DNA from: Mobula hypostoma
Lineage: Eukaryota
Length of the DNA: 64,000 bases
Direction of reading: 5' to 3'
NCBI RefSeq assembly: GCF_963921235.1
Contig: NC_086108.1
Location: 52,144,001 to 52,208,000, forward strand
In this document: positions 1 to 64,000 of the stretch, one piece after another
Layout: each line of letters begins with the position of its first letter
Position numbering within the stretch: position 1 is the stretch's first letter
Made by a program: the position numbers and the translations under genes
The notes under the pieces: generated by a model
Database searches by the model: none
Seen by the model: only the letters and a program-made list of their open reading frames with translations
What the model was told of the DNA's origin: nothing

Positions 1-538
1 TGTTTTTCCTCCTTCTGCTTGTAGTAGAATGGCTAATTCTGCTGTGAAGTTATCTATCTGTGAGGTTAACACAGCTTTTCTCTGCTGATGTGCTGGGCAT
101 TTCCGCTGTTGTCTTTTTGTTTTCATTTCAGCCACAGATCTGAGCAGTACTTCACAATTTTTGCATGTCCTTCTGTTAGTTTTCTCTCTCCCTTTCTAAC
201 TGCCCTTAATAACAACTCAAACAGATGGCTCCATAAATATTGGAATTTCCTGGGAAACCCTGTCCTCAGCCAATCAGAAATCTTCCCTGGCTATCTTTTT
301 CCCCTCCTTCTCTGCAAGTAAGTCACTTTCACGCTTCCACGATTCTGGTGAAAGGCCTTTGGTCAGAAGTGTTAGCTCTGTTACTCTTTCCACTATCTAA
401 TCTCCTGGCGTATATCCAGTATTTTCTGTTTTTATTTCAGAATTCCAGTAGCTGCACTTTTTTCTCATTTTCAATCATCCAGCCATCTCCTTGGCATTTG
501 TGTAAGCTGATTTTTCAATTAAGGTTGTTACAGTTGGT

Positions 539-880
539 GGGTTAGTAATGGGGACAAGCTCCCGCCAGCTATTACATGACGTGCACTTCAAATAACCTCT
601 GACAACCAAGTCCACCTCCTGGCTTTCACATGTGGCTTAGCTGCTAAGCCTGGTGGAACTGTTTCTACTGACAGGAAAATGGTAAAAGGCGGGTTACTGA
701 TGTCTTAAAGCCAGCTGCTTTGGGCAGATGGGGCTCATCAGCCATGGTTAGCAGCTAATCTAGGAGAAGGAAAACTTTAATCTCAAACCTCCACTACCTT
801 GCGACTATACCCACGCATGAGGTAGGCTTCGGAAGTAAACCCCGAGGGAAAACTCCGGAGCTGGAGTCTCTAAGGCAGTG
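539..880 (+). mobile_element. Degraded RTE-like LINE 5'UTR / RTE-derived short element fragment
   Basis: GC-rich non-coding segment with a GGAGAAGGAAAACT motif reminiscent of RTE-clade 5' regions. Family call is from recall only; boundaries approximate. Confidence 0.4.
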
Positions 881-1018
881 GGATGAGTGGGTTTGATGTT
901 TTTCTTTTGTACGGGTTCCATGGTTTTATTTTTTTTGTGTGGCTGTCTGTGGGGAAAACAAATCCCAGAGTTGTAATTTTGCATGCATACTTTGATAATA
1001 AATGTACTTTGAATCTGA
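881..1018 (+). mobile_element. Rex1/Babar-like LINE 3' end fragment
   Basis: Ends TTTGATAATAAATGTACTTTGAATCTGA, similar to other Rex1-type tails in the window. Confidence 0.35.
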
Positions 1019-1844
1019 GTTGCAATTATTTTATCAAATTAATTCTTGGCATGGCAAAGCGCTTATATCTTTTACTGTACTTTGAGGAGGAAAATAAGTT
1101 TAATTTTGATTAACTTGTTAACAATGGAGAATTAAAGGATTCACTTTATTTATCAATAAATCATAAAAAAATTATGCAAAGCCAACTCAGTGGTAGTTTT
1201 TTCACTTTTCAGTTGAAACTTACTGAGCACACAGTCTCCAGACTGATGTCTCAAAAAAACAGTGAAGAGTGTTTCATTATTGATGGATAATTTATTTCAG
1301 AAGACATCTTGTGATCTTTTCCACATGAATGCAAGAGATTTCATTGCACTATTTCAAAGAGTGCTTGGGAATTCTCCCAGTGCTTTGACCACATTTTTCA
1401 AATAAGATTAAACAAAGATTAAAGGAAAACAGACTAACCAGTTAGTTGTCTCAGGCATAAATGCCAGCAATGATGTCTAGGATAAAATCAGAGTAAACAT
1501 TCAGAAAAAAATGATCATTCAGAACCTATGGCATCTTAATCACATGAGTTATTCATTATAAATATACAAACATTTGTATTTAATGTACTTTGTTCATTCC
1601 ACATAGATGTGGGTATGTGTGTTTGTATCTGTGCAGACTATTAGTTACTAATGCACATCTTTTAAATAACTGACAAACGAGTAGAGAATTCAATTGACCA
1701 GATGTTGGTCATAAGGTAAATATTGCCCAGGCCGTGAAGAGAAGTCCTTGGTGTAATAACTTGCCCTAAAATTAGCATCTTTGACAATGTGGTACTCCTT
1801 CAATATTGCACTGAAGTATAGGCATAAATTTTATGTGCGGTAAG

Positions 1845-2144
1845 TATCAGACTTACACAGGCAGGCACCTCCCAGTCTCCACCTAGCTACAGGAACCATC
1901 AGCCACTCATCTCCTGCAGCCTATTTAAACCCTGCTCTCATCCACTGTCCATGTTCACTCTTCGTAACAGCCAGCCTCAACCTTCAGTTACTTTGTTGCC
2001 TTATTGTGTTAAGTATCTGTTCTCACTTGTTTTGTAGCCCATCGTGGCTTGTTATTTGGCAGGTTGTCATTAAAGTCATCATTCACCGCTGAATCTTCTC
2101 CACTGCTCTGTGTTTGGGTCAAGCCTCCTCTACATTTCCTGACA
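1845..2144 (+). repeat. 5' LTR
   Basis: TATCAGACTTACACAGG...CCTGACA, homologous to 6242-6552; TATTTAAA TATA-like box and ATTAAA signal inside. Confidence 0.9.
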
Positions 2145-4292
2145 GGTGCCATTAACTGGGACAATAAAACCCTCATCTGCAACCAATATGAAGATTTTGC
2201 CACTGAGAAATGCCCGATTTCTGACCGTCCAGGAAGTGGAAAGGAGGTAGTGGATCGGATACTTCCCCAGCATACAGGCTCATACGCAGTGGAATTCAGG
2301 ATCCTCATGGTGGAATATGGCTAGAATATGGAAGCACTGCTGGCCCGTTACCATCACAGCCTTTCAGAGTGCTTGAAAGATGAGCTATTCACCTGGGAGA
2401 TGTCTCCAACCTCAAAAGCCTCATCACTCTGGCCCTCCGAATTGACAAACGCCTTAAGGAACGACCCTCCAGATCATCAGCCAGATCCCCCAGTTCCGTT
2501 CCCAGAACTACTTCAGGCTGCAGCCCCTTATCATCAACCTCTCAGAACTTACCCAGCTAGGGAGAACTCTCTTAAACCTCCCCCCCCAACCCCAAGATTG
2601 TGAGCATCAGTGGAGCAACAACTTGTGTACTTAATGCAGACCGCCGATCACCCATGTATCAAATGTCCACTGCATCAGGAAAATAGCACCACCAGGTAGA
2701 AACGAGGGGCCTTCTATCTAATAAGCTCCTTCTGGCCTCTTGTTCCAGCACTGTAGCCCAACTCACTTGCTCTGTCCTCTTCTACGCCCCAATTACTCTA
2801 CTCTCGCAGGAGATCCTGGTGTATTCCGGTGCATAGGCAGCTTTCTGGACTGGACTCTGTGCAGCTTTTACCAAGGCTATCTCTCACCCCTTCTGTATCA
2901 CGGCCATTGACGCTGTCCCTTGGGGGTCTGGAATGGTCAGAGCATGTTTACGTCCTGTGCACCTGACCGTCGGAGAGCACCACAGGTCCATCCAGTTCCT
3001 CCTTATCAACTTACCCCACACTCTTGTTATCTTGGGCTACCCCTAGCTCTACATTCACAACCCTCACTTTGCCTGGTCATCAAGTTCACTGCTGAGTTGG
3101 GGACCCACCTTACAAACCGTCTGCCTTCAGTTTCAGCTGACTACACCCCTTAAATCCGTGGTGGTGGAGGACAACCTCAAACTCACCAAACTCCCACAGA
3201 AATACCACAACTTAGTCATTGCCTTCAATACAAGAGAGGCCAGCACCCTGCCACCTCATAGACCACACAACTGTGCAATCAACCTCCTCCTGGGCACCAC
3301 CCCTCCCCATGGTAATCTGTTCTCCCCCTCCCCGCCTGAGACCCAAGCCATGAATGACCAAAGCGCTACAGCACAGATTCATTCAACCATTCCAGTCCCC
3401 AGTCAGTGCAGGATTCTTCTTTGTCAGAATGAAATATGAGAGACTTTGTCCTTGCGTCGACGAGCGTGGACTGAACAAAATCACTATTAAGAACCGCTAC
3501 CCTATCCCCTTGATGGGATAACACATTTAAAACACTCCGTGGAGTCCATATTCTTCACTAGACTGGATCTACAGACCACAAACAACCTGATTCACATCCA
3601 CCAAGGGGATGAGTAGAAGACAACATTCATGACACCTACAGAACACTACAAATACTTGGTGATGCCTTTCAGACTCTCCAACAGTCGAGCCATTTTTAAG
3701 CCTTCATTAACAAGATACTCTGAGACATGCTACACAGGTATGTGTTCATCTACCTCAACGACATCTTCATCTTCTCCAAGGACCCTCAAGACCATGTCTG
3801 TCACATCTGTTCAGTCCTTCCGCACTTCCTTGAAAATCAGATGTGTTGCAGATTAGAAAAGTGCAGGTTCCACAACTCATTCATTTTCTTCCTGGGTTAC
3901 AGCCTTTCTTCCCAAAGCATAACAATGGACCCATAGCATGCTGTTGTTGAATGGTCCCGACCACGATTCCTCAAACAGCTGCAGCCCTTCTTGGGCTTCT
4001 CCAACCTCTGTTGCCATTTCATCAGGAACCACTGCCAAATCACCATTTCTCTCACCTCCTTCTCTAAATCAACTACTTCATGAATAACCTGGTTTGCTAC
4101 TGTGGACCATGCATTCAAGAAGCTCAAGAGATGCTTCACCACCGATCCCATTCTCCGCCATCTGAACCCTTCCAGACCTTTTGTGGTAGAGGTGGACACA
4201 TCTGACGTGGGTGCTGGGTCTATGCTCTCCCTGTGAGGACCAGGCGGGAAGACACACCCTTGTGCCTTCTCGCGCAAGTTCATTTCTACACA

Positions 4293-4586
4293 TAGCCTGA
4301 AGATTCAGGGGAGTAGGTTTAAGATGGAGATGAGGAGGAACTGCTTTTCCCAGAGGGTGGCGAATCTGTGGAATTCTCTGCCTAATGAAGCAGTGGAGGC
4401 TACCTCAGTAAATATGTTTAAGACAAGGTTGGATAGATTTTTGCATAGTAGGGGAATTAAGGGTTATGGGCAAAAGGCAGGTATGTGGAGATGAGTCCAT
4501 GGAAAGATCAGCCATGACCTTATTGAGTGGCAGAGCAGGCTCGATGGGCAAGTTGGCCTACTCCCTCTCCTATTTCTTATGTTCTT
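4293..4586 (+). mobile_element. 5'-truncated CR1-type LINE 3' end nested in the gypsy RNase H
   Basis: CR1 ORF2 C-terminus (FSQRVANLWNSLP) plus 3'UTR; TACACA duplicated at 4287-4292 and 4587-4592. Excision restores FSRKFISTQCHYGIGDRKLLAI. Confidence 0.85.
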
Positions 4587-6241
4587 TACACAGTGTCACT
4601 ATGGAATAGGAGACAGGAAGCTACTTGCCATTAACTGGGCCTTGGAGGAATGGAGAGATTAATTAATGGAAACACCAGGCCCTTCCTGATCTGGACTAAC
4701 CAATGAACCCCTATATTTATTCAATAGACCTGCCAACTCAGCCAATGTCAGGCTCGCTGGGCCCTCTTTGAGCAATCCAACCTCTCCAGCTCCTGTTGAC
4801 CCAGCTCCAAGCACACTAAAGTGGATACCTTGTCATGACAGTTCAACCCAGTTGAAACTGAGATCGACCCTCAGCCCATCATTCCATCCTCCCAGATCCT
4901 CACCCTGATCATCTGGGACCTTGAGAAGCTGATCTGCCAGGCCCTATGGCACAAGCCTGCTCCGGCTGACACACCTGACAACTGCATGTACATGCTGGCA
5001 GCTGTCCACTCTGAGGCACTCCAGTGGGCGCACTACAGACTCGGAATTTTCTATGATGCTGGTTCTTGTGGCCCACCATGATTGCAGATTTATGTCAGTT
5101 CATGGCTGCCTGCCCTCAAAATGCCCAGTCCAATTCCTCCAACCAGCAGCCCTCTAGGCTTCTGCAGCCCCTGCTGGTCCTTCAACATCAGTGGTCCCAC
5201 ATCACCTTGGATTTCATCACAGGTTTGCCATCTTCCATCGGGGCATGGTGAATATGACAATGGTGGACTGATTCTCTAAGGCGACCCACTGTATTGCCCT
5301 CCCCAAGCTTTCATCAGCCGCAGAAACGGCAGACCTACTTCTTCAACATGTGGTTCACCTCCACAGCTTTCCCCAGAACATTGTGTCAGACCAGAGCCCA
5401 CAATTCATCTTCCGTTTCTGGTGAGCCTCCTGCTCCCTTCTCTGCATCTTAATGAGTTTGTCCTCTGGCTGTCATCTGTAGACCAACAGTCAGTCAGAAA
5501 GAGCCAATGAGCAAGTGCAGAAGTTCCTGTGATGCTTCCCCACCTCTAACCCTTCCACATGGAAGAAGTATCTGCTCTGGGTCAAACTGTCCGACAATTT
5601 ACCCACCTCCTCTGCCACGGGTACATCACCCTTTGAGGTGCTTCATGGCTACCAACTCCTGCTGTTCCCCATGGAGGAGCCAATGGCTTTGGTCTCATCT
5701 GCCAGGACCCTGGTTCGCAGATGTCAGAATGCTTGGGAAAGGGCACAGAGGGCCATCCTAGCTGCCAGCCATGTCTGCTGCTGTCAGGCCACCTGCCATT
5801 GGCTCCCAGCCAGACTACTCCGGTCTGGAGACCATGTCTGGCTGTCCACCTGAGATCTGTCCCTGTGAACTGACTCCCACAAACTCTCATCCTGGTTCAT
5901 TAGTTCCTGTAAGATTACCCATCACATCAACCCAGTCACTCACCATCTCCAGCTGCCACCAACCCTCAGGATCACACCTACCTGTTGCCCATGGATCACC
6001 CCACCCAGCTGAGGGGGCAGTTCTGCAACCTAGGATGGTGGACGTTGGTGCAATGTACACGGTTCACTGTTTCATGGATTCATGTCTTTGTGAACGAGTT
6101 GTGCATTACCTGGTTGGCTGGGAAGGGTGAGGCCTGATGGAGAGGTCCAGTCCAGTTAGATCCACTGCTTATCAAGGAGTTTCACTGGACCCATCTGGAT
6201 TTTCGTGGGCCGTCAGGTGCCGGTCATAAGTGGGAGGGTCC

Positions 6242-6552
6242 TGTCAGGCCTACACAGGCAGGCTCCTTCCAGTCGCCACCCAGCTAACTCATTTCTAGTT
6301 CATCACCTGGAGTCTATTTAAACCTAGCTCACATCCACAATCCATGTTCACTCATTGGACCAGCCAGCCTCAGCCGTTGCTCCTAGTCTTCAGCTACCTT
6401 GTTGCCTGTGAGTTTCGTATCTGTTCTGTGTTGTTTTGTAGCCCCTCATAGCTTGTATTTTGCAGTTTTTTTTAATTAAAGTTATTATTGTTCACTATGA
6501 ATCATCTCCACTGCTCTGTATTTGGGTCAAGCCTCCTCCACATTTCCTGACA
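6242..6552 (+). repeat. 3' LTR
   Basis: TGTCAGG...CCTGACA terminal inverted repeat, homologous to the 5' LTR. Confidence 0.9.
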
Positions 6553-7044
6553 ATAAGGCAAACTAAAACATCATGTCTGAATGTGCACATATTAAGTTCA
6601 TTTGTTCCCACAAAATATGAATACATAATGACATGTTGGGACTTTGTATTTTATCTGAGAAGGGTATACTGTCTATACCACCTATTCTTTTTGTGAAACA
6701 CTCTAATGGAAGCTTGAACAGAAAAAGTGTATGAGAAGGACATCTAATGTAAGTACATGTAATGTTCTTTTGAGGTCAAGACTGTTGTTAATATTGGAAA
6801 CTTCCAAAGGTTTTGGTGCTGATCAGTGTTAGTGATTTCTGATGAGAATGATGCTTCACTGTTCAAGGAACTGCATGTATTCTATTTAAACAAAAAAGAA
6901 AACAATTTTTTTGAAAAATTACTTTACAAATATTTCTTGCCTATCTAAATTTAGATATGAAATTCTATCTGGTATATATTTAGGTGCCAAGGAAGCAAAG
7001 TGGTTAGCACGTTATCCATCTATCCATCCTCTTCCAGTCCTTCA

Positions 7045-7292
7045 AGCTACACTGCCCCAGCAACCCTAAAACTACAATTAACCCTAACCTAATCACGGGA
7101 TAATTTACAATGATCAATTAACATACCTGGTACGTCTTTGGATTGTGGGAGGAAACCGGAGCGCTTGGAGAAAACCCATGTATTTCACAGGGAGGACGTA
7201 CAGAGACTGCTTACAAAATGGTGCTGGAATTGAATTCCAGAATGCCCTGAGCTGTAATAGCATCGTGCTAACTGCTACACCACTGTGGTGAC
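7045..7292 (-). mobile_element. tRNA-derived SINE (HE1/V-SINE-like)
   Basis: Reverse complement has a tRNA-like head and the GGGTTTTCTCC..GCTCCGGTTTCCTCCCACAATCCAAAGAC core shared with 18676 and 24417. Confidence 0.75.
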
Positions 7293-7739
7293 CGTAAGTA
7301 ATATATCATCCCTTTAAGACGTAAACTTACAATTGGTCAAACTAGTTCTGACAAAATAAATAAAACATAATATCATCAAATTAAAAAGCTTTTCAGATAA
7401 CCAAATAAAAGTAGTGAGTATAAGGACTGGGAAGATTTTAGAATTTGGCAAAGGGGAATAAAGGAAAGCAGAATATGAGTGTAGAAGAGTAACAACCCAA
7501 AAAAGAGCTTGTATGTAAAAAAAGTAAAAGTTAATGTTTGTGTCTTGGAGACTGATACAATGAAGTTATGTTGTCAAAAAAGGAAATGGCAGGGAAATTT
7601 AAAGAAAAAGCATGACACTAAAAATCTGGAAATAGAGGTGAACTGCAGGTTTAGATTAGATGAAAAGCTCATAGAAATCAGCATTAATTGAAAATAAATA
7701 TTAGAAGAAATAAGTGCTAAATGTGGATAATTTTCCAAA

Positions 7740-8175
7740 TCTGAAAATGTGCATCTTTTAGTTTTGTAGATGGTGATAATGGAAGTATTGGATGCAGTGA
7801 TTGTCATATTTCGAAATTTCATTAATCTCAGAACAGTTCCTACAGATTAGGAAATGACAAATTCAATTGCACTATTTAAGTACAGAAAGAGAGAGAAAAC
7901 TGGAAACTATGGAGCACTTTGGGTGATCTTAGTAAAAGGGAAAATAATAGGATCTGTTGGTAAGGAAGAGGTAATGGGGCCCTTTGAAAGTAACAATTGT
8001 TTAAGCACTGACAACATTGAATTATGAAAAGGAAATTATGTTTTACAAATTAGTTGGCATTTCTGCTTTCCTTTTCCTTTTTAATGCCTTGCTCCTCCTT
8101 TGCTGAATAGATAAGGATGAAGCAGTTGATGTGGTACATTTGGACTTTCAAAAGGGCTTTGACTTATCACATGAT
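7740..8175 (+). mobile_element. Degraded CR1 ORF2 (RT) fragment
   Basis: Remnants such as VDVVHLDFQKGFD and ENWKL-like motifs, frameshifted. Confidence 0.55.
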
Positions 8176-8249
8176 ATTATTAAAGAAAGCTAGTGTAGAA
8201 GTAGTCCTTCGAGCCTGTTCCACGATTCAATACAATCATGGTTTATCCT

Positions 8250-8731
8250 TTAAGTTGGAAGCCATAGAAAAGGTGCAGAGGAGATTTACAAGGATGTTGC
8301 CTGGATTGGGGAGCATGCCTTATGAGAATAGGTTGGGTGAACTCAGCCTTTTCTCCTTGGAGGAGGAGTGGTGACCTGATAGAGGTGTATAAGATGATGA
8401 GAGGCATTGATCGTGTGGATAGTCAGAGACTTTTTCCCAGGACTGAAATGGCTAGCACGAAAGGGCGCAGTTTTAAGGTGCTTAACTACAGAGGAGATGT
8501 AAGTGGTAAGTTTTTTACACAGAGAGTAATGAGTGTGTGGAATGGGCTGCCGGCAATGGTGGTGGAGGCAGATACGATAGGGTCTTTTAAGAGACTCCTG
8601 GATAGGTACATGGAGGTTAGAAAAATAGAGGGCTATGGGTAACTCTAGGTAATTTTTAAGATAAGGACATGTTCGGCACAGCTTTGTAGGCCGAAGGGCC
8701 TGTATTGTGCTGTAGGTTTTCTATGTTTCTA
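8250..8731 (+). mobile_element. CR1-type LINE 3' end
   Basis: ORFs 8117/8322 encode EKVQRRFTRMLPGL...GDLIEVYKMMRG...FFTQRVMSVWNGLP; CTATGTTTCTA tail. Confidence 0.85.
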
Positions 8732-8734
8732 CGT

Positions 8735-10810
8735 AACTTAAAACCATATTCCCGCTCTCTTACCATACCCCTTCATGCAGTTTTGTCAAGGATTCTGCCA
8801 TTCTCCTTCCTAAATATATTCAGCAACTTAGTCTCTACAGCCCTCAACAATGAAGAAGTTTCTCCTCATCTCAATCTTAAGTGTGTTGATTATGTTGTCC
8901 ACTCATTTTAGATATCCTAGATAGGGGAAACGTCTCCGTTGCATCCAGTCTGTCTAGCCCCATAAGAATTTTGTAAGTTCCTATTAGATTTCACCTCAGT
9001 CCTAAACTCTAATGAATACATTCCTGATCCACATAATTTTTCCTCCTAAAACAGTCCTGTCATTCCAGAAATGATGACCCTACACTGCACTCTCTTAATG
9101 CATTTTGTGTTGCTTTGGAATTCCAGCATCTGCAGTATTTCATGTCTTGTACAGACCCTGTACAATTGCTCCTGTTCTCTGTCCTCTTGTTATGAAGGCC
9201 AACATACCATCTGATTTCTTATCTCACAACACACTGGAGGAACTCAGCAGGTCGGGCAGCATCTGTGGAAAAGATCGGTCGACGTTTCGGGCCGGAACCC
9301 TTCATCAGGACTGTAGGGGGAAGGGGCAGAGGCCCTATAAAGGAGGGTGGGAAGGAGAAGGCTGGTAGGTTCCAGGTGAAAAACCAGTAAGCGGAAAGTC
9401 AAAGGGGTAGGGGAGGGGAGGCAGGGAGGTGATAGGCAGGAAAGGTGAAGAAAGAATAGGGGAAAACACAATGGGTAGTAGAAGGAGGCAGAACCATACG
9501 GGAGGTGATAGGCAGCTGGGAGAGGGGGCAGAGTGACATAGGGATAGGGGAAGGGAGGGGGAGGGAATTACTGGAAGTTGGAGAATTCTATGTTCATACC
9601 AAGGGGCTGGAAACTACCTAGACGGTATATGAGGTGTTGCTCCTCCAACCTGAGTTTACATACCAAAGGGCTGGAGACTACCTAGACGGTATTTCTTATC
9701 TGATGTCTGCATTTGCATGTTTGCTTTCTATGGCAACAGAAGAGATGACAGATGCTGGAATCTGGAGCAGCAATCTGCTGGAGGAACTCAACAGGGTTGA
9801 GCAGCATCTGTGTCCTGATTCATTGTTTTTAACCTAAAGCATTGACAGTTCCTTTGCTTTCAATGACCAGAGTACATACACAGGCACTCACATCTCTTTG
9901 TAAATCATCTCTTACCAACCTAACACAATTTAAATATCAAAGAGACTAACTTAATATTTAATCAAATTATGCTGGATCTCCCGTGCTTTTGCCCAATTGC
10001 TCAATTTATCTAAGTTGCCTGAAAGTGTCTTTACATCCATTTCACAGTTCATGATCTCACCTAGTTTGGTACTGCAGATATATTCAAATATTCAGTTTTG
10101 TTTTTTGTCCAAGTTATTGATATATAGTGTGAATAGCTAAACTCCATTCATTGATCAGTGTCTTACTTAACTGGCTATTATTTGCTGTCCTGAGAAAGCT
10201 CCACACCCCCCACCACCTTATTCTTGTTTTCACCCTCCCTTTTCAGTCCTGATAAAGATCTTGCCCTGAAACAGTGACTTTTTATTCCCCTGAATAACTG
10301 CTGCCTGACCTGCTGAGTTCTTCCGGCATTTTGTGTATATTTTATTCTCCTCTTTGTATTCTGTCTGTCAACAAACTTTAATCCATGCTAATAGTTTGCC
10401 CCCAAAACCATGTACCTTAATTTTTAAAAGGCACACAAAAATTCCAAGCAACCACATCCACTATTTCCCCCATTCTATGTTACGTTCCTAAAAGCTCCAA
10501 TAGTTTTTCCAAACTCTGTTTTCCTTCCAGAAATACTTTGATATTTTCCATCTGGTCTGTAATTTCATCCTTTTTAACAGCCTCGAGAATGTTCACCATT
10601 TCATATGTTAAACTAACACAGTCTGTATTTCTGTGTTTTCTTGCTCCCTCCCTTGTTTAAACAGGGGAGTTGCATTTACCACCCAACAATCTATGGAATT
10701 CCGGAAAACTGTAACCGATGCATCCACTATTTCCACAGCTATGTGCTCTGATACTCTGAGATGCAAATTAGTCTGTAGGAATTTATCAGCTTTCAATGCC
10801 ATTACACTGT
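8735..10810 (-). mobile_element. Old CR1 LINE fragmented by younger insertions
   Basis: Discontinuous minus-strand ORF2 remnants (e.g. WVVNATPLFKQG in ORF 10608-10817); the 3' end lies at ~8195-8245. Confidence 0.5.
9225..9690 (-). mobile_element. Penelope-like element 3' fragment with hammerhead motif
   Basis: 11-bp TSD ATTTCTTATCT (9214-9224, 9691-9701); GIY-YIG C-terminal remnant like that at 45475; CTGATGA..GAAACGTC on the minus strand. Confidence 0.8.
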
Positions 10811-11140
10811 TTCCCACTGCATCAGTCCTGATGCAGTTTCAACTCTAAATGTCAACAATGGTTTTCTTCCCACAAATGCTGCTCCACCCACTGAGTTCCT
10901 CCAGCAGTTTGTTTGTTGCTCCCACTAATACTATTCTTTTCCTGACCTTCATTACATTTTTGATTCCCTAACATTTTAGAACTCTGTATGCCTCTCATCC
11001 ATGAAGATACATCTAAAATATTTGTTTTATTGCTCTGCCATTTTCCCAGTCCCCATTATGAATACCTCCTTAGGTAAACAAATTAACTTAAATGCTGTTG
11101 TTCCCTGAGCAGATATAGAAAATCATGATGCATTTTTGTG

Positions 11141-12105
11141 TTTGGACTGCTTTTTATGCTGTATATCAGTGATTTAGATGATGGAACAGGTGGCTTTGTT
11201 GCCAAGTTTGCAGATGATACGAAGATTGGTGGAGGGGCAGGTAGTGCTGAGGAAACAGGTAGGATACAGAAGGACAGATTAGGAGAATGGGCAAGAAAGT
11301 GGGACAATGAAATTCAATGTTGGAAAGTGCATGATCATGCACTTTGGTAGTAGAAATGTGTGCAGGCTATTTTCTAAACGGGAAGAAAATCCAAAAAATC
11401 TCAGGTGCAAAGGGACTTGGGAGTCCTTGTGCAGAACACCTTAAAGGTTAACTTGCAGGTAGAGTTGATGGTGAGGAAGGCAAATGCAATGTTAGCATTC
11501 ATTTCAGGGATGTGATGTTGGGGGTTTATAAAGCACTGGTAAGGCCTCACCTTGAGTATTGTGAACAGTTTTGGGCTCCTCGTTTAAGAAAAGATGTGCT
11601 GACATTGGAGAGGGTTCAGAGGATGTTCAGAAGGATGATTCTGGGGATTAAAGGGTTATCATAAAAGGAATGTTTGATAGCTCTGGGTCTGTACTCGCTG
11701 GAATTTAGAAGGATGGGGGTGGGGACCTCTTTGAAACCTTTCCAATGTTGAAAGGCCTAGACAGAGCAGATGTGGAAAGGATGTTCCCCATGGTGGGGGA
11801 GTCTAGGACAAGAAGGTACAGCCTCAGGATAGAGAGGCACCATTTAAAACAGAGGTGCGGAGAAATTTCTTCAGCCAGAGGCTGGTGAATTTGTGGAATT
11901 TGTTACCACAGGCAGCTGTGAAGGCCAGATCATTGGGTTATTTAAGGCAGAGATTGATTGGTTCTTGATTGGACACGGCATCAAAGATTATGAGGAAAAG
12001 GCCAGGGAGTGGGGTTGAGGAGGGGGAGAAAGGATCAGCCATGATTCAATGGTGGAGCAGATTTGATGGGCCAAATGGCCTAATTCTGCTCCTATGTCTT
12101 ATGGA
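11141..12105 (+). mobile_element. 5'-truncated CR1 LINE
   Basis: YISDLDDG..KFADDTKIGG, LVRPHLEYCEQFWAP, 3'UTR ending CTCCTATGTCTTATGG. Confidence 0.9.
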
Positions 12106-12234
12106 AAAAGAGAAATACCTTCCAATAGTTCAAAAGTCCATTTCTGATGGTTGGTCATAGCAAGGTACAAAGATTTAACCTTTGTACATTGTAACAAGTA
12201 ACAATATTTGTTCAATGAGTTATTATCTTGAATC

Positions 12235-13800
12235 GTTTCACTGAAAGAGTAGTGAAAGCAGAGGAAAATAAAACTACAGCAATGAGGATCCCTGCAACGC
12301 CTGGTGAGCCTGTGATCTCTGTCTTGGATGCTGAAGTCAGATTGTCTTTCAAGAGGATGAATTCTTACAAGGTGACAGGCCCCAACGGAGTACCTGTTAG
12401 GGCTCTGAAAACCTGTACAACCAACTGGCAGCAGTGTTAAGGACATTTTGAATCTCTCATTACTATAGTCAGAAATTCCCATCTGTTTCAAAAGGGAAGT
12501 GATCACACCAGTGCCCTAGAAGAGAAGGATTAGCTACCTTAATAACTATTGTCCAGTAGCACTCACATCTACAATGATGAAGTGCTTAGAGAGCTTGGTT
12601 ATGGCCAGAATTAACCCCTGGCTCAGTAAGGACCTAGACCCACTGCAATTTTCCCATTGCCACAATAGGTCTACATACAGCAGGATGCAATTTCTTTGGC
12701 TGTTTACGTGGCCTTGGATCACCTGGACAATACTAATACTTAGTTTATTGATTACAGCTCAGTGTTTAACACAATCATTCCTGCAATTCTATTTAAAAAG
12801 TCCAAAACCTGGGCCTTTGTACCTCCCTCTGCAACTAGATCCTTGACTTCCTCACCAGAGGATCACAGTCTGTGCTGATCGGAAATAACATCTCCACCTC
12901 ACTGACAATCAACACTGCCGCACGTCAGGGATATGTGCTTAGTCCAATGCTAAACTCTGTCTACACCCATGACTATGTGACTGGGCACAGCTCAAATGCC
13001 ATCTATAAATTTGCTGACAACACAACTATAGTTGGCAGAATTTCAGATGATGACAAGAAGGTGAATAGGAGCGAGGTAGATCAGCTAGCTGAGTGATGTC
13101 GCAGCAACAACTGTGCACACGACATCAGTAAGTCCAAAGAACTGATTGTGGACTTCAGAAAAGGAAGATGAGAGTACACGCAACAGTCCTCATAGACGGA
13201 TCAGAAATGGAAAGAGTGAACAATTTCAAGTTCTTGGCTGTCAATATCTCTGAGGATCTATCCTGGGCTCAACATTTCAATGCAGTTACAAAGAAGGAAT
13301 GACAGCAGCTATATTTCATTAGGAGTTTGAGGAGATTTGGTATATCATCAAAGACACTCACAAATTTCTACAGCGGTACCGTGCAGGACATTCTAACTGG
13401 CTGCACCACCATCTGGTATGGCGGTGGGGTGCAACCGCACATGATCGAAAGAGGCTGCAGAAAGTTGTGGACTCATTGAGCTCCATCATGGGCAGTAGCC
13501 TCCGTAGCATCCAGGACATCTTCAATGAGTGATGCCTCAAAAAGGTGGCATCTGTCATTAAGAACCCCCATCACCCAGGACATGCTACCATCTTCTCATT
13601 GCTACGATCAGGAAGGAGGTACGGGGGCCTGAAGGCACACATTCAATGATTCAGGAAGTCTCTTCTCCTCAGATTTCTGAATGGACAGTGAATGCATGAA
13701 TCTTACCTCACTGCAATACATACTATGTATTGCATTGTACTGCTGCTGTAAAAACAACAAATTTCACAACGTATGCTATTGATATTAAACCTGATCTGAC
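12235..13800 (+). mobile_element. Rex1/Babar-clade LINE, 5'-truncated and decayed
   Basis: KVTGPNGVPVRALK, MKCLESLV, LDPLQF, QGYVLSP..YTHD, KFADNTTIVG motifs; tail ATTAAACCTGATCTGA. Confidence 0.85.
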
Positions 13801-13983
13801 GCTGGTACTTTGCATCAACAAATAATTCAAAGCTGTGATTTTTCATTTAGTCACTGTGACTATTATAGTATCACTTTTATGGTAGCTGTTTCCTCTTGTC
13901 CCGCGGTAGTTTCACACATAGTTCACACCTCACTATAATGTGTTTATTTATCCACTTTTAGGATTTGCTAAAGCCACTTTTTT

Positions 13984-14645
13984 TAGATTAGATTAGATTA
14001 TGATTAGATTATGAGGACACGCCGTCCCCTTATATTGTCATTTAGTAATGCATGCATTAAGAAGTGATACGTTTCTCCAGAATGATATCACAGAAACACA
14101 AGACAAACTGACTGAAAAACTGACAAAAACAAATAATTATGACATATAGTTACAACAGTGCAAAGCAATACCGTAATTTGATAAAGAACAGACCATGGGC
14201 ATGGTAAAAAGTCTCAAAGTCGCTCGAAAGTCCCATCATCTCACGCAGATGGTGAACCTCCAGCGCCGCAAACTTGCCGATGCAGCATCCTGGAAGCACC
14301 CGACCACAGTCTGACTCCGAGTCCGTCCAAAAACTCCGAGCCTCCGACCAGCTCTCCGACACCGAGCACCGAGCACCATCCCTGCTGAGCGCTTCGACCC
14401 CAGCCCTGGCAACAGGCAATAGGCAAAGCCGAGGATTTGCGGCCTTCCCCTCCGGAGATTCTCGATCGCACAGTAACAGCGGCGGCGAAGCGGGCATTTC
14501 AAAAGTTTCTCCAGGTGTTCCTCCGTGCTTCTCACGGCTGTCTCCATCAAATCAGGATTGTGCACAGTCCCTAGTTAACACATACAATATCATTCGGAAT
14601 GGCCGCGCGCGCTGTGTCGCACCGCCATCTTCTCCTCCCTCCTCC
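13984..14645 (-). mobile_element. CpG-rich short non-LTR element with (TCTAA)n tail (probably Rex1-mobilised)
   Basis: (TTAGA)n at 13984-14010; GC/CpG-rich body starting GGAGGAGAAGATGGCGG on the minus strand; no recognisable protein. Confidence 0.6.
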
Positions 14646-14703
14646 TTTATTGCCCGTCATTCAATTCCATTGAAACAGTGGTGGCAGGCTGCCTTGTTGA
14701 ACG

Positions 14704-15238
14704 TACTCAGTGGCAATTTTATGAGATACCTCCTGTACCTAATAAAATGGCTATTGAGTGTATGTTCATGGTCTTCTTCTGCTGTAACCCATCCACTTTA
14801 AGGTTCAAAGTGTTGTGCATTCAGAGATGCTCTTCTGCAAACCACTGTTGTGACATGTGGTCATTTGAGTTACTGGCGCCTTACTGTTAGCTTGAAACTG
14901 TCTGGCCATTCTCCTCTAACCTCTCTCATTAACAAGGCATTTTTGCCCACAGAACAACCACTTACTGGATGATTTTTGCACCATTCTCTGTAAACTCTAG
15001 AGATTGTTGTGCATGAAAATTCCAGAAGATCAGCAGTTTCTGAGAAACTCAAACTACCCCACCTGGCTCAACAATAATTCCACAGTCAGTCACTTAGACC
15101 ACATTTCTTCCCCATTCTAATGTTTGGTCTGAACAAGAACTGAACCTCTTCACCATGTCTGCATGCTTTATGCATTGAGATGCTGCCACATGATTGACTG
15201 ATTAGATATTTGCATTAACAAGCAGGTATACCTAATAA
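14704..15238 (-). mobile_element. Tc1/mariner non-autonomous element
   Basis: Transposase HTH remnant (SETADLLEFSCTTISRVYREW); homologous to 22751 and 47286. Confidence 0.85.
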
Positions 15239-15244
15239 CTAAGC

Positions 15245-15780
15245 AAACTATGTTCCTCCAGACCAAGATGCACAACACAGTACATATGCTTCATACACAA
15301 CACATAATGTAACACATAATGTAAATTAATGAATAATAAAGTATATTCCAGAAGACTGACATTGAGTAAAGGGTGTATTTATGACACGTTTAAAAGTAAA
15401 CAGTATAACGCTATTGGTGCCTCATATGTGATAAGACCTGGGTGGTGGCAGGGAGTTCAGTAATCTCACAGCCTGGAGAAAGAAACTGTGTCCCAGCCTA
15501 ACAGACATTGTTCTAATGCTGTGATACCTCCTTCCTGATGGTCAGGGTCAAAGAGCTTGTTGGACAGATGGGAGGGATCCATGACAATGCTAAGGGCCAT
15601 GATCCTGAATTTGGGTGGATGGAAGAGAGACCCTGATGATCCTCTCAACAGTTCATGCAATCCTTTGTAGGACCTTGCGGTCAGATGCCTTGCAATTCCT
15701 GTACCAGACAGTGATGCAACTGCTCAGGAGATTCTCACTGGTGTTCCTATAAAATTGGATTAGAAGTGGGGGGTGTACTT
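15245..15780 (-). mobile_element. Rex1/Babar-like LINE 3' fragment
   Basis: Minus-strand LFDPDHQEGG...SF remnant, similar to the 3' part of 12235-13800. Confidence 0.55.
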
Positions 15781-16046
15781 GATTCAAGGTTCACAGCCTC
15801 TGATCTACTTTTGCTAGGTGCCATGGTATTTTTTGTCATCGATTTAAACTTTTGGTCAGTGGTGACCCCTGGGTATTGATAGTGGGCGACTCGGCAGTGG
15901 TAATGCTATTGAATGTATTGCACTATTGAGAGTTATTGCAATATTGGCTGGGAACCTGGTGATATTGATCATAGCTATAAGTCCATTTGCAACACCTTCT
16001 TGGAAGTTTACTTTCATTCTCTAAAATATAAGCATACTGCATTATA

Positions 16047-17795
16047 AAGACCATAAGACCATAAGACATAGGAGCAGAATTAGGCCATCTGGCCCATCAA
16101 GTCTGCTCTGCCATTCAATAATGGCTGATCCTTTTTTCTTCTACTCCTCAACCCCAGATCCTGGCCTTCTCCCCGTAACCTTTGATACTATGTCCAATCA
16201 AGAACCTATCAATCTCTGCCTTAAGTACTCCAAACAACCTGGCCTCCATATATACATGTGGCAACAAATTTCACTATTCACCATCCTTTGGCTAAAGAAA
16301 TTTCTCCACATATCTGTTTTGAAAGGGCGCCCCTCTATGATGAGGGTGTGCCCTCTTATCCTAGACTCTCCCACCATGGGAAATATCCTTTCCACATATA
16401 CTCTGTCTAGGCCTTTCAACATTCAAAAGAATTCAATCAGATCCCCCTTCATCCTTCTGAATTCCAGTGAATGCAGACACAGAGCCATCAAACTTTCCTT
16501 GTATGATAACCCTTTCATTCCTGGAATCATCTTTGTGAACCTTCTCTGGACCCTCAACAATACTAGCACATCTTTTCTAAGATGAGGGGCCCAAAACTGT
16601 TCACAATACTCAAGGTGAGGCCTCACCAGTGCCTTATAGAGCCTCAGTATCACATCCTTGCTCTTGTATTCTAGGATCTCTTGAAATGAATGCTAACATG
16701 GCATTTGCCTTCCTCACCACCGACTCAACCTGCAAGTTAACCTTCAGGGTATTCTGCACAAGGACGCCCAAGTCCCTTTGCATCTCAGATTTTTGGATTT
16801 TCTCCCTGTTTAGAAAATAGTCCACACATTTATTTCTACTACCAAAGTACATGATCCTGCATTTTCTGACATTGTATTTCTTTTGCCACTTTCTTGCCCA
16901 TTCTCCTTATCTAAATTCTTCTGCAGCCTACCTGTTTCCTCAACACTACCTGCCCCTCCACCAATCTTTGTATCATCTGCAAACTTGGCAAGAAGGCCAT
17001 CTATTCCATCATCTAAATCATTTATATAGTGTAAAAAACAAGTGGTCCCAACACCAACCCCACAGAAAAGCACTAGTCACTGGCAGCCAATCAGAAAAGG
17101 ATCCTTTTATTCCCACACACTACCTCCTACCAATCAGCCAATGCTCTAGCCATGTTAGTAACTTTTCTGTAATACCATAGGCTCTTAACTTGATAAGCAG
17201 CCTTATGTGTGGCACCTTGTCAAAGGTCTTCTGAAAGTCCAAATATACAACATTCACTGCATCCCCTTTATCTATCCTACTTGTAATCTCCTCAAAGAAT
17301 TCCAACAGGTTCGTCAGGCAGGATGTTCCCTGAAGAAAACCATGCTGACTTTGTCTTATCTTGTCCTATGTCACCAAGTACTTCATCACCTCATCCTTAA
17401 CAATTGACTCTTAACATCAGCCCAACCACTGAGGCCAGGCTAACTGGTCTATAATTTCCTTTCTGCTGTCTTTCTCCTTTGGCACCATGCCAGAGTCCAC
17501 TGATTTCTGAAAGATCATTTCTAATGCCACCATAATCTACCTCTTTCAGAACCCTAGAATGCAGTTTTTGATCACGTTCTCTCTTGTAATGGTAACTGCA
17601 CCCACTTCTCTTCCTTCACACATTACAACATCAGGCATATTGCTAGTGTTTTTCCACAGTGAAGACTGATGCAAAATACTCATTTAGTTCATCAGCCATC
17701 TCCTTGTCTCCCGTTATTATTTCTCCTGCCTCATTTTCTAGCAGTCCTATATCCACTCTCATTTCTCTTTAATTTGTAACATACTTGAAAAAAAT
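16047..17795 (-). mobile_element. 5'-truncated CR1 LINE
   Basis: VYLDFQKTFDKVPH, KFADDTKIGG, LVRPHLEYCEQFWAP; (CTTATGGT)n tail; same family as 11141-12105. Confidence 0.92.
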
Positions 17796-18675
17796 TTTAA
17801 TGATGAATTCCCTCCCTCCCATTTTTGAAATGAACAGAGATGCATACTGGTATCCACTCCTCTTCTTAACAATGGATTAATTTACACTTTAGTGACGTGA
17901 TAACTGATATGTCATTAAATTGCTTTATTTTGAAGCCTTCAAATAAATAAGCACGATTCCAGTTGGAGGAGCTGTCAAATACTCCCATCTCACTTTCAGT
18001 TGAATCACAGTGATGCATCATTCATCTCTGATTGAAAAGTCAGTGGGTTAAGCACCACAAAAGATTTGAATGCAAAATATCCAGATTGACACCCAGTATA
18101 CTACTGAGGAGATGCTACATTGCTGGTGGTACTGTCACTCAATCAAAACAGACATTTTTTTCTCTGATACAGGGTTTTGTCCCGAAACAGCTCCAATCTC
18201 TTGGCTGACAGACGTTGCTCTACCTACTGAGTTCCTCCAGCAGATGGTTTGTTGGTCCAGATATTTTGTCCCTTCTGAAACCTGATCAGCTATTTAATGC
18301 AAAGGAAATTTCTAATGAAAGGAAATTACCTTTCCTTAGTAGTTAAACGATGGAGGATACATCTATCAATTAAAACAGCTCTTCACCTTGAACACCCATT
18401 AGCACGATCAGGCGAGATGATCGTTCTGATCATCTGCCATTGCATTGGACTCCACACAATAGAAAGAATATTAAGTCTTTAGAGTGGGTAGTGGCTGATT
18501 CACAAGATGTTTAGTAGAAATAGAGAAAACAAATTTTAAAAAGTGGGCATTTGAAAGTACTTTTCAAAAGAGTCTTACTGTGGCATGGAATATGTGTCAA
18601 TATAACAGATGTGTTTAAGTTAATGAGGGATGGACAGGATAAATGGGAAACGGCATTTTAAAATAATTACACCAT

Positions 18676-18917
18676 GGCACAATAACGCAGCAGTTAGCAT
18701 AATGGCAGTACAGAGCCAGCGACAACTCCAGCGGTGTCTCTAAAGAGTTTGTACGTTTTCCCTACAACTGCAAGGGTTTCCTCTGGGTGCTCTGGTTTCC
18801 ACCCACATTCCAAAGACATACGGGTTAGTAGTTTAATTGATCATATGGATATAATTGGGCAGTAAAGGCTCACTGGACTGGTTGAGCCTGTTACTGTGCT
18901 GTATCTCTAAAAAAAAG
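18676..18917 (+). mobile_element. tRNA-derived SINE (HE1/V-SINE-like)
   Basis: tRNA-like head, GGGTTTCCTCTGGGTGCTCTGGTTTCC core, TGTATCTCTAAAAA tail. Confidence 0.75.
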
Positions 18918-19499
18918 TAAAAATAATTGTAGTAAATCAAAATAAAATTATTCCTTTGCTCATCCCTGCTGTAAAGGTACGAATGAGACTGGCATCATGC
19001 TCTTCGTTTTTATACCATAGCCAACTTTTGTCAGACAATCCAAGTTTGACGAAGTCATTAATAATCACAAGTGGAACTATTGCAGAGCATGGTGGTTTAA
19101 TCTCTCCAGAGGTGTTGGCATGGTCAGGGATTTGTCCCATTCCAGCTTTCCACAGTGCCCCAATTACAACTTAATATTGCTCTGATACCACCTGTATGGA
19201 GTAGGTGACCACTTGGGTTTCTTTTCACATGTGGGTTGGTAAGTTAATTGGCACCACAAATTACCCTGAGCCTGTATGTGTGTTAGAATCAAGAAAAAGC
19301 TGCTTAGATGCATTTTTCTCTTGCTGAGCCTTATCAGTTCAGTACACTATAATATTTGTAACTGCCAAAGGTACCTATCAGATTCTAGCTCTATTATTCT
19401 GGTATAATTATTTAATGTAGGTTTGGCGTTCCATGCATACTCTCAGTTGTTAACGCCTTTCAGTTATATTTTTTAAATATTTGCAGTGTGTAGGGGGTT

Positions 19500-20750
19500 T
19501 CCTACAATATACGCCACCGATGTCAACGAAACTCTAAACTAGAATGTTACTGGGCCATCTTGTGGGATGAATGGCTTAATTCGGATTTATAGTAACGGAT
19601 TCCTGCACAGAGTACTTATGTTTCGCGTGTAAGGTCCTGTTCGAGGAACGGTACGGCAAAGTGCTGTATCAATGCTCGGCCAGTGAAACGCATCGACAAC
19701 CAGGTGATTGTTAGTCGTCGTGGTGCCGCTGCTGGGAAGAGGGCCGTACCACGGCACAGACGGGTGTCAAACAAGGTGACTGGTTCTCTTAACGAGGATT
19801 TCTGTATTCTTAACGTTGTTAGAAACCACCGATAATTAGATTCAGGAAATATTTAAAGACCTTGTATTTGGCAACAAATGTATGACGCTGCGTCGAGTTT
19901 ACAGCGAAAAGAGTGAGACAGATTCTCCCCTGCCGGTACATGGTTAGTTCCAGATCTCTGAAACCCTGAGTCCGTTTCAGCTACATTGTTGCCACATCAC
20001 TGCCGGGTTAAAGGGTTGCGAGCTGAAGTTTCCCCTTTTGAAGACATTGTGCCCAGGAAATTCATTTTACGGGATGTAATTTAATCCAGTATTGGCATGG
20101 ACAATCTCTTTCAGTCCGTTCCGTTACTCGGCGGCGGCCGCTTTGTTGAGACGCGAGGGGCGGTGCCTCTGCTCTGATAGTCAATTGCTCTGCCTCCATC
20201 TCTGCCAGGAGCGGTGAAGACGAGGAGTATGACAGTGTGATGATTTGTTCTCCGTCGGGTTGTGACATGGCCGAAGTTACGGCGGCAAGAGAAGACCTGT
20301 TCTCACAACTTCTCCAGTGTCTCTACGGGCAAGAGGATTCCCCCGAATAACGCGGACCACAGCGCATTTGGCGGCCCCGTTTTATTTTTCCCTTCGTTGA
20401 TTGGAATGGCATGAGCTGATCTGAATCCTGAATATTTCCAACATTCAGATACCTGGAGGGTTGGAGAGAAAACCGATATGTGAAAATGCGCAAAGCACAG
20501 CTTTTCGATTTGCCGGAATTAGATTTTATTTATTAGGAATCGCTTGACTGAGAATATAAATATATATTAGGAAGTTATAAAAGGAGCTGGTTTATAATTA
20601 ATATTTTATTGTAGAGTATTTATGTTTAATGGAAATATTTCAAAGCCGTGATGTTTATATGGATGTGAGAGGGCGCCTTCATATACCCGGAGATGGTTCC
20701 AGATAGCGCCCACACTGCGATTTATCTGAACTGGTGCCAGGAGAAAAACC
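19500..20750 (+). promoter_or_regulatory. CpG-rich region; putative alternative promoter/5'UTR of the short PDE4DIP isoform
   Basis: Visibly high CpG density in non-repeat DNA within a CpG-depleted background; GGGGCGG GC-box near 20157; directly upstream of the first coding exon. Confidence 0.65.
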
Positions 20751-21001
20751 ATTTATCAAATTGAACTGCAAAGAAAAACTAAAAAAGCGGTATTTGTACG
20801 TTGATTTCCTCCTGACATTATTTGAGACTTCTAAAGGATAACTTTATTGTTAATAGAAACTAGTTAACTTCGTAACTATTATTGAGAAACATGGACAAAT
20901 GGTGAAACCTTGCTGTGGAGACTAAGGTTGTGACTTTTCAATTTAAATTTTAACCTCGTTGTCTAGTTGACTGTGTAATCAACTCTACTTTGGGCACCAG
21001 A

Positions 21002-22171
21002 ATGAAGGAAGTTTGCAGGATTTGTGCCCGTGAGCTGTATGGTAACCAGCGACGATGGATCTTTCACACGGCTTCCAAGCTAAACCTACAGGTCATTCTA
21101 TCCCATGTACTGGGCAAAGAGATATCCCGAGACGGGAAGCCAGAGTTTGCCTGCAGCAAGTGTGCTTTCATGTTGGACCGAATCTACAGATTTGATACAG
21201 TCATTGCAAGGATTGAGGCACTCTCCATTGAGCGTCTGCAGAAGTTGCTGGTAGAGAAAGACCGGATCAAACACTGCATTGCCAGCCTTTATCGTAAAAC
21301 CAATGAAGAACCAAGTATCGACGCCAAGGGAGAGGACATTGCAGCAGACATTCCAAACCTACCTGATGTCCGATACCATGCTTTACTGCAGGATGATTTC
21401 GTCTACTCTGGGTATGAGTCATGGACAGAACATGGGGAGGAAGCTGTAGATACTCACAGCTGCCAGACTTCAGAAAGCACAACCTTCAAATCCCGGAAGT
21501 GTCGTAGCTGCTCAGCCTTGCGTGTGACCGATGCAGACTATGAGGCAGTTTGTAGGGTCCCTCGGAAGCTGGCAAAGACTGGTGATCTCTCTGCCAAGTG
21601 TGGAAGTGTTACAGTAGGCAGTATAACTGCTGAGGAGGGACTCTCAATGCCAGTCATTCATGAAACTATGTCTATGGGACCAAGTGAATCTAGGACTTCC
21701 ACCTATGCTGACTCTCTGGACAAAATATCACCAGCTTCTTCTGTGGAATCTCTTGGAACAGCAGTAGAATCCTGTCCTGCACCCAGTAGTGATGTGACAC
21801 AAGGAGAAAAAAGTGTGAAAGATGACAAAAGTCCTAAATCAGACTTTTCTGATGGTCCAGCACCAAGTCCTGCTATGCACCCCCATAAACTGGACTTGGT
21901 ACTAAGTTTAGTGAATAATGTCGAATACAGACCAGTGCAAAGTCCGAAAGGCAGCAAGTTACCAATTCATGTTAGGGCAACACCATTGGGCTCTCAATCA
22001 AGTGGTAGTTTGTGCGAAGGGATTTTCAGATCTCACCTGCAAAGCGGTAGCTATGAATTAATCAGTAAATACTTGGAGCCTCCTAGAATGAATTTGAGCT
22101 TTGATGATATGACAGATCTTGAGGACCTCCTGCAGGACGTGCTTGATGAATATATTCCCATTCGCACACAG
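21002..22171 (+). CDS. PDE4DIP: Myomegalin short isoform (SMYLE/MMG8-type) first coding exon, 390 aa
   Basis: MKEVCRICARELYGNQRRWIFHTASKLNLQV...FACSKCAFMLDRIYRFDTVIARIEALSIERLQKLL matches the recalled vertebrate isoform N-terminus; SKLP motif at 21953-21964; donor CAG|GTACTT, phase 0. Confidence 0.95.
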
Positions 22172-22750
22172 GTACTTGAAGAATGACTGTTAAGATTGAT
22201 TTTTCCCTCATCTCAGTGTTCTGTAAACTAGTTTGCAGCAATCAATAGAAGCTGACCCTACCCTTGCAGACAACTTTTTTCAATAACATTGTCGTGCAGA
22301 TTTTTGATAACTGTAATCTGAGCTTTTCTCCTCTCCATCTTTCCCACTGAGATCCACTCCAAAAACCATTGTGAATGTGAAACAAATTGGGTGTTCAGTT
22401 GCACCAATTTTGTGAGCAAATTGTTTCTGTGCTGTTGTAATAAGTTTCTTCCATGAAAAAACAATACAGTTGATCCACTGAAAGATCAACACAGTTAAAT
22501 CACAGAATGGTACTGTGTAAGCAAGTTTGCAAAGTATTATAAAAATCTCTAACTGTAGTTTTAGTTGTTTCACTGCATTGCAATCTTCCTTTGTGTGTTT
22601 GGACTTCATGTGGAGCCTCAGAATATTGGAGGGAATGCATCATAATAGTGTAGGCGTTTGTGCAAATGAAGTGTCCTGGATGTTTTCTAATCCTAGTGAC
22701 TGAGGACTTGGCACAGTTTAAAATACTGTATATCATTGATGCTCAGTAGT

Positions 22751-23281
22751 TACACTCTGCAGCCACTTGATTAGGTACACAGGTTGCTTGTTAATGCAAA
22801 TGTCCAATCATGTGGCAGCAACTCAGTGCATCAAAAGGTTCGGTTGTTGTTCAGACCAAATGGCAGAATAGGAAGGAAATGTGATCTAAGTGACTTTGAC
22901 TGTGGAATGATTGTTAGTGCCAGAGGGGTGGTTTGAGTATCTCGGAAACTGCTGATCTCCTAGGATTTTCACGCACAGCACTCTCTAGAGTTTACAGAGA
23001 ATGGTGTGAGAAGCAAAACAAAAACATTCAGCGAGTGGCAGTTCTGTGGGCAAAAACATCTTGTTAATAAGAGAGGTCGGAGGAGAATGGTCAGATTGTT
23101 TCAAGTTGACAAGAAGGTGCCAGTAACTCAAATAACCACACATTACAACAGTGGTGTGCAGAAGGGCATCTCTGAATGCACAACACTTGGAACCTTGAAG
23201 TGGATGGGCTACAGCAGCAGAAGACCATGAACATACACTCAGTGATCTCTTCATTAGACACCTAATGAAGTGGCCACTGAG
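22751..23281 (+). mobile_element. Tc1/mariner non-autonomous element
   Basis: TIRs TACACTCTGCAGCCACTTGATTAGG / CCTAATGAAGTGGCCACTGAG; transposase N-terminal remnant (LKWMGYSSRRP). Confidence 0.88.
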
Positions 23282-24416
23282 GATAGTTTGACATAAATAA
23301 ACAAAATTGTACTTGAGTCATGTTGGTACTGGAGAATTGAACTCTGGCTGCAGTGCTATTTATTTTTCTTTTACTCTGTGTAAATGCAGTAAGGCATGTA
23401 GAGTTGGTGCTATCAGCTGGGAGACTTTCTAAACAAGAGTTCCGAAGTTCATGAGGCCTGAGCTGGAAATCTGGCCCCTGCCATCTGAAACCTCCATACA
23501 GCAAGGTGTAACTTCCTGTGCCTATTGCTCACTAGTGCCAGTTTTTTTGAGGACCTTGCCCTTTTGGAAATGGATTCTGATGGTTCAAGCTCATTTCGTG
23601 CAAGGGAAAACCGAAATTCACTGTTAGGTGATTTCTGTGGACATGCAACATGTTAAATATTTCTATAGTGAATTAGATCAAATCTGTGGAATTCCAAGAT
23701 CTATATGGTTCAAAACACGGCAGCCTGTATTGTTAGTCCAAGTCACCAAGGGAGTTCTGGCTGTTTTTTTTTAAGTTCTTTGACATGTTGGGCATTTCCA
23801 GCCATTTATAAAAATGAAAAAGATAAGAACACTAAGTGAAGCTGCTTTTATAACTGCAGCACAGATGACTGACAGTTGTCATTTTCTGCTGTTTGGTAGA
23901 AGGGTCTCCGTTGCACTTGCTGCTTAAGAAGAAAATGACAGGCTGTGAGCACCTTAACAGATTAAACATAATCTAGTTCCAATAACCTGCTTTTAACCTA
24001 TTTTCCCACACGTCCATTTATTAGAGGGCATAATGTATAATTTGGGAGCTTGTGATGACATAGCTGGACCCAGGCTAGGCAGACGAATGGTATAACATTC
24101 AAGAATATTTGATTTTGAAATTATTACACTGATATTTTTATCCCTTTTACCTTTTTTCAGTCAGTGCTCCTTCAGAATAGAGAGGAGTTCCAAGTATACA
24201 CCAAATCCGACCCATCAGCACTGAATGCCTGTGGATTAACTGATGGTTAAGTGGGGTGGACAGGAGGTGGGGCTGAAAGAAAAAAAATTGATATAAATGC
24301 AAAACCTTTCCTGCATCTGAGAGAGTTGCTGATGAGGTTTTTGTAAGTAGAAACTGAAATTAACAACTTCTAGTGCACCTTTTGGACACTTTCTGTTTAT
24401 AACTCTTTTCACAATA

Positions 24417-24658
24417 GGGCCAGCACAGTAGCGTGGTGGTTAGTGTAACAGCGCCAGTGACCCAGGTTCAATTCTGCCACTGTCTGTACAGAGTGTGAAC
24501 ATTCTCCCCATTACTGTGTGGGTTTCCTCCGGGTGCTCCAGTTTTCTTTCACATTCCAAGGATGTAGGGGTTAGTAGGTTAATTACACATGGGCATAATT
24601 GGGTGGTACAGGCTTGCTGGGCCAGAAGGGCCTGTTACTGAGCTGTATCTCTGAATAA
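24417..24658 (+). mobile_element. tRNA-derived SINE (HE1/V-SINE-like)
   Basis: A box GTAGCGTGGTGG, B box GGTTCAATTC, core shared with 18676. Confidence 0.8.
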
Positions 24659-26498
24659 TTGCACATCTTTTCACCAAGCCTCTGGTGCAAATTTTGTCAG
24701 ATAAACAATGTATTGATGAGAACAGAGCTCAGTATTAGATAATTCAAATCATTTGTTGCATTTTAAAATGGTATCTGGTGCAGTGACGTTTATGAAGCAA
24801 TTGCTGCTGGTGGTGCCCTTCAGCCTATTGTAAATTTTCAGTCTGAACCTACTGTTTACATGACAGAGATAAATATCATGCTGGCACCATAACTGCAATA
24901 GGATAGGAATAATTAGGGTTTTTAATGGTGGTCTATTCAATAGATTTGGCGCAGTCTAATTTGTTGCCTGTTCTTTAGTGTGCAAGAAAGGGAAATATGA
25001 AGCTGCTTGATTGAAAACAACCCAGTACTCACAAACAGGTTGGCATCTTCCTGTTATTCCAATAGTAAAGGCCCACTGAGGCTATGGTTCTCACCTGCTG
25101 AGCACACAGATATGTATTTTTTTTTGTGTACTTGCATTCTGATGACACCCCCAGTCTACCATTTACTGTGTCCTTCACTCTACAAATTATCTACTGAAAA
25201 TGTCATTGATGCTGAAGAACTCTTTATGTTTCAAGAGGACTCAGCTGTGGGGGAAAAATTCTACACCTCAACCATAGAAAATATTGTGAATGTTCAGCAG
25301 ATTGGGCTACATTTGTGAAGATATCTGTGCAGAACCAGTGATGTCAAACTTTAGACTCTGGATTATCGGTCACTTGAATTTGTGGTTGGAATGAACCAAT
25401 GGTCTTTCGGCAGCACTGCTACAAAAGTGGTGTAGTATATTGTTTAGTTTAAACTACGTTCTATTCTTGTGGGTAATACTGTTTTGGGTTGTTCTTCCAC
25501 TGCGACTGTAACTGTGTATGAATCGTGAAGCAAGTGGTTAGAATGTGGGCAACAGGTCAGTTCTGTCTATTACGCTGATTCTCACCATTCTAACCAACGT
25601 AGCATGTAACACCTCAGCTGTTGGGATATTTTGTGTTGTTGTGAGCTTAAAAATAATGCTGATAATTTTATTTAATCAGAATTAGATTTATTGTCATTGA
25701 GGTGTGGTGAAATTTGCTGTTTTGTGTTGGCAGTACAATGCAAAACAAAAAGGATTATAATTTACAATAATAAAATAAACAACACAAGAGAGGAATAGTG
25801 AGATAGTGTTTATGGTCTGATAAATCATCTGGCTTGCAATCCCTGTTTACACAGTAATATTACTTGATAGTAATGTTAAAGCCACACGTGCTTTATGTTC
25901 CTTAACATAAATGACATTGCATTGCCCAGCACCTTATGCATTTTTAATGCTCGCTTATTCATCAGCTAGTCTGCTATATTAATTTGAGATGATGTGCTGT
26001 CACGTTTGATCAGCTCCATTGCCTCAAATGACATTAAACCATTTGGGCTGATTTGGACCCATGATCCATTGTGTTTTCCTGCACCATTAAACATAGTCTG
26101 TAACACAGTGATGTATAAATGAGCAAATTTCAAAGTAGTTCCAGTGATTCATGAGGATGGGACTTCCTGTCAATAGTTTAATGTATTTAATGCTAGATTT
26201 GAAGAATTAAAACACTACCCATTTCTGTGCTATATTTAAGATGTTATCCCCATCATTAGTGCCCATACCGGATTAAAAAACTAGATTGTTGGATCCAAGT
26301 CCATGTTTTGGGCACAGATTTTTTTGAATTTACCAATCTATTCTGGAGATAAAAAAAAGTAGTTGTTGCGAAATAGTGAAAACGTTTATTACCAAATGGA
26401 ACTTTGTATTGAATTGGGCTAACTGAACACTTTGCTTTACCTTGTTGTATGGTGCTGAGGTATTTGACCAACTAAATCTTTGATCATTTGTTTTCCAG

Positions 26499-26636
26499 AA
26501 TCTAATTGAGGAGCAGCAGCAGCAGTTGAACCAGTATGAGTCAGCAGCTGGTCAGTGTGTCGCCGAATTACAGAAAGCTCAGGTCCAAATATGTGGATTG
26601 CAGGACAGAATTCAAGAGTCGGAATCTGCTAATAAG
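26499..26636 (+). CDS. PDE4DIP: Myomegalin coding exon 2 (NLIEEQQQ...ESANK)
   Basis: TTTTCCAG acceptor, AAG|GTGAG donor, 138 nt, coiled coil. Confidence 0.9.
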
Positions 26637-26872
26637 GTGAGCTGACATCTTATAACTGATGGATGTTATGATGTGAGTGGCACGCGGGTACAAATTTTTC
26701 ATTCTAAAAATCCAGTACTATCTTTCATGTTTTGTGGCAGTAGCAAGGTCATTAACATTTCCTCTTCCTGCGAAGAGCAGAAGTAGCTTATGTAGTTCAG
26801 ATAATCAAACAGTTTTTGAACAACTTTCTAGTACCTTTTTTTGTGGTTAATCCCATTTCTCCATTCTCCCAG

Positions 26873-26992
26873 ATGCTGCAGGCGAATCTAAATGAAATGG
26901 AAAGTGAATTGAAGGCAATGCGTTATGCAGCACAGAAGCAAGAACATGCTCAGCTGGGGCTGAACAAGGCTTTGAAAAACAAAGACAAGGAG
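26873..26992 (+). CDS. PDE4DIP: Myomegalin exon 3 (MLQANLNEM...KDKE)
   Basis: CCCAG acceptor, GAG|GTAAAT donor, 120 nt. Confidence 0.9.
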
Positions 26993-27779
26993 GTAAATAG
27001 AGACACAGGTGGCAACTATCGCCCACGGAAGCAAAAGGATGTATCTAATAATTTACAGGAATTATAGTGTAAATTACTCTGGTTCAAGTGCACATAAAAT
27101 GCTCTTTGAAAATACCTAATGGAATCTGCTTCCTCCATCCTGTCAGCCGATAGTTGCAGATTGTAACAACCCCTCCTTGGGTGCAGTTTGGAAAGTAACT
27201 CCCCACTTGACTCCTTGTTTGCTAATTATTTTCAATCTGTGTTCTCTGACCAGTTAAAATAAACTACAACTATATCATTAACCATTTATTAGGTGTCCAC
27301 TTAACTTTTTCTGCTCTGGTAATTTTGCATTTGACAGGCAATGTTGCCACTAAGAAGTAATGTGTAAAATCTAGGTGCCAATGCAGTCTTTGTTAATTGT
27401 GACTACAATATAATAGTATAACTATTTTCAGGTTTGATCACCAATCCATCCATCTAACATTGTTGACTGATAGTGAACAGTGCTCCCTTTGCTTAATAGA
27501 AATAGATGAATCAGAAATATCCATTCATTAATAAGAGCAACAAATGGAATAAAAGCATAAACAAAATTACAGATGTCTTCAGAAGATTTTCCACCTTTTC
27601 TACTTCTAGGAGGAGCCACTGTTGTATCCTTATGCTAGAAATATTAGTCAGTGGAAGCTATACCTGACAATGACAAAAAATAACAGCCTGTGTTATATGG
27701 ATGCTTTTATTAGTAGAAATAGTTCCAGTGATTTTTGTGATCTTGAAAGTCAAATCTCTCACCTTTGTTTTTCTCTCAG

Positions 27780-27872
27780 ATCGAAGAACTTTATCGTGCA
27801 ATTGATGGCCAGAATGAGACACAGGCCAAGCTGAGGGAGATGCTTCACAGAAGCCAACTTGAAAATCTGAAG
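27780..27872 (+). CDS. PDE4DIP: Myomegalin exon 4 (IEELYRAIDGQNETQAKLREMLHRSQLENLK)
   Basis: Polypyrimidine tract plus CAG, AAG|GTAGAG, 93 nt; resembles recalled human EELYQVIEGQNDTMAKLREMLHQSQL. Confidence 0.92.
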
Positions 27873-28056
27873 GTAGAGAACAAGTAAAATAATAACATAA
27901 ATAATAATATTGAATTGTACTGAAACATCTTATTTTTGTTTTTATTATTCCTACTTGTGCCCTATCAGCTCCAAAATGACTTTCAAATTCCAAATTCAAG
28001 AATTAGCCAAGATAATAATTGATACTATCTTTGTTAATTCTCACAGCCCTTTGCTA

Positions 28057-28246
28057 GATTTGAAGGTCACTAGTTCGAGCCTCAGCTGTGGCAACGTGTT
28101 TGTGTCCTTGAGCAAGGCACTTAATCACACATTGCTCTAGTCTGTGTGAGGAGTGGCGCCCCACACAGACTTCCAATCTGCGCCTTGTAAGGCATGAAAA
28201 TGCCCGACACAGGCCTCTCATGGTCTGAGTTGACGTTCCCTTCCTC
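28057..28246 (+). mobile_element. 5'-truncated tRNA-derived CORE-like SINE
   Basis: B box GTTCGAGCC; GTGTCCTTGAGCAAGGCACTTAA CORE-like motif; 10-bp TSD CCCTTTGCTA/CCCTTTACTA (28047-28056, 28247-28256). Confidence 0.7.
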
Positions 28247-30128
28247 CCCTTTACTAATATGCTAAAGTAGAGATACAGAACACTATATTTTATTCAAATT
28301 CATTTTTTCCACAAAAATTGAAAACCATGGAGCTGTTGGTTATGCTGTTAAATGTCATAACCTATAGTCCATCTACTTTGAAAATCAAAATTATTTTGTC
28401 ACTAGTGTACTTTATTTTCTATTTAAAAAATTTTAGTAATGTAAAAAGAGCTGCAACAGTTCAGTGGGTCAATGCACTGCTTAATATATTCCTGAGTCTC
28501 ATAGACTGGAATGAATATTCTCACTTGAAGTCTTGAATTAATTAATCTGACTGGGAATTTCCAGTTACCTGGTGTCAGTGGTAGTTCTAAATGAGCTAAT
28601 GTCAGTTAGGCATGCAAGTTTGTTGGTATCAGTAGAGGAGGTCAGGTAACTTAGTTCTAAGATAAAAATAATGTAGCACAATTGGTTGTAAGCTAGAGTG
28701 TGTGGGGGGGGTAGGGTAGTATAATTATCAAGATCCTGTTTCTTGTTTGTTTCCTGTTGATTCTTGCTGATGCTCATTCTCTACATTTCTGCATCATTCC
28801 CCAGTTTAATGTATTATAGAAGTTTTTTTAAATTCATATTTTGGGGATCTAGGTATCAATAGCAAGGACAGCAATTGTTAGCCTTTCTGAACTTTCATTG
28901 GGAAGATGGCGATGAGCAACCTTTCCAGCCCACTGCAGTCTTTCTGGTAGAGGTATTCCCTTAGTGCTAATGAAGAGAAACTTGATCATGATGGCATCTA
29001 TGGACAGAGAAACAGTGTTTCAAGTCAGAGACCCTTTATCAGAACATGGAATAGACACAAGGAGTTAGTTCAAAGTTTACAGAGAGGGTGAGGGAGGGAC
29101 AAGAGAAATATCTCTGTGATATGGTGAGGCCATTGCTGTTGGACCTAAGTTGTTGATGGAGTAATAGAGTTACTAAGTTGATGAGGGCAGTTAGAGATAG
29201 TATGATCAAAGAAATGCAAAAACTTTTGGTGGGGGGGGGGAACAGAGCATAAATTAAAACAAACATAGCAGTTACAAAATGCAATGCTATAGATATACCT
29301 GGAAGGCCAGGCTCTGTAAATGGAGAGAATGAAAGTATAAAAGTGCTCCAGTATTGTAAATGGGTGACATGCAGCAGAACATGTTTATTCTGATTCAAGC
29401 AGAAAAAGCACATTGTGCTTGCAATTATAAAACTACAGTGTACTCAGACAGAAGATGAGGCGCTTTTCCCAAGCCGGCTTCCCCACTCTCCATTAACTCC
29501 CTTTTTTCAACTTGTGCGTAGAACTCCCTAAGTTCTTGATTGTTTTCCAGCATTTTCTATTTTTATTACGCATTTCTAGCATCAGCAGTTGTTTTTTATT
29601 TGATTTTCATTTCCCAAGAGTTGCTGTATTTTGACCCAGTAATGAAAGAATAGTTCCAAGCTGGACGATAATGTAGATCATGGTATTCCTATCCATGTGC
29701 TGCCCTTGCTCTTCTTGGTGCTTGAAAATGTTGTTACGGTAGCCTGGGAAATAATTACTAAGCATGTGGTAGATGGTTAAAGCTGTAGCCACTGAGCACT
29801 ACTAGCAGACAAGCCATGAATCAATTGCTGGAGCTCTAGTCATCCAGCAATAGGAAAATATTTCTTTGTAATTCCATTCTGTGCCCAGTAGATAATGGAA
29901 AGGCTTTTGATTGTGAGGAGATGAATCACTTGCTGCAGGATATCCAGCCTCTTGCATGCTCTTAAAGCCTTTGTCATTTGTGGTCATAACACAATTATTC
30001 AAAGCGAATTTTGTTTCCAGTGACTGAATAATCAATTTAAGTGGTCCTTATTTATAGGGAAGTATATGATAGTACAGTAAGCATGTCATTTCTACTGATC
30101 CTAAGTCATTTCAACTATTTGTTTGGAG

Positions 30129-31929
30129 CAGCCTTTCTTGATCTTTTTGTCCTGGAGGAACCTTGAAATAATTTTCAGATCTCTAAATCCCGGCTTAAAA
30201 ATTATTATATCTGCAGCTCACAGTACATGTAGTGTGATCAGTAAGTTGCAGATATAATAATCCAAAAATAATTGTCAATGCTGTTTTGAGTAGAGAATGA
30301 ATTTTTAGCCAACCTTCCTTGGGAAAAAAAAACACAACAGGTTGTTAAGCTTAACTTACCTTTCTTGAAATTAATCTCTTTCTTCCCTTCTCACAAATTT
30401 TAAAAATTCATAAGGCAAACATAATAAATTTCTGATAAATAACTGGCTTAATCCAAAATGGGATTTAATTTTTCTAAAGGTAGGCTCGGTAGATTTAATT
30501 TAAATAAAGGTTGTAAATTGATTTTAATTAATGCCATATATAGCATGAAAATTTATTGACAATGTTGAATAGTAGAGTTAATGAAGAACATAAGCAAAGC
30601 AATATGAATAAAAATACAGTCTAACACGCAATTTTATACAAGACTTTAAAAAAGCATTTTCTTACTAAGTGACATGATCAGTCTCAAGTATAGGTAGGCC
30701 TAGCATGTGAAACCTTAACTTGCTTTTTGCTGAACAGGTTCTGAGTCGAACTTGAGATAAGCACACATGGATTTCATCTTCATCTGAAATGAGACAATTT
30801 CTATCCTTGCTCTTGCTGCTTATTAAAGTTAGCTGGCACATGTGAAAACTGCAGCAAAATGTTCATTGTTTTCTTATGAATGGCAGGATACTCTTCTTTC
30901 ACAGACATTGAAAACTTATCCAGGGTCAGGTCAGTAAATTTCATCTTGAGTGCATGATCAGACCGCAACTCACAAAGTTCTTCCTCTTCTCTCAAAGTCA
31001 AGTTCTTAGGCTGAGCAGAAGATTCAGAGAAAGGGTCCCTCATCCAGACATACACTTGTGTTGAAAGGGAGGAAAAATACTGTTTAGTTTTGTTCGACAG
31101 TTCTCCCAGGTGGTTTTCAATGAGACTTTCTGATATCCTTCCTCACTCTCAAGCCCAAGCAGCAGTGAAAACATTTCAAGCTTTCCTTTTCCAAAGATTC
31201 ATTTTCCTTTTAAATACAAGAATCTTGTAACTTGAAGTCAAAACATTTTCTCCAGGGCCTTGTGGAGATTTGTTAACTGGTTCATATGATGAAAAATATT
31301 TGCTAAGTAGGTGAGTTTCTGCAGCCGTTCTTCATCTTCGCACTCAGCAAAATCTGGCCTACTGTTTTCTTGAAAGAACTCCTGCAATACAGCTTTCAGC
31401 TCAAACACCCTGTTGAGAACTCTTCCTCTATTCTGAGAATTTTCCATAGGCTTAGAAACCTCCTCTTCAAAAATCACCATATTGGACAAGCAGGCATGTC
31501 TATAAAACACAGGTTAATAAAAGGAGAAGTTGGGAAGCGTGGAGCGGGGAAGTTGGGGGGAGGTAATTTGGGTCGTAAGGGCTGATGTCACAGCCCAAGT
31601 TAGGCGAGTCCAATCAATGCTCAGAAAACTCACCTCATGCTCCTCATCAGTCTACTGTCGTCCCCTCTGTGCAATAAAGTGCTCACCAATTATCAACAGC
31701 CTCTCCTATCTCCTAGTCAAAAACTGAGAATGGATTCAACCAGATAAACACGGTCATACTGCGCAGTGCCATACTGGGCTGAGAGATCTCTAACGAGATT
31801 GTTAATGGGGCTGCTCGGTCACTGCCCACCACTGCAAGTGCTACCGTTGCACACTGCACAAAGTTGAAAAATGCGATGTTTATTTTTCTTAATCACAATC
31901 TCTCACGGAAGCCCGGTTGAGAAACCCTG
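30129..31929 (-). mobile_element. hAT (Buster/Charlie-like) DNA transposon, internally deleted
   Basis: CAG..CTG termini with imperfect TIRs; 8-bp TSD GTTTGGAG/GTTTAGAG. Transposase remnants RGRVLNRVFELK, LTYLANIFHHMNQL, WMRDPF, EEYPAI..NILLQFS. Confidence 0.88.
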
Positions 31930-31939
31930 GTTTAGAGTT

Positions 31940-34900
31940 ATAGAACACTACAGAAACAGTAACCACAAGAGATCTGCAGGTGCTAGGAATCAACCCTACA
32001 ACCTACCTTCATGCCGAGCTATTATTCTGCTTAGTCCCATCAGGCCCTCAATACTCCTCCCATCCATGTACCTATCCAAACTTTTCTTAAGTGTTGCAAT
32101 TGAACCTGCTTCCACTGGCAGCTTGTTCCACATTCACACTGCACTCTGAGTGAAGAAGTTCCCCTTAAATAGCTCACCTTTCACCCTTAACTTATGACCT
32201 CTGGTTCAAGTCCGCCCTATAAAATTTCCTGCTTTATTCTTAGAGCCTTTTTTGAACAACGGAACAATATTAGCTATCCTCTAATCCTCTGGCACCTCAC
32301 TTGTCACTAAGGCTGTTTTAATTACCTCTGTAAGGGGCCCCTGCAATTTCTGCACTGGCCAAGGGGAGACTTCTTGCCAGGCAGTGGGAGCTTAACCACT
32401 CTAATTTGCCTCAAGACTACAAACACCACCTCTTCTGAAATCCAGATATGGTCCGTGATCTCGTTACTGTTTTGCCTCAGTTCTGTACACTCTGTGTCCA
32501 TCTCTCCAGTAAATATAGATGCCAAAAAAAATCTAATTAAGATCTCCTCCTCCTCCTTCAGCTCCATGCATAGATGAACATACTGATTTTTCAAGTGGAC
32601 CAATTTTGTTCCTTGATATATTCTTGCTCTTCATATATCTGTAGAAGTCCTTGAGATTCCCCCTCACCCTGTCTGCTATAGCAACCTCATGCCTTCTTTT
32701 AGCCCTCCTGATTTCCCTCTTAAGTGGCATTTACTACATTCTTCAAGTGCTTTGTTTCCCCCCTGCTGCCTGTATCTGTTATTCTTCTCAACCAGGACCT
32801 CAATATCCCTCAAAAACCAATGTTCCCTTAACCTGTTAACATTGCCTATTATTCTAACAGGAACATACAAACTCTGTACTTTCAATATTTTGCTTTTCAA
32901 GGACTCTCACCTACCAAGCATCCCTTTGTCAGAAAGCAACCTACCCCAATCCATACTTGGTGAATCCTTTCTGGTGCCCTCAAACTTGTCCTTTCTCCAA
33001 TTTAGAATCTCAATCCAAGGGACCAGTTCTGACGGTATCTATCTTGAAACCAATAGAATTATGATCACTACATCCAAAGTGTTCCCCTAGACACATTTCT
33101 GTCACCTGCCCTGTCCTGTCTTGTTCCCTATTAGGAGATCCAGTATTGTGCTCTTTCTAGCTGGGACCTCTCTGTATTTGTTAAGGAAACTTTCATGAAC
33201 ACATTGCTCATCTAAATCCCGCTAACTAATAGGAGGTACTAGTTAGTGGGGGTCTATATCAGATTTAACATAATCTTCCCTTTCTTATTCCTCAGTTCCA
33301 CCCAGATAGCCTCAGTAGACAAGCCCTTGTGCCTGCTCTATCAGACGTTTTCCCTGATGAATAATGCCACCCCTCCCCCTTCAATCCCTCCCATTCTATC
33401 ATGTCTAAAACATTGGACCATTGACAGCAGAAATTCTGCAAATGCTGGAAATCCAGAGCAACCCACAGAATGCTAGAGGAAATCAGGTCGCACAGCATCC
33501 GTGGAAATGAACATTTCAGGTTGAGGCCCTCGCTCAGGGCTCGAAGGAGGGTCTCAGCCTGAAATGTCGACTGTTTGTTCATTTCTGTGGATGCTGCCTG
33601 ACCTGCTGAGTCCCTCTGCATTTTGTGTATTTTGCACTGGAACATTACGTTGCAGTCCTGCCCCTCCTGCAACCAAGTCTCACTAAAGGATACAATATCA
33701 TAATTCCACGTGTTGATCCATGGTCTAGCCCATCTGCCTTTCCCTGTACTGTTCCTTACACTGAAATAGGTACAATTCAGAACATTAGTCCCAACATGCT
33801 CAACCTTTCATGTCCTGCCTTGACATCTACTTTCCCCACAACTGTTCCACCAGCTGCCTGGCACTCTGGTTCACATCCCCCGCAACACTAATTTAAACCC
33901 CCTGGAGCAGTGCTCGCCTTCTAAACCTTCCCAAAAGGATATTGGTCCCCTTCCAGATTAGGTGCAAACGGTTCTGTCTCTGCAGGTTCCCCCTTCACTG
34001 GAAGAAAGTCCAATGATCCAAAAATCTGAAGCCCTCCCTATTGCACCATCTCTTTAGCCACATGGTAAACTATATTATATTCCTGTTTCCAGCCTTACCA
34101 GCACATGTCAATCCTAAGATCACTAGCTTGGAGGTCCTATCTTTCACTTAGCACATAATTCCCTGAACCCACTTTGCAGGACCCCATCACCCTTCTTGCC
34201 TATGTCATTGTTAACAATGTGGACAATAACCTCAGGCTGCTTACCTTCTCCCTTAAGAATGCTATAGACTCCATCTGAAATGTCCCTGACCTAGGCACCT
34301 GGGAGGCAACATACCATCCAGAAATCTCATTCTCATTCACAGAATGCTCTGTCTGTTCCCCTAACCAATGAATCACCTCTTCCCACTACTGCTCTGCTCA
34401 CTTCTTCTCCCCACTTCCCTTCTGAGTCAGAGCCAGACTCAGTGCCAGTGTACTGACTGCTGCGGCTGTCCACTGCTAATTTGTTCCCAACATTATCCAA
34501 AACAATATAGTTGTTATTGAGGGGAACAGCCACAGGGGTACCCTGCACTGGCTGACTGTCCCTTTTTCTCTTTTGACAGTCACCCAGTTACCTAGGTCCT
34601 ATACCTTGCATATAACTACCTCCCTGTTTCTCCTGTCAATTACCCGTTCATCTACCGAATGATCCAAAGGTCATCCAGGTCCAGCTCCCTTATGGAGTCC
34701 ATAAGAGGCTGCAGCTGGATGCACTTCTTGCAGGTGTAGTCATCAGGAATACCGAAGGGCTCCCTGACTTCCAACATCACACAAGAGGAGCACTGCCATC
34801 CCAACTGTCATTCCCACTGCTCTAACTGTGCAGTAAAAAAGAAAGAAACTTACCTGAGCTTAGCCTCTTCTTGCTGAAGCATCTTGAGGCAAAACCTCAG
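31940..34900 (-). mobile_element. Long decayed CR1 LINE with ORF1 (Cys-rich + esterase) and ORF2 remnants, internally deleted
   Basis: 3' end ~31940-32220; LKREIRRAKRRHE..FYRYMKSK; ORF1 esterase-like GDSLVRGTDR (34333-34548); CxxC motifs ~34700-34800. Confidence 0.8.
33423..33634. mobile_element. Short palindromic Penelope-derived element nested in CR1
   Basis: Inverted arms (CATTTCAGGTTGAGGCCCTC / GAGGGTCTCAGCCTGAAATG); imperfect 12-bp TSD CATTGGACCATT/CACTGGAACATT. Confidence 0.7.
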
Positions 34901-35760
34901 CTCACCACTCTGACCCTGGCCTACTGATGCTATGGTCTCTCCCACAATGGCCACTCCACTTAAACCCAATTTATTTTTATTGGCCCTTGCCAAGTGCCTT
35001 GTAGTCCAAAGGATGTCAAGCTCCACAGAATATCTCAACAGGCTGTAATTGCTTTTTAAATCTGGTGCTAAAGCTTTTGGCGCAGTCTCAAGCTCAGCTT
35101 TTTGCCGGGGATTCTGATTATCCTATTAAGTATGAGGCTTCATATAGAAAAGAAGTACGAATTTGTACTTGCATAACTTCCTCACAACATTGGTATGCTT
35201 CACAGCATACTTCTGAGTGCTTCACAATCAGTTAAATACTTCTGCCATACAAGTATTGTTCTAAAATGCAAAATTAATGCTTAGTAAAATCCCACAAACA
35301 GAAAATGACCAGTTAATTTGATGTGGCGCAGAGAATAATGCTGTCCAGGATAGTTAGTTTCTACATTCTTCTGCAAAGAGTTAGAGGGAGAGAATCAGAA
35401 CATTATTATCTCATCTCAAAGGATTGATTTCCAAAAGTGCAGCACTCTTTTTTTATTTGCATTGAGGTGTAATCTGAATGAAAAGGCCACTATCAGAGAG
35501 CCTAGGTTAATGGAAACAGAAAGTGAGGCCATTGGTCTGATGTCTTTGACATGATAGTGGAAGGAATAAGTGAAGAGTGAGAGTATGCAAGTTTCAGGGG
35601 AGAATACAACAGAATATTTTGAAACAAGAAAGAGTAATGTAAAATCCCATGGAAGATGTAAAATCTATTTTACGTTTGTGTGTGTTCTCTCTTCCTTATT
35701 ACGATTTGTTCCAAATGTGTTCGTCTTTGCTCGGGGCTGCAGCGTTGCTCATCCTGTCAG

Positions 35761-35979
35761 AGCAAGGATGGACAGTTGACATCATCACACACCCAGCAGG
35801 CTGAATTTCTGGAAATGCAAAGTACTTCCTTTTCCAATCAGCTGGAACTACAGCGAAACGCAAGGCTGATTCGTCAGAAGGAGTATGAATTGGCTGACAT
35901 CAAGTGGAAGAAAGAACTGATGGAAACTGAAGTACAGGAACTTTATCAGCAGAAGGAGGATGCTGTCAAACACAATAAA
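35761..35979 (+). CDS. PDE4DIP: Myomegalin exon 5 (SKDGQ...AVKHNK)
   Basis: CCTGTCAG acceptor (in-frame alternative at 35743), AAA|GTGAGT donor, 219 nt. Confidence 0.85.
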
Positions 35980-36641
35980 GTGAGTGCTTGGGTGTTCACT
36001 CTCATGAGCTCATGGTTTTTCCAAGGGTGCATTTTTTCCAGCATATAACACAGTGACACAGACTTTTGAGGCCTGGTTTGGTTTTGTCTTATTTTTCACC
36101 AAGTTATAGCAGGTCTGTATTTTGGATTGAAGGCACCTGGTCAAGAGTAAGCATTACCAGATCAGAAATTGCAGTACACAAGTTTCACGAATAGGGGAAG
36201 TGTATTCTGCCTCATCCTCAACTGGAGAAGAGAATCTTTGTATTCACCACTGTAACTTTTTCCATCAACTTTGCCAAAGCCTCAGGCTGACTGAGGTTGT
36301 TTGTTTCTGCCAAGTATGGGTGGCAAAAAAAAACTTGGACTGTCTGCAGGAAACAAAAAAAGACTTTTCACATCATTGACTTGGCTGGATTTGAGATTAG
36401 AGTTTTGAGCTGAAAACTTAATTTATTAACTTGCAATGTTCTCTCCAATTTCTTACACTGACTCATTAAAATTTGTTGCTGATACAGATAGTCTACTGCA
36501 ATTTTTTCCAGATCAATTACACTGTAGAGGTGTTAATACTGCATCATATAAAATGAGTTAGGTGGTACTATTTGTTTGGCAGCGGATGCAGGGAATCATT
36601 CTGTTGCAAGGTAACGGTGTTTTTTTAATGGTTTGTTTCAG

Positions 36642-36800
36642 GAGCTGTGCAGCACACTGCAGCAGGTCCGACAGGAGCTGCTAGAGAAGGACCAGGGCTA
36701 TCGAGCCTTGGAGGGAGAGCATCAGCGTGAAATCCACATCCAAGAGGAGAACATCCTCTGCCTGAGGGAGAGGTTGCATGATAAAGAGCACTTCCTGCAG
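36642..36800 (+). CDS. PDE4DIP: Myomegalin exon 6 (ELCSTLQQV...EHFLQ)
   Basis: TTTCAG acceptor, CAG|GTAGAA, 159 nt. Confidence 0.9.
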
Positions 36801-38317
36801 GTAGAAAGAGTTGCCATTCTACATGCTACTATTAAATATTCACGTAGCTGAATGAGATGTATATTGATGGAGGTCCTGCAGTTTTAGTCAGATTGTGTTT
36901 ATATAGGAGCACTATTAATTGCCAATTGTTTTGTCATTTGGTCAATACCACACTGAATCTTCACCCTATTTACATCTTTATGCCTTATTGAAAACGTGAT
37001 GGAGGGTAAAGTTTCATGGTGATGGGGATCCTAAATGACTGGACATATTTAGTTGAGTTTGACTGGAAAAGAATACGTCCAAATTTATAAATGTGATTTG
37101 GGGGTTCTGTTGCATTCAGACCAAATTCACAAATCAGCTTCATTGTGGATTTTATTTGAGGAAATACCTTCTCCCCTAACCACCCCCTTTTTTTTAAAAA
37201 AGGTGTTGAAAAATGGAAGCAATTTATTGTAAGTGTAGTGTTTTGGGATGTTTCTGACAGATTTATTAAAGTAGAGAATAAGTATTCCTTTCACTAAGTG
37301 TAGGCCAAAAAGGTGTGATTTTTCTGCTTATAAAGCATAGGCATAATAGTTTTAATAATCGGGTAACAAACTGATTTTGTTATTGAAGTAGTCATCCAAA
37401 AACACAAAAAATGTTAATTTTTCAGCATCTGAACATCTGTGGAAAAGTTAGTATTTGTTATCTTTGAAAAGGTGGTAGTGAGTCAACACATTGAACAGTT
37501 GAAGTCCTTCTGGTTAAGTTTCCCTTGTAAGTCTGTTGAATAAAGAATTCCAGGGTTACACCCATTAACAAAGAGGGAACTACAATATATTTCCAAGTTG
37601 GGATGAATTGGAGGAACATGTGCCATATTCCTGAAACACCATCCTCTTTTATGCTTGAGCTCGTGGGTTTGGGAGATGGTATTGTAGCCTAAGCCAGTAA
37701 CTGCATTACATTTTGTAAATGGTACATGCGGTAGCCACGGTGTACCGGTTGCAGAGGGAGTGAATGTTGAGGGTGATGGGTGGGATGTAAGTCAAGTGGG
37801 CTGCCTTGTCCTGGATGGTGTCAGTTTTGTTGAAGCTGCAGTCATCCAGGCTGGTGGTGACTGTTCCCTTGTATTTTAGAGATAGTTGAGTCGAATGAAC
37901 CCCTCAAAGCAGGCTACCCTCCCTCTATCTAACCTGCTCTTATATAGTATTTAAGTGACTAATCCAGCTGAATTTTTGGTCAACTCTAACCTTGGGATTG
38001 GTGAGACACTTGGCCATTTAATCTTACCTGAAGCAGATTAACTGGAGAAGAAGAGATGTATTTTCTGTTTCCAGAACCATTACTAGTGGTCTGAATAAGA
38101 TTTTTAAATTAGTAAGGAGATACTGAAGCTTACTATGCAACATCATGTTGGGTCAGGCTTTGATTAGTGCAGGATCACTCAATTACCACAAATCATTTAC
38201 CCAACCACAGATTTACTCCACAGTGGCTTGGATTTGAAATCAGCCAGGTGCTTAAGATGAAGGAGAACTGCAACAAAACAATATTTGTTCCATATATTTC
38301 TCTTTGTATATTCACAG

Positions 38318-38431
38318 CAATATATTGAACTTTTTGAATGCCAGCAGAATGAGGAGCAAAGTGGACAAGAGAAAGATGTACTGGTAGATAAACTCTGGGA
38401 GTGTATCAAAGAGAGAGATAAAGCTTCAGAG
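38318..38431 (+). CDS. PDE4DIP: Myomegalin exon 7 (QYIELFE...ERDKASE)
   Basis: TTCACAG acceptor, GAG|GTACTT, 114 nt. Confidence 0.88.
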
Positions 38432-38931
38432 GTACTTCACTGAGTCTTGGTTCCTATTCACTTCAGCTTATTGTAGAAATGATCATATTGTGCATGTTTT
38501 AATTGTGTCAACAGAAAATGATTGTTCCATTAAGCATATTAACGGTGAAGTTAAGACAATGTTTGAAAGGATTACTAGGAAATGGAATAGTTTTGATGAA
38601 ATGCCTCTGATTTTGTTTGTTGGAGAAATTCATGAGAAAATTGTTCAGTTTTGTGTTGGTGGGGCAGGAAATAGCTTGATTGGTGGGTTAGGTTTTTTTT
38701 ATGTTTTAACTGATCCTGTTTCAAAATGTTTGGGCAAACTACAAGATTCCACACAGTCATTTACTAGAAGAATACAAATAGATTCTGAAGGGACCCATCA
38801 AGCAGCAACTGTGGAGAGAGAAAAGTCCAGATCCCAGGGTTCAAGGTTTATACAACTTTAAAACTTTACAAGAATTAGGAGAGCTTGTGCATCTTTAAGT
38901 ACTGCGGTCTCATTTCTGCTGTTTATTCCAG

Positions 38932-39069
38932 CGAGCCCTTGAGGAGAAATTTCGTTCCTTGGAGGAAAAGGAGAGTGAAATCCAACAACTGAATCTAACT
39001 GTACGTGAAAAAGAAAAGGATCTAGAGCGATTCCGTCACATCTTCTCCAGTAATGAAGAAACTATCAAT
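38932..39069 (+). CDS. PDE4DIP: Myomegalin exon 8 (RALEEKFRS...NEETIN)
   Basis: TTCCAG acceptor, AAT|GTAAGT, 138 nt. Confidence 0.92.
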
Positions 39070-40347
39070 GTAAGTGAATGGTTTGTGATGTACAGATATT
39101 CATATGCAAGAAGTATGTGTGCAACAAGAGTATTTGGAGGAAGTATAGCTTTTTTATAATTATATTTCAATGCATTATTTCATCTAGAATTGACCTGTTT
39201 TACCTTCAGTATTACAATCCTTTATTGAACGTAAATATCGTAGTATATTTTCAGGACTATTTGAAGCTTTGTTATCTGCTTACTGAAATGATTAAATTTC
39301 TTAATAAAGGTGTTAAGAACCTTGCAGCCAACCATACATAAATATACCCTTCTATTTCAGTACTTAAAAAAAACACGGTTTTAGAGTGTTCTGCTGTGTT
39401 AATTATTTAATAAGTTTTATAGCCAGAAATAACAAACTATGTCGAAGACTGTAACTAAATCAGTTGTAAGAAATGGCTGGGAGAATTGGGTATCGTGTCT
39501 TTAGAAAAATAAAGGGTTTTGCACATACATGGAACATTCCACTATCTTGGAGCAACCGTGTGGATTTTCTTGAGATGTACTTACCAAGAGGTAAAGGATG
39601 ATTTAATGTTTGATTGGAAATTCTGAATCTTTGGTGCAGTACTTCCTTAGTGTGCTATATGTACATACTATATCAGCCTAGATTTGTGCTAAAGCCTTGG
39701 AATGAAGTTTAAATCCTTAAACAGTTGACTCAAAGCCAAGTGTGTTTGCCAGTGAGGCTATGCTGAGAGTATTTGTTTTGAGTCCTGGTGAATTTTTTAA
39801 AAACTTGCATTTTAAGCTAAGGAAATGGAATTGAGTGGTCTTTGTATTAAGTAGTGGATTTTGGAGAGTCCCTTAAAATTTAGAATAACAATTTTTCTGC
39901 CCTACTGAGCACTTAGGAAGAATGTGTCAGCTGCATGTGAAAATGGATGTTTGATCCTAAATCAAGCATCCTGGATCCCACAAGATGGCTTTTGAAGTGA
40001 TTGATCATGTAGATATTGCTCATCATTTCAAAATAACTTGTAAAGAGAGGGGGAAAAAAGCAATCTGTTTGAAGTAGAAGGGATGTAAATTTTTCTCTTG
40101 ACTACAAAGTGAGGATGGATGAAAAGTAGAACTTATAAGAGCAATGCTCATTTAACAATATAATTTTAAGAAATTGTTTCAAAATTTGATTATTTGTAAA
40201 AACAAGAATTCCCTAAGTAGGTGGAGACCTGTTTTTGTTCTTGATTACAGAATATGTATTGGTTTATGGATAATGAAATTTAAAAATTGTATGTCCTTCA
40301 ACTGAGTTGCTAATTCCTCTCCTACTGTCCTCCCCTCGTATCTTCAG

Positions 40348-40527
40348 AGTCTGGATAGCCTTGTGAAAGAGAAAGACTTGGAGTTGGAGCAACTAGGTAC
40401 AGCATTCAAAAGCCTGCAATGGCAAAAGCAGGAGGTAGAAGAGAAGCTTGGCTTTTCCCTGAAAGAAAAAGATGCCATGAACAACCAGCTCCAGAGAGCA
40501 CTGCAGGATCACAATAAGGAGTTAGAG
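40348..40527 (+). CDS. PDE4DIP: Myomegalin exon 9 (SLDSLVKEK...NKELE)
   Basis: CTTCAG acceptor, GAG|GTAGGA, 180 nt. Confidence 0.92.
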
Positions 40528-40689
40528 GTAGGAAATCTGCAAGGGCCTTGCCGAGGAAAAGTCAGTTTGACAAAAATCCTGTTCATGGAGGTTCATAAAT
40601 TGGTAGGAAACAAAAAAGGGGTTGTACAATTTTGCAAATTTCAAACACTTTTCGTGTTCCTAAATATTATACATTAGAAAAATGCTATT

Positions 40690-41128
40690 TTCTTAAGACT
40701 GGAGTCGATGCTTCAGAGGTTTCCTGTGCACTGTCATCCATAGGAGAGTAGATCCTTCATGTGTCTTTAGTGACCAGACCACCTTTCAGTGTGAAGTTCA
40801 GAACTGTTCTCTTCCACTACCACCACCTTCATCTCCCACATTGCATAGATCACCTCAGTCATTTGATGTCTATAGATAAAGTAAGATAGTTCTTATGATC
40901 TATTTTTGTAAATATTCACCTCTCTCAACATGCTTCTTGGCATTACCATTTCTTTTGGGATAGTAACCACCTCACTTTTTAAAATATTTTTCACCGCTTT
41001 TATAATTTAACTATTTTATATATACTCACTGTAATTCAGTTTTTTTCTCTCTAATTATTGCATGGTACTGTTGCCTGAAAGACAAATTTCATGACATACG
41101 CCAGTAATATTAAATCTGATTCTGATCT
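40690..41128 (+). mobile_element. Rex1-like LINE 3' fragment
   Basis: Tail AATATTAAATCTGATTCTGATCTGA resembles the 3' end of 12235-13800. Confidence 0.5.
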
Positions 41129-41477
41129 GATTATAACAACTGCTCACTGATGTTTGTAGCATGGAGCTCAGGGGAGGGCCTTTGGGATTGGTAATTAATG
41201 TTTATGCATATTTGATGCAATAGGCTATTTTCAAATCAACCAGATAATAAACATGTGAAAATAACGTGCATGAAATATCACTGAACCTTGCTTACTTATG
41301 GCTAGTGAGGTAGATGAAACCTTTCCTTTGTGGCAATGCAGACATCCATCAAGCTACAGTATAGAGTATTGGTACACATTTTTAAGAATGATTCTCACAG
41401 GTGGGATCACTCAGGGTTGTGTCTCTAAGCAGGTCTTCCTCCAGTGCTACACTTTTGGTCTAAAATCTTGTTGACAG

Positions 41478-41672
41478 GTCCTGACTGCAACGTTGGTGAA
41501 CAAGGTTTGCGCTGGACCCAGTGAGGTGATGGAGCAGCTAAGGCTGCAACTGCAGCTAAAGGAGCAAATGCTGCAGGAGGTGTTCGCCGACAGGAGCAAG
41601 CTGGCCGCTGATCATGAGCAAGAAGTAACACAGTTGCTGCAGTCTATCAGCTCCCGTGAGCAGCAGATGAAG
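41478..41672 (+). CDS. PDE4DIP: Myomegalin exon 10 (VLTATLV...REQQMK)
   Basis: TGACAG acceptor, AAG|GTAATG, 195 nt. Confidence 0.88.
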
Positions 41673-41799
41673 GTAATGAACAACCTTTGATGCATTATTC
41701 CTGTGAGGCTAATTCACTAACAGCAGAAGATCTGTAGCATCTGATTTGCATGCATCACAATTTGGTAAGCTAGCATATTACCTCGGGTTCCATTGTTTT

Positions 41800-42195
41800 T
41801 CAGGAACAAATCAGGACTGTCTTCCTCGTTCTTTCCCCTCACCTCGTTCAATTTTGTTTGCATTTCCTAATTTTGATGGCTCTCTTGCCTCTTTTCTTCT
41901 GACCTGCCCTCGTGTCAGTCCATCACTTCCCTTGGTTCCCTACCTCCTTTGCTTTATTCCACTGTCCTCTCCTATCATGTTCCTTCTGTAGCCCTTTACC
42001 TCTTCCAGCTGTTATGTCCCAGCAATTTGCCTCTCCCCCCCCGCCCCCCCAGCATGTACTCTTTCCTCACCTCCCAGCTCCTTATTCTGGCTTCTGCCTC
42101 TTTTCTAGTCCTGTTGAAGAATCTTGGCCCAAAAACATCACCCATTTATTTCCCCCCATTGATTGTGTCTGACCTTTAACATTTTGTGTGTGTTT
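41800..42195 (+). mobile_element. Degraded Penelope-like 3' fragment
   Basis: Pyrimidine-rich tract followed by a decayed AGTCCTGTTGAAG..GGCCCAAAAAC hammerhead-like end. Confidence 0.5.
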
Positions 42196-42446
42196 TTGAA
42201 GCAACCTCATTGGATTTTTTTTTTTTTTTTTTGAAAGGTCATTCCAGCAAATAAGGTTAACCTGATCCACCAAGCAGAGTCTCACACAATGCAGCTGCCC
42301 TTCAGTACTGCAGTCAGTTTAGATTGAGTAGAATCATGTGGGGCTCAAACTTTCAGCAACAATGAACGCTGGCATGTGTGTGAAGTTTGATTTGCCATTG
42401 TCCTTACAAAATTTCATTTCCAGTATACTTCTCTTCAATTATTCAG

Positions 42447-42635
42447 GGTGCAGCAGAGAGGTTAACTCGTGCTCTTGCAGAGAAAAAGCATGAACTTCAA
42501 GCATTACGTCAGCACTTGGTGGAGAAGGATCGGGAAATAGCAAATTTAATCAAGCAGAATACTTCAGCAACAGAACTGCCAATGGAAATAGCCCACCTCA
42601 AAGAACAACTTACGGAAAAGAATCGGTTAATTGAA
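42447..42635 (+). CDS. PDE4DIP: Myomegalin exon 11 (GAAERLT...NRLIE)
   Basis: ATTCAG acceptor, GAA|GTAAGT, 189 nt. Confidence 0.9.
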
Positions 42636-42923
42636 GTAAGTTCTTAAAGTTTGATGTTGGCCAACAGCATGTTGAATTTGAAAACTCTGCTTAATAGAAT
42701 TCCTTTTCTCCATGTCTCATAGTCATAAAATATACAAATTTATGCCATTAAAAGCATAGAGTATGCCTGCATCATAAGGTAAGTGACCCAATACGAACCA
42801 TATTAACTGTAACTACAGAAATAAGTCTTTACAAGTTTTTTGTGTGTGTGTGATGTGGGCAAGGCCAATATCTATCTGCCTGTGAAGATGGTGTTGAGGC
42901 ACATACCGGAACTGTCACAATTT

Positions 42924-43040
42924 TGTTAAGTAGGGATTTCCATAATGTATACCCGGTGACAATGAAGAAACTACAATCCATCTGTTAATTAGGGATTTCC
43001 AAAATGTGTACCTGGTGACAATGAAGAAACTACAATCCAT
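42924..43040. repeat. Tandem duplication, 2 x 58 bp (period 59)
   Basis: TGTTAA(G/T)TAGGGATTTCC...GAAGAAACTACAATCCAT repeated with a few substitutions. Confidence 0.9.
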
Positions 43041-43784
43041 TTTGAAGTCAGAATACTGCATAGCTTGTTGGGCAACAGCAGATGGGGGATTTCATCTGGC
43101 ATACTTCCTTGTCCTTAACTAAGGATGGTTGAACCTAGGATGATGTCCTAGGGGCTATCTGTAACAAATTATTCCAACAGATATACCTTGCAGAGGGGTT
43201 GGTAGATTTGCCAACTGCCACATCCTCCAAACGAGCTACGACTGTTGGAATATTAACCCCTTCATGCCCATTGACTTCAGTTAGTTGGAGTGAGTCAGTA
43301 ACTTTTCAATGAAATGTGAACCAGCAGTACTCCTACTGTTGTTTGAGCCTTGGCCCCAGTGCCGTCCCTCATTACAGACAATAGAAGCCCTCATTGTGAA
43401 ATATTTGCATCCAGTTAGTTCATTTTTCAATTGCTGTCATAATATACAATTATTGATTAAAATAGCAGAAATGAAATATTCCTTGAGCTATTAAGGAAAT
43501 TTGTTTAGTAATATCAATCCTAAAGTCATGTGTTGTCTGTTTCACTAATGCTTTGCGTTGCACTGTTGGTGGGAGTTTAGAAAACGTTCTTTTGATGATC
43601 TTCATTCACAAAAGAAAAAGTATTGAAGCCTTGTTCCCATTTTACTTGTAATCCAACAATATCTACTATCCCTGTTTGGTGGAAATGTGGGAAGCATACG
43701 TATGGCTAGGGGGTAAAGAGAGGATTCAGTTTGGTTTTAACATCTAACTATTCCTGCACATACGAGAAAATAGAATCACACAAA

Positions 43785-44310
43785 CATAGAGCATACAAAT
43801 AGGCCCTTTCACCCTACCTCTTCATGCCGATCATGTTGCTTATCTATGTTAATTCTGTTTCCTCACAGGAGGCCCATAACAATCTGCTTTTCCTATTCGA
43901 GTACCTGTCCTGTCATTTTTTTAAACATTGTAATTGCATCTTCTTCCACTGCCTCCGTTTCAGATATTCATGTCCCTCTATGTAGAAAAACTTGCACCTT
44001 TGATTTCTGTTAAATTTCTCCCCTGTCACCTTAAAACTGTGCCCTCTAGTTCTGGACTTCCCTCTCTTGGGGAAAAGTTGTGATTCTCCCTATTGCATCT
44101 GTGCCCCTCGTAACTTTGTGAACCTCTGGGTCCACCTCTTGACCTTGAATGTTCCTGTGAGAATAAACCCAGCTTATCCAGTCCCTCACAACTACAGCCT
44201 CTTGTACAGGGAACATCCTGGTCAGTTTCTTCTGCGCTCACTCACTTCCCTCATGTACAGTGACCGCCATAACTGGAGACAATACTCTTAAGTGAGGTTG
44301 AGGCTGCAAC
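43785..44310 (-). mobile_element. Degraded CR1 3' fragment
   Basis: Minus-strand LDKLGLFSQE remnant and a CR1-type 3'UTR. Confidence 0.6.
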
Positions 44311-44698
44311 ATACCAACAATTACTATTTAGGCTGACTCAGAAAGACATGCAGGCTGGATTAGGTGCTGAAATCAAGTAAAATCAAAAAAAATCAGGTAA
44401 AAGTATCCATTGAAAATTAGTGATGCTTCCATAAAGGCTAATTAGGTTAAAACATGTTAAGCTTGTTCCATATGTGATATTTGTTGTAGGAATCTGCTGT
44501 ACAATCTTGAACAATGATAAGATGAATGTTGTTTGTGACACCAAAAATCTCACTACACTTCCCAAATGGTGTTATATTGGAAGTAAGATCCATATAGGAC
44601 AAAATTTTTAAAAATCAGAAGACCCCATTACACCATTATTCAAGGGATGGCAAATTTTTTAAACCACCTGATCTGAGCCTTTTCTTTGACCTGCTCAG

Positions 44699-44804
44699 GA
44701 ATTGGTGCAGGATGGTCACAGCAAGAATGAGCTCTCACCCCAGTCTGAGAAGATGGAAGCTTCTGAATCCATTGATGCCCAACAGAATACAAATGAAAGG
44801 GAAG
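44699..44804 (+). CDS. PDE4DIP: Myomegalin exon 12 (ELVQDGHS...NERE)
   Basis: CTGCTCAG acceptor after a pyrimidine tract, AAG|GTATGT donor; 106 nt, phase 0 to 1, required to put exon 13 in frame. Confidence 0.8.
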
Positions 44805-45041
44805 GTATGTAAAATTAAGCCACCATCTTCACTGAAAAGTCTCACTCAGATTTCCAGAATTTTGTTTGTTGTGTTTGTGTATTGACTGGTAGCAACATAC
44901 AAAGAAAATCCATACCAAGATTCTAGCTGAGTCCAAAATTCAGTTTGTGGAAATGGAAATTACATTAAAAGTAGTGGAATTAATGAAGCACAGTTCCCTG
45001 TGAGACTTCCATAAGCGACAAAAGTGGAAATATGGGAACTA

Positions 45042-46707
45042 AACACAAGGAAATCTGCAGATGCTGGAATATCAAGCAACACACATAAAAGTTGCTGGTG
45101 ACCGCAGTGGGCCAGGCAGCATCTCTAGGAAGAGGTATAGTCGACGTTTCAGGCCAAGACCCTTCGTCTGGACTAACTGTGAAAGAAGAGCTAGTAAGAG
45201 ATTTGAAAGTGGGAGGGGGAGGGGGAGATCCAAAATGATAGGAGAAGACAGGAGGGGGAGGGATGGAGCCAAGAGCTGGACAGGTGATTGGCAAAGGGGA
45301 TATGAGAGGATCATGGGACAGGAGGCCTGGGGAGAAAGAAAAGGGGGGGGGGAGAAGCCCAGAGGATGGGCAAGGGGTATAGTGAGAGGGACAGAGGGAG
45401 GAAATAAAAGAGAGAGAAAAAGAATGTGTGTATGTAAATAAATAACGGATGGGGTACGAGGGGGAGGTGGAGTATTAATGGAAGTTAGAGAAGTCGATGT
45501 TCATGCCATCAGGTTGGAGGCTACCCAGACGGAATATAAGGTGTTGTTCCTCCAACCTGAGTGTGGCTTCATCTTTACAGTAGAGGAGACCGTGGATAGA
45601 CATATCAGAATGGGAATGGGACATGGAATTAAAATGTGTGGCCACTGGAAGATCCTGCTTTCTTTGGCGGACAGAGCATAGGTGTTCAGCGAATCGATCT
45701 CCCAGTCTGCGCCGGGTCTCGCCAATGTATAGAAGGCCACATCGGGAGCACCGGACGCAGTATATCACCCCTGTCGACTCAGGTGAAGTGTCGCCTCACC
45801 CGGAAGGACTGTCTGGGGCCCTGAATGGTGGTAAGAGAGGAAGTGTAAGGGCATGTGTGGCACTTGTTCCGCTTACAAGGATAAGTGCCAGGAGGGGAGA
45901 TCAGTGGGGAGGGAATGGGGGGGGGGGATCGAATGGACAAGGGTCGCTTAGGGAGCGATCCCTGTGGAAAGCAGAGAGGGGCGGGGAGGGAAAGACGTGC
46001 TTAGTGGTGGGATCCTGTTGGAGGTGACGGAAGTTACGGAAAATTATATATTGGAGCCGGAGGCTCCTTCTGATGTGGCCTTCTGTATATTGGCGAGACC
46101 TGACGCAGACTGGGAGATCGTTTCACTGAACACCTACGCTCTGTCCGCCAGAGTAAGCAGGATCTTCCAGTGGCCACAGATTTTAATTCCATGTCCCATT
46201 CCCATTTTGATATGTCTATCCATGGCCTCCTCTACTGTAAAGATGAAACGACACTCAGGTTGGAGGAACAACACCTTATATTCCGTCTGGGTAGCCTCCA
46301 ACCTGATGGCATGAACATTGACTTCTCAAACTTCTGCTAACGCCCCTCCTACCCCATCTGTTACTTATTTATATACACACATTCTTTTTCTCTCTCTCCT
46401 TTTTCTCCCTCTGTCCATCTCGCTATACCCCTTGCCCATCCTCTGGTTTCCCCCCTCCCCCTTTTCTTTCTCCCTAGGCCTCCTGTCCCATGATCCTCTC
46501 ATACCCCTTTTGCTAATCAACTGTCCAGCTCTTAGCTCCATCCCTCCCCCTCCGGTCTTTTCCTATCATTTCGGATCTCCCCCTCCCCCCTCAAATCTCT
46601 TACTAGCTCTTCTTTCAGTTAGTCCTGATGAAGGGTCTCGGCCGGAAATGTTTACTGTACATCTTCCTAGAGATACTGCCTGGCCTGCTGCGTTCACCAG
46701 CAACTTT
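45042..46707. mobile_element. Penelope-like (GIY-YIG) element insertion with inverted fold-back structure
   Basis: 13-bp TSD AATATGGGAACTA (45029-45041, 46708-46720). GIY-YIG ORF 45475-45768(-) IYCVRCSRCGLLYIGETRRRLGDRFAEH; a second copy of the same 3' region on + at ~46070-46707. Confidence 0.92.
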
Positions 46708-47036
46708 AATATGGGAACTATCTCACTGGTGCAAGTAAGATCTGAGCTGCTTGGCTTTTTTGAGATTTGATTTATAAGATCTTGCACTTGCTGGCACATT
46801 GAGAAAAGTGTATACCAGATCAGGTGAACTAAAGGGCATTGTTTCTAGCATGGTGAGAGTACAATTACTGGAGGAAACTACAAGTATTAAAGTTTTCTCC
46901 AGCTCCCAGTATACAACCAGCTAGAACTGGTGTCATGTTGTATCACTCAGCTGTAAAACAACTTCCCTAATGCAGAAAGTAGGTGTAATGCTTCAGGAGA
47001 TTGATAGTGTACAGTAATAATTCTTTACTCTGTCAG

Positions 47037-47167
47037 AAGGTTTGCAGACAGCCTTGGATGAAGATGAAGCAATGGTTGAATCAGACCATGAAGACAGCAT
47101 GCGGACTGAGCTAGATCTAATGAAAGAGGAACTTCAGCTTGCCTTAAGAAAAGAGAAAGAGAGCAGG
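47037..47167 (+). CDS. PDE4DIP: Myomegalin exon 13 (..GLQTALDED...KEKESR)
   Basis: CAGAAG tandem acceptor, AGG|GTGAGT donor, phase 1 to 0. Confidence 0.88.
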
Positions 47168-47285
47168 GTGAGTTTTAAACTTGCTATTAATGGATAGGAC
47201 AGAATAGTCTGAATATAACCGTCATCTCCAGATTTGTGATTTAAAAATTTCATTAGTGTGTCACAGTTTCAGGTTTACTGAGGTA

Positions 47286-47807
47286 TACATTCAGTAGCCA
47301 GTATACTAGGTACACCTGGTGTGACTCCAAATAGCTTAATAGCTAATCATGTTGCAGCAACTTAACATGTAAAAGCATGCTGACATAGTCAGGAGATTCA
47401 GTTGTTGTTCAGACAAACATCAGAATGGAGAGAAATGTGATCTAAGTGACTTTGACCATAGAATGATTATTAGTGCCAGACAGGGTGGTTAGAGTATCTC
47501 AGAATCTGCTGATTTCCTGGGATTTTCATGCACAACAGTCTCAAGAATTTAGAGAGAATAGTACGGGAAAACAAAAACAAATCCAGTGAGCGTGAGTTCT
47601 GTGTGTAAAAATGCCTTGTTTATGAGAGAGGTCAGGAAAATGGTCAAACTGGTTCAAGCTGACAAGAAGGCAACAGTAACTCAAATAACCATGCATTACA
47701 ACAGAAGAGCATCTCTGAATGCACAACATGTCAAACCTTGAAGTGGATGGGCTACAGCAAAGAAAGCCATGAGCTTATACTCAATGATCACTTTATTAGG
47801 TACCTCC
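47286..47807 (+). mobile_element. Tc1/mariner non-autonomous element
   Basis: Homologous to 22751-23281. Confidence 0.85.
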
Positions 47808-48885
47808 TTTTTCCTCATATTCATTGAGTGTTTGTGATAGTGTAGGGGAATTTGAGAAGGGAATGCAAACGTTGCAGAAACATGTTGGAGAAGTAGGTTT
47901 TTGTTGTTATGGAGAGGGAAGCTACAGGTAATCTCAATGCTATCATGCAAGGACTGTGGAAATCATGAACTACTCCCACTAGAGCTGGCTATTCAGTAAT
48001 TTGGCAAAATGTGTGGCAGCATTCGATGAGACTCCAAAGTTTCTGTAATAAAGTGCTCAGCCAGCACTTGATTTTACTGTAACTGAAAGATGGTCAGTTT
48101 CATGAAGAAATTTAGGGGAAAATGTGGGGTTCACATGGGGAAAATAAAACTTCTTTAATTTAATTATCGGCGAGATGGAACTCACAGCACACAAGTTGAA
48201 GACTAAGGCAAAGTCTGACAGTTATTGAGATGAATGGACAGCTAAGATAACTAACAAAGAAATTCAGCTCAGGAAGTGAGGTTCCAGGCTGCCACAAAAC
48301 AATAAATTTCATGGCATTATCAGTGATAATAAAGCTGATTGTTTCCTTGAAACTTGGAAGTGACTAATTGTAAAGTTGCAGAAAAAAGGACCCCTTAAAA
48401 CAACAACTGGATAGAATAGATGAGCCTTGAATAAAGATCTTTGGGGGAAAAGTCACATAAGATATCACTGAATTCCTGACTAGCATATCCTGTAAAGCAC
48501 ATCAAACTCTTAAGTTCTTCAGTGTATTGAAATCAAGACTGAGTTAACCATAAGGAGCTATAATTTATCCTTTTCAAGACTTACAGAATCTCGTTAGACT
48601 TCAAGTCATAAATTTTTGATTTATTGTGGCTTTTATCCTGCTCTTTTTAATTCTGTCTCTTTGCAGCATTGGTGTGAATGGATCTGCTGCATGGATTTAT
48701 GACTATAACTTATAAGTTGAATTGAGTCATACATGTTGGCAATTTGCTGATGATTCTCTGTGTTATTGGGGAACATGCTTTGAGTTATTTTGAAAATGAT
48801 GCTCCATTAGATTGTTGAATGACTCTATTATGTAATTGATCTAAGGTTAAGTATCTAAATATGGGTTATATTTTTCTCTTTTCGG

Positions 48886-49002
48886 CTTGAACTGGCAATG
48901 CTGCAGTCTGCCCTTTTTGACCAGCAGCGAGAGCTCCAATGTCAGGCAGTGGAGATTGAAACACTCTCAAACAATATTCGTGACAAGGAAGAACACATTA
49001 TG
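48886..49002 (+). CDS. PDE4DIP: Myomegalin exon 14 (LELAMLQSAL...EEHIM); acceptor reads CGG, in-frame AG alternative start 48907
   Basis: Resembles recalled human MELSALQSMM..IKEDLIK; ATG|GTGAGT donor; pyrimidine tract ends TTCGG. Confidence 0.75.
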
Positions 49003-49369
49003 GTGAGTTTTAATTTAATCAGCAGTTGAATTGTTGTGGTTGTTTTGTTGTGATTTGAAGATCAGCTTGAAAGAAAAGTCTATATTTTCTGATTGGTGGG
49101 CTCTGTGGAGTTCCTGCTATGTGCTGAATTAGGGAAGGTTTTGTGTGTTCAATAGGATGTGGAACCAAAAGATCTTGCTGAATGATAGTCCAGGTAAATG
49201 AGAAATTTTAGAGCAACAGAGCAAGGTGTGACTTTTTATAATAATAACAAAATATTAATGTAAAAAAGATTGCATTATTGATTACAGATGTAAAAAAAAA
49301 CAGAATTGGTGTTGCTTTAGATTTGCCAGCTGAATGGTTTTGGTTCTTAATGATCTTGTTGCACTACAG

Positions 49370-49507
49370 GATCTGCAGAGGCAGCTGGAACAGCCAAGGG
49401 AATCTCCAGAGGTGGAAAAGCTTACACAAGAGCTCCTGAAATTGAAGGAGCAAGTGGCAACCATGAAATTATCTGCACAGAAAAGTGTAGGGAAAAAGTA
49501 TGATCAG
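49370..49507 (+). CDS. PDE4DIP: Myomegalin exon 15 (DLQRQLEQ...KKYDQ)
   Basis: CTACAG acceptor, CAG|GTGTGT, 138 nt. Confidence 0.88.
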
Positions 49508-50131
49508 GTGTGTAATTTTTCTCCTTTTCATAAGCGTGCATCAATCTAGTACTTACACATTTCAATCAAGTGAGGCTTAAGCATGCTGAACTCCAGCAAT
49601 TTATAAACCTTGTTGCAGTAAATAATAGTCCCCTTAGGTTATTTAAGTAGTAATTTGATCAGATCAAATTCATTAGTGAGTCAAGAGGTTGAAAGCAGTA
49701 AATAGTAAATGGATGGGATGACCTATGGGCTAACTGATTTGGGTAGCACAAGTACATTAAATTGTGATCCTATTAGAAAGACACAGGTAAATTTAAAATT
49801 CATTTATAAATTAGTAAGACTACTGTCCTAGTTTATTAATGGTACCATATGGAAAGAAGGTTGAAAAAAATTAGAGCAATGAAAAAAATAGAAAACATGA
49901 ATCGAATTGTGTTTAAGAAAGCTGCAGTTTTCAAAAGGTCAAAAAATGAGCTCAAATTAAATGATTGTGTTCTATTTCGAGCCAATGGGAATTGATTGTT
50001 TTTTTTTCTTCCTAAAAGTACTCCCCAATTTCTTCTCTACTGAAATCATTCACTTTTTTAATGCATACTCTGTGCATTAAATATCTTCTGGTAGCTGTGC
50101 CAATTGATTATCACTCATGTACTTCGAATGT

Positions 50132-50690
50132 ATGGGGTGTCAGGGACGGGTAGCACCTCTGGTGGGGGAACATGTTGCGTCCTTTTCAGGGCGGTTAGTC
50201 CACCTTTGGTCCCCACCTGGCACTCAGCTCTTACCTGTGGCTCCCCGTAGCTGTTTGCATGCGACAGCGGCCACACCCCGGGCAACGGCTTCGACAAGCT
50301 GGCTAAACCAGGTGAGGGTAGCCGACGGGTCTCAAACCCTCGGTGAGATAGGGAGTTGTCTATCCCAGCATGTGAAGACAAACTCCGACGGATTGAGCGG
50401 ACGAGATCCATGGAAGGTCCAACGGTCAAGAAGGCGGTCTCTGCAAGCATCATGGAACGTGTAGAGCAGGACAAGACAGAGAAGACATCCTGGTCATCCA
50501 CTGCGCCTAGTCCCATCTCCAGCCGTCTAGACTCTGTCTTGCCACTGGATCCAGATGGGAATTGGGAAGAGAGAGTGAGGCTGACGCTGCGCAACTCTCC
50601 CTCACTTAAATCCAAATGACGCGCTAGTCTCCACACCATGATAATGGTGTCGAGGTCCTCATCGACGTCAACAATGGACGAACAACAACA
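50132..50690 (+). mobile_element. Short non-autonomous non-LTR retroelement (RTE-like) with 5' ribozyme and (CAA)n tail
   Basis: 11-bp TSD ACTTCGAATGT/ACTTTGAATGT (50121-50131, 50691-50701); AACAACAACA tail; CpG-rich; no tRNA A/B boxes seen. Confidence 0.85.
50134..50318 (+). ncRNA. HDV-like (double pseudoknot) self-cleaving ribozyme
   Basis: P1 GGGGTGT(50134-40)/ACACCCC(50273-79); P2 50228-38/50307-18; P3 GGC/GCC; L3 starts TCCCCGT; P1.1 CC/GG; G-CAA; P4 CGGCTT-cgac-AAGCTG; J4/2 GCTAA with putative catalytic C50303. Confidence 0.82.
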
Positions 50691-50977
50691 ACTTTGAATG
50701 TCCTCAGGTTATTCAGATATCCAGTGAATAGAAATCATAACCAAGCCTTATTATTTTCATTAGTTTCCATTATCTATACCTGTCGTGATGATTTCTCAGT
50801 AGTGACAGTGAACAGGTAAATATTTCCCTTTCCAACCTTAATTTAAAGACAAGGCGGATGATATTTTCATTTGGGATGGCAGGAGAAATTATGTGTCTCT
50901 AAGTGAACACAAAGGCCATTTCCCTCAAATAACAAGGTATTTCAGTGTTTCTTACTGTTACCAATTTTTATTGGCAG

Positions 50978-51090
50978 CTGATCTGTGCTCTTGAAGAACA
51001 GTTATTGGAGCAGTCTCACCTAAACGAAGCACTTCGAGCTGAAAGACAACTCTATATTAGCCTCGTTAAATTCCATAATCAAACTGACAG
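50978..51090 (+). CDS. PDE4DIP: Myomegalin exon 16 (LICALEEQ...LNEALRAERQLYISLVKFHNQTD)
   Basis: GGCAG acceptor, CAG|GTAAGA, phase 0 to 2; resembles recalled human LNEALQAERQLYSSLVKFH. Confidence 0.92.
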
Positions 51091-52101
51091 GTAAGACAAA
51101 GTCCTGACTTGGCGTAGATTTTTGAAGTCAGTGTGAGTATATAGAATGTGTTCTCTTTTGTTAGTATTTGATTCAAACTGCTCACCGTTTTTAAAAGGAA
51201 TATCAGTTTTCTCTGTGATATTTCCACATATGTTTCTATATACTTTACCAGATATTATAAAAGTGTAATGATTAAAATAACTAAAATTGAAGGTTATTCG
51301 TTAGTAACATGTATGCCATCAGAATAGAAGGGACCCCCTGTTACAATTTTGTCTCCTTTCCAAAGTTAAGTAATCTTATTTATTTCAAATATAATTATGA
51401 AATGGTAAGCCTGTTGGATGAAGAAATTTGCGTGGAATAATTTTTTACAGATTCACATCCAAAAAATTAATATTGCTTGACATGAAGATTGAGAATAGTT
51501 GTATAACACTGTATTAACATCAATGCTGGCACATACACCAGCAAGGAATCTAGTTATTAATATTACTGGCTGGATCATTGTGCAAGATGAAAGTTATAGC
51601 CTTGTATGGCAATAAATACATACAAGGGAACTATGAATCATTACTTGTTCAATTTGATACCACTTGACGTTTTCATCTTCTATTGTTCAAAATACTTTCT
51701 CTGAATTTTCCAACCTAGATATTGATTTATATTTTCATTAACTATAAACAGTATCTCTTACAGCTGGGTCTCAAAATTTGTCCTGTTTAATTGATAATCT
51801 CATCTATGCCCACTAGTTAATGTTCAGTCTATTTTAATGTCTCCAAATTCAAAACCATCTTTTCATCCACTCCCTTCCTCCAGATAAGTTTCTGTGGTAA
51901 CTCTTTAAGCCTGTAAGGCTGTTTTGTTAAAAGGTACATCTCTTGTAAGTGGTTTGGGAAATTGAAGTGCTCAACCATGGTCACTGTAACAATGTTCTGT
52001 GGTTCTCGTAGACCATATGCATCTGTTGTTAGTTCATTGGGTACTGTCTTCAGTAGATTGATTTAGCTCATTTTTGTCTCTAAATTCACATTTCCACTTA
52101 G

Positions 52102-52321
52102 CACCAGCAGAGAAAAGATGCTCCAGACTGAACTCATGGCTGTACAGGCACTCCGTGGACATCTGGAAGAGGCCCTCAGGAGAACCCAGGAGCAGATTGG
52201 CAGGCTGGAGAAGGAGCCTGAGATCTCAGCAGATTCTGGAGGTGGGGGAATGGAGAGGCTGGCAAGTCTGCAAGAGCATGTGGCCTGCTCTACTGAGGTG
52301 TCTCGCAGCCAAACCACATAG
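52102..52321 (+). CDS. PDE4DIP: Myomegalin exon 17: terminal exon of the short isoform (stop 52319-52321); internal donor after 52241 for the long isoform
   Basis: CACTTAG acceptor in phase 2; LQTELMAVQALRGHLEEAL; GGAG|GTGGGG internal donor. Confidence 0.85.
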
Positions 52322-52587
52322 CGTGCAGTGGAATATGGGCTTGTGGTTAGCCGAAAAATCTTGCTAACAGGAAATGCCTGCTTAATGCCAATGGGGTTTT
52401 ACTGTTTACTAACTAATTGTGTGCAATGTTAACTGACCTGGATTCAGAAAATCATGATTGTACCATATATGTTAATAGTTTTCCTTGTCATATAGAATTC
52501 ATGACTCAGGATGTATTACGTGTTATCATGAGAAGAAAAAGATCATTCTATTTTAAGTTATTGCATTTTCCCTGTTTATGTTGATGA

Positions 52588-52593
52588 AATAAA
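52588..52593 (+). terminator. Candidate polyadenylation signal of the short isoform
   Basis: AATAAA ~270 nt after the stop, followed by a T-rich tract. Confidence 0.45.
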
Positions 52594-54299
52594 AATTTCA
52601 TTTCAATTTTCTCATTTTGCCTATGCACATTTTCCATTTTGAATGCATGAACCATCTTTCCTCCAGCAAAGCCTTCCCACCATATCCTACCTGTCTTCTT
52701 TCCCTTCGTCCCTCAAAATTCAGTTATCAATTTGCTAAGCAAATTTATTCGACCTTACTGAATGTCTGGAGTAAATAAGCAATTTTGCAATTAAGTTATA
52801 ATAACATATACATATATTTAATATGTATATATTTAATAGCTTGATTGAAGATTTTTTTAAAAGTTGCTCCTAAATTGGGTTGAACTGTTTGTGTAGATAT
52901 TCATTTATTAGTAATATTACTACTTCTAAAAGCATGATATCAGCTGTATGTGTTGTGGACCATACTGGTCCCAAATGTTTTTCCAAGATACCCCTTGGTT
53001 ACAGTGGCAGTAAGTATCTCTATTTTATCACTTCTTGCTATCTAATTCAGGAAAGAATGAAACTTTGTGCTGGATATTAATTTTGATCACCAAAGGCTGC
53101 AAATTTGCCATATGGAAAGCACAGAAGTCAAACACACTCCTGACCACAAGTGACTTGAGATTTTGTATATAAAAGTCTGAATTAATTTCTAAACAAATTA
53201 GTTTGCTAATATCTTTAAGAAGCTGTTTCAGTGATGGATATTGGGCATGGATAAGTTCTAAACTTCGTAACTATTTTCAAATTGCATAGCATCCCCAGTT
53301 TATTATCTAACTTGTACAGTTGACAGTTTTGAGAATAGAACAATCCATTTAGAAATTTTAGATCAATGATAGTAATATACTCAGCATTGCTGGAAATTGA
53401 TAACCAGCTTATTGTTTACCAGTATTTTCATTTCTAAATGGTAGTTTCCTTCATATCTTCGTCATTTCTACATTACAGTGTCCTTGCTCATCAGATATTA
53501 TGTGATGGTTCATACGTTTCCTGAATTTGTTATCTGAGGGTTCATTCATTTTTGTCTTTTTATTATGCTTCTAAACAGATATAGTTTCCATATTTACAGG
53601 GACATCTGTGTTGGTGATTGAAAACCCTTTTCGATACTCTATAAGCAATTAATGAAAATGCGTAATAACAATGTTATGTCTCTGCAAGTAATGGCCTGAG
53701 ATATATTAGTTTACATTGAATCCAAAACAAAAATAAATGATAAATTATTCTGGTTTATTCCACTTCTTGACCAGTGTCAGCTATCAGGGGTTGATTCCAC
53801 TAATGTTTACAACTTCCAAAAATTCACCCAGGTAGCCCTCATTGATATGTTAATGGTGAATGTTGACAGGCTTTTCGACTACACAATCTCCTCATGTGGC
53901 ATTCATAGTGAATGAATGACAATCAGGTATGGGAATCCAGCCATTCTAACCCCGTTAATCAAAAGAAGATGATTTGTATCCTGCTTTATCTTCTGATGGT
54001 ATATGTAGTCTGTTACTTTCTGGTATTTAATTTCTCTCGTTTTCTCCAACAACTATATGAAAAATTAAATAGGGGCTGCTACTCCCATAATTCATGGCAA
54101 CAGTAAGAATCCATTCTTGAATCAAGAGGCCCATTATTCAATGGAGACTGTTTGTTATTTCTTTGAATGCCAAGATTTCCAGGAATAATAAACGACAGCA
54201 CTTGTATTCACACAGCTGGACCGATATAAAGAAAGAATGCAGATGCCACATATTAGCCTTTCACAGAAGGGCACTGATTGTTAGCCACTTTATAAAGAA

Positions 54300-55075
54300 A
54301 TATTAGAACATAAAATAGTACAACACAAAGCAGCCCTTTAGCCCACAATGTTGTACCGAACCAAATAAATAATCAAATGGCCAACTAAATTAATTCCTTC
54401 TGCCTACACAATGTCCGTATTTCTTCTTTTTCCTCACATTCATGTACCTCTCTAAACGTCCGGAATGTATCTGCCTCAACCACTACGCTAGTAGCATATT
54501 TCAGGTACTCACCACTCTGTGTTATATAATGAAACTTGTGCCTCACATACCCAGTCTCACCTTAAATGAATGCCCTTTGGTACTAGACATTTCAATTCTG
54601 GGAAAAAAACACTGTCTGTTTGCCTACTCTTTATGCCTCTCATATCTTCTAAATCACTACCAGATCTCCTCTCAGCCTCTACCACTCCAGAGAAAACAAC
54701 CCCGGGTTTGTCCAACCTCTCATGCCCCTTAATGCAGGCAGAATCCTGGTAGACCTGTAAACCTCTTCTGTACCCTCTCCAAAGCCTCATCCCTCCTGTA
54801 ATGGCCACTTTCAGAGAGACATGAATTTCGAACCCAAGATCCTTCTACTCATTGACACTATTAAGGGTTTTGTCATTAACAGTGTACTGCCTCTGTATTT
54901 GACCTGCCAAAGTACAACACTTCACATTTGGCCAGGATAAACTTCATCTGCTATTTCTCCACACATATCTACAACTGATCTATATCCCACTGTATTATTT
55001 GCCAGTATATACATCATTCACAACATCACCGACCTTCGTATCATCTACAATGTTGGTATCAAATTGATTATGCAG
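54300..55075 (-). mobile_element. Degraded CR1 LINE 3' portion
   Basis: VDDTKVGDVV and HERLDKPG..FS remnants; CR1-type 3'UTR at ~54305-54360. Confidence 0.7.
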
Positions 55076-55077
55076 GT

Positions 55078-55490
55078 ACCAAATAAAAAGAAGGTGCAAG
55101 AAATTGGAGTGGAAAAAAAACTGTTGGAAGAACTCTGTGGTCAGCAGCATCTGTGGAAGCAGAGCGATGATAGACATATTAAGTCAAAATCCTGCATCAG
55201 AACGGAGTGCTGAGGGAAGATGGTCAGCATATAGAAATGAGAGGGAGGGGTGAGAAAAGGCTGATAGGTAGGTGGAAGAATATGAGGTGGTGGGGTTGAT
55301 TACGGGGTGGGGTAGGTGCTGAGTGGAAACGTAAGGGGGAAGAAGAAGGCAGGGAAGGAAGAAAGGTAGAGACGGAGGTCGGTAGGTGATGGGTGAATCA
55401 GATAAGGGAGGAACCAAGTGGAGGAAGTGATAAAGGTGAACCAGGATATATAGGTACGTGGGTGATGGGCGGAGAGAGCTAGACTTCAAG
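55078..55490 (-). mobile_element. Degraded Penelope-like 3' fragment
   Basis: GAAGAACTCTGTGGTCAGCAGCATCTGTGG end followed by a purine-rich tract, as at 9225. Confidence 0.5.
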
Positions 55491-58400
55491 CAAAAAAAGT
55501 TACTCTTTATTCAAATTGGCACGGTAAAACATGAAGAGTTTTGTATGATCATTGTTAAAGAGTAGATTGCAATTGAAATGGAAATCCCACTTCAAATTAA
55601 GATATACATTTCTCAAAGTAGATATAATCTTGTTGATTTCGTGGGCCACAATTTCCAATATTAGTCTGTGTTACTGAAATTTTGAGCCTTGCAAAAAAGT
55701 TCATTTTTTTCTTGTGCTTTGGACAATACCAAGCATGGGAAAAATGGAAAGATGACTGTACAGGTTAATTAATAATTTTAAAATGCCAAATGTATATATA
55801 GTAGATAAAGAACAGAAAATGCTGGAAGTTCTCAGCAGTTCAGCCACACTGTCAGAAGACAAGCTAACCCTATGGCTGATCTATTATTACAGCTGTATGG
55901 CCACCACTATCATGATAATGGAATTCATGGCATTGAATTTCCAAACATAAACACACAGAGGCAGGGTTTAGAACCTGTTCCATTGGTTCTGATCAAAGGA
56001 ATGTAAGCTCTATTTCTCTTCCCGCAGTTGCAATTTGATCACTTGGTATTTCCTGCATTTTCTGTTTTTACAGAATTCCAGCTTTATTTTCTGATTTTCA
56101 TGAAAGGTCGGAAATATTGGCCAATGTATATGGTTATTTTGAAAAGTGAACTGGGCGAGCGTTCTGTTTACCTGCAAACTAAACACGTGAAGTTCTAGTA
56201 CGTAGCATGTTAGAAGCAAATTCGTTTTTTGATATAAATCTCTTTAATCTGATAAAGGAAAAGTTGCTCTCATTTTTAAAAAATCACTCAGAAAGCAATT
56301 TAAGAAATAGTAGTCTACAGTAATTACCTGCTTCCACCTACCCAAATATTCCAAAAGAAATAAGAATGGACTAAACGCAAAATGTTCACTTATAGCAGCT
56401 AAATTGTACCACTGAACTAATTTACATTTGAGATTTCAGATGATAAAGGATAATATTACTTAATAGTGAATATTTTCTGATGGAAAGATCACTTTAGTGA
56501 ACTATTGATATTCTGTACTGATTTAGTTGGATTGTTGTGTGGTCAGAGAACCACAAGTAGTTGTGTCATATTAGAGCTGTGTGTGGGCAGTGGCATGTGC
56601 ACAAACAGGATGAACTGGTGACTACTCAAGAGTTTTCATTGACAGAATCATGTTCCGGATTACCTTAATGCTTTCTCTGTTTCTTTTACTAATTGTGAAG
56701 TTTAAACTTTTTTGAATTATTAACTACATGTGTACAGAAAATACTATTTGTCTTTGTGGAATATAATGCTGTGGCCTGTGTGGGAAGTTATCTCCACAAA
56801 AAAGAACAGATTACACAAGTATGTTTTGGGAATGTTCATATGAACTTCCAGTTTCTGCATTCCAGTACTGATGACTCTGCAGTACTATGTATGTAAAACT
56901 TCCCCTGAGCTTTACTCTAATTGTATCCTGCTTTGATAAGCAATACATATCATTAGATAATTGAAGCAATTATTCTGAGAATACAATTAATCTCAATAAT
57001 TCCAAGGAGGAGAGGGCTTGTTAATCCCACCTTCATGTATGCCTCCAGATATTTCTTGAACAGTAACCCTTTTGTGAAATTCAACTTGGTAATTACTGTG
57101 ATAATTTCTTTTTTCTTTCCAAGCACCAGTTATTACGCCAGTTTTGGCTGTGCTGTATTTCACATAACACGAACTAAATAGCACCGGGATTGCCACCACT
57201 GATACAAAATTGGAATTCACAGGATTGGTTTTTCAAAGTAGAAAACTACTCAAAGCAAGTAATGGGACAAGGTTTAAATCCTCACTTAAAAGTTAACTCT
57301 TCCGTTTTGAGATCATTTTTTATTTCTGATCTCCCATGTACTTCAATGATGGATTTGTAAATTGTAGTCATCTTGTAAGATCTCTGGCATTGACCCTTAA
57401 ATATGATGAAGACCAGTTTATCAAAGTTGCATGTTGAAGCATTTTCTGAAAAGAACTATTTATGCATAGGGATCTTGATTGCATTTCAAATATTTTCAGA
57501 CCTTTTATCCTTCTAGGAACAGGATAATAAACTTTGTTTCTTTAAGTAAGTTGAGGGTTTAAGAGAGATTCTAAGAAAACATTTTCATATTTCTTTTAAG
57601 CAAAGTATTGCAGCCACTTTCAAGAAACTGAATTCAATTAAATTTTGTATCATTTTCTATTAACCTAAGAAAAACTGCTATAATCCACAGTCAAATTTGT
57701 CATTATTTGGTGCCAAGCTTAGTGGGATTGTTCCTGGAAAAGTTGTAATTTTGTTAAATAAAATCCAATAAACAGTAATAAATTACACTGTAATTTTCAA
57801 AGTTTAAGAATAGGAGCCTAGAATGTGTTTTGAAGCTTTAGACATGCCTCTATGTTTTTATTGCAAAGGCATCAACCACAGCTGCATCTCTTCAAAAGCC
57901 ATTAAGTGCATGCTGAATGCATTGTGGACTTTTAAACTGTGTCCAGCTATAATCAAATGTTATCAAGAATTTTAAAAAGCATGATTGAGTTAAGGTCATT
58001 TGAGCCGCCTCCTTCCATACATAGAAGTTTTTTATATATTCATTCAAAATTTATAAGTCTGCACAATTAAGTGTAAAAATGGAAATGTGCATCCTGGGGC
58101 CATATATATAAAAAAAAGTTTGGGGGAGATATTTCCAGCTGTCTAATCTTGTACTTTTGTTAAGATTATAACAGACATACTATCTGATGACTTGGAGAGA
58201 TACTTGGCACCAGTTATGTGTTCTAGTGCTTTCTACTCACAGAAAGTAATTGATACAGGGTAATCAACCTCTCTAAATGTTAGCTTTACTCTTCAATTGA
58301 AATTATAATCTTTTGATTATTTCCAATTCCATAATAGTCACCATTTTGTATATCTTTTTTAGGCTTTGCTGCCACAGTTATTAAACATTTTGGAAAGCAT

Positions 58401-60504
58401 AAATGTGTAAAGACACAAACTTCCTTTTTAATGGACATGTACTTCAGCAAAAGTCACCAACACAGAACAAGAATGCACAAAGAGCTTTTGACTATCTTAG
58501 CAGTAAATGATCTCATTGCTTTTACCAGCTATGCAACAGGCAGAGTAGTGTTGTAGATACGTTTTATTGATCTAATCAAGTTTATGCTTTGACAAAGAAT
58601 GAACTGGTACAAATGATGAAAATATACAGGACCTTTTCAGTCCATGGTAATGAAAAATGGCTGGTTTATTACATTAACATACTGATATTATATGCCTTTG
58701 TTCCATGTAAATCAGACATTGAAGTTGGCTATCAGTTACAAAGTTAAAAGTATTGTGGGAGTGAATAGACTTAATTTAGATCATTTTAAATAGGATTTCA
58801 GCCAAGACTTGAGTGTTTATTCAGACCAGGAAAGCCTCAGATTTGTTTTGCTGAGAATTGACTTCGGGTAATCTTACCTCAACACCTCTGGTTTGACCAG
58901 AATATTTAGTGAAGGGACAACCAGTAATTTCTGACCTTGGCTGGAAGCCTGTAAGTGTGAATTTTGACCAAAAATAATCAGGGCTGATTGTGCTAACCCA
59001 TTAGTACTTAGTGCCCTGCCTACAGCTACTTATTGGAAGGGAATCAGAGCCTTTGGTGGGTGATGCTGTCAGTGAAAGGAGGTTGGCACCTGACCACTCT
59101 GTTCTCCAGAATGTAATATACAAAGTATAAATCAACCTGGTTTCTTTTCTTGCTGGCATTTTGTTAAAGAACACATTGCGAGAGACTGAGGAGTAGGGAA
59201 ATAATTGGCCTGACCACCCTCCTGATTTGAGAATGGTATCTACTCTGCTGAAGTAAATGGAACAATGTCCAGCCTTGCTTTCCTTGTTCTGCATGTTGTC
59301 CAGATATGCATGAAGATCATTAGTAATTATTGAGTTGACCAGCATTTTAAACTGGCATGTAATGTGGAAAAAGATGGACAATTGCTAAATTGGATTGTGT
59401 GCAATAAGAAAGTGTTTTCTTTTTGTTGCAGATTCATTCTTTGTTTGCATGTACTATCAGATTGTGATGATAGAGAAATTCTAGTCTCTCTGTTCTGATG
59501 CATTTTGTCCACAATAAAAATTGTCTTAAAGTATTTTCCAAACTAACTTCATCTATGTGCACCAGAAATGAAATTTGATCCCAGGTTGAGGAAATGTCAG
59601 TAAGTTAATAGGTACTCAAAGCTCATCTGCTTAGTGTCAAACTGGAAACTCATGGATTCTGTTCGTAGTTCCTACTGCTAGCTAATCATTCTTGATAGAG
59701 CTGCCAATTTCAATGCACCTGGATGAATGTAGGTGGGAGTGGGAAAATTCAGTGGTACTGGGAAAGAAACGGCTAGGTTTGCTGATGATTCTCCAATGGT
59801 CTCTACTGGAAAATGCTCACACGAAGTGTTGAGTAAAATAAGTTTACACATATTTCAATCTCCCTTTGCTCTAAACAGCTTGCAAAGACTAGCATTCCCA
59901 ATTGATGGTTCAAGAGTAGCTGTTAGTGAGTATGTTCTTTCCAGATAACAAAGGGAGCATTTGATGTGCTTCTGGCAGGACCCACAATGCAAAATCCTGG
60001 ATTTTGTGACAGAACAAAATAAGAAGAAACTTTGCAGAATGATCTAGTGATCTCTGTAATGCAGATTACTTCTTTCTCAACATTGGTGCTATCAGACCTT
60101 GATTCTAGGGGATCTATGGCATTTAATAACAATGGCATCAGGGAGTTGCGCAGTTAATAATACTTGTGTGTTCTCATAAATGGAAAACCTGGTGGTAAAA
60201 GGGATTTTAAATGCCTTACAGAATCCAAAATAATATCTGCTTCATACTCAAGATTAAGATCAAAGCTGAAATATTTTAAAGAAATAAAATCAACTTTGGA
60301 ACTTTGAAAGACTTGAGGAAATGCTTATCCACAGATCTAAAATTTATAGGTCCAGAGATGTCGTTGAATTGCAATTGTAGCTATTAAAATCTCACTTGCA
60401 GCATTATGTTGGAGTAGTTTGCAAAAAAAAAACCTTACCAAGGATAGAACAAGGAACCACTCTCACAAATTTCCTGATTCCTCTGTTAATCTCCAAAATT
60501 TGCT

Positions 60505-60741
60505 AACAACAGGAATTCTGCAGATGCTGGAAATTCAAGCAACACACATAAAAGTTGCTGGTGAACGCAGCAGGCCAGGCAGCATCTCTAAGAAGAGGTG
60601 CAGTCGACGTTTCAGGCTGAGACTCCTAACCCTAACCCTCGCATTAGTCCTGACGAAGGGTCTCGGCCTGAAACGTCGATTGCACCTCTTCTCAGAGATG
60701 CTGCCTGGCCTGCTGCGTTCACCAGCAACTTTTATGTGTGT
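60505..60741. mobile_element. Miniature fold-back Penelope-derived element
   Basis: 13-bp TSD TCCAAAATTTGCT (60492-60504, 60742-60754); 83-bp inverted arms; same termini as the 45042 element. Confidence 0.9.
60646..60681 (+). ncRNA. Minimal type I hammerhead ribozyme motif (Penelope-associated)
   Basis: AGTC-CTGACGA-AGG..CCT-GAAA-CGTC|GATT: intact core, stem I AGTC/GATT, palindromic ACGT in place of stem III. Confidence 0.65.
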
Positions 60742-63700
60742 TCCAAAATTTGCTGTCAGTTTTGTGGTATAATAATAGTGAGATCTGATCATTGGGTGAT
60801 TAGGGGGGTACATTTGCCTACATTTTGCTTGCGAAATCTGACCCAGCATTGTGGGCATCGTAAAAGAAGTGTGGCTTTGAATTGTTAAGTGGTGTGGACG
60901 TGTCATGCATAGCATTGCAATGCACATGAACGGAGGACTTTCAGAGCAAGAGGCACAGTAATCTAATGTGTGATTATTGCAAAGAACAGTACCTCCCCAG
61001 TCACCCAATGGTCCTTCATGCTGTGTGAGACCATCATTATACACCATAAATTAAAACACGCCTTATTCCTCGTAAATTCCATGTTCAACTTCAAAATTAA
61101 TTTGTGGTGGGGACTAAAATCCTGCTATTCAGATTTAGAAGATGTAAGTTATGACAGAAACCTGTCTCCTCCATCATGGTGAGAAACAAACTATTCGAAT
61201 GATAACAAGTCACTAAAGTTAAATTACCATAGAAATAATCTAATAATCTGGCTGTCCAGATTATTCATTCAGTTAATGATTAGAAGGTGGGACAATAGCT
61301 GAACTTTGTAATGAGTCTAACAAAACCTACCAGATTGGGTTCAATAATGTCCAATTTATGACTCCACATGGTTGACTTAACAAACCATTCAGTTGTAGAT
61401 GCTTTAACACCATATTCTCAATGAGCAATTAAGGATGGACAGTAATTGCTAATCTTGTCAATGCTGTCCAGAAATAAGTGAATAAAACTGCATAAGTAGT
61501 ATCATAATCAGCATTCCCAGTTGGAGACACCATGCAAAGAGAACATATTTGGAAATATATATTTAAGTAAGCAGCTGTCCTCCTCTTAAAGTCTTCAACT
61601 AGTTATACATAAAATATTAACTGCTACAGCTGGAACTTTAATCCCTTTCCTCTTCAATTTCTTTCCTTTTATTAAAACCAGAGTTGTGCAGGGAACATCT
61701 GTTATCTGGCTAAATTCCCTGCATAACCAGGCCAAGGTTAAGGTTGTCAACTCTCCAGGATTGCCCTGGAATCCACAGAAATTGGAGATGAATCTGAGCA
61801 ACTTTCTCGGAAACCTGGACGACAGAATAAGACTGGGGAAAAATATCATGAAAATAGAAATGTACTATTTTGGTTCATGTGTTACTTTCATTATCAGTTC
61901 TTAAAATATTGGAGAAGGGATAAAAAAAAGGTTGTTCAAATGACAGTAAGTAAAAAGGCAGTTGGATAACACTTCATGTGGGAAGATAGTGCAGTGGATT
62001 ATTGACCAATGTGTGAAAGGTGACCTTAGGCAGATGTTTGGAACAGTGAGGTTTGGAGACAAAAGATCTTGTAATGAAATCAACTATTGTAAAGCCATTA
62101 CTGTCATCATTTTATTAATTTGTACATTCAGATATTGCCAATGGTAATAGGACAGTGAAGAGGATAATGAATCTTTCCAAATCAGAAACCAAATTCCAAA
62201 TGGTACTATTGCCCAACGTCCACTGCGCTGTTTCTCTTGGTAGTAGTACAGCCAGTCCATGAGATTAATTATGAATTGTTGACTAATTATTTGGTATATT
62301 TTATGGATTATACCACAGTGTTTGCTGTAAAATATTGATTGTCAGGCTATTGCACATCCAGGTTTTGAGAAAGATTAGGGAAAGGCCAGATGTCGGGGTT
62401 TTAATTCTTATGTTCTGGTATTGTGGTTTTGTTTAGTTAAGTGGTTTTATTAGCTGTATTAAAGGACGATTAACAGTCAACCAAACAGATATGGAATCAA
62501 TAATGCCACAATGAGAAAAAGTGGATTAACTTGTGTGGTCATCATTACAAATACCAGAATACTTTAAACTACAAATTTATTTAATAAACTCAAATTTCTT
62601 GGCTAGTATGGTGTGAGTTAGACTGGTTTCTTTGGGTCTCTACTAGTCCAGTAATTTAACCACAATGGTATTATGCCTGAGTAAATCAGGTCCACATTGA
62701 ATAAAATTACAAATCCTGAACATGTGTATCAAAAACACTAAAACCTTTGATAATTGATTTCCTTTTATAATCCAAGGAATATGCAAATAGGTGAGAAATA
62801 CATTTATACCCAATTACATTGTAAATCCTTGGTACATACATTCAGAATTGCAGTAATTTTGTGGGTGATGTTGTAATTGTGAAAATGAATTCACTTCTGG
62901 TAAAATAATTAAAATCGTAAAGTGAGAAACTGCTGTGCTGATGTTTTTCAGAATGCCTCTGCTTTGCTTTGCTGAATATTTTCTTGTTACATTAACCTTT
63001 AAAAACTCAGCATCACCACCATGCTTTATTGCCAACCACAGCTCAAGTGCCATCCACAGATTGTTGGGTGACATTGTGTGCAGTGATCGATTTGAAATTG
63101 TTGTGCTCCAGCAACTGTTATTCACTTTTTAACAAACTACATGAAAAATATAACTTCTGTCATCTTTCCGCTGTTGTACATTCACCTGATATTTCTCTAT
63201 TTAATGAGTAACACCCTATTTTAAAATATGTTTTGGGTTCACATTGGCATTTAAAACACATTCATATACTGTTTGATGAACAAATTAAGGGAAAAGTGGG
63301 AAGTGGTCAATCACTGATGCTTAACCTGAATCGTTTGCTCAGAGCATTTGCTTTGAATGTATTAGAGGTTCAGCAATTTAACCATAGCAACTTGAGCTTG
63401 TTAATGTACAGGAAATGGTTAACCCAACTGACAGATCATTTGCCTCTGAATAAAGCAGCAAGAAAAAGTTTGTTATTCATGGATGTAGGCTGGTAGTTTT
63501 CAATCAACAGCATGCAAAATGGAAAATGAGCAGAACATTATTTTTATTTAAATCTCCAGGGAAGGCTAAATCTACCATTTCAGCACACCTTGTAAAAATT
63601 GAATAAATGTGCATGTATTCTTGGTAGCAATCAATCAAGATATTTTTAAAAAGTAATTAACAATTTTATTGATGTGTGATTGTTATTTATTATTTGAAGT

Positions 63701-63765
63701 GAGTAGTGGCCATTGGCATCCTTTTACATGTTCTTGACAAGTATCTGTTTTTCACTTTCTTTCAG

Positions 63766-63857
63766 AGTACCATTGTGAGAGAGCTGAGGATAATGAGGGC
63801 ACTCAGTTTAAAGATTCATTGAATGAGCATCCAACAAATGTGGAGCACAACCAGCAG
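63766..63857 (+). CDS. PDE4DIP: Myomegalin long-isoform exon (EYHCERAEDNEGTQFKDSLNEHPTNVEHNQQ)
   Basis: Strong pyrimidine tract plus CAG, CAG|GTAACA; phase 1 matches the donor at 52241; resembles recalled human DTEDTSTEFTDSIEEEAAHHSHQQ. Confidence 0.85.
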
Positions 63858-64000
63858 GTAACATCAAAAGCTGCAGTGGAATTTGTTTTAAGTACAATTT
63901 GGAGAGAGGCAGAACATTTAATTAATGCCCTAATTTGTGAAGCGTTCAAAAGAATAAAAACCTGCAGATGCAGATCAGCAGGAATCTGAAATAAAATCAA

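What the first reader, a model, noticed from the sequence alone, without database searches (positions are those of the whole stretch)
50132..50690. Ribozyme-headed short retroelement: complete HDV-like ribozyme in a PDE4DIP intron
Seen: a 559-bp insert with an 11-bp TSD and (CAA)n tail. Two nt after the left TSD begins GGGGTGT, which pairs perfectly with ACACCCC (50273-79; P1). All other HDV elements follow in canonical order. P2 is CTCTTACCTGT (50228-38) with ACCAGGTGAGGG (50307-18; one bulged C, two G.U pairs). P3 is GGC (50239-41)/GCC (50270-72). L3 begins U-C-C-C-C-G-U, and P1.1 is C50243,C50244/G50280,G50281. Then come G-CAA as in genomic HDV, a 6-bp P4, and G-C-U-A-A with the C75 equivalent at 50303. 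J1/2 is 87 nt with its own GGTGGGG/CCCCACC helix. Established: HDV-like ribozymes process the 5' ends of R2, RTE, L1Tc and other non-LTR elements. Inference: a non-autonomous family with no evident pol III promoter whose 5' end is made by self-cleavage from host transcripts and which is mobilised by an RTE-type LINE. I do not recall such a family described in cartilaginous fish, but cannot verify novelty.
Basis: partly seen in the sequence, partly recalled or inferred. Interest (0 to 1): 0.9.

Follow-up and report, generated by a model that had tools for sequence, protein, structure and literature searches.

The report
Ribozyme-headed SINE family in a ray
This 559-base insert is one slightly shortened copy of a very abundant short jumping element whose front end has the layout of an HDV-type self-cutting RNA, which would let the element trim its own start out of any host transcript instead of carrying the usual promoter.

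Summary
The insert is real.

**The family.** It belongs to a young family (F1): 40 of 40 scored matches are 96-100% identical, and the 3'-end 27-mer has 1139 hits. F1 sits in an older superfamily of ~550-bp elements, with 1251 further exact hits to a variant core 16-mer.

**Correction.** Full-length copies start 9 nt further upstream, with GGGGTGT-AT-GGGGTGT. The first heptamer sits at the element's terminus and is the likely P1 strand. The window copy has lost the first heptamer.

**For an HDV-like ribozyme.**
- All elements occur in canonical order.
- The P1', P3', P1.1, J4/2 and P2' strands are the best-conserved parts across 11 clades.
- P4, the J1/2 closing helix and a hairpin in L3 covary.
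- A descriptor hits once in the window, in 0 of 200 window shuffles and in 1 of 20,000 element shuffles.

**Against.**
- There is no Rfam hit.
- L3 is 28 nt.
- G1 pairs with C rather than U.
- P1, P2 and P3 show no covariation.
- Cleavage is untested.

**Partner.** A sister family carries an RTE-derived tail, but that RTE lacks the head. I judge this a probable (~0.7) new variant of a known kind.

The parts
50121..50131 (+). Left target-site duplication, ACTTCGAATGT. Its last 3 nt (TGT) could equally be the remnant of the family's first GGGGTGT heptamer.
50132..50690 (+). One copy of the young family F1 of a ~550-bp SINE-like retroelement superfamily. It is 5'-truncated by 4-7 nt relative to full-length copies.
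   Evidence: 3637 first-look candidates, and 40 of 40 scored matches are 96-100% identical..
50134..50144 (+). Second GGGGTGT heptamer plus CAGG. In the family model it is the 5' strand of the helix closing the J1/2 arm (P1.2), pairing 50135-50144 with 50216-50225.
   Evidence: Clade comparison. RNAalifold on 11 representatives recovers this helix. 84.4% of cells are paired.
50145..50215 (+). Interior of the structured J1/2 arm. The first ~25 nt and CACCTTTGGTCCCCAC are conserved. The middle is variable and holds TTTT at 50183-50186.
50216..50225 (+). 3' strand of the J1/2 closing helix (CCTGGCACTC).
   Evidence: It changes in step with the 5' strand between clades.
50228..50238 (+). P2 5' strand. 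Position 50232 is T here and C in 29 of 30 copies.
50239..50241 (+). P3 5' strand (GGC).
   Evidence: 96.9% of cells paired.
50242..50269 (+). L3, 28 nt. The first 8 nt, UCCCCGUA, match HDV L3 position for position as I recall it, with C50243 and C50244 forming P1.1. A 19-nt hairpin follows (stem 50250-54 with 50264-68), then one G.
   Evidence: The stem is kept in all clades, with G-C changed to A-U in clade F4, while the loop varies.
50270..50272 (+). P3 3' strand (GCC).
50273..50279 (+). P1 3' strand (ACACCCC), complementary to both heptamers.
   Evidence: It is unchanged in the 5 best-resolved clade majorities; the other 6 have ambiguous or substituted positions.
50280..50285 (+). GG of P1.1 (50280-81) and J1.1/4 (GCAA here; TAAA or TACA in sister clades).
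50286..50301 (+). P4 hairpin, 6 bp with loop CGAC. Position 50300 is T here and C in 26 of 30 copies.
   Evidence: 5 of 6 pairs have changes on both sides. Recovered by RNAalifold.
50302..50306 (+). J4/2 (GCUAA) with the candidate catalytic C at 50303.
   Evidence: The GC is kept in the majority sequences of 10 of 11 clades and is ambiguous (Gn) in one.
50307..50318 (+). P2 3' strand.
   Evidence: agreement 0.97 across clades.
50319..50504 (+). Body shared by all families of the superfamily. It includes a further hairpin just after P2.
50505..50690 (+). Family-specific 3' module with terminal hairpins (for example 50634-39 with 50644-49) and the (CAA)n tail. The corresponding module of sister family F3 is made of RTE 5' and 3' pieces.
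50691..50701 (+). Right target-site duplication, ACTTTGAATGT.

Best explanation
The insert is a 5'-truncated, decayed copy of a young SINE-like family, F1. F1 belongs to an old superfamily of ~550-bp non-autonomous retroelements in this genome, which earlier notes of this scan call a ray genome.

**Layout.** All families share a ~390-nt head-plus-body module and differ in a ~170-nt 3' module taken from LINE partners.

**The head.** The first ~195 nt of the module fold as a large HDV-like self-cleaving ribozyme:
- P1 is the 5'-terminal GGGGTGT paired with ACACCCC.
- A two-nucleotide linker leads into a long structured J1/2 arm, closed by the second GGGGTGT heptamer.
- P2 is 11 bp and P3 is 3 bp.
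- L3 begins UCCNNGUA and supplies the CC of P1.1.
- An extra hairpin sits between L3 and the P3 3' strand.
- P4 is 6 bp, and J4/2 is GC(U/C)AA with the catalytic C.

**Inferred mechanism.**
1. A copy is transcribed, either as part of a longer pol II transcript or from a start of its own.
2. The ribozyme cuts immediately 5' of the first G.
3. The released RNA therefore carries the whole ribozyme.
4. An RTE-type reverse transcriptase recognises the 3' module and copies the RNA to its end.
5. Every full-length daughter copy again starts at that G.

**Shown:** the family structure, the fixed terminus, the conservation pattern, covariation in three helices, and the RTE origin of one sister family's tail.
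**Inferred:** cleavage, the source of transcription, and the partner of the window's own family.
For: 1. **Fixed terminus.** In about 16 of 30 F1 copies the TSD ends within -1 to +2 nt of the first G of GGGGTGT-AT-GGGGTGT. The clade majority sequences begin with the same double heptamer; it is complete in the 3 best-resolved of 11 clades and partly ambiguous in the older ones.
2. **Complementarity at the right place.** That terminal heptamer is exactly complementary to the 7 nt lying between the P3 3' strand and the GG of P1.1.
3. **Conservation tracks the core.** Agreement of six other clade majorities with F1:
   - P3'/P1'/P1.1 block 0.93, J4/2 0.90, P2 3' strand 0.97. None of these lies in the 16-mer used to collect the sister copies.
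   - J1/2 interior 0.63, J1.1/4 0.33, P4 0.70, body 0.68-0.76, 3' module 0.36-0.51.
4. **Covariation at clade level.**
   - P4 reads CGGCTT/AAGCCG, CCGCTT/AGGCGG or CCGTCT/AGACGG.
   - The L3 hairpin changes G-C to A-U in clade F4.
   - The J1/2 closing helix changes A-U to C-G.
5. **Pair counts on 100 copies.**
   - 86.1% of cells are paired, against 32.7-50.9% when partners are slid.
   - The covariation score is 0.145 against 0.035-0.067, and 0 of 500 shuffles reach it.
   - 5 of 6 P4 pairs change on both sides.
6. **Chance estimate.** The descriptor hits once in the window, in 0 of 200 window shuffles and in 1 of 20,000 element shuffles.
7. **The majority repairs the window copy.** Both of its extra G.U pairs are C-G in the majority: 29 of 30 and 26 of 30 copies.
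8. **Precedent for the architecture.** A structured J1/2 domain with short linkers and a 12-bp P2 is the reported layout of the fast RTE-associated drz-Agam-2 ribozymes (PMC4908430, part 1 of the text read).
9. **No pol III signs.** No tRNA was found. No Rfam small-RNA match appeared at E<=10. A TTTT run lies about 60 nt from the 5' end in F1 and F3.
10. **Tail exchange.** The F3 tail matches an RTE 3' end (87% over 61 nt) and that RTE's 5' region (91% over 91 nt).
Against: - No Rfam HDV-type family matches the window copy or six other copies, even at E<=10.
- L3 is 28 nt instead of the usual 7-8, because of an inserted hairpin. I know of no precedent for this (recalled, not searched).
- The first P1 pair is G-C in 27 of 30 F1 copies, not the G.U wobble of HDV and CPEB3.
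- P1, P2, P3 and P1.1 show no real covariation. They are simply invariant, so the two pseudoknots rest on conservation and position only.
- A sublineage with GGGGTAT as first heptamer (8 of 30 copies, linked to a second marker) has spread despite an A.C mismatch in P1.
- Clade F4 has two uncompensated mismatches in P2.
- RNAalifold on all 100 copies recovers only P4.
- On 11 chosen representatives RNAalifold finds a nested alternative. It pairs the P1 5' strand with the P2 5' strand, and P1' with P2'.
- The structure and the descriptor were derived from these sequences, which inflates controls based on pairing.
- No cleavage assay has been done, and no RNA 5' ends were available.
Confidence: 0.7

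Rival explanations
1. The head is a conserved structured RNA or an internal promoter with some other role, such as an internal pol II promoter, a diverged pol III head, an RT or export signal, or a relic of an unknown small RNA. The fixed 5' end would then be a transcription start, and the HDV-like layout would be coincidence or a dead relic.
For: - No Rfam HDV match.
- Atypical L3 and a G-C first pair.
- No covariation in P1, P2 or P3.
- The first ~44 nt are conserved beyond what P1 and the closing helix need (agreement 0.92-0.94), as expected for an internal promoter.
- The GGGGTAT sublineage spread with a P1 mismatch.
- A nested alternative fold exists.
Against: - The descriptor is very rare by chance: 0 of 200 window shuffles and 1 of 20,000 element shuffles.
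- The strands needed only by the pseudoknots (P1', P1.1 GG, the J4/2 GC, P2') are the most conserved unselected blocks.
- No tRNA, 5S or 7SL likeness was found, and there is an internal TTTT run.
- A promoter and a ribozyme can coexist, as in Pr77/L1TcRz (PMC3383444, abstract seen), so conservation of the 5' 44 nt does not exclude cleavage.
Confidence: 0.2
2. The element is a bipartite non-autonomous LINE in Kojima's sense. Head and tail would both derive from one autonomous LINE, not found here, that itself carries this ribozyme at its 5' end. The ribozyme would still work as in the best explanation.
For: - Bipartite ORF-less derivatives are reported for RTE, Ingi, Vingi and R2, and a 5' ribozyme was proposed as a reason (PMC5786205, section 23 read).
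- The 3' module of sister family F3 contains both a 5' piece and the 3' end of an RTE.
Against: - 11 of 11 copies of that RTE's 5' region lack the head.
- All 100 sampled head-bearing copies are ~550-bp elements.
- BLAST of the F1 element against about 150 kb of window and flanks found no related longer element.
- The same head and body carry at least three different 3' modules, which fits a SINE-like head that swaps tails.
Confidence: 0.25
3. One reading: this particular copy is a complete ribozyme that cleaves 5' of G50134, using the second heptamer as P1.
For: GGGGTGT 50134-40 is perfectly complementary to ACACCCC 50273-79, and all downstream elements are present.
Against: - Family copies begin at the upstream heptamer, not at this one.
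- None of the 30 copies starts exactly at the second heptamer's G. The 5-6 truncated copies start 1-4 nt before it.
- The second heptamer is engaged in the covarying J1/2 closing helix.
- This copy differs from the majority at 16 positions.
Confidence: 0.12

Closest known systems
HDV-like ribozymes at the 5' ends of non-LTR retrotransposons (R2, R4/Dong, RTE, Baggins, L1Tc), especially the large drz-Agam-2 type of Anopheles RTE
   Same: - Nested double-pseudoknot order, with cleavage at the first nucleotide of P1, which is the element's 5' end.
- UCC...G in L3, a 2-bp P1.1, and a C at the start of J4/2.
- A long structured J1/2 domain with short linkers and an 11-12-bp P2.

Sources: PMC4908430 part 1; PMC3774820 sections 12, 13, 15 and passages.
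   Different: - It sits on a short non-coding element, not on the LINE.
- A 19-nt hairpin is inserted between L3 and the P3 3' strand.
- The first pair is G-C.
- The host is a vertebrate (ray).
- No Rfam model detects it.
- Activity is untested.
Ribozyme-headed non-autonomous non-LTR elements: NARTc of Trypanosoma cruzi and the R2-derived SIDEs of Drosophila
   Same: These are short non-coding derivatives that keep a 5' HDV-like ribozyme and a 3' end recognised by a LINE enzyme. Sources: PMC3185411 passages; PMC3414825 and PMC3383444 abstracts in search listings.
   Different: - Those elements share their head with their own autonomous LINE.
- Here, the one partner identified (the RTE of family F3) lacks the head.
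- The head is combined with at least three different tails.
- Copy number is in the thousands.
Bipartite non-autonomous LINEs and SINEs with RTE-derived middle and tail parts (Kojima 2018, PMC5786205)
   Same: The 3' module of family F3 is an RTE 5' piece joined to the RTE 3' end, exactly the kind of building block described there.
   Different: Kojima's SINEs place a pol III small-RNA head in front of such blocks. Here that position is taken by a ribozyme-like head with no detectable small-RNA origin.
Known cartilaginous-fish SINEs (CmiSINE, SacSINE1, with CORE or Deu domains; PMC5499810 passages)
   Same: SINE-sized, with a long-conserved internal domain and exchangeable LINE-derived tails.
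   Different: - Those have tRNA-related heads and L2-type tails.
- This family has no tRNA likeness and, in F3, an RTE tail.
- I could not compare it with the CORE or Deu consensus sequences, which are not available here.

Membership tests
HDV-like (delta) self-cleaving ribozymes | Nested double pseudoknot with strands in the order P1, P2, P3, P3', P1', P1.1, P4, P2' | tested here: met
   Read by hand and located by script. The descriptor hits once in the window, in 0 of 200 window shuffles and in 1 of 20,000 element shuffles.
HDV-like (delta) self-cleaving ribozymes | Cleavage site at the first nucleotide of a 6-7-bp P1; for retroelement ribozymes this is the element's 5' end | tested here: met
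   Met at family level. The terminal GGGGTGT is complementary to ACACCCC, and the TSD abuts it (within -1 to +2 nt) in about 16 of 30 copies. The window copy lacks this strand.
HDV-like (delta) self-cleaving ribozymes | Cytosine at the start of J4/2 (general acid), inactivated by C-to-U | not testable with these tools
   A C is present at 50303 and in the GC(U/C)AA of 10 of 11 clade majorities, ambiguous in one. Its catalytic role needs an assay.
HDV-like (delta) self-cleaving ribozymes | P1.1: two pairs between L3 and the two nucleotides after P1' | tested here: met
   CC 50243-44 with GG 50280-81. 81.4% of cells are paired over 100 copies, with no covariation.
HDV-like (delta) self-cleaving ribozymes | Short L3 (7-8 nt) closing a 3-bp P3 | tested here: not met
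   L3 is 28 nt: 8 canonical-looking nucleotides, a 19-nt hairpin and one G. The hairpin is present in all 11 clade majorities. The typical L3 length is recalled.
HDV-like (delta) self-cleaving ribozymes | G.U wobble as first pair of P1 (HDV, CPEB3) | tested here: not met
   The pair is G-C in 27 of 30 F1 copies. The wobble is not universal in the family: the primer sequences in PMC3185411 suggest that L1TcRz starts with C (my inference, not stated in the paper).
HDV-like (delta) self-cleaving ribozymes | Helices supported by compensatory change | tested here: inconclusive
   P4, the J1/2 closing helix and the L3 hairpin covary. P1, P2, P3 and P1.1 are invariant.
HDV-like (delta) self-cleaving ribozymes | Match to a curated Rfam HDV-type covariance model | tested here: not met
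   No HDV-type match at gathering score or at E<=10, for the window copy and six other loci. Large insertions may hide it.
Classical SINE (pol III, small-RNA-derived head) | Head derived from tRNA, 5S, 7SL or snRNA, with internal promoter boxes | tested here: not met
   ARAGORN found 0 genes. There is no Rfam small-RNA match at E<=10. TTTT lies at 50183-86. A/B boxes were judged by eye only.
RTE-mobilised non-autonomous element | 3' end shared with an RTE LINE | tested here: inconclusive
   Met for sister family F3: 87% over 61 nt to the 3' end of an RTE with APE/RT-like ORFs. Those ORFs were named by eye, with no family search. The partner of the window's family F1 was not found; its tail differs.
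Bipartite non-autonomous LINE | Both ends derived from one autonomous LINE | tested here: not met
   11 of 11 copies of the F3 partner RTE's 5' region lack the head. Untested for F1.

The most novel reading that the evidence does not exclude
This would be a new class of vertebrate SINE-like element that replaces the pol III head with a self-cleaving HDV-like ribozyme.
- The head is not borrowed from its LINE partner.
- It has stayed fixed while 3' modules were exchanged between RTE-type partners.
- It has produced thousands of copies up to very recent times.
- The ribozyme would be a structurally expanded HDV fold, with a hairpin inserted at the L3/P3 junction, a G-C cleavage-site pair and a twin-heptamer 5' end.
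- The element could launch from any host pol II transcript.
Probability: 0.5. Interest if true: 0.8.

Novelty: new variant of a known kind. Interest (0 to 1): 0.68.

Why it matters
SINEs are normally defined by a pol III head. Ribozyme-defined 5' ends are known for LINEs and for a few of their deletion derivatives in trypanosomes and flies.

If confirmed, this would be a very successful, recently active vertebrate family whose conserved head is an HDV-like ribozyme independent of its LINE partner. That would show a second general way to build a SINE. It would add a natural HDV variant with an insertion in L3 for structural study. It would also seed thousands of potential self-cleavage sites into ray introns and transcripts.

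The idea is directly testable with a one-day cleavage assay.

Tried and rejected
- **Rfam.** No match at gathering score on the whole window. At E<=10 on the element and on six other loci, only unrelated weak hits appeared.
- **ARAGORN.** It found nothing.
- **MFE fold of 50134-50320.** z = -0.75 and a non-pseudoknotted fold, so it is uninformative.
- **DNA searches of the genome.** Queries with the whole element, its 5' 187 nt or its 3' 151 nt returned only near-identical copies, because only 40 candidates are scored. They could not reveal a LINE partner for F1.
- **BLAST against window and flanks.** The element against about 150 kb found only its own 3' hairpin.
- **Sequencing runs.** No RNA holder is listed. 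All four laid runs are contigs of unrecorded kind, so they show neither RNA starts nor expression. I used them only as a lead to variant families.
- **RNAalifold on all 100 copies.** It recovered only P4 and a 3-bp helix.
- **Pfam.** It found nothing credible on the forward ORF or the reverse stop-free frame.
- **The RTE partner of F3.** It does not carry the head.
- **Organism D contigs.** I considered an apparent alternative P1' (AAACCCT) as covariation, then rejected it as a decayed copy.
- **Earlier notes of this scan.** Nothing near the window, by sequence, or on HDV SINEs.
- **Papers not held.** Webb 2009, Ruminski 2011 and Webb & Luptak 2011 were unavailable, so their search descriptors and lists of vertebrate hits were not seen. 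No supplements were read.
- **Literature searches.** No paper on an HDV-like ribozyme in a cartilaginous-fish SINE turned up, and none of three typed motifs appears in print.
- **Not checked.** The PDE4DIP label, and CORE/Deu domain identity.
Full report
**1. The observation**

The window holds a 559-bp insert at 50132-50690. It lies between ACTTCGAATGT (50121-31) and ACTTTGAATGT (50691-701), an 11-bp target-site duplication with one C/T mismatch. It ends in about four CAA units.

I wrote an HDV-type descriptor with these requirements:
- a 7-bp P1 starting with G
- J1/2 up to about 120 nt
- at least 7 contiguous P2 pairs
- a 3-bp P3
- L3 of 7-30 nt starting UCC with G at position 6
- GG after P1'
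- a P4 hairpin
- C-N-A-A before P2'

It finds this site and nothing else on either strand of the 64-kb window. It finds nothing in 200 dinucleotide shuffles of the window and hits 1 of 20,000 dinucleotide shuffles of the element itself. The descriptor was written after seeing the site, so these figures are generous. Even so, the arrangement is not a chance pattern.

**2. It is a repeat family, and its true 5' end lies 9 nt upstream**

The genome holding the window (3.48 Gb) gave 3637 first-look candidates for the element. All 40 scored matches are 96-100% identical over at least 554 of 559 nt. A 27-mer at the 3' end has 1139 matches with up to 2 mismatches, and 0 for the reversed control.

Thirty copies with flanks differ from their majority at only 4-16 positions. 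The window copy is the most diverged, at 16.

TSD analysis of the 30 copies (with my reading for L002 and L028, where the script picked a different repeat) gives:
- about 16 copies where the duplication ends within -1 to +2 nt of the first G
- 5-6 copies, including the window copy, truncated by 5-8 nt
- 5 copies with 2-8 extra nucleotides
- the rest unclear

**3. A superfamily with a constant head and exchangeable tails**

Contigs of four coded public runs (organisms A, B, D, F; kind not on record) held the element. They also held relatives that share mainly the segment corresponding to window 50201-50266, with C>A at the two L3 positions 50245-46 in a large share of the depth.

A 16-mer with that variant has 1251 exact matches in the window's genome, against 0 for the control. 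I fetched seventy of these. Those compared are ~540-560-bp elements homologous to the window's family over their whole length.

A tree of these 70 plus 8 F1 copies gives:
- the young F1
- a small sister clade, F5
- F3a/F3b (85-92% pairwise identity)
- F4
- a broad old radiation, F2 (about 70-75% pairwise identity)

For clade majorities I used 66 of the 70. I left out L060, L077 and L093, which were unplaced, and the duplicate L083.

All clades share the head and body up to about window 50504, then diverge.

The last 61 nt of F3 match the 3' end of an RTE-type LINE at 87%. The preceding 91 nt match that LINE's 5' region at 91%. The ORFs I call endonuclease- and RT-like were named by eye, with no family search. 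The lead to that RTE came from earlier notes of this scan. In all 11 copies of that RTE's 5' region, the sequence upstream of the shared piece is unrelated to the head. The F1 and F2 tails differ from F3's, and I did not find their partner.

**4. Evidence that the head is an HDV-like ribozyme**

*Terminus and P1.* The clade majorities start with the double heptamer. It is complete in F1, F3a and F3b and partly ambiguous in the older clades. ACACCCC sits exactly between the P3 3' strand and GG; it is unchanged in 5 of the 11 majorities, and the other 6 have ambiguous or substituted positions. The element's terminal 7 nt can therefore form P1 with the cleavage site at the terminus, as in retroelement HDV-like ribozymes (PMC3774820, sections 12-15 read).

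This helix changes in step between clades: GGGTGTCAGG/CCTGGCACTC in F1, GGGTGTCC(A)GG/CCGGACACTC in F2, and GGGTGTC(T)AGG/CCTGGCGCTC in F3. RNAalifold recovers it on 11 of the 100 copies, which I chose as the least decayed of each clade.

*Other covarying helices.*
- P4 reads CGGCTT/AAGCCG (F1), CCGCTT/AGGCGG (F2, F4) or CCGTCT/AGACGG (F3).
- The hairpin inside L3 keeps its stem while its loop changes, and swaps G-C for A-U in F4.

*Pair counts on all 100 copies.* I used 30 F1 and 70 variant copies and dropped no rows. Forty-three rows lacked a recognisable start or end motif and were cut at fixed offsets. The 44 proposed pairs gave:

| Measure | Proposed structure | Partners slid |
|---|---|---|
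| Cells paired | 86.1% | 32.7-50.9% |
| Covariation score | 0.145 | 0.035-0.067 |
| Cells changed on both sides | 106 | 36-58 |

No shuffle out of 500 reached the observed covariation score. Five of six P4 pairs change on both sides.

*Conservation across clades.* Agreement of six other clade majorities with F1:

| Segment | Agreement |
|---|---|
| P3'/P1'/P1.1 block | 0.93 |
| J4/2 | 0.90 |
| P2 3' strand | 0.97 |
| J1/2 interior | 0.63 |
| J1.1/4 | 0.33 |
| P4 | 0.70 |
| Body | 0.68-0.76 |
| 3' module | 0.36-0.51 |

The three top blocks lie outside the 16-mer used to collect the sister copies.

*Fit to known large ribozymes.* The layout of short linkers, a stable J1/2 domain and an 11-12-bp P2 matches what was shown to make the RTE-associated drz-Agam-2 ribozyme fast (PMC4908430, part 1 read).

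**5. What does not fit**

- No Rfam HDV-type model matches, even at E<=10, in the window copy or in six other loci.
- L3 is 28 nt. Its first eight nucleotides, UCC(CC/AA)GUA, line up with the whole L3 of HDV as I recall it. A 19-nt hairpin follows before the P3 3' strand. I know of no precedent for this, and it was not searched.
- The first P1 pair is G-C in 27 of 30 F1 copies, not G.U. That wobble is not universal: the primer sequences in PMC3185411 suggest L1TcRz starts with C (my inference, not stated in the paper).
- P1, P2, P3 and P1.1 never covary, so the two pseudoknots rest on conservation and on position.
- Eight of 30 F1 copies carry GGGGTAT as first heptamer. This is linked to a second marker (5 of those 8, against 3 of the 22 others), so a lineage with an A.C mismatch in P1 has spread.
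- Clade F4 has two uncompensated mismatches in P2.
- RNAalifold on all 100 copies finds only P4.
- On the 11 representatives RNAalifold offers a nested alternative. It pairs the P1 5' strand with the P2 5' strand, and P1' with P2'. This could be an inactive conformer or the real fold.

**6. Rivals**

*A pol III SINE head.* This is unlikely. No tRNA was found, no small-RNA family matched, and a TTTT run lies about 60 nt from the start in F1 and F3. That T4 terminates vertebrate pol III is established knowledge.

*An internal pol II promoter in the very conserved first ~44 nt.* This remains possible, and it is compatible with a ribozyme, as in the Pr77/L1TcRz dual system (PMC3383444, abstract seen).

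*A purely bipartite LINE derivative* (PMC5786205, section 23 read). The RTE that gave F3 its tail lacks the head, and all 100 sampled head-bearing copies are short.

**7. Known or new**

Ribozyme-defined 5' ends are established for R2, R4/Dong, RTE, Baggins and L1Tc. They are also established for the non-autonomous NARTc and R2 SIDEs (PMC3774820, PMC3185411, PMC3414825). Kojima linked them to bipartite derivatives (PMC5786205).

Seven full-text searches found no HDV-like ribozyme in a cartilaginous-fish SINE. The library lacks Webb 2009 and Ruminski 2011, and I had no access to Repbase or Dfam.

I therefore file it as a probable new variant of a known kind. It is a SINE-like superfamily whose constant head is an expanded HDV-like ribozyme not shared with its identified LINE partner. 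Cleavage has not been tested.

Noticed in passing
window 50132-50690, minus strand; also L013:1488-2071 minus strand: The reverse strand of F1 copies has one frame free of stop codons over the whole element (189-194 codons). Only 6 of 2000 mononucleotide shuffles reach 185 or more. There is no Pfam match. In the older F3 copies the longest such frame is 74-138 codons.
   Followed up: partly
window 50411-50619; majority form in L010, L011, L013: A forward ORF starting MEGPTVKK runs into the (CAA)n tail without a stop in most F1 copies. The window's sublineage has TGA at 50617-19. The ATG is absent in family F3, so it is probably not coding. The only Pfam hit (DUF746) is below threshold.
   Followed up: partly
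L062:about 4080-7355 (same as L061 up to 2355), plus strand: An RTE-type LINE copy of about 3.1-3.3 kb. I read the ORF by eye as running to within a few nt of the 3' end. Its last 61 nt and a 91-nt 5' piece are the building blocks of the 3' module of sister family F3. Most of the 11 aligned copies of its 5' region (8 of the 11, including L062 itself) share at least 100 nt more upstream sequence.
   Followed up: partly
A2 columns 10-14 with 119-123, and 163-166 with 204-207 (about window 50230-34; 50275-78 with 50315-18): The P1 5' strand can pair with the P2 5' strand, and the P1 3' strand with the P2 3' strand, giving a non-pseudoknotted alternative fold of the head. It may be a competing inactive conformer.
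   Followed up: no
window 50634-50649 and 50650-50667: Two small hairpins lie just before the (CAA)n tail (CACCAT-GATA-ATGGTG and GTCGA...TCGAC). They are candidate recognition elements for the reverse transcriptase. The first shows up as an internal inverted repeat in most copies.
   Followed up: no
window 45215-46589: Long inverted repeats are present (289-nt arms at 91%, 145-nt arms at 92%), with related pieces at 9550-9655 and 60505-60742. This is a fold-back or nested repeat unrelated to the finding.
   Followed up: no
window 22803-23257, 47427-47766 and 14739-15150: Three copies (two direct, one inverted) of another dispersed repeat at 81-91% identity. Separately, LINE-like inverted segments lie at 11152-12104 and 16059-17038. 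Not examined.
   Followed up: no

Follow-up and report, generated by a model that had tools for sequence, protein, structure and literature searches.

An HDV-like ribozyme fold with a hairpin inside L3 at the head of an RTE family: a lineage-wide variant with predicted self-cleavage

The best explanation of our data, and a probable one, is that an RTE family in this genome is headed by an HDV-like ribozyme core which is likely to cut itself, and that a hairpin inserted into L3 of this core forms a side helix shared by the whole lineage. Sequence comparison shows the hairpin to be real and lineage-wide: a structural variant of a known ribozyme, located where such ribozymes are known to occur, with self-cleavage predicted. 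The copy described here belongs to a non-autonomous element at 50132-50690 of the window, by which we mean the whole 64,000-nt stretch of DNA that was analysed; features lie on the plus strand unless stated otherwise. Published work is cited here from excerpts.

The L3 hairpin and the surrounding fold

In the window copy L3 measures 28 nt (50242-50269) and lies between the P3 strands GGC (50239-50241) and GCC (50270-50272). It begins with an ordinary 7-nt core, UCCCCGU (50242-50248), whose bases we take to be the equivalents of HDV U20, C21, C22, C24 and G25. The inserted element that follows (50249-50269) consists of an A, a 6-bp stem made of GCUGUU (50250-50255) and GACAGC (50263-50268), the loop UGCAUGC (50256-50262) and a final G, just as a sequence-only reading of this region had described L3, stem, loop and both junction bases. 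Where the published descriptor has a pyrimidine, the last L3 base is this G, which could wobble with U20.

The five helices P1, P1.1, P2, P3 and P4 are present in nested double-pseudoknot order, as seen from complementarity and, for P2 and P4, from covariation in an alignment of 16 rows; P1 and P3 show no covariation. The 5′ strand of P2 (50230-50237) pairs with 50309-50316 (97.7% of cells paired, two of eight pairs changed on both sides). Immediately after L3, the sequence 50270-50282 contains P3′ GCC, P1′ ACACCCC (50273-50279), P1.1′ GG and one more G, with P1.1 formed by CC (50243-50244) and GG (50280-50281). P4 is a 6-bp hairpin at 50286-50301 (50286-91/50296-301) in which five of the six pairs have changed on both sides, and the next segment (50302-50316) holds J4/2, GCUAAA with the putative catalytic C50303 (a C in 16 of 16 rows), followed by P2′. 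Upstream of P2 a structured J1/2 domain is predicted at 50135-50225, closed in the folds by 50135-44/50216-25; equivalents of this closing helix with other sequences exist in the relatives L220, L209 and L224. Besides the catalytic C, the counterparts of U20, C21 and G25, the inserted A and two As of J4/2 are invariant in all 16 rows. The base corresponding to C24 is kept in the family of the window copy and is an A in lineage B, the older short element, L209/L227 and L223. The conserved core of the HDV ribozyme comprises U20, C24, G25 and C75 (PMC6326823). Common to the present fold and to the genomic HDV and CPEB3 ribozymes are U20, C21, C22, C24, G25, the GG of P1.1, a GCAA-like J1.1/4 and the C..A in J4/2; the fold differs from them in that a 21-nt insert replaces the eighth L3 base of genomic HDV, CPEB3 having seven, and the pair formed by G1 is G-C.

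U27 is the HDV base at the corresponding position. The premise of the sequence-only reading that this base is bulged (extruded) and dispensable agrees, indirectly, with an L3 of 7 nt in the antigenomic HDV and CPEB3 ribozymes against 8 nt in genomic HDV (bioRxiv 2022.09.22.508989); no direct passage on a U27 deletion was found in the excerpted literature, and a simulation in which U27 can come into contact with the −1 phosphate (PMC1874588) speaks against the premise.

In the RNArobo descriptors for HDV ribozymes, L3 is fixed as TYYHCG..Y (~7-8 nt) and J1/2 may not exceed 50 nt (PMC4870747 and supplement). The 28-nt L3 falls outside this definition, so we have filed the structure as an HDV-like ribozyme variant. 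The expectation that short-L3 descriptors would overlook it was correct, and in fact the family would be missed twice over because of both the fixed L3 length and the J1/2 limit. Our own descriptor gave one match in the window with an L3 of 6-45 nt and none with 6-10 nt, and it is loose (six matches in 20 shuffles, two in the reversed window). Rfam models had no match at E≤1 within 45000-55000. Taken alone, the L3 hairpin has a folding energy of −6.6 kcal/mol and a z of −1.34, which is within chance since 16 of 200 shuffles were as good. With an unremarkable isolated hairpin, a loose descriptor and no Rfam match, the case for the L3 hairpin therefore rests on conservation and covariation. In pseudoknot-free ensembles the hairpin forms with a probability of 0.41 in the window copy, 0.11 in L224 and 0.01 in L220 (0.01-0.82 outside the window copy), and comparing such ensembles with and without the hairpin gave results that were inconsistent from sequence to sequence. 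A pairing between UGUGGC and GCCACA is a predicted competitor that can lengthen P3 at the cost of P1. Another parse, with P3 as CAC/GUG and P1′ as GCUCCCC, was dropped by eye for its mismatched P1 and its want of a matching P2′.

Conservation and distribution of the hairpin

Across the whole genome, a pattern with exact L3 flanks matched 1349 times with a gap of 9-39 nt and not once with a gap of 0-8 nt; the reversed control had no match. Among the 100 matches listed, 99 have a 28-nt L3 and the remaining one is a deletion, and a looser pattern for a short L3 found a single deletion copy. An insertion specific to one copy is ruled out by these numbers, and together with the presence of the hairpin in other lineages they make it a family-wide structural variant, as had been proposed. 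The carriers are the autonomous parents of the element, two further RTE lineages (A and B), an older short element and five relatives from metagenomes. The hairpin is unchanged in the older short element despite ~25% divergence, and it is kept in lineage A, where the L3 core reads UCCUCGU. In lineage B, and in L209 and L227 from metagenomes, the stem is reduced to 5 bp, GCUGU/GCAGC, and the loops are different. At the same site the metagenome locus L220 has GUCAC/GUGAC between the same flanking A and G, and its P2, P4 and J1/2 are different. Because the hairpin is kept across such distant relatives, a side helix built into this ribozyme core is likely to be tolerated by it.

The 16 rows of the covariation alignment were hand-picked as the least decayed. 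Over the whole fold 95.9% of cells are paired and 11 of 23 pairs have changed on both sides, compared with 3.9 in shuffles (0 of 500 matching the observed value) and 1-3 in slid controls; the 15 rows other than L220 are related, so that the shuffle control overstates the support. For the L3 helix 96.9% of cells are paired and three of the four counted pairs have changed on both sides, the fifth pair being misaligned and left out of the count (by eye, it goes from U-A to C-G in L220). Every double change in this helix comes from L220, a distant relative with no RTE reading frame behind it. Counted in this way, the compensatory evidence for the L3 helix is worth one event. Substitution rates among 83 copies (0.006-0.014 at non-CpG sites) are low everywhere and uninformative on selection for the hairpin.

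The hairpin-bearing lineages have endonucleases that are 44-64% identical in amino acids, and ribozyme cores that are 76-93% identical. Between the parent (L268/L284) and lineage A (L247, L250) the cores are 93% and the endonucleases 51-53% identical, which suggests either that RTE lineages have exchanged their 5′ heads or that constraint is very strong. Three other RTE families of this genome (L270/273/275, L271/281 and L187/191/192) have HDV-like heads with a 7-nt L3, read by eye from decayed copies. The head in L187 spans L187:1590-1760, and in two of the three families the P4 region is apparently large. In a fourth, young RTE family (L262, L263, L265, L266, L267) no HDV-like motif could be read in the GC-rich, variable heads; its downstream 5′ UTR is common with the window element (~75% over 232-505). 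An endonuclease tree did not resolve a single gain of the hairpin: carriers were not grouped against the short-L3 families, with weak support, and the parent lineage fell outside a weak group (86/86) of A, B, L224 and the short-L3 families. Since the tree leaves the carriers ungrouped, gain, loss or head-swapping may account for the distribution of the hairpin.

A metagenome scan gave 30 matches, of which five are relatives and 25 were judged to be chance. The five scored 76-109 bits in a covariance model built from the same five, all others at most 19. Among 30 pattern matches in viral contigs one had a P1 partner starting with G and none was judged to be a full fold; a second pattern had no match in these contigs and a protein scan gave one match of 21 residues. 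A pattern for a further P4 variant had no match, and a route through DUF6451 led to other RTE families and not to the parent. DNA nearly identical to the element is present in sequencing runs of five organisms. The motif occurs in RNA contigs, from which neither transcription nor an RNA start can be read. In one metagenome contig the copy of a relative (L209:3163-4308) stands directly before a reading frame that by eye resembles a ubiquitin protease.

The host element, the P1 register and the predicted cut

The window element is ~560 nt long, ends in a (CAA)n tail and is flanked by target-site duplications, ACTTCGAATGT on the left (50121-50131) and ACTTTGAATGT on the right (50691-50701). A DNA search gave 2152 candidates, and the 40 that were scored are 97-100% identical. 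The autonomous parents were found in this genome with the metagenome relative L224 as bait, a sequence which runs on into endonuclease and reverse-transcriptase frames with Pfam domains. About 520 nt of the element come from the 5′ end of a parent (88-93% identical in L268, L272, L276 and L280) and the last ~49 nt from the 3′ end, ~4 kb downstream, where three of the four parents are 81-89% identical. The element is thus bipartite, both parts matching one autonomous element that encodes an endonuclease and a reverse transcriptase. We take the clade to be RTE from sequence motifs and the names of homologues (e.g. craniofacial development protein 2). Bipartite non-autonomous elements are known from RTE, and in RTESINE1/2 and WALLSI3, too, an internal deletion has brought together the two ends, 5′ and 3′, of an autonomous RTE (PMC5786205). 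The window element is of another family, which may already carry a name.

Several other features of the element were observed. The junction of its two parts (~50642-45) lies in the loop of a hairpin (50629-50654), and because the arms of this hairpin come from different halves, the distant ends of the parent may pair. At ~50577-50612 a hairpin GTGAGG...CCTCAC is followed by TTAAA; by eye, the older element has GTGGAA...TTCCAC in the same place, and a similar motif is seen in other RTE 5′ UTRs. The minus strand has an open frame of 197 codons (50115-50708) that is also open in many other copies, probably a by-product of young age. In a subgroup of the older element (L099, L100, L102, L104, L108, L115, L120, L092) another 5′ part replaces P1 and most of J1/2. 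Several members of the subgroup reach a common end, about CCACTGTA, which resembles the inverted repeat of a DNA transposon.

Full-length copies start with two GGGGTGT repeats separated by AT, the first lying 9 nt upstream of the second. P1 of the family is formed by the first repeat, where its cut site is likely to lie as well; the sequence-only reading had missed this. The second repeat (50134-50140) is, in the family, the 5′ arm of the helix closing J1/2 (P1.2). After removal from 89 loci of five not covering the ribozyme, one duplicate and three truncated inside it, 80 copies reaching the second repeat could be scored, and the first repeat was matched in at least 6 of 7 letters in 60, in 5 of 7 in 11 and in at most 4 of 7 in nine. 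Target-site duplications of at least 8 nt (n = 48) end most commonly at offset 0 from the first G (10/48), and 20 of the 48 end at 0 to +2, in a wide scatter from −17 to +9. Constrained folds favoured P1 with the first repeat by 8.4 (L003), 3.5 (L209) and 12.8 (L224) kcal/mol; the two registers were equal in L247 (−61.9 vs −61.6, a difference of 0.3 kcal/mol), and L220 has a single repeat and an unrelated J1/2-closing helix.

The window copy has lost the first repeat. Its place (50125-50131) is occupied by the left target-site duplication, which matches in four of seven letters and lacks the GGGG, and the second repeat is the only possible P1 strand. Since the target-site duplication replaces the GGGG, P1 must here compete with the J1/2 helix, and a fold with the second repeat in P1 reached −57.9 kcal/mol compared with −57.2 kcal/mol without P1. 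This copy is probably impaired as a ribozyme, either slow or dead.

These data can be combined in a model for the intact family. RTE RNA would cut itself from an upstream host read-through transcript, just before the G that opens the first GGGGUGU, with the C75 equivalent C50303 as the presumed catalytic base. Meanwhile the second repeat would be paired in the P1.2 helix and should speed up cleavage as in drz-Agam-2-1. Placed after the seventh L3 base instead of the optional eighth, the hairpin would turn L3 into a three-way junction with the catalytic bases in place and form a side helix that projects from the core and has a structural role. Pairing of the insert and its junction bases A and G would be maintained by selection, the helix stacking away from the active site with no loop-loop dimerisation. 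Cleavage by RTE ribozymes takes place at the 5′ junction of the element (PMC3774820, citing Ruminski 2011), and the HDV-like ribozymes of RTE 5′ ends (PMC3774820, PMC5786205, PMC6765202) have the same double pseudoknot at the exact 5′ end and the same predicted junction cut. In the present family, however, L3 comprises 26-29 nt with an internal helix rather than 7-8 nt, and the P1 strand is duplicated with its second copy closing J1/2. The ribozyme drz-Agam-2-1 from Anopheles also has a large structured J1/2 closed by P1.2, a helix that speeds cleavage, and an extended P2, but the excerpted text mentions no helix in its L3, which is part of the active site (PMC4908430).

Alternative readings and meaning of the variant

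The palindromic GCAUGC of the loop had raised the possibility of kissing or dimer contacts. Four lineages have it (young/parent, A, older short element and L223), dimerisation of the isolated hairpin is predicted to gain 15 kcal/mol compared with 3-8 for the others, and CPEB3 ribozymes dimerise via an L3 palindrome in crystals (bioRxiv 2022.09.22.508989). However, the computed dimer is an extended duplex rather than a kiss, CPEB3 is catalytically incompetent as a dimer (same source), and four of eight lineages (B, L209/L227, L224 and L220) lack the 6-nt palindrome while the stem stays. As the palindrome has been lost in these four, kissing is unlikely to be a requirement, and we regard dimerisation of two element RNAs through this loop as very improbable altogether. 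It is somewhat less improbable, yet still hardly to be expected, that cleavage is damped or abolished by the hairpin in combination with the lengthened P3 and the doubled P1 strand, and that the motif, weak or dead as a ribozyme, is kept as a structured 5′ end. L3 does belong to the active site (PMC4908430), the −1 phosphate contact of U27 in simulation (PMC1874588) would be compatible with interference, C24 is an A in several lineages and competing pairings are predicted. Against this stand the clustering of element ends at the predicted cut site, the invariant catalytic bases and the covariation of P2 and P4.

A working ribozyme might, on the other hand, merely tolerate a hairpin that is kept for a second job, such as binding of an RTE protein, a tertiary contact with J1/2, or translation start or 5′-end protection after cleavage. 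We consider this doubtful. GCUG/CAGC hardly varies, nor do the A and G on either side of it, where proteins differ by about half and P4 drifts freely, the hairpin could have been deleted to leave 7 nt and was not, and protein-binding and IRES-like roles have been proposed for the R2 and L1Tc ribozymes (PMC6765202). Yet L220 swaps the whole stem sequence, the loop varies, and 7 nt suffice in three other RTE families; moreover P2, P3 and P1′ are conserved equally, so that slow evolution of the core, or its transfer as a module from lineage to lineage, may be explanation enough. A more far-reaching possibility, to which we give limited though not negligible weight, is an undescribed active class of HDV-like ribozymes across animal RTEs, invisible to descriptors, with L3 as a three-way junction, a functional helix and a modular head. 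The helix would then dock on J1/2 or bind an element protein and, with the duplicated P1, tune the timing of the cut.

The L3 helix was not found in the literature searched, and the excerpts of PMC6765202, PMC4035085, PMC9901934, PMC13635239 and PMC10879173 contain no such helix. The preferred reading, a lineage-wide side helix on a likely self-cutting ribozyme, matters because L3 is part of the active site and its length is treated as fixed by published descriptors. If the variant is natural and active, peripheral domains would have a third site in L3, in addition to J1/2 and P4, and aptamers or crystallisation modules could be attached at a new point beside the active site. Descriptor searches would then also have missed thousands of ribozyme copies in animal genomes.
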